Part shown: piece by piece, positions 1 through 47,304 of the stretch
How positions within the stretch are numbered: the stretch's first letter is position 1
Layout: every line of letters begins with the position of its first letter
Sequence record: NZ_CP136123.1
Reading direction: 5' to 3' (one strand)
Source: a plasmid
Length of the DNA stretch: 47,304 bases
Program-made: the position numbers and the translations under genes
The notes under the pieces: generated by a model
Database searches by the model: none
What the model saw: only the letters and a program-made list of their open reading frames with translations
Told to the model about the DNA's origin: nothing

Positions 1-1110
1 ATGATACCAACAAACTCGAGTTTTAAATTTTACCAAGCAACAAAAGTATATGGAGCTCTTTTCTTTCAGTTACCTAAAGTTCTTTTATACAGTCCTACAT
101 ACAAAAACCTTTCTGCAGAAGCTAAATTGGCGTACGTCATTTTAAAGGATCGACTGGAGTATTCTCTTCACAATGATTGGGTTGATGAAAACGGAAATGT
201 TTACTTCATTTTTTCAAACGCAGAACTTCAAAAGATTTTGAACTGCTCCGAACCGAAGGTAATCAAAACCAAGAAAGAGTTAGAACAAGCAAACCTACTT
301 TTCCAGAAAAAAATGGGATTTGATCCGAAATTGAAACGAAATATTCCTAATCGCTTATACTTGGGTGATCTCAATGTATCGGCAACAGATGTGTATAAAC
401 GACAAAATGATGCAAGTCAAAGCAATGCGTTACCCGTTACAAGCGGAACTAAAGATTCTTTAGCCCGAGACAATGTCTTCCAATCTCTTGCTACAAGCGG
501 AACTAAAGATTCTTTAGCCCGAGACAATGTCTTCCAATCTCTTGCTACAAGCGGAACTAAAGATTCTTTAGCCCGAGAAAAGGTCTCTGAAACCCTTGAT
601 ACGAACGGAACTAAAGATTCTTTAGTATATCTATATAAAGATTTAAAAACACAAACCAGAGACAATAGAGAGACAAAAACACTCGATTTTTCCACAGATC
701 AATATTCACCTGAACTTATTCAAAAGCAAAATCAAGACCTTGTTCAAAACGCGAAAACCTATTTGCCGGAATCAACAACTGGTGGTCTCTTTCTCAACAG
801 AGAAGGGATAGAACTTCTTGGGCTATGGTGCAATTCTCCAAAACAGATGCATCGGTTCCTGGGTATTATCCTAAATGCCAAAAAGGCTGTAGAAAGGGAA
901 CATCAAGGAACGACGATTGTTCTAGATGATCCGCAGTGCCAAGAAATGATCAACAAGACTATGCGCCGGTTTTTTAACGTTTTACGTTCTGACAGTAAAA
1001 AAATTAACAATGTCGAAAATTACTTGTTTGGTGCTATGAAAGAGACCTTGGTGGCATACTGGAACAAATCACTCATGACAGCTAATGGAGGCGACCCTGA
1101 TGAATTCTAA
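1..1110 (+). CDS. repA: Plasmid replication initiator, RepA_N family (theta replication)
   Basis: 369-aa ORF. N-terminus (KFYQATKVYGALFFQLPKVLLYSPTYKNLSAEAKLAYVILKDRL...NGNVYFIFSNAELQKIL) is typical of Gram-positive RepA_N initiators (pAD1/pSK41/Lactobacillus theta plasmids); direct repeats lie inside the gene as in that family. Confidence 0.8.
   Translation: MIPTNSSFKFYQATKVYGALFFQLPKVLLYSPTYKNLSAEAKLAYVILKDRLEYSLHNDWVDENGNVYFIFSNAELQKILNCSEPKVIKTKKELEQANLLFQKKMGFDPKLKRNIPNRLYLGDLNVSATDVYKRQNDASQSNALPVTSGTKDSLARDNVFQSLATSGTKDSLARDNVFQSLATSGTKDSLAREKVSETLDTNGTKDSLVYLYKDLKTQTRDNRETKTLDFSTDQYSPELIQKQNQDLVQNAKTYLPESTTGGLFLNREGIELLGLWCNSPKQMHRFLGIILNAKKAVEREHQGTTIVLDDPQCQEMINKTMRRFFNVLRSDSKKINNVENYLFGAMKETLVAYWNKSLMTANGGDPDEF
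438..625 (+). repeat. Three and a half 54-bp direct repeats inside repA, each with palindromic core CTAAAGAtTCTTTAG; candidate iterons/oriV
   Basis: Unit tacaagcggaactaaagattctttagcccgagacaatgtcttccaatctcttgc at 438, 492 and 546 plus a partial copy at 600; encodes TSGTKDSLARDNVFQSLA x3; RepA_N plasmids place their origin inside the rep coding sequence. Confidence 0.6.
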
Positions 1111-1837
1111 AGAGTTTAATCAACGGAAACGTGAAGCCTTTCCGGAAGAGGTAGCGCTCAAAAACCTCAAAGAGCTAACTGAGGCAGAACGTGCCGGTCT
1201 GCATTTACTCATGATTCAAACGAGTGATCCTGATGAACGAGAGGATATTCTGGCAGAGGCACAAAAAACTGCTAATCAACGAGCGGAAGAAGCTAGAAAG
1301 CACAGCTATGCCGCCGTCAAAGAACGCTTGATCCAGGAGAAAACAGAGACTGATACGGAGTTAAAAGCCTTTACGCAGCATCGTAATCGTCACGTCAAGG
1401 TACTTGGAAAAGTTACTATGATGGCAGGTTACTTCATGACGCCAAAGCGCATTCGACCGACTAAATACTACTGGCTAGTCCCTGATAATTTGGTCATTCC
1501 GGATCGGCCATTAGGGCGAGTTGCGCATGTTCGCGGCAAAAATGGCCAGCTACATGATGTGATGGTGCTTTATGTTACCAAACAAAAGCAGCGGCAATTA
1601 CAAGATGGCCGGGTTGTACCAGATCAATTTATGATTGAGTTCACAAGCCAATATGCCTCGTCTGTTCAAGTCAAACAAGGACAAAGAACTGAGCGACAAC
1701 GACAGAAAGATTACCGGGGGCCATTTGATTCTGCACAGCAAAAACATAACCGAGTTCGTAAAGTGATTCACCGCCATCATAGGGTTCGTGAAGAGTTAGC
1801 CAACCTAGAGAAGAGCAAAAAGAAAGACAAGAATTAG
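1100..1837 (+). CDS. Hypothetical protein, translationally coupled to repA; basic K/R/H-rich C-terminus
   Basis: ORF overlaps the repA stop (ATGAATTC...); charged coiled-coil-like N-terminus; no recognisable catalytic motif. Confidence 0.45.
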   Translation: MNSKEFNQRKREAFPEEVALKNLKELTEAERAGLHLLMIQTSDPDEREDILAEAQKTANQRAEEARKHSYAAVKERLIQEKTETDTELKAFTQHRNRHVKVLGKVTMMAGYFMTPKRIRPTKYYWLVPDNLVIPDRPLGRVAHVRGKNGQLHDVMVLYVTKQKQRQLQDGRVVPDQFMIEFTSQYASSVQVKQGQRTERQRQKDYRGPFDSAQQKHNRVRKVIHRHHRVREELANLEKSKKKDKN

Positions 1838-2249
1838 AAAAATTCTTGTCTAAAAAGGAACCAGGTCCTATAATAAATATAGGCGAACATTTGTTTGTCT
1901 ACCTGCTCAATTCAACACATGTTTGCCTTACTTAATTTGTTCCTCTACACACTAATGCTTGCATTCAAAAAATTCAAGTGTTATCTTGAATTCAGAATCA
2001 ACAGTAGCAAGGGGAACACAAAAAAATAAGACAGCATCACAGCACTGATCTGGATTGGTAGTCCAGGATAAGCGCACTGTGACTGTTACTAGAACTAGAG
2101 AATAGCTAGCCTAGCAACTGCCGTCTTCACCGCGTTAAGCGCGGCAAGTTTATTTTAACAGACCTTGTGACCGCTGTGGAACTTCTCTAAGAGAAGTCTT
2201 AGAGCGACAGTAAGAGATGTCAAAATAGCAGCCAAACAAGACGAAGTGA

Positions 2250-2286
2250 GGGGCGCGTTGCCAGCAGGCAGCGCGCCCCCTTTTTG
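2250..2286 (+). terminator. Rho-independent terminator (GGGGCGCG-13 nt loop-GCGCGCCCC-TTTTT)
   Basis: Perfect 8-9 bp GC stem followed by a T5 run; closes a 400-bp ORF-free stretch downstream of the rep genes. Confidence 0.55.
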
Positions 2287-2328
2287 TGTTGCTCTTGGTG
2301 CTGCTGATCCATGAAAGGAGTTGACACA

Positions 2329-2556
2329 ATGGCTATTCTAGCACGTTTAGGGGTCGTTAGACACGCGTTTTGTGTGCGGACGTTTGATCGACGGGTGCTC
2401 ATTAATCACGCTGACGGTACTTTTTACGATCGCGATCTTGCTTCGCTTGAGGCGATTGAACAGCTTTATCCCAAGATTCGTAGTGTTTACAACAGTGACC
2501 ATACGATGATTGCTAAGCGCAAACACCCACAGGCGGCTTTATACAAGCTGTCATAA
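2329..2556 (+). CDS. Hypothetical small protein (75 aa)
   Basis: ATG preceded by AAAGGAG at -14; no similarity recognised. Confidence 0.35.
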   Translation: MAILARLGVVRHAFCVRTFDRRVLINHADGTFYDRDLASLEAIEQLYPKIRSVYNSDHTMIAKRKHPQAALYKLS

Positions 2557-2585
2557 TCACGCCAGTTCAACTCACAATATGATGC

Positions 2586-2940
2586 GTGCGTGTGAACGCA
2601 CACCTTTAGCTCTTTGAAATCTGAATAGCCTTAAACTCCCTCCGGCCTTTTTCGACGGTGTTCCTCACAGCCGGTATGTGAAGGGGAGATGGTTGCCCGC
2701 GAAGTCAAGCGGGTGAGGAACGCCTCGGTATTCCGTGCCGCCACCAATAGTCCGTGTCAACATCAAAATGGGCGAGACATAATGCGTTTGACCGTTCTTT
2801 GCTGCGGCTTAGAACCAGACCGTGAATCACTCGACGGTGAGTGTCAGCAAGCTTCTTGCTTGGGTGGTAGTGAATGGCTGGAAAGGTCGTCAGCATATGC
2901 CTAGAGCTGTCAATCGAGCGTCATAGACGCTGAGGTTTAG
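2586..2940. ncRNA. GC-rich, ORF-poor segment with nested complementary stems; candidate structured RNA or origin-associated element
   Basis: GTTCCTCAC (2671) pairs with GTGAGGAAC (2714), enclosing CCCGCgaagtcaaGCGGG; gtgcgtGTGAacgcac hairpin at 2586; GC is far above the plasmid average; only spurious overlapping ORFs on both strands. Confidence 0.2.
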
Positions 2941-3079
2941 CGAGTTTCATGCCTAGAAAACTCGAGAATTTCACGCAATAAAAACGTTTATTAGCTTTTT
3001 AAGAAACCATGAGGTCAGACCTCACCTATGCTTCATGCGTAGGCATCATATTGTTAGTTGAACCAAAAGGAGTAGTGCC

Positions 3080-3316
3080 ATGCAACAGCGAAAAAAGCTA
3101 CAGAAACATGAAGTTGTGACTGAGTTTGTCAACATGACTAAACTTGGCAAGATCACGACGGTTGAAGACTATTTTAAATATCGCCGCGCTCATATGCATG
3201 ACTTGAGTCTGCGAGAGCGGCACTTACTAATGGCCTGGCTCAATCGTAGTGAGGCCGTCAGGCTAAAGGGAAAACGGCACAAGGAAACGATTCATTCAGA
3301 AATTGAAATGAGGTAA
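3080..3316 (+). CDS. Hypothetical small protein (78 aa)
   Basis: RBS AAAAGGAG upstream; first of four tightly packed or overlapping small ORFs. Confidence 0.4.
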   Translation: MQQRKKLQKHEVVTEFVNMTKLGKITTVEDYFKYRRAHMHDLSLRERHLLMAWLNRSEAVRLKGKRHKETIHSEIEMR

Positions 3317-3323
3317 TCTAGAG

Positions 3324-3542
3324 ATGAAAGCAATCGACCAGTTACTTGTGTTTATGCAACAACATGGGCTGACGAGTATTGATTACGCAACTTATGATCG
3401 GGCGCGACGGTTATATGACCACGATCCGGTACGACAACGTGAATGGATTGAGATCTTAGCAGAAAGCAAGACCGATCAACGAATCGTCGTACGACATGGG
3501 GTATTAGGATCAAGTGTGAAGGCGGTGAGTTTGGGTGCTTAA
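3324..3542 (+). CDS. Hypothetical small protein (72 aa)
   Basis: Starts 8 nt after the previous stop; operon arrangement. Confidence 0.4.
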   Translation: MKAIDQLLVFMQQHGLTSIDYATYDRARRLYDHDPVRQREWIEILAESKTDQRIVVRHGVLGSSVKAVSLGA

Positions 3543-3765
3543 ACAGACAAAAGTCCCTTTTGTTAATGGTGTGGGGAAGACTCTACCACATTTGGAAAAG
3601 GGCGTGCGTTATACTTTTGTTGATCATGGGTATTACATGACGGCTTTAAGACCAGGAGAAACTGAGGAGCTTAAACCGGAATTACCAGAGCAGGAATGGG
3701 CGTATCACCAACAACATCCAGTTAAGGAATGGCGAATAGGAGGCAATCATCATGCGATTCTATGA
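3535..3765 (+). CDS. Hypothetical small protein (76 aa)
   Basis: Start overlaps the upstream stop (translational coupling). Confidence 0.4.
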   Translation: MLKQTKVPFVNGVGKTLPHLEKGVRYTFVDHGYYMTALRPGETEELKPELPEQEWAYHQQHPVKEWRIGGNHHAIL

Positions 3766-4027
3766 GTTTAGAACTGAAGATCATGATTATTATGCATTGA
3801 TTTCAGCTAATAGCCCAGAAGAAGCCATTGTAATTTACAAAGGGGAAATTGACAACGCTTTTGATGAATTAAATCCTCATGAAGTTTCTCTGACGCGTGC
3901 AGCCGATATAACGCTTGAAGCGCATGACTTAGCAGACTTTCGTGATGCTTTAATTGAAAAAGAAAAGCAAACCTTACAACAGGAAGTAGCGCCAAGAGTC
4001 CTTGTCATTGATAGCAATTTGCTATAA
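3752..4027 (+). CDS. Hypothetical small acidic protein (91 aa)
   Basis: ATGA-type overlap with the upstream gene. Confidence 0.4.
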   Translation: MRFYEFRTEDHDYYALISANSPEEAIVIYKGEIDNAFDELNPHEVSLTRAADITLEAHDLADFRDALIEKEKQTLQQEVAPRVLVIDSNLL

Positions 4028-4065
4028 CCACGCATAAGAAGAGGCCAAATAGGAGGCTGAAACAA

Positions 4066-4164
4066 ATGAAAATGATGGTAAAAACGGGTGGGATCATTTT
4101 AGTGTCAGGGTTACTTTTAGCCGGATGTGGGTGTCAAACGTTTACCATCTCCACAGAGTCCTGA
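4066..4164 (+). CDS. 32-aa micro-ORF resembling a lipoprotein signal peptide with lipobox LLAGC and an 11-aa tail
   Basis: AGGAGG RBS 9 nt upstream; MKMMVKTGGIILVSGLLLAGCGCQTFTISTES; immediately followed by a hairpin terminator. Confidence 0.3.
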   Translation: MKMMVKTGGIILVSGLLLAGCGCQTFTISTES

Positions 4165-4193
4165 CTGTTACCTAACTCAGTCGGGACTTTTTC
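4157..4193 (+). terminator. Rho-independent terminator (AGTCCTGAC / GTCGGGACT + T5)
   Basis: 9-bp stem including one G-U pair, then TTTTT. Confidence 0.5.
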
Positions 4194-4245
4194 GTTGCTG
4201 TAAAGGCACAAATGGCTTTAATATGATCAAAAGGAGGCGTGCACA

Positions 4246-4500
4246 ATGCTTACAACAGTTTGGAATTTACTAACGATTGTTTTAGTATTGATCATCATTT
4301 GGTTAACCCGTAAGCAGAAAGTCACCACGCGATTGGGGCGGTACAATCGAACTTTTATGATCATTGTTGCGGTGATCCAAATTATTCTGATCATTGCGGG
4401 AATGCTGATTATGAAGGATTCAATTTCACTGCAAGCAGCCTCATTCACTTGTAGCATGGTACTACTGATAAGTATGTTGCTTGGTTTTAAAATGCGCTAA
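4246..4500 (+). CDS. Small membrane protein (84 aa, two or three predicted TM helices)
   Basis: Hydrophobic composition; AAAGGAGG RBS. Confidence 0.45.
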   Translation: MLTTVWNLLTIVLVLIIIWLTRKQKVTTRLGRYNRTFMIIVAVIQIILIIAGMLIMKDSISLQAASFTCSMVLLISMLLGFKMR

Positions 4501-4511
4501 TCTATAACCAG

Positions 4512-4565
4512 AAAGTGCCATCACTTTCTTGACTTAGTCAGGAGAAGTGATGGCACTTTTTGAAT
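4512..4565 (+). terminator. Rho-independent terminator (15-bp stem AAAGTGCCATCACTT / AAGTGATGGCACTTT + T-run)
   Basis: Long perfect inverted repeat followed by TTTTTG. Confidence 0.55.
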
Positions 4566-4574
4566 GGAGGAAAG

Positions 4575-4763
4575 ATGACAGTCAACAAAAATAATCAACG
4601 TTACCAAATCACCTTAACGCCAGAAGAGAAGCAGCAGCTTAAAGCACTTTGTCAGGTTACTAAGGAACGACCCTTAACATTGGTGCGCCGGTTGATTGCT
4701 ACTGAGAAAAGACTTTATGATTCAGGGTTTTTACCGTCCTACAATTCAAAAACTGAAAAGTGA
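4575..4763 (+). CDS. Small DNA-binding-like protein, possible ribbon-helix-helix fold
   Basis: ITLTPEEKQQLKALCQ pattern (beta-strand then helix) typical of CopG/MobC-type ribbon-helix-helix proteins; GGAGG RBS; the first in-frame codon of the long ORF is TTG at 4560. Confidence 0.4.
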   Translation: MTVNKNNQRYQITLTPEEKQQLKALCQVTKERPLTLVRRLIATEKRLYDSGFLPSYNSKTEK

Positions 4764-4775
4764 GGAGAGATTAAG

Positions 4776-4934
4776 ATGTTGTGGCTGATTTTCAAATGTA
4801 GTTTCTGGGTATTACTAGGCTTTATCTTTTTGTGTGAGCTTGCAGCTATTCGGATTAGCGGATTGTGTTCTCGTGAAGAGGAACGACAGGAAGTTCTTGA
4901 AAAACATCGTCAACAAGCAAAAAGCGCGCCCTAG
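4776..4934 (+). CDS. 52-aa small membrane peptide (below the ORF-track cutoff)
   Basis: GAGGAGAGA RBS 6 nt upstream of ATG; MLWLIFKCSFWVLLGFIFLCELAAIRISGL...; terminator overlaps its stop. Confidence 0.3.
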   Translation: MLWLIFKCSFWVLLGFIFLCELAAIRISGLCSREEERQEVLEKHRQQAKSAP

Positions 4935-4947
4935 GGCGCGCTTTTCT
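4922..4947 (+). terminator. Rho-independent terminator (AGCGCGCC-CTAG-GGCGCGCT-TTTC)
   Basis: 8-bp GC stem; short T tract. Confidence 0.45.
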
Positions 4948-5024
4948 TAGGTATTAACGTACCTCCATTTTACCAAAGTTGTGCTCTGTTGCGCAATTTA
5001 ATGGTGTGTCGCTGGACAACAAAT

Positions 5025-5064
5025 GCCGCTACTGGGAAACGTGGTTCGATTCCACGAAGCGGCC
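5025..5064 (+). other. tRNA-like minihelix: acceptor-stem-like pairing plus a perfect T-arm (CGTGG-TTCGATT-CCACG), but no D or anticodon arm
   Basis: GGTTCGATTCC matches the canonical T-loop; GCCGCT (5025-5030) pairs with AGCGGC (5058-5063) followed by a C discriminator; only about 9 nt lie between the acceptor strand and the T-arm. Confidence 0.3.
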
Positions 5065-5141
5065 TTGGCTAACGCCAAATAATGAACGCCAAATGCCAGC
5101 TAATTGCAGGTGTTTTTTGCGCTAAAGAAAGGAGACTGAAC

Positions 5142-5420
5142 ATGGCTGAATCTGTAGGTATTTGGTTACATGATCGCAATTTGAAGTTAATTTCGAAAGA
5201 TCGTGATGCTCTTTCTTATCGAATCCAAGCTTCATGGGTTAAGGACCACACGGATTATCCAATTAAGCCAGGTATGACAGTGGTGATTGGCAATATAAAG
5301 CCACCTAACCAGCTGAAAAACGTTTTGGTTCTAAAGGTGGGGTCAGCGGAATTAAAAAGAGACGGCAGTTTAGTGATTAGCGGAGAGCGCATTAAGTCCG
5401 TTCCTAAAAACTTGATATAG
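5142..5420 (+). CDS. Hypothetical protein (92 aa)
   Basis: AAAGGAGA RBS then ATG at 5142; the longer ORF from 5082 lacks an RBS. Confidence 0.4.
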   Translation: MAESVGIWLHDRNLKLISKDRDALSYRIQASWVKDHTDYPIKPGMTVVIGNIKPPNQLKNVLVLKVGSAELKRDGSLVISGERIKSVPKNLI

Positions 5421-5431
5421 GAGGTGATCGT

Positions 5432-5698
5432 ATGTTCAATTTGGTTCTTCAAACAAAAGACATCAAGGAAGCTAAACGGAAAAACGGCCTTCTTGAAATT
5501 AGATTTCCACATCCAAAGGAGAAAGCCTTGATGCTGAAACTACGGCATGCCGTATTAAGTATCGAAACGGGGTGGCCTATTCTGCCTGATACAACTTGTA
5601 TTGGTGAGATTGTGCGGGTGTTACCAAGTAAAGATCGCGTGATCGTGGCTTATGTTCGCCCGCAAAACGGTTTTCAGCGATTTGTTGAGTCGCATTAA
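5432..5698 (+). CDS. Hypothetical protein (88 aa)
   Basis: TAGGAGGTGA RBS. Confidence 0.4.
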   Translation: MFNLVLQTKDIKEAKRKNGLLEIRFPHPKEKALMLKLRHAVLSIETGWPILPDTTCIGEIVRVLPSKDRVIVAYVRPQNGFQRFVESH

Positions 5699-5716
5699 AA
5701 ATAAGGAGGTGTCGTT

Positions 5717-5893
5717 ATGGCAATTAGTAAGGCACAAATGAACAATCAGAAACAAATGCTAACGGAGATTTTGAAGCAACAAAATCTCGCATATGAAGAC
5801 TGGCTTTACCAAAGAATGACTGATGAGATTGAGAGTCATCGGAAACTGATTCTACAGGCACTCAAGAATCTCAATATGAAAGAAGGACATTAA
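5717..5893 (+). CDS. Hypothetical 58-aa protein (not in ORF track)
   Basis: AAGGAGGTG RBS 7 nt upstream of ATG; its stop sits 1 nt before the next start. Confidence 0.35.
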   Translation: MAISKAQMNNQKQMLTEILKQQNLAYEDWLYQRMTDEIESHRKLILQALKNLNMKEGH

Positions 5894-5894
5894 T

Positions 5895-6122
5895 ATGCAA
5901 GGAAAAGTCATCGCTTTATTGAGCGCTATTTTAGGTTTTATTATTGCCATTGCCGGCGGCTATGCGGCAGTCAAGTTTGGCTTAATGGGTATTGCTCACA
6001 TGACCAAGGATCAACAGAAAATCCGCGAGGCGCGTGATGGTATGACCAATGTTGCTATTGGGCTGATTGTAGTTATTTTCGCTTCTGCCGCAGTTGCTTG
6101 GTTACAAGGCTTGGCAGGTTAA
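5895..6122 (+). CDS. Small two-TM membrane protein; possible VirB2/PrgF-like T4SS component
   Basis: 75 aa with two hydrophobic helices separated by a charged loop (KDQQKIREARDG); sits at the head of the tra cluster. Confidence 0.35.
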   Translation: MQGKVIALLSAILGFIIAIAGGYAAVKFGLMGIAHMTKDQQKIREARDGMTNVAIGLIVVIFASAAVAWLQGLAG

Positions 6123-6164
6123 TTCGGTCTGAATAAGCCTCACTCTAAAAGAAAGGAGAAGGCC

Positions 6165-7406
6165 GTGTACGCTAAATTTGAATGTTCAAGAAAGTTGCGT
6201 CAATTTCTAAAGAAAAAGAGACAACTGTCTTTATCCGAAGCCGAAAAGATGATTAGTGCGGCTGACGATTATGCGATTCAACATCACTTCAAGGAAGATG
6301 TGAACTTCAAAATTATTGGTCAGGACGGCATTGAGTATGAAGATAATCTTCCAATTGGCACAGGACAAGGCTGGCTGCATAACCTTCTCTTGATTCTAGA
6401 TCATGCCTACCAAACCGTCTTGAGTGATCAATCGCCTGAAGCATTTAAAGCATTTTCCGACCGAGTTAGACAGGAACTAACGATTGAGGAACAGCCAAAA
6501 GCAGTCCAAGAAACCTTGCCAGTAGTTGCTCGTCAAGAAAAGGCTCATCATCTCAAACCAATTGTCTCCAAAGAGGAAGAAGCAGTACGTAAAGCGGAAA
6601 ACTCAGCGCCAGCTGCTGCAAAGCAAAAACCGCAAAAATCAAAGCCAGTCCTGTTACGGCGGCAGGCAAGAAAGAAACCAATGTGGCAATTTCCACAATT
6701 GAAGCGGCCAAAAATAAGGTTATCTGCACAAATTATAAAGCGCTTTGTGCTAGCAGCAGCAACGATTCTAGTCGTTGCTATTTTTATGCTCTTTTTGATG
6801 AGGCCAAAGCCTGTGCCGAGTTATCAAACGCTTATTCAGAATGCTTCTTACGTTCAAGCTGCGAAGCTTTATCCCAGCAAGCATCGCGATATTGAAGCCA
6901 GGTTAGTCAAGGACAATGATGAAAAATCGCTAGCTGCGTTTGTCCAAAAGTACCCATCAAATAATGGACGCTTCGATTTGGCTTATATGCAGAAGAAGTT
7001 TTCAACGGTCATTTCGGTAAGCCAAGATGCGGATCTAACGGCAGTTAGAAAGGTAAAACTAGCTATCAGTTATATTTACCAGAATCAACCAGAGAATGCT
7101 TTAACCATCAATTCAGAAATAAAGAGTCCACAACTGCAACAGCTGATCTTTCTCGCGTTGATTCATGAGGGAAAGTTGGATCAAGCGGCGACACTTGCGA
7201 AATCCATGAACAATAAAGATGCCGACAAAGTGCTTGAAGTTGGTAAGACCTATCAGGCTGCCTATGAGAAGGCTAAAGCGGACGCAAATAATTCAAAACT
7301 CTCTGAAACAGATCGGAAACAAGCACTCAAAGATCAGCACAACTGGTTAGCACTCAGAAAATCATTAGGAGGGAAGAGTCCCTATGAAGAATCAACAAAC
7401 GAATAA
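6165..7406 (+). CDS. Bitopic membrane protein with a cytoplasmic N-domain, a basic linker and an extracytoplasmic helical C-domain; conjugation-associated
   Basis: Single TM (VLAAATILVVAIFMLFLM) near residue 190; GTG start with AAAGGAGAAGG RBS; position within the tra operon. Confidence 0.45.
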   Translation: MYAKFECSRKLRQFLKKKRQLSLSEAEKMISAADDYAIQHHFKEDVNFKIIGQDGIEYEDNLPIGTGQGWLHNLLLILDHAYQTVLSDQSPEAFKAFSDRVRQELTIEEQPKAVQETLPVVARQEKAHHLKPIVSKEEEAVRKAENSAPAAAKQKPQKSKPVLLRRQARKKPMWQFPQLKRPKIRLSAQIIKRFVLAAATILVVAIFMLFLMRPKPVPSYQTLIQNASYVQAAKLYPSKHRDIEARLVKDNDEKSLAAFVQKYPSNNGRFDLAYMQKKFSTVISVSQDADLTAVRKVKLAISYIYQNQPENALTINSEIKSPQLQQLIFLALIHEGKLDQAATLAKSMNNKDADKVLEVGKTYQAAYEKAKADANNSKLSETDRKQALKDQHNWLALRKSLGGKSPYEESTNE

Positions 7407-8943
7407 TAAGAAACGTCATATCATCATCACAACAACAGCCGTTGCGCTACTAGGAGCTGGTGGCCTTTGGGCTGCCACACAAGCACATAGTGATCAACAG
7501 TCCACTCACACCTCGTCTTACCAGAAAAAGATGCAGAAGCCTAAAGCATCCAAAGGTAGCCAAGCTAAGAAGGAGAAGGGCAAGAATACAGTCAACGATA
7601 TTATTGACCAGGCCCTAGGAGAGAGTAGTACCTCAACTTCAAATGAAGATCATGCTTTCAAATCGGCAACCAACAATATCTTGGATAGTGATCCAATTGC
7701 GACTATTGCGAAAGCCTTAGATACGCCAGCAGCAAAAGCATCACTGGCGGCAGCAACGGCGGCAGTTGAACCACCAAAGACTTTAAATGACAATAGCGAT
7801 GATACGGCTAGCGTAAAGCCGCTGACCAATGACACAGCAGACACGTCACAAACTGATCAAGGTAAAACTAACGATGATGGCAAAACGCCGACACCAGTTA
7901 ATCCCATAGAGCCGGTTGACCCAGACAAACCTGTCAATCCAATTACACCAGTCAACCCGGACAACCCAGATAATCCTGTTAACCCAGTTGACCCGGTTAA
8001 TCCCGTTAATCCTGTTCAACCGGAGCAAAATACTGCCCCTGTTTTAAATGTTCCAGAGGATCAAACGGTTTTGCTGTCACATAATGGTACTTTTGATGCG
8101 CTAAATGGCGTGACGGCTTCGGACAAAGAGGATGGCGATCTTACTAAGGCCATTAAGGTGACGGGCAATGTTGATCTAAGCAAAGAGGGGACGTACATCC
8201 TGACCTATTCGGTAACCGACAGTGCCGGTCAAACCACCAGCGCGAAGCGCGTGATCACGGTAGCCAATGATTTGCCAGTTATCAGTGCAGACGATCAAAC
8301 AATCGAAGTGGGAACTTCATTTGATCCCTTGGCAAATGTCACGGCAAGTGATGTGCAAGATGGTGATTTAACCAAGGATATTAAGGTTACAGGCAACGTT
8401 GACACAACTAAGTTAGGAACGTCTCAACTGACCTATAGCGTGTCAGATCATGATGGTGGACAAACAACCAAGACCATTAACATCACGGTTTATGCTAAAG
8501 ACGCCAGTTTTTCAGGACTTGATGCACTGACGGTTCAACAAGGATCAACGCCAGATTTGCGCAAAGGGGTCTCCGTTAGTGACCCGTATAGTGCGACCCC
8601 TAGTGATTTCACGGTGACAGCATGTGATACCAAAACACTAGGACAAAAGTCGGTTACGTACTCGTACGTTGACAAGTGGGGTCATGTAACTACCAAGGAT
8701 CGTGTCATTAATGTGGTTGCTGAAAAGCCAGTTTTCAAAGGGTTACAAGATCAGACCATTAAACTGGGGGATCACTTTGATCCCATGGCCGGTGTGAGTG
8801 CAACGTCAACTAACGGCCCAGTAACAATTTCCTATGAGGGAGAGGTTAATACGCAAAAGGCAGGTCGTTATACGCTGATTTACACGGCAACTGATCAGAA
8901 TGGACAACAGACGCAACAGACCATTGTGGTCACAGTGGAATAG
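7384..8943 (+). CDS. N-terminally anchored surface protein: proline-rich PVNP-repeat stalk plus five ~80-aa Ig-like repeats; candidate mating adhesin
   Basis: Signal/[22 protein letters not shown]; [31 protein letters not shown]; repeated motif [34 protein letters not shown]; no LPXTG. Confidence 0.55.
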
Positions 8944-8952
8944 GAGGACATC

Positions 8953-9372
8953 ATGGAAGACATCAATAGTGTTCAATTATCAGGAACCGTCATAACCGAT
9001 GTGAAACACCGTCAAAATCAGGATTTCCTAACTGCTTCTGCCTATTTGGAATGTATTCGAGATCATCAAGATCGTACTAAGAAGGTCAATGTTCCCGTTA
9101 AGCTTTATAACGAAACTGCCGCAGACTTCGTTAAGAACGTTAAGCTGGGTGATCGTGTTTTGATCACTGGCCGCTTTGACGCCAGTGTATTCAGTGAAGC
9201 ACCAGGACAATCAACGACCAGATACTTCATTATGGCCGCCAGTTTCGTCAAAATCGTTAAAGAAGCCGTACCGGCAGTTGATGATCAGCTGAACAATCCA
9301 CCTAAAGCGACACACGACACACCCACAGAGTCATCGAACTACAGCAATGTATTACCGGGAGGCTTCAACTAG
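8953..9372 (+). CDS. Hypothetical protein, possibly an OB-fold ssDNA-binding protein
   Basis: 139 aa, beta-rich with VNVPVKLYNETAADFVKNVKLGDRVLITGRF; weak resemblance to plasmid SSB-like proteins. Confidence 0.3.
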   Translation: MEDINSVQLSGTVITDVKHRQNQDFLTASAYLECIRDHQDRTKKVNVPVKLYNETAADFVKNVKLGDRVLITGRFDASVFSEAPGQSTTRYFIMAASFVKIVKEAVPAVDDQLNNPPKATHDTPTESSNYSNVLPGGFN

Positions 9373-9380
9373 GAGGAAAA

Positions 9381-9959
9381 ATGCGAGCGATAAAAACAAT
9401 TTCCAGTTTTACCAGCGATGGCCTCGATGAACGTGTTAATGAAACCACCCGATACCTGATCGCGGCCGGTTATCAGGTGATTGGCATATCGGTTGCAGGA
9501 GAGTGGTGTAAAACAGCAACGATTATCTATGAGACGGGTGTTTCAGCCGATCAAATGAAGCCAACCACGTTGCGGCAACATAGTGAGCGTGCGCTCAGGC
9601 TAATTGTAAGCCTGTTGGCACTGGTATTACTGTATCATGCGCTGCCCGCTGCCTTGTTGACGCAATCCCAGTTATATCAATTTGTTCTTACGGCAGCTGC
9701 GCTAGTATGTGCGGTCGTTTTTGTACAAAGCTTGCGCGTCATATTTCCTCAATGGGGAATCATGATTGGACTGCTTGTTTTGGCAGTCTACGCGCATATC
9801 ATCGAACAAGACATATATGGGATTAAAGAGCATCCACTGATGTTAATTGTCATAACGATCATCGTGGCATTAGCACTCTATGTGCTCAAAATCGCTTATC
9901 AAAGACTTAGAAGGGTGTATTGGCGATTAGTGGAATGGATGGCGAGTCGTCATGAATAA
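9381..9959 (+). CDS. Polytopic membrane protein (about 4 TM) of the tra cluster
   Basis: Hydrophilic N-terminal ~70 aa followed by four hydrophobic helices. Confidence 0.45.
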   Translation: MRAIKTISSFTSDGLDERVNETTRYLIAAGYQVIGISVAGEWCKTATIIYETGVSADQMKPTTLRQHSERALRLIVSLLALVLLYHALPAALLTQSQLYQFVLTAAALVCAVVFVQSLRVIFPQWGIMIGLLVLAVYAHIIEQDIYGIKEHPLMLIVITIIVALALYVLKIAYQRLRRVYWRLVEWMASRHE

Positions 9960-9985
9960 CAGGTCGTAGCAGAAAGGAGGTCAGC

Positions 9986-12442
9986 ATGAACCACGAAAAA
10001 AGGCAGTGGCGTGAAGCGCTTGGTAATAAACGATTTCTAATCGCGATTGCAGGTCTGTGGTTGATAGGTGGTCTACTGATTCTTAATTGGTTGACACATA
10101 TTCCGTCAATGTTCCTAAAACTGATGACACAGGCACCTAGTTTACAAACAATTGTCGCAACGGTACTACATCCAGCTAACTTTTTATGGCCTGATTTCAC
10201 CTATCTGCTGGTAGTGCTGTTGTACTTGGCTGGCCTAATTGCGCTGGTCATATATGTACTCACACGCACCTATCGTTGGCGCAAAGCCTTTCAGTCCATT
10301 AATACTGGACAAAAAGGCACCGGACGCTTTGCACGGGTAGCTGAGGTGGCGGCCGCAAGTATCGCCATTCCATTAAATGACTATCCATATGTCGGTAAGT
10401 CAGGGGTACCTCAGCTCCATATTAAAAAGGATCAAATGGACAAATATGAATTGAAGACTGTTGTGCAGCAGTATCGCGGTGCCGACCAGCATCATGGCGT
10501 TGATCTAGTGGATACCAGTGGCACCAACACAGTTGCTGTGGCTGGGCCAGGTGGTGGGAAGACCACGCTGTTCTCTCTGCCAGTGCTGGATTTCATTATG
10601 CGGGCGTCAGTCCATGATTCTGTCATTATCACCGATGTTAAAGGTGAAATGCTTCGTAGCACCAAAGCAGAATTTGAGACACGTGGTTATCGAGTTGCGG
10701 CTTTAAACCTAGTTGATCCGACTTACTCGATTGCCTATAACCCACTTGAGCTAGTGAAACAAGCGTACGCTGCTGGAGACTTTGATAATGCGCAGATGTT
10801 GTGCAATACCTTTTCTTACAGTATTTTCCACAATCCGAATGCAAAGGAACCGATGTGGGAACAGTCGTCTATTTCACTGCTAAACGCCTTGATTCTAGCG
10901 GTATGTAAGGTCTGCTTTGATCAACACACACCTGAGAAAATCACGATGTATACTGTCACCACTATGTTGAGTGAACTAGGGGCTAATCCAGATGAGAATG
11001 GCATGACCAAACTGGACAAGTTCTTCTCCAAGTTGCCCTCTGGTGATCCAGCCAAATTGCAGTATGGCACAATTCAATTTTCGCAAGGGATTACCCGTAG
11101 CGGTATCTTTACTGGTACGATGGCAGGCATTAAGAACTACGCTTTTAGTAATATTGGCCGCTTAACGGCCACAAACGACTTTAATATTGCCGACTTAGCC
11201 ACTGGTGACAAACCAGTGGCTTTCTTTATCATCTACCCAGATTACGACAACTCGAACTACTCACTAGTTGCGACCTTTCTATCGCAGGTGGGCTATGTGT
11301 TGGCTAAGATGGCGACGCTCGCAGCTGACTCAAAGCTCAAGCGGCGGGTGATTAATCTGTATGAGGAACTGGGTAACTTGCCACGTATTGAAGGACTACC
11401 ACATTACCTCAACGTTGGTCGTGGACGTGGTCTGGTCTATTACCTGATTTTGCAGTCAATTGCACAGTTGGAGGCCAATTATGGCAGGGAAGGCGCTGCC
11501 GAAATCATGGGTGCCTGTGGCAATAAGTATGACATTTTGGCTGATAACTACGATGATGCAGAATACTTCTCCAAGCAAATTGGACAAACAACGGTGATTG
11601 CACCATCGCGTCACGGGGCACCAATGGACACGGACAAGTCGTTTGGTGAGTCGCAAGAAACTAGAAGACTCATGATGCCTGATGAGTTGCTTCGACTCAG
11701 GAAAGGCGAAGTGGTGCTAATTCGCAGCAAGCAACGGTCTGATCTTGAGAATCGTTCAATTACAGCTTGGCCGATTCATGCCAACCCGGATGAGGGCACT
11801 GAGTTACCATTTTCGTTTGAATATCTGACACGGTTTAATCACCAGGCAACCTTTGCCGAGTTGTATGGTGATAAGAAGCCAGCACATAACGACATTGATC
11901 TCAAAAAACTGTTGCTGGATATTACCGTGACAACGATTGAACCTCAGAATGAAAATGATGATCCTGAAATCACAGTTAAAGTGAATGGTCATTCACTCAA
12001 TACCGAAAACGATGAGCCGCAGGTAGAGCAAAATGCGTCTGAACGAGCAGCAACTGACGAAAATTCAGATCAAAATACAGAAAACACACCAGCATTGGAC
12101 TTAAAAAAATCGACAGAGGATTCAAAATCAGATCAGGACAATATTCACCGCTCAGAGGAACCGGAACCTAAAGACCCTAAGAAACAAATCACTACAGAGA
12201 TTGATCAACAAGCGACGCCGCTATCGACTTTGTTTAGCAAATCGCAACTACAGATGATTGAAAAGGACGTTCAAGAGTTGCTCACACAAGATGACTACGC
12301 TGAGTATCAGTCCCTAGATTCTGTTGAAGCGATGACTCATTGGCTCAATGCTCGGCGAGCTATGAAAGACTTTGCTGCACAACTGGATTTTGCCTATCAA
12401 AAGTTAGACGCATTCAAAAAGAAAGAAGGTGACAATACTTGA
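9986..12442 (+). CDS. Type IV coupling protein (VirD4/TraG/TraK family ATPase)
   Basis: Two N-terminal TM helices; Walker A VAVAGPGGGKTT; 818 aa; acidic C-terminal tail; GAAAGGAGG RBS. Confidence 0.85.
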   Translation: MNHEKRQWREALGNKRFLIAIAGLWLIGGLLILNWLTHIPSMFLKLMTQAPSLQTIVATVLHPANFLWPDFTYLLVVLLYLAGLIALVIYVLTRTYRWRKAFQSINTGQKGTGRFARVAEVAAASIAIPLNDYPYVGKSGVPQLHIKKDQMDKYELKTVVQQYRGADQHHGVDLVDTSGTNTVAVAGPGGGKTTLFSLPVLDFIMRASVHDSVIITDVKGEMLRSTKAEFETRGYRVAALNLVDPTYSIAYNPLELVKQAYAAGDFDNAQMLCNTFSYSIFHNPNAKEPMWEQSSISLLNALILAVCKVCFDQHTPEKITMYTVTTMLSELGANPDENGMTKLDKFFSKLPSGDPAKLQYGTIQFSQGITRSGIFTGTMAGIKNYAFSNIGRLTATNDFNIADLATGDKPVAFFIIYPDYDNSNYSLVATFLSQVGYVLAKMATLAADSKLKRRVINLYEELGNLPRIEGLPHYLNVGRGRGLVYYLILQSIAQLEANYGREGAAEIMGACGNKYDILADNYDDAEYFSKQIGQTTVIAPSRHGAPMDTDKSFGESQETRRLMMPDELLRLRKGEVVLIRSKQRSDLENRSITAWPIHANPDEGTELPFSFEYLTRFNHQATFAELYGDKKPAHNDIDLKKLLLDITVTTIEPQNENDDPEITVKVNGHSLNTENDEPQVEQNASERAATDENSDQNTENTPALDLKKSTEDSKSDQDNIHRSEEPEPKDPKKQITTEIDQQATPLSTLFSKSQLQMIEKDVQELLTQDDYAEYQSLDSVEAMTHWLNARRAMKDFAAQLDFAYQKLDAFKKKEGDNT

Positions 12443-14490
12443 ACACAATCGAAGTTTTAGAGAAATTTCAGTCAGTTTTACACACTGCGAGTTGGGTAAG
12501 CGATGGCTTACGCTGGATAGGCTGGCAAATCATTAAAATGATGGCAAACGCGGCGGATGGATTAACTAGCATGTACAGTCAAGCGTTTAAACTCATCGAC
12601 TTTTGGAACTCAAAGGACGTCACTGGCTTTGTGGCTACCTATCAACCAGTTTTTTGGGTTTTAGGAACACTAGGAATTGCCTGGGCTGGATTAATGATGA
12701 TTCATCGAGCCAAAAGCGACTTACAGCAAAAGTTTAACAATCTTATTGTGGCTCTTCTCATTTTTATTGGGATTGGTACGCTAACTTCAACATTATCGGG
12801 CCTTGTCGTTGCGGGAGTTGGATCATCGTTAAAAAATTCCCCGCCAGCAGTTTCCATTGTTTCTAACAACATGACGGACTTGGTGCTGGTTGATAAAGCT
12901 GGTTGGAAAACTCTGAAGCCGAATCCCAGCACCAGCATGAAAACAATCAATGACATCAACTATTTAGATATAAATGAAACCATGGATTCTGGCGGATGGT
13001 GGCACATTGGCTCCAAACTCTCGAAAACCGGAAATGATGTTATGGATAACCAGTTGGTCATGACCAAGGATGGTATGTACGACTTGCGTAACATGCATGG
13101 TTTTTTTCATGACACCACGTACTATCGCTACTCGTTCCACCCATTCTTGATAGCCTTTGAATTAGGGGCGTACCTAATTGCCATTGTGTTAGTCATCATC
13201 AAAGTCTTCCTATCTTGTATGGAGATAGGCTTTACAACAATGTTAGCGCAAGGTATGGCTTTATCGGATATTGACTCCGGGAAACGTAACTTAGCTTTAA
13301 TCCAAAAGTTACGTGATACCTTCATTGTGCTGTTTTTAACCTCCGTGATGTTGCAGCTATTTACGCTTTGGACGAACGCACTTTCCAATCCAGCAAATCA
13401 ACAAAGTCCATTTGCACAGTGCTTAGGAATTATCGCCGGTGCTATGTTTTTGATTAATGGGCCAAACATTGTGATGAGTCTTTTTGGTATGGATGCCGGC
13501 GCGCGTGGTATTGGGGCAACCCTTGTTGGTGGTGCGATGGGACTCCGTGCTATTGGTGGCCTGGGTCGTGGTATGGCACACGGTGTCAACAATGCGGCAC
13601 ACGCAACGGCGCATGGCGCTACTCGTGCGGCGGGATATGGTGCTGGTTTTGCAAATGCGTTTAGGAGCAATAAGAGTAATCGTTCTAGCGGTAGTAAACC
13701 ATCCATTGATGGCATTGGCGCAGAAGCAGCCAAACAAGACGCAGCGACTCCTGATCTGGAAACACCAGCGACAACAGATCCAAAGCTTGGCAAACAAAGT
13801 GGCACAGACGCTAATCCAACCTCATCGAGCGTTGCTGGGCCAGACATGGCATCGTTGAGCGGTACAGAGGCAGCCAGTGAGGCACCAGCGGCCAATGGGC
13901 CGGATATGGCTTCACTAAGTGGCACTGAGCCGGCAAGTGAGATGCCGGCAGCAGCTGGGCCAGACATGGCTTCGTTGAGTGGCACAGAACCAGCCAGTGA
14001 GGCACCAGCAGCAGCTGGGCCAGACATGGCTTCACTGAGTGGTAGTGAACCAATGCAAGGAGATCAAGGCGAGCTTTCAAAACCTAAAACAGCACAACGT
14101 ACGATGGGGCAACCGGCTCCAAAAGGATCAAACTTTGCGACTGGGACTAACACCCGGGGCCAATCAGCGACCAGCAACGTTGGTAGTCAGGCGGGAAACC
14201 GAGCATCAATAGGGAATACTAGTCCAGATAGTGGTACGCAAGTAGAATCTGGAACGCAAGCCGTTGATACTGGCTCAGCGCCACAGCAGATTCCGGCTGA
14301 GACACGGACGCTAGGTCAAATGTGGGGCGGCAGAGTCGTTCCGGCACTTGCCAAGCATTCGCAAACCGTTCGGTTGGCACAGCGTTCCTATAATCGCGGT
14401 GCTGCCATTCCAAGCAATACACGCAAAGTAATCCAAAGTGCAAAGAACTCATATCAAAATCATAATGAACAGCCAACCTTTAGGAGGTGA
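12439..14490 (+). CDS. VirB6/TrsL-like polytopic T4SS membrane protein with a low-complexity Ala/Gly/Ser/Pro-rich C-terminal domain
   Basis: More than 6 TM helices in the first 380 aa; TTG start overlapping the coupling-protein stop; C-terminal repeats GPDMASLSGTE(P/A)ASE(A/M)PAAA. Confidence 0.6.
   Translation: MNTIEVLEKFQSVLHTASWVSDGLRWIGWQIIKMMANAADGLTSMYSQAFKLIDFWNSKDVTGFVATYQPVFWVLGTLGIAWAGLMMIHRAKSDLQQKFNNLIVALLIFIGIGTLTSTLSGLVVAGVGSSLKNSPPAVSIVSNNMTDLVLVDKAGWKTLKPNPSTSMKTINDINYLDINETMDSGGWWHIGSKLSKTGNDVMDNQLVMTKDGMYDLRNMHGFFHDTTYYRYSFHPFLIAFELGAYLIAIVLVIIKVFLSCMEIGFTTMLAQGMALSDIDSGKRNLALIQKLRDTFIVLFLTSVMLQLFTLWTNALSNPANQQSPFAQCLGIIAGAMFLINGPNIVMSLFGMDAGARGIGATLVGGAMGLRAIGGLGRGMAHGVNNAAHATAHGATRAAGYGAGFANAFRSNKSNRSSGSKPSIDGIGAEAAKQDAATPDLETPATTDPKLGKQSGTDANPTSSSVAGPDMASLSGTEAASEAPAANGPDMASLSGTEPASEMPAAAGPDMASLSGTEPASEAPAAAGPDMASLSGSEPMQGDQGELSKPKTAQRTMGQPAPKGSNFATGTNTRGQSATSNVGSQAGNRASIGNTSPDSGTQVESGTQAVDTGSAPQQIPAETRTLGQMWGGRVVPALAKHSQTVRLAQRSYNRGAAIPSNTRKVIQSAKNSYQNHNEQPTFRR
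13835..14060 (+). repeat. Four tandem 60-bp repeats in the VirB6-like gene (20-aa protein repeats)
   Basis: gggccagacatggcttc(a/g)ttgagtggcac(a/t)ga(a/g)cc(a/g)gccagtgag(g/a)(c/t)(a/g)cc(a/g)gcagcagct repeated with exact 60-bp period. Confidence 0.7.
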
Positions 14491-14495
14491 CTTAA

Positions 14496-14831
14496 ATGGC
14501 TCATAAGGTGATTTATTCGCGCCGTCTCATTGTCAAAGGACAATACAACAAACTCCTGACCATACGCGATGTCTTCATTGCAGGTGCTGTTTCCGGGGTC
14601 ACTTTTGTTGTGTTAATAGTGACAACACCCATGGCTGTCGCGTTGTTTGGGTTGATTTTAATGTTTGTGCTAACTGCAGCGTTACGAATCCAATCCGGTG
14701 TACCACAAAAGAACAACTTGCAGGTTATGAAACAGTTGTTACTGCGCAAGCGGGTCATTTACCATGCAATTGACGATCCAATTAGACAACTACTATTCAA
14801 GCGAGGTGAGCATCGTGGCAACAAAGTTTGA
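14496..14831 (+). CDS. Small two-TM membrane protein, VirB3-like position upstream of VirB4
   Basis: AGGAGGTGA RBS; 111 aa with two hydrophobic helices. Confidence 0.45.
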   Translation: MAHKVIYSRRLIVKGQYNKLLTIRDVFIAGAVSGVTFVVLIVTTPMAVALFGLILMFVLTAALRIQSGVPQKNNLQVMKQLLLRKRVIYHAIDDPIRQLLFKRGEHRGNKV

Positions 14832-15411
14832 CGCTGTTGAAGCACGTAAACGCCAAAAAGAGGCAGCCAAGAAAAAGGAACGCAAGGATGGTGTTGGTCG
14901 TATTTATCCAGTTGTTGGTATCACAAATTCTGGCTACATTAAGCTGGCTCACAATGGTCTCATGTTTTATGCGGACGTATTCAAGCCCAAAAGCTTTGAC
15001 TTGTTTGAACTGTCCGTTCAAGACGCTGATCAAATTGAGAGTGAGCTTTGGGGGTTACATCAACAATACCCTGGTTCGATCAAGGAACTATATATGAATT
15101 TTCCAGAGACCAACCAACGGCAACAGACTTATTTCCGGCGGAAAATTGAGCAGACTCGTAATCCCATTTATCTTGAGCTGTTACAACACGATCTAGCTGT
15201 TCTTAAGCAGCTAGAAAAAACCTATCGCAAGCTAAGCAGTTGGATCTGGTTCTTTGGCGACAGTGTGCCGGAGCTAGAAAGAAATCTGGAATTAGCTAGG
15301 CATGCATCGACGCTTTATACCTTTGAGCGTGCTGGACTTGCTGAAAAGGAGAAGATGTTACAGATGATGAATAATCCGGAGGTGAGTGTTAGTGAAACTG
15401 AAGAAGCTTGA
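14815..15411 (+). CDS. Hypothetical tra-cluster protein (about 198 aa from a GTG start; the long ORF begins at 14764)
   Basis: GAGGTGAG RBS before GTG at 14815; basic KRQKEAAKKKERK segment; overlaps both neighbours. Confidence 0.4.
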   Translation: MATKFDAVEARKRQKEAAKKKERKDGVGRIYPVVGITNSGYIKLAHNGLMFYADVFKPKSFDLFELSVQDADQIESELWGLHQQYPGSIKELYMNFPETNQRQQTYFRRKIEQTRNPIYLELLQHDLAVLKQLEKTYRKLSSWIWFFGDSVPELERNLELARHASTLYTFERAGLAEKEKMLQMMNNPEVSVSETEEA

Positions 15412-17320
15412 TTTAGATCAGCACTTTGTTTTTAAAACACAACCTGCAGGCGGTATTGATACGCGCAACGAACTTTATCTGAATATGGGTGATCACTATA
15501 TGACGACGATCCATATTTTTGATATTCCAGAGGAGTTCAGTGACTTTTGGCTCACAGGTATAACTGAAATCCCTGGCGTGACAACAACGGTGGATACGGT
15601 CAATAATACTAAAGCTGATTTCGTCGACAATATTGCGGAGGCTATTACGGAACTGACCGTGCAATTAGATCATGCGAAAAATATTGCCGATTCTGATGAG
15701 ATTCAAAATGAAATTGACCCGCTGCGATCATTGAGCTTAGCACTACGTAAAGACGGTGAGGTCATCAGGCAGACCTACATTCGAGTGTATTGTTATGCGG
15801 CAACTCGTGATCAATTGGAACGTAAAGTAAACGAAGTCGTGAAGCAGATTCGCAAAATGAGCTTCAAGGCCTCAGTCTTCCTCGGTGAAGGTATGGAAGA
15901 GTACCAGGCGATGTTTCTACCTGCTGGTGAACAGCGGTACTTGAAGAATGCGCGCGAAGGGATTCCGCTTAGCGGTGAAGTGTTAGGCTTGAGTTTTGCG
16001 CATAATCAAACCTCTTTGAATGACCCGTTCGGGTCTTATTTTGGCTACACGCAGACTGGCGGAACCGTCTATTGGGATCAGTTTTTAGTTGACAAGCAGC
16101 GAACTTACTACAATCTGTTTTTGAGTGGTGACCTGGGATCAGGTAAATCAACGCAGCTCAAAAAGATTATTTGGGAGCGCGCGATTCGGAGTGACCTGGT
16201 GCGTATTTTTGATCGATCTGGTGAATTTAGAGACACGGTACACGCCCTAGGCGGGAAGGTCGTTAGTTTAGATGGTCGTGACGGCACAATTAACCTGTTG
16301 CAGGTTTATCCAAGTGTGACCGTGGGTGATAGCAACGAAGTTGATCCAGTTGGCAGCTACAAAGCTCATCTCAAGGACTTGAGTGTGAAATATCGCTTGT
16401 TTAATCACGATGCCAGCGGTCAGGAAGCACAATACTTCGCAACCCAATGCGACGGCTTGTATCGTCAACTAGGGCTTCTAGGGGACAGCATTGGCTTAAC
16501 TCAGAAGCCTTTTATTACGGAGCGAGATGCCAATGATTATCCCACGCTCAGTCAACTCATTGACTTCGTTGATCAAAAACGGCAAAACCGCACGGACGAT
16601 ATGGAAAAGAAACTGCTAGATCAGATCTATGTCACCCTTAACAATTTGCGGAAGACTTATGGCGAATTGTTTGATGTGCATTCTACCTTGCCTGATTATG
16701 ACGGTGAGTTGGTGGTTTCCTATGACCTCTCAGCGCTTGCGGATTCATACCCGGAAGAAGTACAGGACTTGCAGATTTATAATGCGCTGATCTCAAGTTA
16801 CAACGTTTGTATGAAACAAGGACGGATTGAAAAGAAGGCATTTGATGACGGTGAGCGATCGCTTGAGAATATTCACCACTTCTTATTGGTCGTTGATGAA
16901 TGTCACACTTTGTTGAACACCAACAAGGCTTATGTGGCCGATCTGTTTGTCCGAATCATGTCAGAAGATCGTAAAGCCTTTGGTGCCATTTGCTTAGCAA
17001 CACAGCGGTTGGAGCGAATGTTTCCTAGCGGTGATAATGCGCAAGACCGAGACACAGTCAGCGCCATTAATGCGCTCAGGCAGATTTATACCTTATGCCA
17101 ATACAAGATTGTTTTGAAGCATGATGCGACAACCATTGGAACAGAAAAGAACCCACGTATTTTGCGCCAGTTGTTAGGTGATATTCTGTCACCTAGCGAG
17201 TTTTTACAGATTCCTAAGTTTGATAAAGGTGAAGCAATGTTCCTTCTAGGATCTGAAAAACTGCATATGCACTTCCAGGTGACGAAGCAAGAACTTGCCA
17301 TCTTCAAGGGTGGTGCCTGA
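15386..17320 (+). CDS. VirB4-family conjugative ATPase (TraE/TrsE/PrgJ-like)
   Basis: Walker A LSGDLGSGKST; Walker B-like VVDECHTLL; 644 aa. Confidence 0.85.
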   Translation: MLVKLKKLDLDQHFVFKTQPAGGIDTRNELYLNMGDHYMTTIHIFDIPEEFSDFWLTGITEIPGVTTTVDTVNNTKADFVDNIAEAITELTVQLDHAKNIADSDEIQNEIDPLRSLSLALRKDGEVIRQTYIRVYCYAATRDQLERKVNEVVKQIRKMSFKASVFLGEGMEEYQAMFLPAGEQRYLKNAREGIPLSGEVLGLSFAHNQTSLNDPFGSYFGYTQTGGTVYWDQFLVDKQRTYYNLFLSGDLGSGKSTQLKKIIWERAIRSDLVRIFDRSGEFRDTVHALGGKVVSLDGRDGTINLLQVYPSVTVGDSNEVDPVGSYKAHLKDLSVKYRLFNHDASGQEAQYFATQCDGLYRQLGLLGDSIGLTQKPFITERDANDYPTLSQLIDFVDQKRQNRTDDMEKKLLDQIYVTLNNLRKTYGELFDVHSTLPDYDGELVVSYDLSALADSYPEEVQDLQIYNALISSYNVCMKQGRIEKKAFDDGERSLENIHHFLLVVDECHTLLNTNKAYVADLFVRIMSEDRKAFGAICLATQRLERMFPSGDNAQDRDTVSAINALRQIYTLCQYKIVLKHDATTIGTEKNPRILRQLLGDILSPSEFLQIPKFDKGEAMFLLGSEKLHMHFQVTKQELAIFKGGA

Positions 17321-17321
17321 T

Positions 17322-18332
17322 GTGAAAACTCTTAGCAAACGTTGGTTGTTGCGTTTGATCTTTGGAAGCTTAAGCAGTTTCGTACTGTTTTTTGTTTTGT
17401 TCATGGTCCTCATTGCAGCCATGTTTGTTGGGTTGAACGATAAGAAAGGTGGCGGTAGCGACTGCGATATTACCGGTAGCATTTCGGCCACGGGTAATTT
17501 CAACAAAGACACCTATCAGCAAGCATGGGCCAAATATTTTACGAGTGGCGTGCTCAAAGATGAAGCTGACTACACCATCAAAGCAGCCAACAAGGCAGGC
17601 GTTTCGCCTGCTCTTTTTGCGTCCATCATGGGACACGAAAGTGGCTGGGGGAAAAGTTCTGCCGTGCGCAATCAAAACAATCCGTCAGGACAAATGTCAG
17701 GTAGCACCATCATTTCATATCCAACTATTGAAGCCGGCATCGACGCAACGGCAGCCACCTTGCATAACCTGGTTGTCGAGCGACAGTTATCAACGGTTGA
17801 GAAGCTTGGTTCGGTCTACTGTCCTGTGGGTGCGACTAACGATCCCACGGGACTGAATGCCAGCTGGGTACCATCCGTCAAAAAAACAATGCTTGAATTT
17901 GGAGCAGATGCCAGTGCCACATTGGCAACGACGTGCAACTCTGGCGCTGGAAGTGTGGGTAACGGTAGTGCCATCATTACCGAAGCAAAGAAATATCTTG
18001 GCGTTCCCTATGTCTGGGGTGGCAAATCCCCAGCGACTGGCATGGACTGTTCCGGCTTTGTTGGTTACGTCTTAATGCAAGTCACGCATAAATCTTACCC
18101 ACAATACACGGTGTCTTTGGAGAGTAAAGGCACGATGCTATTCAATGGTGGCAAACCTGTCATGAGTGAACTACAACCAGGTGACATGATCTTTTATGGT
18201 GATCATGGCGCGTCACATCACATTGCTTTTTACGCTGGTGATGGTCAAGTGATCGAGGAACCTGAACCCAATGACGTCTGTCACATTCGTCCCTATAAAG
18301 ACTATGAACCAGACTTTGCAGTCAGACCATAG
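17322..18332 (+). CDS. Conjugative cell-wall hydrolase (VirB1 analogue): TM anchor + lysozyme-like domain + NlpC/P60 peptidase domain
   Basis: GHESGWGKSS (lysozyme-like/transglycosylase motif); YVWGGKSPATGMDCSGFVGYV...H (NlpC/P60 Cys-His); the long ORF starts at 17295 but GTG at 17322 has the better RBS. Confidence 0.75.
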   Translation: MKTLSKRWLLRLIFGSLSSFVLFFVLFMVLIAAMFVGLNDKKGGGSDCDITGSISATGNFNKDTYQQAWAKYFTSGVLKDEADYTIKAANKAGVSPALFASIMGHESGWGKSSAVRNQNNPSGQMSGSTIISYPTIEAGIDATAATLHNLVVERQLSTVEKLGSVYCPVGATNDPTGLNASWVPSVKKTMLEFGADASATLATTCNSGAGSVGNGSAIITEAKKYLGVPYVWGGKSPATGMDCSGFVGYVLMQVTHKSYPQYTVSLESKGTMLFNGGKPVMSELQPGDMIFYGDHGASHHIAFYAGDGQVIEEPEPNDVCHIRPYKDYEPDFAVRP

Positions 18333-18347
18333 AACAAGGAGGTAAAC

Positions 18348-18992
18348 ATGAATCGTAAAACAATGCTGGTAAGTGTCATGATGATTCTTGCACTTGGTGC
18401 CGGTGTCTATGGCTGGACGTCAGCCGATACAGCCAACAAAAACATCAGTCAGCAGAAACAAGAACTCCGTACCATGGCATCTAAAAATGGATCATTAGAG
18501 ACGCAATTAGAGGCGCTCAAGCTTTCTAACCAGGCCGATCGTGCGTCAAACCAAGCTGACAACGCTAGTAAAAAGTCGACTACGACATCATCTCAATCAG
18601 ACAACCTAACAGACACAACACAGAAGATTACAGCAATGATGAACGGTCTGTTACAAGGCATGTACTCGCCTAAAACGGCCACCACAATGGGTCAGTATGA
18701 AGCCATGAAACCTTACCTAACGGGTGAGGCGATCCAGACTTTCATGCCTGATCGTGACACACCCATTAGCGCGAATGGGTTCCAAGAATCGACTATTAAC
18801 GACCTGCGCATTTTTGTCACGCCACAGGGTGATGACTACTTCTTAATGGCACGTTACGAACTTGGTAACAACAAGACGAACACAAATAAGAAAACCACGA
18901 TGGTTTTTCAAGGGACGGTCAGGAAGGTCAGCAACGACTACAAGTTAGCTGCCTTTGATTCTAACCGCGCACTATCGGGGGTGACACCGTGA
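18348..18992 (+). CDS. Bitopic membrane protein, possibly VirB8-like (TM, coiled coil, beta-rich C-domain)
   Basis: N-terminal TM LVSVMMILALGAGVYGW; coiled-coil QQKQELRTMASKNGSLETQLEALK; GGAGG RBS. Confidence 0.4.
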   Translation: MNRKTMLVSVMMILALGAGVYGWTSADTANKNISQQKQELRTMASKNGSLETQLEALKLSNQADRASNQADNASKKSTTTSSQSDNLTDTTQKITAMMNGLLQGMYSPKTATTMGQYEAMKPYLTGEAIQTFMPDRDTPISANGFQESTINDLRIFVTPQGDDYFLMARYELGNNKTNTNKKTTMVFQGTVRKVSNDYKLAAFDSNRALSGVTP

Positions 18993-19396
18993 AGCATCCG
19001 TTTAGACATTTCCTCATCAATGCTGTTATCGGTATTGTCATCGCTACGGCTTCTTTATCAGCGCTCTATGTTTACGCACCGAAAGCAATGATCAATGTGG
19101 CAACACCGATCACCATCAATGCACAAAAGAAGGATCAATATATTCTTTACTACAGTCCTACGTGTTCAGTTTGCCAGCAAGTTTATCGCACTTACTTCTG
19201 GCGTTCAGTGACCGGACAACTCAAGTTTGCCAGCGTTGCTAATGAGCAAAACAAGGAAGCGGCAGCAGCGTTAGGCATCACGAAGGTACCGACCCTAGTT
19301 CATTATAAAAAGGGCAAAGTGGTGACGCAGTACACCGGTCATCGCGAGCAGCAAATCGACAAAGTGCTGGCTGGTGGTAAGGCAGGTGAACATTAA
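18989..19396 (+). CDS. Membrane-anchored thioredoxin-like protein (CxxC)
   Basis: YYSPTCSVCQQ motif; N-terminal TM; such proteins occur in Gram-positive conjugation clusters. Confidence 0.6.
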   Translation: MKHPFRHFLINAVIGIVIATASLSALYVYAPKAMINVATPITINAQKKDQYILYYSPTCSVCQQVYRTYFWRSVTGQLKFASVANEQNKEAAAALGITKVPTLVHYKKGKVVTQYTGHREQQIDKVLAGGKAGEH

Positions 19397-19397
19397 A

Positions 19398-20207
19398 ATG
19401 ATGAATCAAGGTATTCACTTTCAAGACAAAAACAAGTACAGTCTTCGCTACGTCAAACTGCTTGGCATTCTCCTAGCAGCTTTTTCTTTGCTCATTTTTG
19501 CGATCGTTTTATGGCCTCGTCAAACCGACAACAAACAAATCAGTCTTGGCCAGACTTTCGATCAAGGCAACAACCAGTTTCAATTTGCCGGGGTCGATAC
19601 AGACAAACAAAACGCCGCCATGTACTTCTATGTAACCAAGAACACCATCGACCCGCTGGCACCTTTAACGACTGTCGTCGTGACCAAAAAGACACATAGC
19701 GGCAATGACTTTCATACCCAATTGAAACAGATCGCTGATGACTATTACGTGGTCAAGCTTAAGAAAAGTGCGATCAGCAATGGCCGCTTGTTTGTCAAAC
19801 TAGGTTCCAAAAAAGACTTGTCAGGGGTCACGAGTGCCATTGATTTTGTTCTCCTAGACCTGCGCCATCCTACCAAGGTGACGTCCCTAACAGAAGGCGT
19901 TTATCTTAAGAACTATCTCAAGATTTTACGTAGTAACACGACCGACCGAGTCGCTTCCTTAGAAAAAAAGCTTGTCCAATACAATCATGATCTGCAAATT
20001 TTGAAGACTAGTTTAGCCCGTCAAAAAGACACCGCCAACTTGCAAGTCGGCAAGCAAAAGCGAGCAACTGAACAACGCATGACGCAAACCGAGACGAATA
20101 TACAAGACAAGAAACAAGACATCAGCGACACGCAAAGTGCCATTAAGGTGGCCCAGAACAATCTTCAAAGTTACGAGAAGCGCTATCAACATTACGCTCA
20201 TCATTGA
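19398..20207 (+). CDS. Bitopic membrane protein with a C-terminal coiled coil; last gene of the tra operon
   Basis: TM LLGILLAAFSLLIFAIVLW; C-terminal heptad-rich segment; the alternative GTG start at 19374 overlaps the upstream gene. Confidence 0.45.
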   Translation: MMNQGIHFQDKNKYSLRYVKLLGILLAAFSLLIFAIVLWPRQTDNKQISLGQTFDQGNNQFQFAGVDTDKQNAAMYFYVTKNTIDPLAPLTTVVVTKKTHSGNDFHTQLKQIADDYYVVKLKKSAISNGRLFVKLGSKKDLSGVTSAIDFVLLDLRHPTKVTSLTEGVYLKNYLKILRSNTTDRVASLEKKLVQYNHDLQILKTSLARQKDTANLQVGKQKRATEQRMTQTETNIQDKKQDISDTQSAIKVAQNNLQSYEKRYQHYAHH

Positions 20208-20329
20208 GTGCACATGTTAGCTTGCAGTTGGTGCAACTCGTAGTGTGTACTTCGTGTTGTCGTCAAGTCACTAGTGAGTTGTGAACGTTGCAACACCAAA
20301 AAGTGCTCGTTTATGACCAAAAAGCGAAT

Positions 20330-20480
20330 ATTCTTGCTCAGGTGGAGTAAACCGTCATTTACTACACGTAAACGGCGCTATCCCATGTCACAACAAGCAT
20401 GATCCACGTGTAGTAAAACGTGTTTTACTACACGTTCGCATTTTTTTCACGTGGAGTAAATCCAGAATCACTACACGTTA
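20330..20480 (+). promoter_or_regulatory. Candidate oriT / relaxosome binding region: three copies of the inverted-repeat motif (C)ACGTGGAGTAAA...ACTACACGT
   Basis: Near-perfect palindrome ACGTGTAGTAAAAC-gt-GTTTTACTACACGT at ~20410; related copies at ~20340 and ~20450; CGTTCGCAT follows the central copy; lies between the tra operon and the accessory-protein/relaxase genes. Confidence 0.45.
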
Positions 20481-20801
20481 GCATTAAACTCTGACCCCGC
20501 CATAAATCAAACCGCACTGCGGTTTACCCCACTTTTGGGGTCAGTTTTACCTTATGCTCTTTCTTTATTTTAGGACCTGTCAGACCACCCTAAAAAAAAC
20601 GCTTGTCTCGATCGAGCCATTTTTGAGGCTGTTTGGTTCGCAACTCAAATTTTTTTGCTCGTTTGCCTAGTGAAAAACGTTCACGTTTTGACCAAAGTAG
20701 TCGCAACTGTTTACCAAAAATCGTCCGGTAACGTGATGCAATTTTGACGTTGAACGGATTTCCAGATGACAATTCATCATCACTATGAAGGAGGTTTTGA
20801 G

Positions 20802-20981
20802 ATGGATAAACAGAACGAAACGCGCCGAGTCATGGTTACCTTGAGTGATCACGCAATCGCAAAGTTGGATCAGTTGGTAGCTGAAAAGCAACGAGAACTA
20901 ACTAAAAATCCGGAGCTTGCTAAGTACAACCTCAGGCTCAATAAATCAAACATCTTGGAAGCATGGCTATCAAATCAGTGA
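20802..20981 (+). CDS. Small ribbon-helix-helix-like protein (59 aa); candidate relaxosome accessory or repressor
   Basis: GAAGGAGG RBS; RRVMVTLSDHAIAKLDQLVAEKQREL (strand-helix-helix); the long ORF from 20766 has no RBS. Confidence 0.45.
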   Translation: MDKQNETRRVMVTLSDHAIAKLDQLVAEKQRELTKNPELAKYNLRLNKSNILEAWLSNQ

Positions 20982-21022
20982 CGTTTTCGTTGCCGTCATA
21001 TCTTTAAAGGAGGAAAAAGAGA

Positions 21023-21268
21023 ATGGCAGAATTGAAAGTGAGAGATTTATCTGAGCAAGATTTGGCGGGTATTGAATCCGCTGCTAAACGTGCTCATCTG
21101 TCACGAGAAGCTTATCTTCGCGAACTCATTCATCATGACGCAACCGATCACTTACTCAGCGGTGATGTATCAGATTTGCGCGAGCTAACGAAGCAAATGG
21201 CAGTCATCATTGAACAAAACACGGCTGCTTTTCGAGACCTTAGTAAAGAGGTCGAACAGCTTCATTAA
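21023..21268 (+). CDS. Small ribbon-helix-helix-like protein (81 aa)
   Basis: AAAGGAGGAAAAAGAGA RBS; LKVRDLSEQDLAGIESAAKRAHLSREAYLRELI. Confidence 0.4.
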   Translation: MAELKVRDLSEQDLAGIESAAKRAHLSREAYLRELIHHDATDHLLSGDVSDLRELTKQMAVIIEQNTAAFRDLSKEVEQLH

Positions 21269-21297
21269 CTTCAATAACTTCGTTAGGAGGGATTACT

Positions 21298-21735
21298 TTG
21301 CGAACCAGGAAGACATTTTTTGTTGACTCAAGCGATGATGCGTTAGCCTCAGATGAAGAGCTAAAAACTTATATGGCGGCTCATCAAATTGAGACCCTTA
21401 GTGCAGCGATTAAGTCACTGTTGGATGATGAGCACCGGCTTAATAATCAACTTGACCAAGCTAACGAACGTGCCTCTAACGTCAGCGAGAGTGTTCAGAA
21501 CGCACTTGCACCGCTTGAGAAAAAGATTAACTTTATCGACCGTAACTTACTGGTCTTGTTGAAACTGTTTGACGGTGTTGTCGTTCAAAACGGCTGGGAC
21601 AATTTGCCCATTCCCGATGACACAATGAAGCCAACAACGGTTGCTCGTAGGATTGTCAGTGACCAGATTAAGACCGAGTACATTCGTCACCAAACGATTC
21701 AAGTACACCATCAAGGTAGTGGTGCTGATGCCTAG
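21298..21735 (+). CDS. Coiled-coil protein (145 aa), possible relaxase accessory factor
   Basis: TTG start with TTAGGAGGG RBS; helical/coiled-coil composition; stop overlaps the relaxase start. Confidence 0.4.
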   Translation: MRTRKTFFVDSSDDALASDEELKTYMAAHQIETLSAAIKSLLDDEHRLNNQLDQANERASNVSESVQNALAPLEKKINFIDRNLLVLLKLFDGVVVQNGWDNLPIPDDTMKPTTVARRIVSDQIKTEYIRHQTIQVHHQGSGADA

Positions 21736-22422
21736 TCGAGTATCACCGGGCATTGTCAATGTGACCGATTTTGTCGCAGCCCATGCCAAAAAGTTTGGCA
21801 GCTACATCAATTACATTGATCGAGACGAGGCAATTCGGATTGATCACTTTGACCAACAAAACATTCTGTCAGTTGACGGCTACAACCACTACATGGAGAA
21901 TCCGAAAAAGTCTTCCGGCATCTTCACTGATCAATACGATCATCTAACACCAACACAACGCGTTGAGTTAAAGAAACAATTCACCGTGGCACAAAAGCAT
22001 CAGTCAGTCATGTGGCAGTCCGTATTCAGTTTCCGAAATGACTTTCTAGCTGAAAACAATGTCTACAATCCGAAGACCAAACAGTTGGATGAAGCCAAGT
22101 TGCGGGACGCTACCCGGGTCGCCATGAACGACTTCACCGGCAAAATGGGTATGACACATTCCGCTATTTGGTCTGCTGCAATTCACCGCAACACAGACAA
22201 CATTCATATTCATGTTGCCATTGTGGAGCCACAACCTACCCGTGAATGGAAACGAGTTACCGTCGAAGGTAAGCACGGTGAGACCTATCAGGAATGGCAG
22301 CGCAAAGGTTATGTTCCTAAGAAAATATTGAACCATTTCAAAGCTGCCTTTGCTAACGAAATGGTTGATCGCGATCGTTCACTTGCACGGATTAGTGACC
22401 TCATTCGTCAACGACTACAACC
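21728..22422 (+). pseudogene. MOBQ-like conjugative relaxase, N-terminal ~230 aa only; 3' end replaced by an IS3-family element
   Basis: Histidine-triad motif HRNTDNIHIHVAIVEP; N-terminal VAAHAKKFGSYINYIDRDEA (tyrosine region); reading frame runs into the IS left end at 22423; full MOBQ relaxases are 400-700 aa. Confidence 0.6.
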
Positions 22423-23679
22423 GGGTCTGTACTAGAATTTCGGACAGAAACATAAGAGAATTGATTTATCCGAAAGGAGTCCTCAAAATGACCTATTCAC
22501 GCAATCGCTACGACCAAGATTTTAAGAAAAATGCGGTACGTTTGAGTTTTAACTCTTCCAAACCAGTTAAAATCATTGCCTCCGAACTTGGTGTTCCTGA
22601 AAGTGCCCTGTATCGTTGGCGGAAGCTATATACCGAAGATGGAAAGCAAACGCCGTTTGCTTCTTTAGAAGCTGAGAACCGTGCCTTAAAACGTGAAAAT
22701 GCCGAATTAGCATTGGAGCGTGATATGTTAAAAAAAGCCGCCGCCTACTTTGCCAGTCTCCAGAAGTAACCCCCAGCGATAAGTATGCTTTTATGTTGAG
22801 GGAAACCTCTGTTTCTGTGGTAAGGTGGGCGCGTTTGTTAGACGTATCAACGAGTGGTTATTATGCTTGGCGGAGAGCTTTGCCAAAGCGAAACGCCAAA
22901 GAAAGGCAATATCGTCAACGAATCAAACACTTTTTTGATCAAGGACAGGGCACTTACGGGCCCAAACGCATCTGCGGTTTATTGCGTAAAAATGGTAATA
23001 AAGCTTCCTATCACCGAGTTGCCCGTCTGATGGCTGATGCCGGTCTGTATTCAACGCTACGTTGTCGTCATCCGAAGAGTTTGACCGATAGCCGCCTTGC
23101 TCGTCAAGGTGATTATCCCAATCTAGTGAAACACCAATCTTTTAAGCCGTTTGAAGCCTTATCAAGTGACATTACACAGACGACAACATCAGAAGGAAAA
23201 GCTTACATTTGCCAAATAAGGGATTTGACCAGCAACCTAGTGTTAGCTCATCAAATATCCAATCATATGGACACGGATTTAGTCTTAGCGACACTTAAAC
23301 AAGCCCACCAAAGGTGGGCTTTGCCAGAAACGTGTATTTTTCATAGTGACCGTGGTAGCCAATACACGGCCAAAGCAGTGACAAAGTTGGTCAACCAATA
23401 TCATTGGCAACGTAGCTTCTCAGCATTGGGAAAACCGGGTGATAACGCTTGGAGCGAAAGCTTCTTTGCCATCATGAAGAAAGAGCTCATTTATCAGATA
23501 CAATTTAAAGATATCAATGATCTGAGAGCGCAAGTCTTCGCTTACATCGAGACCTTTTACAACCGCGTAAGGGTACAAGCACGCTTAGACTATCTTGCAC
23601 CAGTAGCATGGCTTTCCTTGTATGACCAAGCTTCACAAAAAGTCGCTTAGCAAACTGTCCGAAAAAGTGTTGACTTCCC
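22423..23679 (+). mobile_element. IS3-family insertion sequence, copy 1 (1257 bp; orfA 22488-22769 and orfB 22793-23650; A7G slippery site)
   Basis: Identical to copy 2 at 37536-38792; imperfect 25-bp terminal inverted repeats GGGTCTGTACTAGAATTTCGGACAG / CTGTCCGAAAAAGTGTTGACTTCCC; orfA with HTH, orfB with DDE integrase (HSDRGSQY); TTAAAAAAAG -1 frameshift site at ~22728; no flanking target duplication. Confidence 0.85.
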
Positions 23680-23804
23680 TGTCGATTAAGAAGAACACGC
23701 CATGCGGTTCATCATCAAAAAACATTTAGATCACTTCCGTTAGCTTTTACCTGTATTGTAGCATATAAAGCAAACGTGTGTTCCCTGAAAACTGGCAGAA
23801 AGTT

Positions 23805-23846
23805 GATTAAAAATAGTCGAAAGTCCATTATAGTCATGCTATAATG
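23805..23846 (+). promoter_or_regulatory. Candidate promoter with extended -10 (TGcTATAAT) for a ~125-nt convergent small RNA (putative RNA antitoxin)
   Basis: TATAAT at 23840-23845 preceded by TG; the transcript would end at the 23934-23976 terminator and overlap the 3' end of the antisense toxin ORF. Confidence 0.35.
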
Positions 23847-23933
23847 TAGACAGAAAAAGGAAGCCCCGCTAGAACAGGACTTCCCGTGCAAGCCGCTTCA
23901 AAGTCGGTGGCCTAGATTACAAAACTACATTGT

Positions 23934-23976
23934 CGCCCTGCAACCGACAAAAGTTACGCAGGGCGGCTTTTTTATT
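23934..23976 (+). terminator. Rho-independent terminator shared by the convergent small RNA and toxin gene (CGCCCTGC-loop-GCAGGGCG-GCTTTTTT)
   Basis: 8-bp GC stem plus T6; the toxin stop codon lies inside the T-tract region. Confidence 0.55.
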
Positions 23977-24061
23977 TGTGGTGCTTGTCGATATAGCTGA
24001 GTAGCGCGATTAAAAACGTGCCAAACAGCAACATCAACGAGAGTGTCTGGAAGACGCTCAT
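23972..24061 (-). CDS. 29-aa hydrophobic peptide, Fst/Ldr/Lpt-like type I toxin candidate
   Basis: MSVFQTLSLMLLFGTFLIALLSYIDKHHK: one TM helix plus a charged tail; AGGAAGG RBS upstream; below the ORF-track cutoff (overlaps the longer, implausible 23925-24110 ORF). Confidence 0.45.
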   Translation of the reverse strand: MSVFQTLSLMLLFGTFLIALLSYIDKHHK

Positions 24062-24527
24062 TGACTGTGAAACCTTCCTGAAGATTATTCCATGTTCCCA
24101 TGGGCCTCACCTCACAAGGGAAAAGACAGCCACCGCCCTTAAAACTTCTTGCTCAATCCATTATACAGGGAAATTAAAAATCAACCAAGAGCAATAAAAC
24201 CGCTCTTGACAGCAAAGGAAAGCTACAACACTAGCAAGGTCAGCAAGCAAGGCTAATAATACTGCTGCAATGGGAAATAACAAGCGTCCAGTAGGGCGGT
24301 CCAAGAGCGGGCGCAAACCCTACCAGACAGTACGATTATAAAAGTAAAGAAGGTCATAAAATCAGCTACTAGAGGGAAAACTGTGGAAAAAGACAAATAA
24401 GATGGTGAAATGATGACTATAAAGTCAAGTCAGATAAATAGGTAGTTGAGCATATAACTTGCTTTTGACGATTTACTTACTTATAATAAGTGCAGTAACA
24501 AATGACTAGTAAAAGGCGGGTAAAACA

Positions 24528-25877
24528 ATGGATAAATTTAAAAATATTATTATTGGATTTGGTAAGGCGGGTAAGACATTAGCTAAGTACTTGGCGCAGC
24601 ATGATGAGACCGTGCTTCTGATCGAACGGTCAAAACAAATGTATGGAGGAACTTGCATCAATGTTGGCTGCCTACCATCTAAAAATTTAATTTTTAATGG
24701 CCAACGTGGCGTGGACTTCACTACAGCAGTTAATAAGCGTGGTGAGATGACTAGACAGTTGCGAAACAAAAACTATCACATGGTGGCTGATGAGCCACTA
24801 GCAACGGTTTGGGATGGGTCAGCCCGTTTTATCGACAATTATGTTTTGGCAGTCGTAATGAGTGATGGAACAACTAAGAAGGTGAGAGGTGAACGCATCT
24901 TCATTAATACTGGAGCGGTTCCAAATTGGCCATCAATCCCAGGGTTAGAATTCGGTCAGCGGATTTTTACGTCTAAAGAAGCTATGGAATTGGAGAAACA
25001 ACCGAAACGACTAGCAATTATTGGTGGCGGTTATATTGGCCTTGAATTTGCTGGAATGTTTAATTCCTTTGGTACGCATGTAACGATTTTCGACCAACAT
25101 ACCAGATTGTTAGAGCGCGAAGATCCTGATATTGCGACCGAGGTCGTAGCAGATCTGACTGACGCAGGGATCGAGATTAAACCGGAGACTCAACTAACTC
25201 AAGTAAAAGATAATGGTGAGAAGGTTACATTATATTATCAACAAGGTGATCAAAGTAACACTGCGGAATTTGATGCGGTATTAGTTGCAGTCGGTCGGCG
25301 GCCTAATATAAATAGTTTAGGGCTAGAAAATACCGATATTGCTTTAACCAGTCGTGGTGCTATTCAGGTCGATGATCATTTAAGGACCACAGTACAAAAC
25401 ATTTGGGCTTTGGGCGACGTTAATGGCGGTCCTATGTTCACTTATGTCTCATTGGATGATTTTCGTATTATTGTAGATCAATTGTTTGATAAGGGGGATC
25501 GCTCAACGGCCGATCGAATGGTGATACCGACTGCTTCGTTCCTAAATCCACCACTGGCTAACGTCGGCTTAAATGAACGTCAAGCTAAGAGTGCAGGTTA
25601 TGATTTACAAACCTTCAAGCTATCAGTCAAGGCGATTCCAAAGGCCCGTGTCTTGGAGGATCAACGCGGGCTTTATAAGGTAACCGTTGATCAAAAAACA
25701 CACCTTATTTTAGGGGCAACATTGTATGCCGCTGAGGCTCATGAAACCATCAATCTAATTGCATTGGCAATGAAGGCCAAATTACCTTACGAAAGATTAC
25801 GCGACATGATCTATACTCATCCAACAATGTCTGAAGCCTTGAATGATCTTTTTAAGACCCCGGTTGTGAAAAGCTAA
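24528..25877 (+). CDS. Class I pyridine nucleotide-disulfide oxidoreductase, glutathione-reductase family
   Basis: FAD GxGxxG (GFGKAGK); redox-active GGTCINVGCLPSK; NAD site IIGGGYIGLEFA; C-terminal HPT dimerisation/active-site motif; 449 aa. Confidence 0.8.
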   Translation: MDKFKNIIIGFGKAGKTLAKYLAQHDETVLLIERSKQMYGGTCINVGCLPSKNLIFNGQRGVDFTTAVNKRGEMTRQLRNKNYHMVADEPLATVWDGSARFIDNYVLAVVMSDGTTKKVRGERIFINTGAVPNWPSIPGLEFGQRIFTSKEAMELEKQPKRLAIIGGGYIGLEFAGMFNSFGTHVTIFDQHTRLLEREDPDIATEVVADLTDAGIEIKPETQLTQVKDNGEKVTLYYQQGDQSNTAEFDAVLVAVGRRPNINSLGLENTDIALTSRGAIQVDDHLRTTVQNIWALGDVNGGPMFTYVSLDDFRIIVDQLFDKGDRSTADRMVIPTASFLNPPLANVGLNERQAKSAGYDLQTFKLSVKAIPKARVLEDQRGLYKVTVDQKTHLILGATLYAAEAHETINLIALAMKAKLPYERLRDMIYTHPTMSEALNDLFKTPVVKS

Positions 25878-26285
25878 CGCCCTAGAAACACAAAGCCGAC
25901 TAGTTAATCGAGGAAACAATCAAGAAATCACCGTTAAAATTATTACGCAATGTGATTAACAATGCCCTTAATCTAAAGGACCGGGTTTACCAGATCTTTG
26001 AGCATTGTGATCTACCTTTACACAATAACCACGATGAGCAACAGATCCACTCTACCACGCTGGTGCGAAAGAATAAGTCTGTTCACAAAACCAACGGCAG
26101 GCGCAAAGGCTAATACGATCTGGTTTGGTATTGTACAAATGGAAAAATTAAATAAACTGGACGTCTTTAAGTATTTTTAACCATTACTAACGGTTTACAC
26201 GCAACGTAACACGCCAGATATTGAGGCTTATTTACCGGGGGCTCCAGAAATTCAGGCCACGTGTCGTGTTTAATAGAGAAACCAA

Positions 26286-26332
26286 AGCGGGCGACTAACG
26301 CAGAAAACTGCGTTGGTCGCCCGCTATTTTTG
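26286..26332 (+). terminator. Rho-independent terminator (AGCGGGCGAC...GTCGCCCGCT + T5)
   Basis: About 12-bp GC-rich stem followed by ATTTTTG. Confidence 0.5.
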
Positions 26333-26399
26333 TTTGAACCCAGGGATCTGAGATACCATCAATGGTTAAGATTCAACCCGGTTCGTTGTGGAGTGCTTA

Positions 26400-27256
26400 G
26401 AACCTGTCTAGTATCTGCTGAATCTGGTAGAATTGTGGAAAACCGACTGAGGCGTTTGTCATGCCAGATTATCCAAGCAATATTTCTCGAGCGCAATTTG
26501 CGTTAATACAACCTGATTTAGAAAACTTCCGCAAGCATACAAGACCGCGTCGTTATGATCTTTATGACGTATTCAATGCCATCCTTTACTCGCTTACTAC
26601 AGGGTGTCAATGGCGTGAATTACCGCACGATTTCCCGGAATGGCACACTGTCTACCGCTATTACGATATGTGGCGAGATAAACCAGACCCGACAGCTGAT
26701 TCGCTATTAGAAAGGCTTTTAAAAAAACTGTTGCTTCCTATCGCTTTGCACAGGGCCGATCGGCCCGAACGTCGTTTGTGATTGTTGATGCTCAAAGTGT
26801 TAAAACCACTGATTTAACGAAAAATAGTGGCTAAGATGGCGGCAAAAAGATTTCAGGGATTAAGCGTCATATGGCGGTTGATATTAATGGTTTACCACAA
26901 GCCATTCTCGTGACACGAGCTAATGTATCAGATCGTTCAGGTGCATTGGCTATGTTTAGTTTGGCTAGCCAAAATTTAGAGCTGGTTCAGCATGTCATGG
27001 TTGATGGTGGCTACACTGGCAATGACTTTGCGGATCAGGTGAAGCTCATTTTGAATGCTAAGACGACGGTAGCTAAACGCAACGAGTTGCATACGTTCAC
27101 GGTGTTACCGCAACGATGGATCATTGAACGTTCATGGAGTTGGCTAGACAAATGTCGGCGACTTTGGAAAAACTGTGAACACGCCCTTAACAGCAGTCTT
27201 CAAATGGTTGTATTGGCCTTCTTGAACATAGTTCTTAAAAGATGCTAGACAGGTTC
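26400..27256 (+). mobile_element. IS5-family (IS427-group-like) element, copy A, 857 bp; two-ORF transposase (26461-26781 and 26871-27248) with a premature stop in the second part
   Basis: Terminal inverted repeats GAACCTGTCTAGTATCTGCTG / ...CTAGACAGGTTC; ~98% identical to copy B (35306-36162), but TAA replaces TAC (Tyr) at ~26834; no target duplication (flanks TAG vs TCA). Confidence 0.8.
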
Positions 27257-27257
27257 T

Positions 27258-27567
27258 CAACAAACGCCACAGCTTGACCAGTGGCATGATCAATGCCAAA
27301 GTTTCGCGCAGCACCGATGCCACGATGGTCATTAAAACCGGTCGCGTGAAAATTAGGGATACCTTTAACAAAATCAGCCACTGTCTGAGCGGTACCATCA
27401 GTAGAGGCATCGTCGATGAGCCAAAGTTCAAAATCAATTGTTTGTTGCTGGATACTTTTTAATGTCTCAGGCAGATAATGACCTAAATTGTAAGTTGGCA
27501 CAACGATGGTTAAATCTAAGTTCGACGTAATTGCCTCCTTGAAGCTCGTTTTGATCATTATCGTCAA
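27258..27567 (-). pseudogene. Family-2 glycosyltransferase, N-terminal ~100 aa; C-terminus removed by IS5-like copy A
   Basis: VVPTYN...IDDASTDGT GT2 signature; ORF reads straight into the IS right end. Confidence 0.65.
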
Positions 27568-27742
27568 ATTAACGGAGGCGTCAAATAAAGTGATTCGTTT
27601 GTAGAGACATGACTAGCACTGATCATTAAAGAACAAAAGGCAACACAGATAATTGTCCTAAAAAACTGACGATGGCTTGCTGGATGGACACTGTTGAAAA
27701 AGAAAAAAGAACAGCAAACTAAAGATGCTACAAAAAATAAAA

Positions 27743-27777
27743 TAAAACGTTTACATTCTGTTCAGATATGGTACAAT
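27743..27777 (+). promoter_or_regulatory. lac promoter region: cre-like TAAAACGTTTACA overlapping -35 TTACAT; extended -10 TGgTACAAT
   Basis: Near-palindromic match to the CcpA cre consensus (positions 27743-27755); -10 at 27772-27777. Confidence 0.4.
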
Positions 27778-27804
27778 TTGTTTGTTGATAGGAATATTCA
27801 ATGT

Positions 27805-27877
27805 GGATTGTGACTATTTAATTAGGCGAGACCACAAATCGCAGTGCTGATCGCAGCGCGTGATTTGTGGTTTTTTC
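27805..27877 (+). promoter_or_regulatory. RAT (ribonucleic antiterminator) sequence GGATTGTGACTATTTAATTAGGCGAGACC overlapping the terminator hairpin ACCACAAATC...GATTTGTGGT + T6
   Basis: Matches the BglG/LacT RAT consensus (GGATTGTTACTG...); terminator stem at 27831-27871; sits in the lacT leader. Confidence 0.6.
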
Positions 27878-27901
27878 TTTGCACTGGGAGGTGATGACAA
27901 C

Positions 27902-28780
27902 TTGCCAAAAATAGCTCAGATTTTTAACAACAACGTGGCCTTGGTTGATCTAGACAACCGCGGCCAAGCCGTTGTAAGGGGACGTGGCATCGCTTTTCAG
28001 AAGAGGCGAGGAGATGTTATTCCGACAAAGCAGATAGAGAAGATCTTTTATCTAGCGAACGAGACTTCCCGACAAAATTTGTACTTTCTCTTAAAAAATA
28101 TTCCGATTGACGTGGTGACGACTACCTATGAAATTATTGATGTTGCCCAGAAACAATATCGACTGAAAGTGCTTGATTATATCTACATTACCTTGAGTGA
28201 TCATATTTACGAGGCATATAAACGCTATCAGGCAGGGACTTATCAAGAAACAATGGTACCAGATTTTCATATTCAATATCCGGCCGAATATGCGGTGGCT
28301 AAACAGGCACTGCAAATCATTGCCACGAACCTTGGCGTTCAGTTTCCACAGTCGGAAATAAAAAATCTGGCGTTGCACTTTATCAACGCTTCCGGCGAAG
28401 ACGATGGCGAGCAGGTTTTTGGTAAAAGCAATGAAGCCTCACTTAGTCAACTTGTACAAGAAGTGTTGAAGCGTCATCACATTACTCGCTCTCATTCAAA
28501 TGGCAACTACTATGACCGATTTATGATTCATCTCCAGTATCTCATCGACCGACTGCAGCGTGTTGATACATATGCCGTTACCATTGTCCCTGAGGTTGCC
28601 ACTGAACTTAAGCAAAACTATCCGCAGTCTTACAAGATTGCCTCAGAAATTTTCGATGAAATTAAGGATCAACTCTATCGCAGTATGAGTGAGGACGAAC
28701 GACTTTACTTCATCATCCACATTCAGCGATTGATAAACGAAGCACCAGCCCAGAATCATTCACAAAACGATTCATTATAA
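27902..28780 (+). CDS. lacT: BglG-family transcriptional antiterminator LacT
   Basis: TTG start with GGGAGGTGA RBS; N-terminus MPKIAQIFNNNVALVDLDNRGQAVVRGRGIAFQK (CAT RNA-binding domain) followed by two PRD domains; 292 aa. Confidence 0.85.
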   Translation: MPKIAQIFNNNVALVDLDNRGQAVVRGRGIAFQKRRGDVIPTKQIEKIFYLANETSRQNLYFLLKNIPIDVVTTTYEIIDVAQKQYRLKVLDYIYITLSDHIYEAYKRYQAGTYQETMVPDFHIQYPAEYAVAKQALQIIATNLGVQFPQSEIKNLALHFINASGEDDGEQVFGKSNEASLSQLVQEVLKRHHITRSHSNGNYYDRFMIHLQYLIDRLQRVDTYAVTIVPEVATELKQNYPQSYKIASEIFDEIKDQLYRSMSEDERLYFIIHIQRLINEAPAQNHSQNDSL

Positions 28781-28900
28781 CGCGCTCGCAGTCGTAGAAG
28801 CCTACACATAAGGGCTTTGAAGCAATCTACCAAAGATTGGGCCAGTTTGCTTCAAGCACGCTTATGCTTTGGCTTCCAAGCGCTCAGGAGGAAAAGACTC

Positions 28901-30634
28901 ATGAATAAGGTTTTTGATAAATTAAAACCAATTTTTGAAGCCATCGCTGCTAACAAATATATTTCCGCGATTCGTGATGGCTTTATCGCATGTATGCCGA
29001 TCATCATCTTCTCAAGTATCTTTATGATGGTTGCTTATGTTCCGAACGCTTGGGGGTTTTACTGGCCAGACAACGTAACGAATACGTTGATGGTTGCTTA
29101 TAACTATTCCATGGGCTTGCTGGCACTGTTTGTGGCGGGAACGACTGCTAAAAACTTGACTGACAGCAAGAACCTTGAATTACCGAAAACAAATCAAATT
29201 AATCCAGTGGCCGTCATTGTGGCGTCTGAAATTTCTTTTGTCATTTTGTCGATCTTGCCGCTTAAAACCGGTGTTGACCTGACTTACATGGGGACTCAGG
29301 GATTGATCTGCGCTTATATCGTTGGGTTGATCGTGCCAAATATTTACTACGTCTGTATTAAGAACAATGTCACGATTAAATTACCAGAGCAGGTACCAGG
29401 TAATATCGCCCAGTCATTTAAAGACCTTATCCCGATGGGCCTTTCTGTGACAGCCTTCTGGCTTTTCGGTGTTGGCTTCAAAGCGGCAACGGGTACTGTA
29501 TTGCCACGCTGGATCATTCAAGTACTTTCGCCGCTTTTCCAAGCCAGCGATTCTTATCTAGGCTTAGCCCTGATTGCTGGCGCGATGGCTTTCTTCTGGT
29601 TCTGTGGTGTCCAAGGCCCATCAATTGTTCAGCCGGCTGTTGTCCCGATTATGATTGCGAATACAGCAGCTAACTTGCAGCAATATCAGGCAGGGCAACA
29701 TGTCTCGCACGTTTTGGCCATGAACACGATGGACTACGTCATGAATTTTGGTGGAACCGGAGCAACATTGGTGGTACCTTTCATCATGCTGTTTGCGGCC
29801 CGATCAGCGCAATTAAAAGCCGTTGGTAAGGTTTCCTTTGTGCCATGCACTTTCGGGGTCAATGAACCTGTTTTGTTTGGAATGCCGATTATCATGAATC
29901 CCATTTTCTTCATTCCGTTCTTAGCAACCCCGATCGTGAACGTTTGCTTATTCAAATTCTTTGTGAGTGTACTTGGCATGAACAGTATGATGTACACCAT
30001 GCCATGGACAGTTCCGGGACCGATTGGGATTTTGATTTCGACTGGGTTTGCCCCGTTGGCTTTCGCCTTTGTTCTACTGACGTTGGTTCTGGACGTTGCG
30101 ATATACTTCCCATTCATTCGCGTTTATGACAGCACACTCTTAGCTGAAGAAAAAGCTAAGGAAGAGGTCATTGAAGACGACGGCATGGCTGTTCAGGCGA
30201 GTGACACAGTGTCACCTTCTATCCCGACTGGTTTGACTGTTGCGACTGCCACAGACGACGATGCGACCCATGTGTTGCCTGAAACAGCCCCATCTGCCCA
30301 CGGCGAAGCCTATTTCAAACAAAATGAAGTTAATGTTTTAGTGTTGTGTGCTGGTGGTGGAACAAGCGGTATTCTTGCCAACGCGCTAAACAAACTGTCT
30401 AAGGAACGCGGTTTAAAGCTCTCGGCCGCCGCCCGCGCTTATGGACAGGATATGGATTTGATCAAAGATATGAACATGGTCATCCTTGCGCCGCAAATGG
30501 AAAGCATGAAAGGTAATTTAAAAAAGATCACCGATAAGTATGGCGTCAAGCTGGTCACAACAACTGGTCGGCAATACATTGAATTAACCAACAATGGTGA
30601 CAAGGCACTTGATTTTGTTGAATCCAATCTTTGA
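28901..30634 (+). CDS. lacE: Lactose-specific PTS enzyme IICB
   Basis: MNKVFDKLKPIFEAIAANKYISAIRDGFIA (EIIC lac/cellobiose start); C-terminal EIIB domain with VLVLCAGGGTSG; 577 aa; GGAGGAAAAG RBS. Confidence 0.9.
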   Translation: MNKVFDKLKPIFEAIAANKYISAIRDGFIACMPIIIFSSIFMMVAYVPNAWGFYWPDNVTNTLMVAYNYSMGLLALFVAGTTAKNLTDSKNLELPKTNQINPVAVIVASEISFVILSILPLKTGVDLTYMGTQGLICAYIVGLIVPNIYYVCIKNNVTIKLPEQVPGNIAQSFKDLIPMGLSVTAFWLFGVGFKAATGTVLPRWIIQVLSPLFQASDSYLGLALIAGAMAFFWFCGVQGPSIVQPAVVPIMIANTAANLQQYQAGQHVSHVLAMNTMDYVMNFGGTGATLVVPFIMLFAARSAQLKAVGKVSFVPCTFGVNEPVLFGMPIIMNPIFFIPFLATPIVNVCLFKFFVSVLGMNSMMYTMPWTVPGPIGILISTGFAPLAFAFVLLTLVLDVAIYFPFIRVYDSTLLAEEKAKEEVIEDDGMAVQASDTVSPSIPTGLTVATATDDDATHVLPETAPSAHGEAYFKQNEVNVLVLCAGGGTSGILANALNKLSKERGLKLSAAARAYGQDMDLIKDMNMVILAPQMESMKGNLKKITDKYGVKLVTTTGRQYIELTNNGDKALDFVESNL

Positions 30635-30660
30635 GACACTTAACAGGAGGTTATTAAGCA

Positions 30661-32085
30661 ATGAGTAAACAGCTACCTCAAGATTTTGTAATGGGCGGGG
30701 CAACCGCCGCCTATCAAGTCGAAGGAGCCACCAAGGAAGACGGTAAAGGTCGCGTGCTTTGGGACGATTTTCTGGATAAACAGGGGCGGTTCAAGCCCGA
30801 CCCGGCAGCGGATTTTTATCATCGTTATGATGAAGATTTGGCATTAGCGGAAAAATACGGCCATCAAGTGATTCGGGTGTCAATTGCCTGGTCGCGAATT
30901 TTTCCGGATGGTGCCGGGGAAGTTGAGCCACGCGGGGTTGCTTTTTACCACAAGCTCTTCGCGGATTGTGCCGCCCATCATATCGAACCGTTTGTTACGC
31001 TACATCATTTTGATACGCCCGAACGCTTGCACGAAGCCGGTGATTGGTTGAGTCAAGAGATGTTGGACGACTTTGTGGCTTATGCGAAGTTTTGCTTTGA
31101 AGAATTTTCCGAAGTGAAGTATTGGATCACCATTAATGAACCGACCTCAATGGCCGTTCAACAATATACAAGCGGGACATTCCCGCCTGCCGAGTCTGGA
31201 CGTTTTGATAAGACGTTCCAAGCTGAACACAATCAAATGGTGGCGCATGCCCGTATCGTTAATCTATATAAGTCAATGCAATTAGGTGGCCAAATTGGAA
31301 TTGTTCATGCGTTGCAAACTGTTTATCCCTACAGTGATAGCGCTGTGGATCACCATGCCGCCGAGTTGCAGGACGCTTTGGAAAATCGATTGTATCTGGA
31401 TGGCACATTAGCTGGCGAATATCACCAAGAAACTTTGGCGCTCGTGAAGGAAATTCTGGATGCCAATCATCAACCGATGTTTCAATCGACACCGCAGGAA
31501 ATGAAGGCTATTGATGAAGCGGCCCATCAGTTAGACTTTGTTGGGGTCAATAATTATTTCAGCAAGTGGTTGCGTGCCTATCATGGCAAATCAGAGACCA
31601 TTCATAATGGCGACGGCACCAAAGGCTCTTCGGTCGCGCGGCTGCAAGGCGTTGGCGAGGAAAAACTCCCAGATGGCATTGAGACGACAGATTGGGATTG
31701 GTCGATTTATCCACGAGGAATGTATGACATACTGATGCGGATTCATAATGACTATCCGTTGGTGCCAGTGACCTACGTGACAGAAAATGGTATTGGTCTT
31801 AAAGAAAGCTTGCCAGAAAATGCGACCCCTGACACCGTGATTGAAGATCCAAAACGGATTGATTATGTAAAGAAATATCTGTCCGCAATGGCTGATGCTA
31901 TCCATGATGGCGCAAATGTCAAAGGTTACTTCATCTGGTCACTTCAAGATCAGTTTTCTTGGACAAACGGTTACAGTAAACGATATGGTCTGTTCTTCGT
32001 TGATTTTCCAACACAAAATCGTTATATCAAACAAAGTGCCGAGTGGTTTAAGTCTGTGAGTGAGACCCACATCATTCCGGATTAA
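30661..32085 (+). CDS. lacG: 6-phospho-beta-galactosidase (GH1)
   Basis: GH1 motifs ([19 protein letters not shown]); 474 aa; operon position. Confidence 0.9.
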
Positions 32086-32130
32086 AAAGTTTTTGGCTAT
32101 TTAGACAGCAAGGATTGAATCGGAGGGAAA

Positions 32131-32469
32131 ATGATGGCTACTAAAGAAGAAATTTCAATGGTTGGTTTTGCACTTGTGGCGTATGCAGGCGATGCTCGAA
32201 CGGCTGCTGTGCATGCACTTGATGCCGCTGAAGCAGGCGATTTCGATAAGGCAAACGAATTGGTTGAGAAGGCCCAACAGGATATCAATGAAGCCCACAA
32301 CCAACAGACCCAGCTTCTAAGTCAAGAAGCTGGCGGTGCTGAAATGGATGTCACCTTTATCATGGTTCATGGTCAAGATACGTTGATGACAACCATGTTG
32401 CTCATTGATGAAACACGCTACATGATTCGCATGTTTAAGCGGATCAAAGAACTTGAGAACAAGCAGTAA
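32131..32469 (+). CDS. lacF: Lactose-specific PTS enzyme IIA
   Basis: MATKEEISMVGFALVAYAGDARTAAVHALDAA is typical of EIIA-lac; 112 aa. Confidence 0.85.
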   Translation: MMATKEEISMVGFALVAYAGDARTAAVHALDAAEAGDFDKANELVEKAQQDINEAHNQQTQLLSQEAGGAEMDVTFIMVHGQDTLMTTMLLIDETRYMIRMFKRIKELENKQ

Positions 32470-32580
32470 ATGAGTCATCATCATTTCTCGATAAAATGAT
32501 AGTCGAATCGATCAGCATTTCCTCCAAATGACGAACTTTGCTGTTAGCGCGTCCTCAATAATTGAACAGAAGTAACCCAG

Positions 32581-32619
32581 AAACTAGGCGCGTGGCACAT
32601 ACAGCGCCTAGTTTTTCTA
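32581..32619 (+). terminator. Rho-independent terminator of the lac operon (AAACTAGGCGC...GCGCCTAGTTT + T5)
   Basis: 11-bp stem followed by a T run. Confidence 0.6.
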
Positions 32620-32693
32620 TTTCGGAAGTTTGTCAAATGGTGTTGAAGGATAGTTTCTATCCTTTGGAGATCTCCTCGTGTGGGCGATCTTTT

Positions 32694-34995
32694 GTAAGCG
32701 TCACATAGTGCAGTACCTATAATTGTCAAAATCCTCCCTCTATACTTGGTCTATCAAGAAGATTGGAGGATTTCTTTATGACTCAAACCAATGATCTGGT
32801 TCCAATCCAAATGGTCAATCGCGACGGTGCCGCCGTCGTGGTGAAACCCAAACTAGGAGCCAAAATTAAACTAAACGAAGCCGAAGTCCTTTTCTACAAT
32901 GGCATCGATAAGGTGATGGCCCGGATTATTTTGCAGGAGTTGATGGCCCATGATACCCGACCTGTCCAAAGCTAACATTTACATCATTTGCGGTCGCACC
33001 GATCTGCGAAAAGGCATTGATGGCTTGGCGGCCTTGGTCACGGAGGAGTACAAGATGGATGTGTTCGACAATGCGTTATTCATCTTCTGTGGTACCCGTA
33101 AGGATCGTTTCAAAGCACTGTATTGGACCAAAAGTGGTTTTCTGCTTTTATACAAGCGCTTTGAAAACGGCTATATGCAATGGCCGCGCGATCGCAGTGA
33201 AATTCGCCGTTTGAATTATCGTCAAATGTCACGTCTGGTCAATGGTTTAGCCATTGAAGAACGCCGTACCATTCAGCCTGTAACCCCGGGGTATGTGTAC
33301 TGATTGTCTGAAAGAAAGTCTTTTCTTGAAGCTGACGAAAAGGCTTTCTTTTCGTGTGGCCGCTTGATATACTTTTTTCAACCATTTTAACGGAGGGCGC
33401 GAGATGTCAGCGGAAGCAGTCGTGACGACAGAACAATTCGAATATCTCAAACAAGAGAACGCGCTGCTTCGCGAACAAGTCGAGTTCTTAATGCGGCGCC
33501 TGTACGGCACTAAGCGTGAAAGTCTCACTGACGGTCAGGTTGATCTCTTTGATCAAACCAAAACCTTTGTGGCGCCAACAGTTCCTGAACCAGAAGAGCA
33601 AGATGACAAACCTGCAAAACGTAAAAAACAAAAAGGCAGGAAAGCAGCGCAACTGGCTCCTTTTCCTGAAGTGGCTGTGCACCACGAACTAACCGGAGCG
33701 GAACGCCAGTGCCCACATTGTGCCGCTGAGATGCGTGAAATTGGGGCCACGGCGACCAGCCGCGAACCGGTTCGGATTCCGGAACACGTTGAAGTCCACG
33801 TCCACTATCAGCACGCCTATGAATGTCGCCAGTGTTCCAATCAGTTAGATCACAGCGTCATCAAAAAGGCGATAGTGCCGAAGCCGTTCATTCCTAACAG
33901 CTTTGCCTCACCAAGCATCCTAACCCAAACGATGATCGAAAAGTATCGTAAAAAGGTCCCAGCCTATCGCCAGATAAAGGATTGGGGAGACTTGGGGCTC
34001 GAACTAACCCGCCAACAAATCACCAACTGGCACATTCGGGCTTGTGACTATGGGTTAGGCAATCTCTACGAACTGATGCATCAAACACTGCTCAAACAAA
34101 CCGTCGTCCACGCCGATGAAACCAGCTATCGCGTGTTGGAAAGCGAGAAAGTAAACACCTATTTCTGGGTTTTCGCCTCTGGACGCGCGGAAGACGAGCA
34201 GATTATTCTCTATGAGCACGCCGATTCCCGCGCCACGGAAGTCCCGAAGAACTTCCTCAACGGGTATACACATTATCTCCAAACCGATGGCTATCAAGTG
34301 TACGACAAACTTGATCAGGTCACCCGAGTCGCCTGTCTTTCCCACATCCGACGTAAGTTCTTCGAGGCCATGGGTAAACAGGGCAACACGCAAAGCGGTG
34401 CCAAGAAAGGTGTGACATATTGTGATCGCATGTTCAAGATGGAGCGGCCATGGCGGTTATTAACCCCTGATCAGCGCTATCAAAAACGCCAAAGTCAACT
34501 GAAATCAACTATGTCCGATTTCTTCACTTGGTGTGAAAGTGTCCACGCCTTACCGCAATCCAAATTCGGCCGCGCCATCGACTATGCACTCAGTCAACGC
34601 GAAGCCATGGAAAATGTGTTGTTGGATGGCCGTTTGGAGCTTTCAAATAACCGCGTTGAGCGCGCCGTCAAGGAACTCGTTATCGGTCGCAAAAACTGGC
34701 TATTCTCCACGAGTTTCAAAGGGGCCCGGTCAAGCGGGATTATCTTGAGTGTCATGCGTTCGGCTGAGGCCAACGGTCTCGACTGCCGCAAATACCTCGA
34801 ATACTTATTTACTGAATTACCCAACCTTTCCGTTCCTGGCGATTCTAAAGCGCTGCAGGATTATTTACCATGGTCGTCGCAAGTCCGGGCAATCTGTGCA
34901 AGATAAACCTCAATAAAAGACAACGGCTTCGGCATTTCCTCAATCATAAGGGAATCCGAAGCCGTTTTAAATGTACCTCACAATCGTGCGCTTAC
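32694..34995 (+). mobile_element. IS66-family element (2302 bp) with a perfect 8-bp target-site duplication GATCTTTT; orfA 32763-32975, tnpB 32950-33303, tnpC 33404-34906
   Basis: Ends GTAAGCG...CGCTTAC (IS66 terminal inverted repeats); TnpB motif IIC GRTDLRKGIDGLAALV; TnpC zinc finger CPHCAAEM...CRQC; direct repeat at 32686-32693 and 34996-35003. Confidence 0.85.
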
Positions 34996-35109
34996 GATCT
35001 TTTTTGTTGTTTTATTAGTTGCGGCGTTTAATCTGGTGTGTTGTCTGAATATCGTACTTGAAGGCATAACAAATAAGCCTACCATCGTGACGTTATTGTG
35101 GTAGATAAT

Positions 35110-35305
35110 CTAGGCAATCAGCTGGTAGACGCGTGTGAACATATTGGCCTGATTGGAGAAGCCATAACAAGCACGTTTGAGCTCCTTGATCTTACGGTTG
35201 ATGCCCTCTATCGGTCCGTTAGAGTAGGACGATTTGGCGGCGTTAATTACTCCATTAAGATTCTTTCGTAGGGTATGCATGGCCGTATCTAGGGGCGTGC
35301 CGTAA
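35110..35305 (-). pseudogene. C-terminal ~65 aa of an ISL3-family transposase (remnant)
   Basis: SNGPIEGINRKIKELKRACYGFSNQANMFTRVYQLIA is the ISL3 tnp C-terminal signature; an upstream in-frame stop appears immediately. Confidence 0.6.
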
Positions 35306-36162
35306 GAACCTGTCTAGTATCTTTTAAGAACTATCTTCAGGAAGGCCAATACCACCATTTGAAGACTGCTGTTAAGGGCGCGTTCACAGTTTTTCCAAAG
35401 TCGCCGACATTTGTCTAGCCAACTCCATGAACGTTCAATGATCCATCGTTGCGGTAACACCGTGAACGTATGCAACTCGTTGCGTTTAGCTACCGTCGTC
35501 TTAGCATTCAAAATGAGCTTCACCTGATCCGCAAAGTCATTGCCAGTGTAGCCACCATCAACCATGACATGCTGAACCAGCTCTAAATTTTGGCTAGCCA
35601 AACTAAACATAGCCAATGCACCTGAACGATCTGATACATTAGCTCGTGTCACGAGAATGGCTTGTGGTAAACCATTAATATCAACCGCCATATGACGCTT
35701 AATCCCTGAAATCTTTTTGCCGCCATCGTAGCCACTATTTTTCGTTAAATCAGTGGTTTTAACACTTTGAGCATCAACAATCACAAACGACGTTCGGGCC
35801 GATCGGCCCTGTGCAAAGCGATAGGAAGCAACAGTTTTTTTAAAAGCCTTTCTAATAGCGAATCAGCTGTCGGGTCTGGTTTATCTCGCCACATATCGTA
35901 ATAGCGGTAGACAGTGTGCCATTCCGGGAAATCGTGCGGTAATTCACGCCATTGACACCCTGTAGTAAGCGAGTAAAGGATGGCATTGAATACGTCATAA
36001 AGATCATAACGACGCGGTCTTGTATGCTTGCGGAAGTTTTCTAAATCAGGTTGTATTAACGCAAATTGCGCTCGAGAAATATTGCTTGGATAATCTGGCA
36101 TGACAAACGCCTCAGTCGGTTTTCCACAATTCTACCAGATTCAGCAGATACTAGACAGGTTC
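35306..36162 (-). mobile_element. IS5-family (IS427-group-like) element, copy B, intact (ORFs 36101-35781 and 35784-35314); 3-bp TAA target duplication
   Basis: Same terminal inverted repeats as copy A; TAA directly flanks both ends (35303-35305 and 36163-36165); the second ORF lacks the nonsense codon seen in copy A. Confidence 0.8.
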
Positions 36163-36227
36163 TAAGAGGCATTTCACCATACTAACAAGAAAACCAAAAA
36201 TTCCCAGATCATTAATTTAACATATCG

Positions 36228-36258
36228 TATCAAACCACGCCTGGAATATTATCTAGGC
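36228..36258 (+). terminator. Rho-independent terminator (ACGCCTGG-loop-CTAGGCGT + T7)
   Basis: 8-bp stem (one G-U pair) followed by TTTTTTT. Confidence 0.45.
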
Positions 36259-36293
36259 GTTTTTTTAGTGTCATGGTATTTTCTGGCAGAAAG

Positions 36294-36350
36294 GTTGCAT
36301 TATTGTGACTACAGTTGTAAACTAATAAGCGTTAAGAGACTACAAACGTA
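36294..36350 (+). promoter_or_regulatory. cop promoter with two cop boxes (TACAGTTGTA at 36310-36319 and TACAAACGTA at 36341-36350)
   Basis: Matches the CopY operator consensus TACAnnTGTA; -35 TTGCAT and -10 TAAACT spaced 17 nt, overlapping the first box. Confidence 0.6.
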
Positions 36351-36381
36351 AACTTAGAATTCAATTAATGGAGGAAGCCAA

Positions 36382-36813
36382 TTGAAGGATGCAAAGAATG
36401 TAACCATCACCGATTCTGAATGGATGGTTATGAGAGCAATTTGGACAATGGGACATGCGACTAGTCGTGAACTAATCGATGCTATGAACGAATTAGAAGG
36501 CTGGTCAGCTTCAACAACCAAAACGCTACTTCACAGGTTGATTCAAAAACAGGCGGTTGCGCAGCATGGCGGCAGTCGACCATTCACGTATAAGCCGGTT
36601 GTTGGCGAGAAGGAATCAATGGCGGCAGCGGCAGATGATTTGTTTGACCATATGTGTGCGATGCGGGCTGGTTCAACAATTGCCGGCGTTATTCAGTCAA
36701 GGGAACTCTCACGGGCGGATATTGCGAACTTACAGGCGATTCTAGCTGAAAAGGCCAAAACAGCGCCCGAGGAAGTTCAGTGTAACTGCTTGCCGGGTGA
36801 TCAAACGTGTTAA
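36382..36813 (+). CDS. copY: Copper-responsive repressor CopY (BlaI/MecI/CopY family)
   Basis: Winged-helix N-domain SEWMVMRAIW; C-terminal CNCLPGDQTC metal site; TTG start with GGAGGAAG RBS. Confidence 0.8.
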   Translation: MKDAKNVTITDSEWMVMRAIWTMGHATSRELIDAMNELEGWSASTTKTLLHRLIQKQAVAQHGGSRPFTYKPVVGEKESMAAAADDLFDHMCAMRAGSTIAGVIQSRELSRADIANLQAILAEKAKTAPEEVQCNCLPGDQTC

Positions 36814-37063
36814 GACTGTGGTGTTCTGTTTACTTTTAGGATTGCTGCACAAAAATCCAGAATCTGGGATTTCTGATGGCGGAAACTTATGAATTTTTGT
36901 CGTAATTCTCATTCATATAGTGGCATGGTGCTCCGCAAAGCAGAAGCCTAAATATAAGAACCTGGTGGAAAAATCCCGAGCCCGGGGATTTCCACACAAG
37001 GAACTTATATTCCGGCTTCTAACCGCTTTGCTACGCACACTTATTTTTAGGGGGTCGATAATC

Positions 37064-37535
37064 ATGGCAAATAAAGAGGACCATATGAACATGAAAAACA
37101 TGAGTGCTAAGAATATGGAAAATAATGAATCAAATATGAGTCATATGGATCATGATGACATGAAAATGGATCACGATATGACCGAAACGGATCATAATCA
37201 AATGAACATGGACCACGATATGGCCGAAATGGATCATGGTCAAATGAATATGGATCACAGCCAAATGAACATGAATCACGAAACTATGAATATGAGTGGG
37301 ATGAATCACGGTGATATGGATATGGCTGGGACCGACATGATGATGCACGGTGGCTCAATGATGCATATGGGGAATTTGAAAGTTAAATTTTGGGTCTCCG
37401 TTGTCTTAGCGATTCCAGTTTTACTGTTAGCACCAATCATGGGTTTAAACGTTTCCATCCTTAGTTTCAGTTCACCGCTAATTGTTGGCATTATCATCGT
37501 TTTGTTTGATACAGCACTTTACTTTTATGGCGGAA
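37064..37535 (+). pseudogene. copB: copB 5' fragment: His/Met-rich metal-binding N-terminus and first TM helices of a copper P-type ATPase, interrupted by IS3 copy 2
   Basis: Repeats MDHDMTETDHNQMNMDHDMAEMDHGQMNMDH; AGGGGG RBS; reads into the IS at 37536; the ORF-track call from 36920 includes an out-of-frame 5' extension. Confidence 0.7.
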
Positions 37536-38792
37536 GGGTCTGTACTAGAATTTCGGACAGAAACATAAGAGAATTGATTTATCCGAAAGGAGTCCTCAAA
37601 ATGACCTATTCACGCAATCGCTACGACCAAGATTTTAAGAAAAATGCGGTACGTTTGAGTTTTAACTCTTCCAAACCAGTTAAAATCATTGCCTCCGAAC
37701 TTGGTGTTCCTGAAAGTGCCCTGTATCGTTGGCGGAAGCTATATACCGAAGATGGAAAGCAAACGCCGTTTGCTTCTTTAGAAGCTGAGAACCGTGCCTT
37801 AAAACGTGAAAATGCCGAATTAGCATTGGAGCGTGATATGTTAAAAAAAGCCGCCGCCTACTTTGCCAGTCTCCAGAAGTAACCCCCAGCGATAAGTATG
37901 CTTTTATGTTGAGGGAAACCTCTGTTTCTGTGGTAAGGTGGGCGCGTTTGTTAGACGTATCAACGAGTGGTTATTATGCTTGGCGGAGAGCTTTGCCAAA
38001 GCGAAACGCCAAAGAAAGGCAATATCGTCAACGAATCAAACACTTTTTTGATCAAGGACAGGGCACTTACGGGCCCAAACGCATCTGCGGTTTATTGCGT
38101 AAAAATGGTAATAAAGCTTCCTATCACCGAGTTGCCCGTCTGATGGCTGATGCCGGTCTGTATTCAACGCTACGTTGTCGTCATCCGAAGAGTTTGACCG
38201 ATAGCCGCCTTGCTCGTCAAGGTGATTATCCCAATCTAGTGAAACACCAATCTTTTAAGCCGTTTGAAGCCTTATCAAGTGACATTACACAGACGACAAC
38301 ATCAGAAGGAAAAGCTTACATTTGCCAAATAAGGGATTTGACCAGCAACCTAGTGTTAGCTCATCAAATATCCAATCATATGGACACGGATTTAGTCTTA
38401 GCGACACTTAAACAAGCCCACCAAAGGTGGGCTTTGCCAGAAACGTGTATTTTTCATAGTGACCGTGGTAGCCAATACACGGCCAAAGCAGTGACAAAGT
38501 TGGTCAACCAATATCATTGGCAACGTAGCTTCTCAGCATTGGGAAAACCGGGTGATAACGCTTGGAGCGAAAGCTTCTTTGCCATCATGAAGAAAGAGCT
38601 CATTTATCAGATACAATTTAAAGATATCAATGATCTGAGAGCGCAAGTCTTCGCTTACATCGAGACCTTTTACAACCGCGTAAGGGTACAAGCACGCTTA
38701 GACTATCTTGCACCAGTAGCATGGCTTTCCTTGTATGACCAAGCTTCACAAAAAGTCGCTTAGCAAACTGTCCGAAAAAGTGTTGACTTCCC
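37536..38792 (+). mobile_element. IS3-family insertion sequence, copy 2 (identical to copy 1; orfA 37601-37882, orfB 37906-38763)
   Basis: Sequence identity with 22423-23679 across the full 1257 bp including inverted repeats; no target duplication. Confidence 0.85.
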
Positions 38793-39122
38793 CCAAGTCT
38801 TGCCGCGGCCGATATTGGAATTGCAATTGGCGCCGGAACCGATGTTGCCATTGATTCCGCTGATGTTGTGTTGGTTAAATCAGAACCCAGCGATATTTTA
38901 CATTTTCTTGATTTGGCTAAAATCACAAATCGGAAAATGGTTCAAAATCTCTGGTGGGGAGCAGGCTACAATATTGTCGCAATTCCACTCGCTGCCGGTG
39001 TGTTGTCATTTATTGGAATCATTCTAGACCCAGCCGTTGGTGCTGCGGTCATGGCGATGTCGACAATTATCGTGGCAATTAATGCGATGGGATTGACTGG
39101 TGAAAAGATTAAAAACGTGTAA
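38793..39122 (+). pseudogene. copB: copB 3' fragment: last ~110 aa of the P-type ATPase
   Basis: [32 protein letters not shown]... is the conserved post-GDGxND region and last two TM helices; about 440 codons of the central part are missing. Confidence 0.7.
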
Positions 39123-39196
39123 TTAAGTGATGACAAAAAGAGGAGAAAGATCAGCTGGTAGTCTGGTCTTTCTCCTCTTTATGATCATCATGTTAA

Positions 39197-39524
39197 TTAC
39201 TTATCTGGTTGCTCAGTTAATTTCGCCAATTTTTGATGCAGCCTAATGTCATATTGCCTGGTAATTGGCATTAACACCGCGACTACCCCGCAAATGGCAG
39301 CACCGATTCCTGCAATCACAAATAGGCGTTCAATGCCAATCACATCAGCTAGGGGACCGGCAAAAATTAAGCCAATTGGTCCAGCTAGATTCAACAAAGA
39401 ATTCAAAACGCCTAGAATCCGCCCTAACTCTTCTGCTGGATAACTTTGTTGAATCATTGCCATTAAAAGCGTTGTAAAAAATGGGGTCGCAATTCCTTCA
39501 ATGATGTTTAAAGCTGCGAACCAT
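39197..39524 (-). pseudogene. C-terminal fragment of an MFS transporter, truncated by partial IS5-like copy C
   Basis: Hydrophobic C-terminal helices (LGVLNSLLNLAGPIGLIFAGPLADVIG...) with no N-terminal part; frame continues to the IS junction. Confidence 0.5.
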
Positions 39525-39895
39525 GTTCGGGCCGATCGGCCCTATGCAAAGCGATAGGAAGCAACAGTTTTTTTAAAAGCCTTTCTAATAGCGAATCAGC
39601 TGTCGGGTCTGGTTTATCTCGCCACATATCGTAATAGCGGTAGACAGTGTGCCATTCCGGGAAATCGTGCGGTAATTCACGCCATTGACACCCTGTAGTA
39701 AGCGAGTAAAGGATGGCATTGAATACGTCATAAAGATCATAACGACGCGGTCTTGTATGCTTGCGGAAGTTTTCTAAATCAGGTTGTATTAACGCAAATT
39801 GCGCTCGAGAAATATTGCTTGGATAATCTGGCATGACAAACGCCTCAGTCGGTTTTCCACAATTCTACCAGATTCAGCAGATACTAGACAGGTTC
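39525..39895 (-). mobile_element. IS5-like element copy C, 5'-portion only (371 bp; first ORF 39834-39508)
   Basis: Matches copy B from its inverted repeat through the first ORF; breaks at 39525; TTA flank at 39896-39898. Confidence 0.7.
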
Positions 39896-40180
39896 TTAAA
39901 GAGTTGCTTTCAATTGATCTAATCGCCATTGGCACCATGAAATAAAGGCTAATTCGTCAATCTTTGGAATGCCATAGGTTCTAGCATACGTTAACTTTTG
40001 AGTGGTAAGTAGTTGATCATAGGGTTTGCTAATAATACCAACCACAAGGATATCGACATTTTTGTCAATCCCGTTGACAGGTTTTGCTCCTAGAATAGTT
40101 GCTAACTGTTGTGCCTGGAAACGACGAAAAGATCGCAAACGGCCTGTAAAGAGAATTCGTTTGCCCCTTAAATCTATCAT
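39896..40180 (-). CDS. Stand-alone BRCT-domain protein (94 aa)
   Basis: GKRILFTGRLRSFRRFQAQQLATILGAKPVNGIDKNVDILVVG resembles the BRCT domain of NAD-dependent DNA ligase; start overlaps the resolvase stop. Confidence 0.5.
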   Translation of the reverse strand: MIDLRGKRILFTGRLRSFRRFQAQQLATILGAKPVNGIDKNVDILVVGIISKPYDQLLTTQKLTYARTYGIPKIDELAFISWCQWRLDQLKATL

Positions 40181-40185
40181 GATGT

Positions 40186-40836
40186 TTACCTCTCACTACG
40201 GGGAACATTTGCTAGATCTTCTGCCTGATACTTTTCGATGCGATATAAGGTTACTGGTGCAATACCTAACATGCGGGCAATTTGTCGCTTGGTCAGAGTT
40301 TCATCTCCGTCTTTCTTCCTATTTAAAAGGCGACAGGCTTCTTTATAAATATAGCGTTTTTGACGATTAGGTGAATGAGGACCATATTCGCGAATTTTGC
40401 CTTTATATTTGCCCTGGCGTTTGGCAATTTCTATGCCTTGTTGTTGCCGTATCTTAATAGTTTCGCGCTCTTCTTGAGCAATATACTTATATAGTTCGAC
40501 AATAATTGTCGTAATCAAGTTACGAAGGTTAGGATCTTCAATACTTGCAAAGCTAGGTAGATTTAGAACGTTCAATTGAGCTCCACGATGCCGAATGGTT
40601 TCGATGATGTCAGTCAAATCATGAGAATTGCGACCAAGTCGATCAAGGCTCAGTACCACTACTTCATCATCATCACGAATATAGTCTAACATTGCTTTCA
40701 GTTGAGGACGATCGGCATTTTTACCTGAAAGCTTCTCTTGAAAGATTTTATTAACACCGGCATCATGTAGCTGTTCAATTTGACGCGCCAGATTTTGATC
40801 ACGCGTACTAACACGCGCATAACCGATTTTAGACAA
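40186..40836 (-). CDS. Serine recombinase / resolvase
   Basis: MSKIGYARVSTRDQNLARQ (catalytic Ser) plus a C-terminal HTH; 216 aa. Confidence 0.85.
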   Translation of the reverse strand: MSKIGYARVSTRDQNLARQIEQLHDAGVNKIFQEKLSGKNADRPQLKAMLDYIRDDDEVVVLSLDRLGRNSHDLTDIIETIRHRGAQLNVLNLPSFASIEDPNLRNLITTIIVELYKYIAQEERETIKIRQQQGIEIAKRQGKYKGKIREYGPHSPNRQKRYIYKEACRLLNRKKDGDETLTKRQIARMLGIAPVTLYRIEKYQAEDLANVPRSER

Positions 40837-40863
40837 TTCTAGGTCGCCTCCGGGTCACTTATA

Positions 40864-40918
40864 TGTAACTAATAATACTCCCTTCTCACTTTAGTTACAA
40901 TAGGGTACACCCTATTGT
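40864..40918. promoter_or_regulatory. res-like palindromes upstream of the resolvase (TGTAACTAA-N18-TTAGTTACA; CAATAGGGTacaCCCTATTG)
   Basis: Two dyad-symmetric sites immediately 5' of the resolvase gene. Confidence 0.4.
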
Positions 40919-41295
40919 GCTCTTAGTGGTGTCTCTTTTTTAGTCACTCTTTGGTAATCAACGATTCCATATGTTTTATTAACAGTGATTTTAATGATTT
41001 GCCCAGATTTAAACGGGCCTATATCGTGCTCATCTGTTTTTAACTTGAGATTCTTTATTTTTCCCTGTGCGTTCTTAGCAGCTCCTTCGTAAGTGTATCC
41101 TTGAATCGATATTCCAACAGGTACTTCAACGTTTGAAATAATAGGCTGACTATCAATCTTCATGTAGTAAGAATCACCACCATATTGATACTCAGTGATA
41201 TAAACCGAAAAAGCAATTGTTGCAACAATTGCAGCCAAAAAGGATGTCAGCCACAGTCTCTCCTTATGATTCTCATTCATGCTACCATCTCCCAT
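40912..41295 (-). CDS. Membrane-anchored small protein, DUF1093/YxeA-like
   Basis: N-terminal TM LWLTSFLAAIVATIAFSVYI followed by a beta-rich ~90-aa domain; size and topology fit the YxeA family. Confidence 0.45.
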   Translation of the reverse strand: MGDGSMNENHKERLWLTSFLAAIVATIAFSVYITEYQYGGDSYYMKIDSQPIISNVEVPVGISIQGYTYEGAAKNAQGKIKNLKLKTDEHDIGPFKSGQIIKITVNKTYGIVDYQRVTKKETPLRAQ

Positions 41296-41614
41296 GACAG
41301 TCTTTGTAAAGTATAGATATGTAGCCTATCTGATGTATTTAGCTTATGGATAACAGCCTTTCCTTGAACTTTTATTTATTTAAGTTCCTATGCTGTAATG
41401 ATCGCATAAATTTTTGTTCGTAATTCCAGCATAGGAGTCTTTATTAAAAAAGTTTATTATGAAGTCGGCCCAAAAGATCACACCCTATCGTTTTTCTAAG
41501 TGGTTTTTAAAGATATTTCTTTTGAAAAAACAAAATTGTTATACTGGTCTGTATTTCTGCTGTTGAGTGTCCAGGTCACCTGTCACTTACTCTCTCCACT
41601 TCCCGAGGCTGTGT

Positions 41615-42985
41615 CTAGTAAGCAGTATGCTTTTTTAGCAAAGCGCTCTTAAGCTCTTCGTCTTCGGCTCTCATACCCGTCAAATTTGCTTCTGTTAAAT
41701 CCACGCCTAACAAATCTGCCCCTGCCAAATTCGCATCGGTCAGATTCGCGGCGGTCAGATTCGCATCGGTCAGATTCGCATCGGTCAAATTCGCACCGGT
41801 CAGATTCGCACCGGTCAAATTCGCACCGGTCAGATTCGCACCGGTCAAATTCGCACCGGTCAGATTCGCACCCTTCAGGTGTGCATTGGTCAAATCTGCC
41901 TCTCTCAGGTCAGTATTCATCATGTCTGCGTCTATTAAGGATGTATTATTAAAACCAGTTTTATGCATGTACGCTTTGACTAAGTTCACTCTGTCCATCC
42001 TTGCATCCATCAGGTTTGCATTTTCAAAATTTGCTCCAGTAAAATTTGATGTTCTTAGATCGGATCCGATAAAATTCGTATTCGCCAGTTTTGCATCGGT
42101 CAGATTACAGCTTGTCAACAAAGTATTATTATTGGCTTCGGCTCCGTTTAACCACGATTCCTTCATTGACGAATCACATATTTCTGCATCGTTCAATATC
42201 ACACGTCCCATGAAGGCATTATCGAAGTTCACACTGGTAATTTCTGCTCCGGTAAAGTCTACATTTGTTAGTTGTGCCTGTGAAAGCTTTATGTCGACTA
42301 AACGCGAATTTCTCAAATTTCCATTTAGCATTCGAATCCCTTTTAACGATGCACTATTTAATATAATATTTTGTAGATCTGCTGACTCAAAATTTAAATA
42401 AGGGTCAACGTGGAAGTTGAGCTCTTCTGGTATTACAAATGCAAACGTATTTGTAATACCATGATCTTTGTTGGCCACATCCTTTTCTGATATTTGTATA
42501 AGTCCATTAGCTTTAGCACTTACAACACTTGGGGATTGCTGTACTACTCGTTTAAAGTTTGTTTTAAAAGCAAGGTCGACAAGTCCTTGCATGTTTCTGT
42601 ATATTTCTTTTGCTTGGTCTGGTATTTCTTTTTTCAAATCATTACAATTTTGTATCAGTTCTATTAGTTCAGAAATTGCCGCTGCGACAATAATTGGCTG
42701 TTCACTCGCTAAATGAGTTATAGCGGTTGCCTTTCCTGCTATGATCTCTTGTTTATAATCATGCTCTTTACGTATTCTTTCTTGATTTTTGGAAAAATTT
42801 CGAGTGAATACTCCTACAAATATAGATGTTAAGACAACCGATCCAGTTTGAAATACAACATTAAACTCATTACAATTTCGTACAAGCAATAAAAGAAAAA
42901 CAAAACAAGTTGCCACTAACACGACTATATACCAGTCACCCCAAAATTTACGGAAGCGTTTATAATATTTATTTTCTGTTATCAA
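41615..42985 (-). CDS. Membrane-anchored pentapeptide-repeat protein (456 aa)
   Basis: Two N-terminal TM helices, ~150-aa helical domain, then ~45 pentapeptide repeats ending in a perfect GANLT x6 run. Confidence 0.7.
   Translation of the reverse strand: MITENKYYKRFRKFWGDWYIVVLVATCFVFLLLLVRNCNEFNVVFQTGSVVLTSIFVGVFTRNFSKNQERIRKEHDYKQEIIAGKATAITHLASEQPIIVAAAISELIELIQNCNDLKKEIPDQAKEIYRNMQGLVDLAFKTNFKRVVQQSPSVVSAKANGLIQISEKDVANKDHGITNTFAFVIPEELNFHVDPYLNFESADLQNIILNSASLKGIRMLNGNLRNSRLVDIKLSQAQLTNVDFTGAEITSVNFDNAFMGRVILNDAEICDSSMKESWLNGAEANNNTLLTSCNLTDAKLANTNFIGSDLRTSNFTGANFENANLMDARMDRVNLVKAYMHKTGFNNTSLIDADMMNTDLREADLTNAHLKGANLTGANLTGANLTGANLTGANLTGANLTDANLTDANLTAANLTDANLAGADLLGVDLTEANLTGMRAEDEELKSALLKKHTAY
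41730..41879. repeat. About ten near-perfect tandem 15-bp repeats (ttcgcaccggtcaRa) within the pentapeptide-repeat gene
   Basis: Visible period-15 array encoding (A/D)NLTG x n; the alternative frame on the opposite strand gives the HRSDS-repeat artefact ORF 41686-41952. Confidence 0.8.
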
Positions 42986-43138
42986 TCTTTCGCCTTTTCC
43001 CTAAAAGTGTTTTAGCAATACATCATTTATTTAGAAATTAGTGTTTTACTTCGGTTTGCCCTATACACAGTACTAATTTAAACAATTAGAGACAAATATA
43101 AAATAGTTAAGACCTCCATTAGTATTATTTTTAAAAAA

Positions 43139-43453
43139 TCACTCTTCAAACTCTATTTCAGCAATCGTGTCTTCCAAGTTATCCAGCACCTCGTTAGTTT
43201 CAATGAAGCTAACCCAGCTTTCATAAGGCTGAAACTTGTTCTCTTTAATATTAGCTTTTAGCTTATCATACACGTTGTCAACAAATTTACTGACCATTTT
43301 ATCGACAGCACTTGCTACGGCTGTTTCGCTCCATCGCTTTGACGCCGCTCGCTGACAATTTTTACTGTGTTGATAAGCTAAAGCCTGGCTGCGGAAAATA
43401 GCAACCACACGACTGTTAGCATTCAAATACGTTTCAAATTCTTCTCGATCCAT
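43139..43453 (-). CDS. Hypothetical small protein with an acidic C-terminus (104 aa)
   Basis: ATG with GAGGAGG RBS (rc of cctcctc at 43470); no recognised domain. Confidence 0.4.
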   Translation of the reverse strand: MDREEFETYLNANSRVVAIFRSQALAYQHSKNCQRAASKRWSETAVASAVDKMVSKFVDNVYDKLKANIKENKFQPYESWVSFIETNEVLDNLEDTIAEIEFEE

Positions 43454-43645
43454 TATGCTTCCTCCTCAAAAAAGCTCCATTTCATAGCACGGTTTTCAAC
43501 AAAGGCATGTCATTCTACATGCCTTTTTTACTGTTGTCCTTCAATCTCAGTATAAAACGTCCTACAGTTTTGTACAAACGTATGTTTGCTATTGAGAACG
43601 TGCGTTTGTATAATGGCTATAAAACAAGTAAGGAAGGCTAATATT

Positions 43646-44028
43646 ATGGAAAACAATGTGCCGCGAGAAAAATGGCTTTACCCTGACCGGTGCATGAAGA
43701 AGTGGCTTGGTTGGATTCTCAGCGATCATTCGTCCTACATGGAAGAATCTTCCATTTCTGAGCGCCCTGTGCAACCAAAGCCCGAACAGTCTCAAGAAAC
43801 CATTAGCACATCCTTGAAGATGCCTGGCAAAATGCAAAAATCGTGGCGGTTCAAATTGGCACACTCTACGACGATCGGTTGCTACCAGATATTGAGGGCG
43901 CCGTCATTGGTCACTGGGACGATCAGGTTTATTTACAACTCAAGAATGGTGATGCCCAGTCAATTAATGCGGCTGACATTCGGAATGTGGCATTGCTCAA
44001 TCCAGATCGCTGGTGGGCGTTAGCATGA
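43646..44028 (+). pseudogene. yolD: YolD-like protein gene with an apparent frameshift near 43805
   Basis: N-terminal part (MENNVPREKWLYPDRCMKKW...) is in frame A and the C-terminal part (ILEDAWQNAKIVAVQIGTLYDDRLLPDIEGAVIGHWDDQVYLQL) in frame B; both match YolD-family patterns; overlaps the polymerase start as in yolD-uvrX/yqjX-yqjW. Confidence 0.45.
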
Positions 44029-45317
44029 CAACGCCAATAGATGATCCAACCAGGTTACCGGTACATGACATTATGTGCATCGACTGCAAGTCGTTTTACG
44101 CATCAGTTGAGGCCATTCGACGCGGTATTCACCCACTGGCTGCTGATATTGCCGTGCTTAGCAAAGGCGATTCTCCTGGCGGCCTGGTGTTAGCTGCGAG
44201 TCCCAACTGCAAGAAACGTTACCACGTTGGCTTGAGCACGCGCCGCTTTCAATTACGAGACGACATGCAGGTAGAGCTTGCTGAACCACGAATGGCGGAT
44301 TACATTCGCAAGAATTACGGGATCAATCGTATTTATCGGCAGTTCACAGATGACGCTCACTGGTATCCCTATTCTATTGATGAATCTTTTATTGACGTCA
44401 CTCACTCTCACAGTCTCTTTGGTTCTAATGAAGAGATCGCTACCCAAATACAGAAGAAGGTGTTTGATCAGTTTGGTATCATCACAACCGTTGGCATTGG
44501 TCAAAATCCCCTGCTTGCCAAATTAGCCCTTGATAACGAAGCTAAAGAGTCAACGCCTTGGCAAGCGACATGGACTTACGATCAGGTACCCGAAACCATA
44601 TGGCAACTGAATGATTTAGCTGACTTTTGGTCAATCGGTAGTCGAACTGCTAAAAAGTTAAACGCCATCGGCATCAACAACCTCTATGACCTAGCCCACG
44701 CTGATCGCTCGCTTCTCCATCAGCGCTTTGGTGTTCTCGGCGATGCCTTGTACTTCCATTCATGGGGTATTGATTACTCGGATTTAACGCGCCGTTACTT
44801 ACCGCGCGCTGAGAACAAAGGCTATGGCAATAGTCAGGTACTCATGCGAGATTATACGCAGGCAAGAGAGATTGAAGTTGTGCTTAGCGAGATTGCGGAT
44901 CAAGTAGCTGGCCGACTTCGCCATCACAAAGTACAAGGTGAGGTCATTAGTGTCGGCATTGGTTACGCTGATGCAGAAGAAGCTGGCACTTCTGGTTTTG
45001 GTGTGCAAATGAAGGTTGATCCCACAAACCGCACAGACGATTTAATTCGCGCTGCTCGTTTTCTCTTCCATAGTAAGTGGAACGGACACGCCGTTAGAAA
45101 TGTCTCAGTTCGCGTTAATCGCATCAGTCAAGCAAGTACAATGCAACTTAGTCTCTTTGAACCAGCAGAGAAGGAGGAAGCAAACGTTTTGTTAGATCAA
45201 ACCATCGATAAGATTCGGCAGTTATATGGCTACAAAGCCATTGTTCGAGGTTACTCAAAAGAAAAAGGCGCAACCGCAATTGATCGCGCCGGATTGGTAG
45301 GTGGTCATCATGGATAA
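44013..45317 (+). CDS. umuC: Y-family translesion DNA polymerase (UmuC/UvrX/YqjW-like)
   Basis: N-terminal palm motifs IMCIDCKSFYASVEA and SIDESFIDVT; 434 aa. Confidence 0.85.
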   Translation: MGVSMTTPIDDPTRLPVHDIMCIDCKSFYASVEAIRRGIHPLAADIAVLSKGDSPGGLVLAASPNCKKRYHVGLSTRRFQLRDDMQVELAEPRMADYIRKNYGINRIYRQFTDDAHWYPYSIDESFIDVTHSHSLFGSNEEIATQIQKKVFDQFGIITTVGIGQNPLLAKLALDNEAKESTPWQATWTYDQVPETIWQLNDLADFWSIGSRTAKKLNAIGINNLYDLAHADRSLLHQRFGVLGDALYFHSWGIDYSDLTRRYLPRAENKGYGNSQVLMRDYTQAREIEVVLSEIADQVAGRLRHHKVQGEVISVGIGYADAEEAGTSGFGVQMKVDPTNRTDDLIRAARFLFHSKWNGHAVRNVSVRVNRISQASTMQLSLFEPAEKEEANVLLDQTIDKIRQLYGYKAIVRGYSKEKGATAIDRAGLVGGHHG

Positions 45318-45651
45318 AGCAACTGAACTTCTACTTGGTATCAAATCCATGCTGTCACAGTACGATCATTACTTCACCCGTGCGCCTCACACTCGTTATT
45401 GGCTTGTGGTGGTCGATAACCACTTTGAAGACTGCTACTCATTCTTCATCTACATGCAGCGGTTCAAAGCAAGATTGAGCAAAAGCTATGAGATTGCCTG
45501 CTTTGCCCGCGACAAAGGCAAATATGAGCATTATCTAGCTTCCTTAAAGCTACATTCGAACCTAAACGTTGAGTATCGTGACACTCTCCATTTAATTCAC
45601 CCTGACTCAGATGTTTTTGAAGATTTAATTCACGGTCATAATCATCTGTAA
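45310..45651 (+). CDS. Hypothetical protein translationally coupled to the polymerase gene (113 aa)
   Basis: ATG 8 nt upstream of the umuC stop with GGTAGGTGG RBS; Cys/His-containing; no recognised domain. Confidence 0.4.
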   Translation: MDKATELLLGIKSMLSQYDHYFTRAPHTRYWLVVVDNHFEDCYSFFIYMQRFKARLSKSYEIACFARDKGKYEHYLASLKLHSNLNVEYRDTLHLIHPDSDVFEDLIHGHNHL

Positions 45652-45695
45652 CTTTGATTTCAACTAAATTTATCACGCTTGTATAGTCATACCGC

Positions 45696-46085
45696 TTATT
45701 TTTGTTTTGGTTTCAACATGCTGAGTTGCAACCCAAACATTTGGTTGTACGCATTTGCTTGGCGTGCAGTCAGATTTTTCCCAATATAGCTTTCTATCAA
45801 AACGTTTATTAAGTCATTCATTGTATCTGAACGTTCATTAGACTTTTGCTCATTTATGAACGGTTTTAAAGTCTGCAACTTCAAATTTGTGACTGGTGAT
45901 ATTTTCATTGTTGTAGTTGCTTTGTATCGAGGGTCATTCGCCGGTAAGTTATTATTCGCAACCTCCTTATCAATAGTAGCCGAAAAATCATTTGTTCCGA
46001 CAATCGAAACTTGCTTTCGTTCTAACCCGCTTGTTTGTTTTCTTTTATGATGATTAATAATCGGTTGAATGCTGTCGTCACTCAT
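45696..46085 (-). CDS. Small partition adaptor protein (ParB/ParG-like), basic N-terminus
   Basis: 129 aa; start overlaps the ParA stop; HHKRKQTSGLERKQVS basic region. Confidence 0.45.
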   Translation of the reverse strand: MSDDSIQPIINHHKRKQTSGLERKQVSIVGTNDFSATIDKEVANNNLPANDPRYKATTTMKISPVTNLKLQTLKPFINEQKSNERSDTMNDLINVLIESYIGKNLTARQANAYNQMFGLQLSMLKPKQK

Positions 46086-46914
46086 TTAGCTCACCTTCTC
46101 GGTATTTATCAAGCTTCTTTTGATTTTCGTCTAATTCGTCTAGGACATTCTCAAAAACTTTATGTGCTCTAATATCCCAACTATCTTCGTATCCTAGTGA
46201 AGTTTTGTTGATATGGATTCCTTCAGCATCATATGCCTTTAATCGTTCTTGATATTTTACAACCGTTTGTAAAACGTTGTTTCCATAAAGATCCCGCGCT
46301 GCACGAAGAACATCTTCATCTACCCTGCCGCCAGGTCGCAACATACATGGAATTATTCCAAGAACATCTAAATCGGAATTATAGTTATTTGCCAAATATT
46401 GCATGTAGGAAATATAGGTCTTGGCTCCATCAAGAGAGAGTTCTTGTGTTTGAAGAACAATAATGCAGTAATCAGCAGCCATCATTGCATTGTCCGAAAA
46501 ATCCGAGATAGTCGGCGGAACATCGAGGTAAATACTATCATATTGATCCTTTAAGGGTTCCAGCAGTGTTTTTAAATACAGCATTTGCTGATCTTCGTCG
46601 TCCGGAAATTTTGACATTAAAAGTTTGGGTAACGTTCTAAAGCTAGTACTTGCACCAATAATATCCAGACAAGGTATCACTTTGGTTATTTGGTTCTGCA
46701 AGTTTCCGGTGATAAATCCATCTGTTACATTCTTCGTAATGGCACTTAAGCCACCCGTTCGCCCAAGAACGCTTGTTGCATTGCCTTGAGGATCTAGGTC
46801 AATTACCAAAGTCTTTCTTCTCTTTTTAACTGCACTTTCATAAGCTAGCATTGTAACGGTTTTTGTTTTACCAACACCGCCCTTAAAGTTCCCAACAACG
46901 TAAGTTTTTGCCAT
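46078..46914 (-). CDS. parA: ParA-family partition ATPase
   Basis: Deviant Walker A KGGVGKT (MAKTYVVGNFKGGVGKTKT); 278 aa. Confidence 0.85.
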   Translation of the reverse strand: MAKTYVVGNFKGGVGKTKTVTMLAYESAVKKRRKTLVIDLDPQGNATSVLGRTGGLSAITKNVTDGFITGNLQNQITKVIPCLDIIGASTSFRTLPKLLMSKFPDDEDQQMLYLKTLLEPLKDQYDSIYLDVPPTISDFSDNAMMAADYCIIVLQTQELSLDGAKTYISYMQYLANNYNSDLDVLGIIPCMLRPGGRVDEDVLRAARDLYGNNVLQTVVKYQERLKAYDAEGIHINKTSLGYEDSWDIRAHKVFENVLDELDENQKKLDKYREGELNE

Positions 46915-46967
46915 ATAAATACCGCCTTTCCAAATATATTATAGCACCTGTGATTACGTTTGTAAAA

Positions 46968-47178
46968 GTATACCAGTATACTTTTCTATTGATAAAATAA
47001 GGATTCAAGGTATACGAGTATACCCGTATACCTTGAATCCTTTTCCTATATTACTTTATTGCCTTTGGTTTAAGGACATGTAATCAAACATGGACCGTAT
47101 AGAAGAGAATAAGTATACCGGTATACTGGTATACTGGTATACATTTCTCCTAAGTATACTAGTATACTGGTATACCGT
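46968..47178. repeat. Centromere-like array: at least 14 GTATAC hexamers at 8-bp periodicity (GTATACYRGTATAC...) plus the inverted repeat GGATTCAAGGTATAC...GTATACCTTGAATCC
   Basis: gtataccagtatac, gtatacgagtatacccgtatacc, gtataccggtatactggtatactggtatac and gtatactagtatactggtatacc clusters immediately upstream of parA; positioned between the divergent par and rep loci. Confidence 0.6.
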
Positions 47179-47304
47179 TTTTATTATTTGATCGGTAATC
47201 CTTTACAAGACGTTATCACTAGTATACAGTCGTGTTGTTATATAGACTTCTCAAATATTAGATTTTTCAAACATAAATAAATAAAATTGCAAGGAGTTTT
47301 TAAA

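Follow-up and report, generated by a model that had tools for sequence, protein, structure and literature searches.

A probable TxpA/RatA–BsrG/SR4-class type I toxin–antitoxin module on a Lacticaseibacillus plasmid

What kind of genetic element is formed by the short open reading frame and the two facing promoters found at positions 23817-24188 of the plasmid sequence NZ_CP136123.1? The window analysed here is a 47,304-nucleotide stretch of this plasmid, and a preliminary description, made from its letters, saw at this point an unannotated toxin resembling the Fst and Lpt peptides, with a convergent small RNA and a terminator shared by the two transcripts. Our analysis leads to a different family. 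Very probably the locus is a type I toxin–antitoxin module of the TxpA/RatA–BsrG/SR4 class, consisting of a Hol_Tox peptide and a RatA-type antisense RNA. Its parts are as follows.

23972..24061, minus strand: toxin gene, taken from the list of open reading frames, encoding the 29-aa peptide MSVFQTLSLMLLFGTFLIALLSYIDKHHK; stop codon included.
24160..24188, minus strand: predicted toxin promoter, read from the sequence; TTGGTT (24188..24183), a 17-nt spacer and TATAAT (24165..24160).
23850..24153, minus strand: predicted toxin mRNA of ~300 nt, made up of a 92-nt 5′ UTR, the CDS and the 3′ UTR.
23850..23885, minus strand: intrinsic terminator of the toxin mRNA, from a terminator scan; a 12-pair stem (23885..23858), then TTTTTCTGTCT.
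23817..23845, plus strand: antitoxin promoter; a −35-like TCGAAA (23817-23822), a 17-nt spacer and the extended −10 TGcTATAAT (23837-23845).
23851..23976, plus strand: predicted RatA-type antitoxin RNA of ~125 nt, both ends inferred, from a RatA match (23842-23931) and the fold.
23859-23884, plus strand: 5′ hairpin of the antitoxin, from the fold; complement of the toxin mRNA terminator.
~23891-23911, plus strand: second hairpin of the antitoxin (HP2), conserved, from the fold.
23932-23967, plus strand: terminator hairpin of the antitoxin, GTCGCCCTGC...GCAGGGCGGC, followed by a T-run.

The peptide itself is much as first described: at 24061..23972 on the minus strand there is indeed a 29-aa product with one hydrophobic transmembrane helix (mean Kyte–Doolittle hydropathy of 1.87 over residues 3-23) and a charged tail, DKHHK. 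The ribosome-binding site proposed upstream is also present, as GGAAGG at 24078..24073, 11 nt 5′ of the toxin ATG; a gap of this size is long. Amongst close homologues of the CDS, the changes are nearly all synonymous. Clues to the family come from a Pfam search, in which the peptide matched Hol_Tox (PF16935, the TxpA/BsrG family) with 50.3 bits (E=2.2e-13; cutoff 23.3). For TxpA and BsrG the same model gives 31 and 34 bits, TxpA aligning through its N-terminal 17 residues alone. Weak NCBIfam matches were seen to two relatives, ComI and PepG1; the ComI match (NF052249) reaches 28.7 bits against an equivalog cutoff of 55, marking the peptide as a relative and not an equivalog. By analogy, then, the peptide is a putative toxin, toxicity being known only for its relatives TxpA, BsrG and EF3263. 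No second Hol_Tox copy was found in the 47-kb window.

These results bear directly on the Fst/Lpt assignment, according to which the locus would be a module of the par (pAD1) type, with a bidirectional terminator common to both RNAs and a small RNA that blocks the 5′ initiation region by means of direct repeats. The superficial build is certainly alike (29 aa, one helix, a charged tail and convergent RNAs) and Lacticaseibacillus plasmids are where Lpt occurs, but we regard this reading as very improbable. Against the 50 bits obtained with Hol_Tox, the Fst_toxin Pfam model gave no match to the peptide even at E<=10, although the model does recognise an Fst sequence. Published Lpt has a proline-containing core, AIIAPLLVGVFLLL, of which Pro11 has been studied functionally, and our comparison with Lpt was made through this core motif and Pro11 only, as quoted in papers. 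The 29-aa peptide is without proline, the core is absent both from it and from all six frames of the window, and no Lpt copy was found in the 47-kb window. Comparison with the Lpt core and the Fst model thus tells against the family first proposed.

The identity of the small RNA points in the same direction. When the 47-kb window was searched with Rfam, RatA (RF01776) was the sole match at gathering level, at 23842-23931 on the plus strand (55.7 bits; gathering score 49; E=2e-5), and a small RNA of the RatA family is not what the Fst/Lpt reading predicts. Part of this score reflects conserved DNA and not RNA structure, because the Rfam model begins inside the −10 box. RatA matches of 53-63 bits were also obtained at 9 related loci, where they are always convergent to the toxin gene. 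The hallmark of par systems is a set of direct repeats that allow the small RNA to pair with the translation-initiation region of the toxin mRNA. Here, the best duplex of the small RNA with the 5′ part of the toxin mRNA has an energy of −51.2 kcal/mol, compared with −50.3 ± 5.7 for shuffled small RNA, 42% of the shuffles being as good. The complementarity is therefore no better than in shuffles, and the direct repeats suggested between the small RNA and the 5′ region of the toxin mRNA were not found above this background. [quoted passage not shown]

Other elements of the small RNA were correctly recognised at the outset. The extended −10 TGcTATAAT is present at 23837-23845 on the plus strand, with 10 of 12 matches plus the TG extension in a promoter scan, and CATGCTATAAT, the antitoxin −10, is invariant in 13 aligned loci, whilst the sequence just upstream and the −35 region are not conserved. 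At the sequence level there is support, too, for a plus-strand RNA of ~125 nt running into a hairpin terminator over the toxin 3′ end (23932-23977), where the T-run TTTTTTATTT (23968-23977, plus strand) spans the complement of the toxin stop codon. RNAalifold reports covariation in the stem of this terminator at alignment columns 233/258 and 234/257.

A terminator common to both RNAs, which had also been proposed, is not borne out. The 23932-23967 hairpin has no U-tract after it on the minus strand, and the toxin mRNA terminator is a separate structure (23885..23858), giving two unidirectional terminators, each with its T-run on the appropriate strand. In the toxin terminator stem, G-U pairs on the minus strand correspond to C-A mismatches on the plus strand, and RNAalifold again finds covariation (columns 338/349: CG 5, UA 3, GU 1, AU 1). 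Separate terminators for the two RNAs are a further point against an Fst/Lpt module. Of the convergent par/Lpt-type layout originally put forward, what survives is a type I system with a one-helix toxin and a convergent antisense RNA; the par mechanism and the shared terminator do not.

The start site of the toxin mRNA would lie near 24153 on the minus strand, and both the toxin −10 and TTGGT(T/C) recur in the majority of the aligned loci. The convergent RNAs are predicted to overlap from ~23850 to ~23976, a distance of ~125 nt that includes the last codons of the toxin, and the toxin 3′ UTR is fully complementary to the antitoxin RNA. The toxin mRNA folds with an energy of −118.3 kcal/mol (z = −5.8), none of 100 shuffles being equally stable. 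It also matches Rfam rli28, from 24174 onwards, with 38.9 bits, which is below the gathering score of 45; several lactobacillus homologues exceed that score, reaching up to 55.6 bits. The mRNA of a homologue on Bacillus pumilus pSHB9, the peptide of which is 68% identical, scores 113 bits with the Rfam BsrG model. Across the aligned loci, 80% of columns are invariant in HP2 and the RBS-proximal 5′ UTR, compared with 43% in the CDS.

The longest open reading frame across the region is not the toxin gene but an overlapping frame of 61 aa (24110..23925, minus strand), preceded in 25 of 42 locus types by GAGGTG and, 6 nt on, an ATG. That this frame, or its ATG-started version of 57 codons, specifies the real product is hardly credible. 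It has no match in Pfam, it varies from 4 to 64 codons in length among homologues, and it is the 29-aa frame instead that displays mostly synonymous change in close homologues. Its openness follows from the genetic code: because the third position of the 61-aa frame is the second position of the toxin codons, which in hydrophobic codons is T, stops cannot arise across the part that encodes the helix, and the stop-free overlap would therefore be a by-product. For these reasons, the 61-aa frame was rejected.

Returning to the toxin mRNA, the folds indicate how its translation might be held in check. Three further elements are needed here.

24125..24152, minus strand: 5′ strand of a P1-like long-distance helix, GCAAGAAGUUUUAAGGGCGGUGGCUGUC, seen in the minimum-energy and centroid folds.
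23888..23913, minus strand: 3′ strand of the P1-like helix; exact complement of antitoxin HP2.
24049..24078, minus strand: stem-loop that would sequester the ribosome-binding site; CUUCC of codons 3-5 (24053..24049) is the partner of GGAAGG (24078..24073), and the AUG lies between them.

On this model, the toxin mRNA is predicted to close itself by a 5′–3′ helix and to hide its ribosome-binding site. The P1-like helix was found independently by RNAalifold on 12 loci. The duplex of the 5′ strand with the 3′ UTR of the same mRNA scores −35.1, compared with −20.8 ± 3.0 for shuffles (0/200 as good), and 94.6% of cells pair, compared with 37-63% when the partner strand is slid. In 60 loci among the matches listed, each with the 5′ strand and a Hol_Tox-type open reading frame at the right spacing, there were 36 distinct locus types, in which the key pair of the helix is G-C in 22, A-U in 9, G-U in 2 and unpaired in 3. 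These came from a motif scan over 596 Gb in which we estimate that a few dozen matches would arise by chance, so no species count was drawn. The covariation falls mostly in one column, is not corrected for phylogeny and passed a shuffle control only moderately (35/500, covariation score). On the present plasmid the helix has a G-A mismatch, at a cost of ~7 kcal/mol, because position 23904 is T and not the consensus G. Since the segment 23888..23913 is the exact complement of HP2, the antitoxin and the mRNA 5′ end would compete for it. As for the stem around the ribosome-binding site, RNAalifold pairs columns 85-90 with 109-114, pairs that are kept in 9-12 of the 12 loci, and the local fold has an energy of −7.4 kcal/mol.

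One feature of the 5′ UTR invites speculation. An invariant, Shine–Dalgarno-like GAGGUG is followed after 6 nt by an AUG (24098..24096), which lies ~37 nt 5′ of the toxin start codon. Ribosomes might load here, either at a mok-like leader whose translation would open the RBS stem or at a stabiliser of the STAB-SD type; we hold this to be doubtful, if worth keeping in mind. Were it true, displacement of the 5′–3′ helix by the antitoxin would control access to the GAGGUG site, a further level of control that has not been described in the TxpA/BsrG class.

How, then, might a TxpA/RatA-class module work at this locus? The toxin mRNA of ~300 nt, transcribed from the minus strand, would encode a 29-aa membrane peptide with a single helix. 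In its free form this mRNA is predicted to be closed by the helix between its 5′ end and 3′ UTR and to have codons 3-5 base-paired to the ribosome-binding site, so that it would persist in the cell yet yield little peptide. From the extended −10 promoter would come the ~125-nt antitoxin, a perfect complement of the toxin 3′ UTR and last codons. By analogy with RatA and SR4, the antitoxin may pair with the toxin 3′ UTR and, within it, with the 3′ strand of the closing helix, and the long duplex would then be cut by RNase III and the toxin mRNA degraded, possibly with translational repression in addition. From plasmid location only, we infer post-segregational killing: in a daughter cell without the plasmid, the antitoxin, being short-lived, would run out before the toxin mRNA, and the cell would die or stop growing. 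The module and the lac genes lie between two identical IS3 copies, and the suggestion that it acts as an addiction module for the lac segment is plausible. In starter strains it may contribute to the retention of plasmids that encode lac and other traits. In the literature searched, we found no transcript, toxicity or plasmid-stability evidence for this or any other Lactobacillaceae copy.

A related possibility is that the Hol_Tox peptide is a membrane effector whose main job is something other than addiction (inhibition of DNA uptake in the manner of ComI, a part in stress or persistence, or the triggering of abortive infection), the antisense RNA serving to set its expression level. The competence inhibitor ComI is the best NCBIfam match (28.7 bits), members of the Hol_Tox family are found on chromosomes and prophages as well as on plasmids, and Fozo et al. 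argue for roles other than killing (PMC2887945). In addition, rli28 on Listeria plasmids is strongly induced by bile and in biofilm (PMC9484302). We nevertheless think this unlikely: the ComI score is far under its cutoff of 55, and the strong bias towards plasmids, the presence of multiple copies and the movement of a 370-bp unit beside unrelated genes fit selfish maintenance.

The identical 29-aa peptide is found on at least 276 plasmid records from more than 10 genera, and the module as a whole in 516-666, with several copies commonly present on one plasmid. On other plasmids it adjoins unrelated genes. Plasmids nearly identical to the present one, NZ_CP067366, NZ_CP143085 and NC_013200, belong to strains of L. 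paracasei or L. rhamnosus. Few small modules are as common on the plasmids of lactobacilli from food and probiotics. The exact peptide string was not found in the literature searched. The gene is not unannotated in public records, as had been supposed, since RefSeq names the CDS 'putative holin-like toxin'. That name, together with the Pfam name 'Putative Holin-like Toxin' and the occurrence of homologues in Paenibacillus, Brevibacillus and SPbeta-like phages, might suggest a true holin, or a helper in lysis or secretion, in place of a toxin of a toxin–antitoxin pair. There is scarcely any chance of this, in our judgement: neither at this locus nor at any of the 13 loci examined does an endolysin or bacteriocin gene lie next to the toxin gene, the gene is conserved together with a convergent antisense RNA dedicated to it, and those members of the family that have been characterised, TxpA and BsrG, act as type I toxins.

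The module is an ordinary plasmid pair of a well-known class, and on hundreds of lactobacillus plasmids it already carries a label in the public databases. We suggest that it be annotated as a type I module of the TxpA/RatA class (Hol_Tox plus RatA) and not as Fst/Lpt; it is not a discovery. What the analysis adds is modest. The module can now be clearly told apart from the Lpt systems that have been investigated in these hosts, and sequence comparison lends support to a closing helix like that of bsrG, which the antitoxin would have to invade.

Comparison with known systems places these features in context. Lpt/RNA II and Fst/par resemble the present module: they too are type I systems carried by plasmids of these hosts, their single-helix peptides are 29-33 aa long, and their RNAs converge. 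In those systems, however, the peptides are of the Fst/Ldr family, in which a proline is conserved, regulation relies on direct repeats at the 5′ ends, and one terminator serves both RNAs; the present locus has none of this. The txpA/RatA pair of the Bacillus subtilis skin element shares the Rfam RatA model and the Pfam family of the toxin and, by analogy, action through the toxin 3′ end, which in the case of RatA involves RNase III-dependent degradation. TxpA is, however, 59 aa and RatA 222 nt, and the pair is chromosomal. Both RatA and SR4 act at the 3′ ends of their toxin mRNAs, with 100-140 bp of complementarity and RNase III (PMC6562991).

The closest parallels to the predicted mRNA structure come from bsrG/SR4 of the B. 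subtilis prophage SPbeta. There, too, a Hol_Tox toxin is encoded by one of two RNAs that converge with a 3′ overlap of ~120 nt, and the bsrG mRNA has a main helix, P1, the 3′ part of which is bound by SR4 (PMC6562991). Closure of the mRNA by P1, binding of its 3′ strand by the antitoxin and partial sequestration of the ribosome-binding site are all features predicted for the plasmid module. SR4 also tightens the RBS stem of bsrG. At 38 aa BsrG is longer than the present toxin (29 aa), and SR4, with 180 nt and four stem-loops, is larger than the present antitoxin, which has ~125 nt and three; the one pair is carried by a prophage and the other by a plasmid.

Amongst lactobacilli, L. casei ATCC 334 was found to have four genes of the TxpA family (PMC2887945). 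EF3263 of Enterococcus faecalis, compared here by description, is a Lactobacillales toxin of the TxpA family whose 3′ UTR is covered by a ~110-nt antisense RNA; its induction is toxic to E. coli, and the gene, unlike the present one, is chromosomal (Fozo et al. 2010, PMC2887945). On plasmids, the nearest counterpart is the pair formed by rli28 and RatA on pLM80, pLM7802 and pLM5446 of Listeria monocytogenes, which flank a small BsrH-like open reading frame and are among the highest-expressed genes of the Listeria plasmids (Anast et al. 2022, PMC9484302). The same two RNA families converge there and a small hydrophobic open reading frame lies inside the rli28 transcript; its peptide is described as BsrH-like, with 38% identity, and the likeness to the present peptide is one of description. 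The host family is a different one, and rli28 on our plasmid, at 38.9 bits, stays below the gathering score of 45. By its family matches, the lactobacillus module is of the same class as the rli28 toxin mRNA and RatA pair on Listeria plasmids.

The module just to the right of the left IS3 copy (22423-23679), where the preliminary description had placed it, is a real feature and belongs to the TxpA/RatA-BsrG class, as an ordinary member already annotated in databases. [quoted passage not shown] What it had observed was accurate, since the 29-amino acid ORF with one hydrophobic stretch, charged tail and upstream ribosome-binding site, the + strand promoter and the hairpin reaching the toxin stop codon are all found in the sequence:

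24061..23972 (-): toxin ORF, encoding MSVFQTLSLMLLFGTFLIALLSYIDKHHK
11 nt 5' of the toxin ATG (-): GGAAGG, candidate ribosome-binding site, read from sequence
24188..24160 (-): predicted toxin promoter, TTGGTT-17-TATAAT, read from sequence
23885..23858 (-): strong toxin mRNA terminator, 12 pairs then TTTTTCTGTCT, from a terminator scan
ending at 23845 (+): antitoxin promoter, TCGAAA-17-TGcTATAAT, from a promoter scan and read from sequence
23932-23967 (+): antitoxin terminator hairpin, then TTTTTTATTT, from sequence and fold

The TTTTTTATTT that follows the antitoxin hairpin overlies the complement of the toxin stop codon, and the predicted toxin promoter would give a 92-nt leader. A terminator shared by both RNAs had been proposed, but the toxin mRNA has its own on the - strand, previously unmentioned. 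Across the toxin promoter's -35 lies a terminator-like hairpin (24210..24184, -) of 12 pairs followed by TGATTTTTAA. It is restricted to the window, pLC1 and the YW11 plasmid, and may shield this promoter from upstream read-through.

The toxin peptide has a run of 21 hydrophobic residues (mean Kyte-Doolittle 1.87) and ends in a DKHHK tail. Its Pfam match is Hol_Tox (PF16935; 50.3 bits, E=2e-13), with no hit to any other Pfam family at E<=10; NCBIfam gave sub-cutoff matches only, to ComI and the type I toxin PepG1. As a control, Fst, TxpA and BsrG query sequences were run through Pfam. Fst found Fst_toxin whereas TxpA and BsrG found Hol_Tox above cutoff, and Hol_Tox is therefore the TxpA/BsrG family, separate from Fst. 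Lpt (Folli et al. 2017; Maggi et al. 2019, 2024) was tied to Fst via HHpred in these papers, with a core AIIAPLLVGVFLLL and a proline at position 11 that was mutated. The window's peptide, in contrast, contains no proline, and none of the window's reading frames has an Lpt-like core, so that the suggested comparison with Lpt, together with the sole Pfam match, rules out Fst/Lpt membership. A survey of type I systems in Lacticaseibacillus restricted its search to Lpt homologues. Nor is the toxin unannotated, as had been stated: RefSeq carries the CDS as 'putative holin-like toxin' (e.g. WP_021353390.1). A literature search for the peptide found no paper treating it.

Rfam RatA (RF01776) matches 23842-23931 (+) at 55.7 bits (gathering score 49), the sole gathering-level Rfam match in the whole 47-kb window, and scores 53-63 bits in nine related loci, convergent to the toxin gene. 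In a Bacillus pumilus pSHB9 homologue with the peptide MSTFQALSLMFLFGMFILALLTYIDKKK, the RNA matches Rfam BsrG at 113 bits. The toxin leader and CDS (24174..23991, -) match rli28 below threshold (38.9 bits, gathering 45), with scores above gathering in some related lactobacillus loci, including L013 (505-687), L007 (564-748) and L017 (395-571). Although filed in Rfam as a Listeria sRNA, rli28 aligns to the leader and coding part of the toxin mRNA and reaches the gathering score there, and thus looks, from these alignments, like the messenger of a Hol_Tox-class toxin and not like a non-coding sRNA. The same suspicion has been raised for Listeria plasmids (Anast et al. 2022).

Folding of the predicted toxin mRNA (24153..23848) gives -118.3 kcal/mol (z = -5.8, 0/100 shuffles equally stable), with a predicted long-distance closing helix between its nucleotides 2-26 and the 3' UTR segment 23913..23888. 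RNAalifold predicts the same helix for 12 loci, three of them distant, and a second stem pairing GGAAGG with CUUCC of codons 3-5. The 17 inner pairs of the closing helix are paired in 94.6% of cells, against 37-63% with the partner slid; both-sided change is seen in one column only, and the shuffle control was only moderately passed. For further lineages, species-representative genomes were scanned for the motif of HP2, the antitoxin's second hairpin, and 60 loci among the matches listed were retained in which the 5' strand and a Hol_Tox-type ORF were also present; across these the spacing of the two strands is constant (225-242 nt). Among distinct locus types in the matches listed, 22 of 36 have G-C at the informative pair, 9 have A-U and 2 have G-U, while 3 leave it unpaired (Fisher p ~1e-5, kinship of loci ignored). 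T23904 (+), common to the window and L. rhamnosus KF7 plasmid p1, is G in the consensus and G or A in 11 of 12 aligned homologues; it creates a G-A mismatch in the closing helix, at a cost of ~7 kcal/mol, and also mismatches HP2.

HP2 is exactly complementary to the 3' strand of the closing helix, and antitoxin 23887-23910 is therefore identical to the toxin 5' end at 18 of 24 positions. The suggested comparison of the small RNA with the toxin 5' region thus yields likeness, with no complementarity above chance, contrary to the par-type control proposed.

Conservation was computed on 13 loci. The antitoxin -10 with its TG extension, CATGCTATAAT, is invariant, and the 45 nt 5' of it have 2% invariant columns, compared with 80% in HP2, 80% in the RBS-proximal leader and 43% in the toxin CDS. 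Codon differences between close homologues are nearly all synonymous, and divergent toxin variants keep the frame and hydrophobic character. Covariation is seen in the stems of both terminators; in that at 23885..23858, G-U pairs on the - strand are C-A mismatches on the + strand, which fits selection for the stem as toxin-mRNA terminator. The toxin 5' UTR also carries an SD-like GAGGTG with an ATG 6 nt on (24110..24090, -), within a short, conserved hairpin (CCAUG-GGAA-CAUGG). All 12 aligned loci share GAGGTG, as do 34 of 42 distinct locus types, and the ORF so opened ranges from 4 to 64 codons; the site could be a leader, a standby site, a stabiliser or structure only.

With the 600-bp region as query, megablast found 568 plasmid records and blastn 666, the main sources being Lactiplantibacillus, Lacticaseibacillus, Levilactobacillus and Pediococcus, and an identical peptide is found on at least 276 records (tblastn); remoter peptide relatives lie on Bacillus plasmids and phages of Bacillus, Paenibacillus and Brevibacillus. 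Neighbours vary by plasmid (mobQ, a restriction S subunit, a ClC transporter, a Y-family polymerase, an FAD oxidoreductase, IS elements). Homology starts at ~23833 and stops at ~24200, which points to a ~370-bp unit mobile as a cassette.

The window resembles lac plasmids of Lacticaseibacillus paracasei and rhamnosus with MobP2 relaxase and type IV secretion genes. Its left IS3 copy is exactly duplicated at 37536-38792 (identical, 1257 bp, direct orientation), placing the toxin module, an oxidoreductase gene and the lac genes inside a ~13.9-kb segment that looks like a composite transposon; no matching target-site duplications were seen by eye at the four IS3 junctions. Other elements are:

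24528-25877 (+): FAD-dependent (pyridine nucleotide-disulfide type) oxidoreductase gene, 449 aa, ~470 bp from the toxin module
41649-41918: tandem array, twelve 15-nt units
13834-14051: tandem array, three 60-nt units
438-625: tandem array, three 54-nt units, nearly identical
26396-27268, 35294-36166 and 39519-39896: repeated elements, 99% identity, inverted and direct orientation

The oxidoreductase gene accompanies the module in several Lacticaseibacillus plasmids and one L. plantarum plasmid, and the two seem to be co-travelling in one sub-lineage. The first two arrays may be repeats within genes, in their coding sequence, and the 54-nt units are possible iterons. The 99%-identity repeats, presumably other IS copies, indicate that the lac region has been strongly rearranged by insertion sequences. 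A 264-aa ORF (21641-22435, +) enters the left end of the left IS3 copy and appears truncated by its insertion; it has an HIHV motif resembling relaxase motifs. In related plasmids a MobP2 relaxase is annotated somewhere within the region matched to the window.

The module is organised like the B. subtilis systems covered in a review by Brantl and Müller (PMC6562991). There, 100-140 bp of pairing joins the antitoxin to the 3' end of its toxin mRNA, and RNase III cleaves the duplex; SR4 touches the 3' part of the bsrG mRNA main helix P1 and also tightens RBS sequestration (PMC6562991). By analogy, the ~125-nt antitoxin would invade the toxin 3' UTR, pushing off the mRNA 5' end; the duplex would then be cleaved and the toxin mRNA decay, and we infer the same 3'-end pairing, cleavage and decay at this locus. 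Putative post-segregational killing by a plasmid-borne cassette is a reasonable reading. Lactobacillales relatives support parts of the proposal beyond the reach of sequence: E. faecalis EF3263 is toxic, with a ~110-nt antisense RNA across its 3' UTR, and a count for L. casei ATCC 334 gave four TxpA-family genes (Fozo et al. 2010). On Listeria plasmids, an rli28/RatA pair around a small BsrH-like ORF ranks with the loci of highest expression (Anast et al. 2022).
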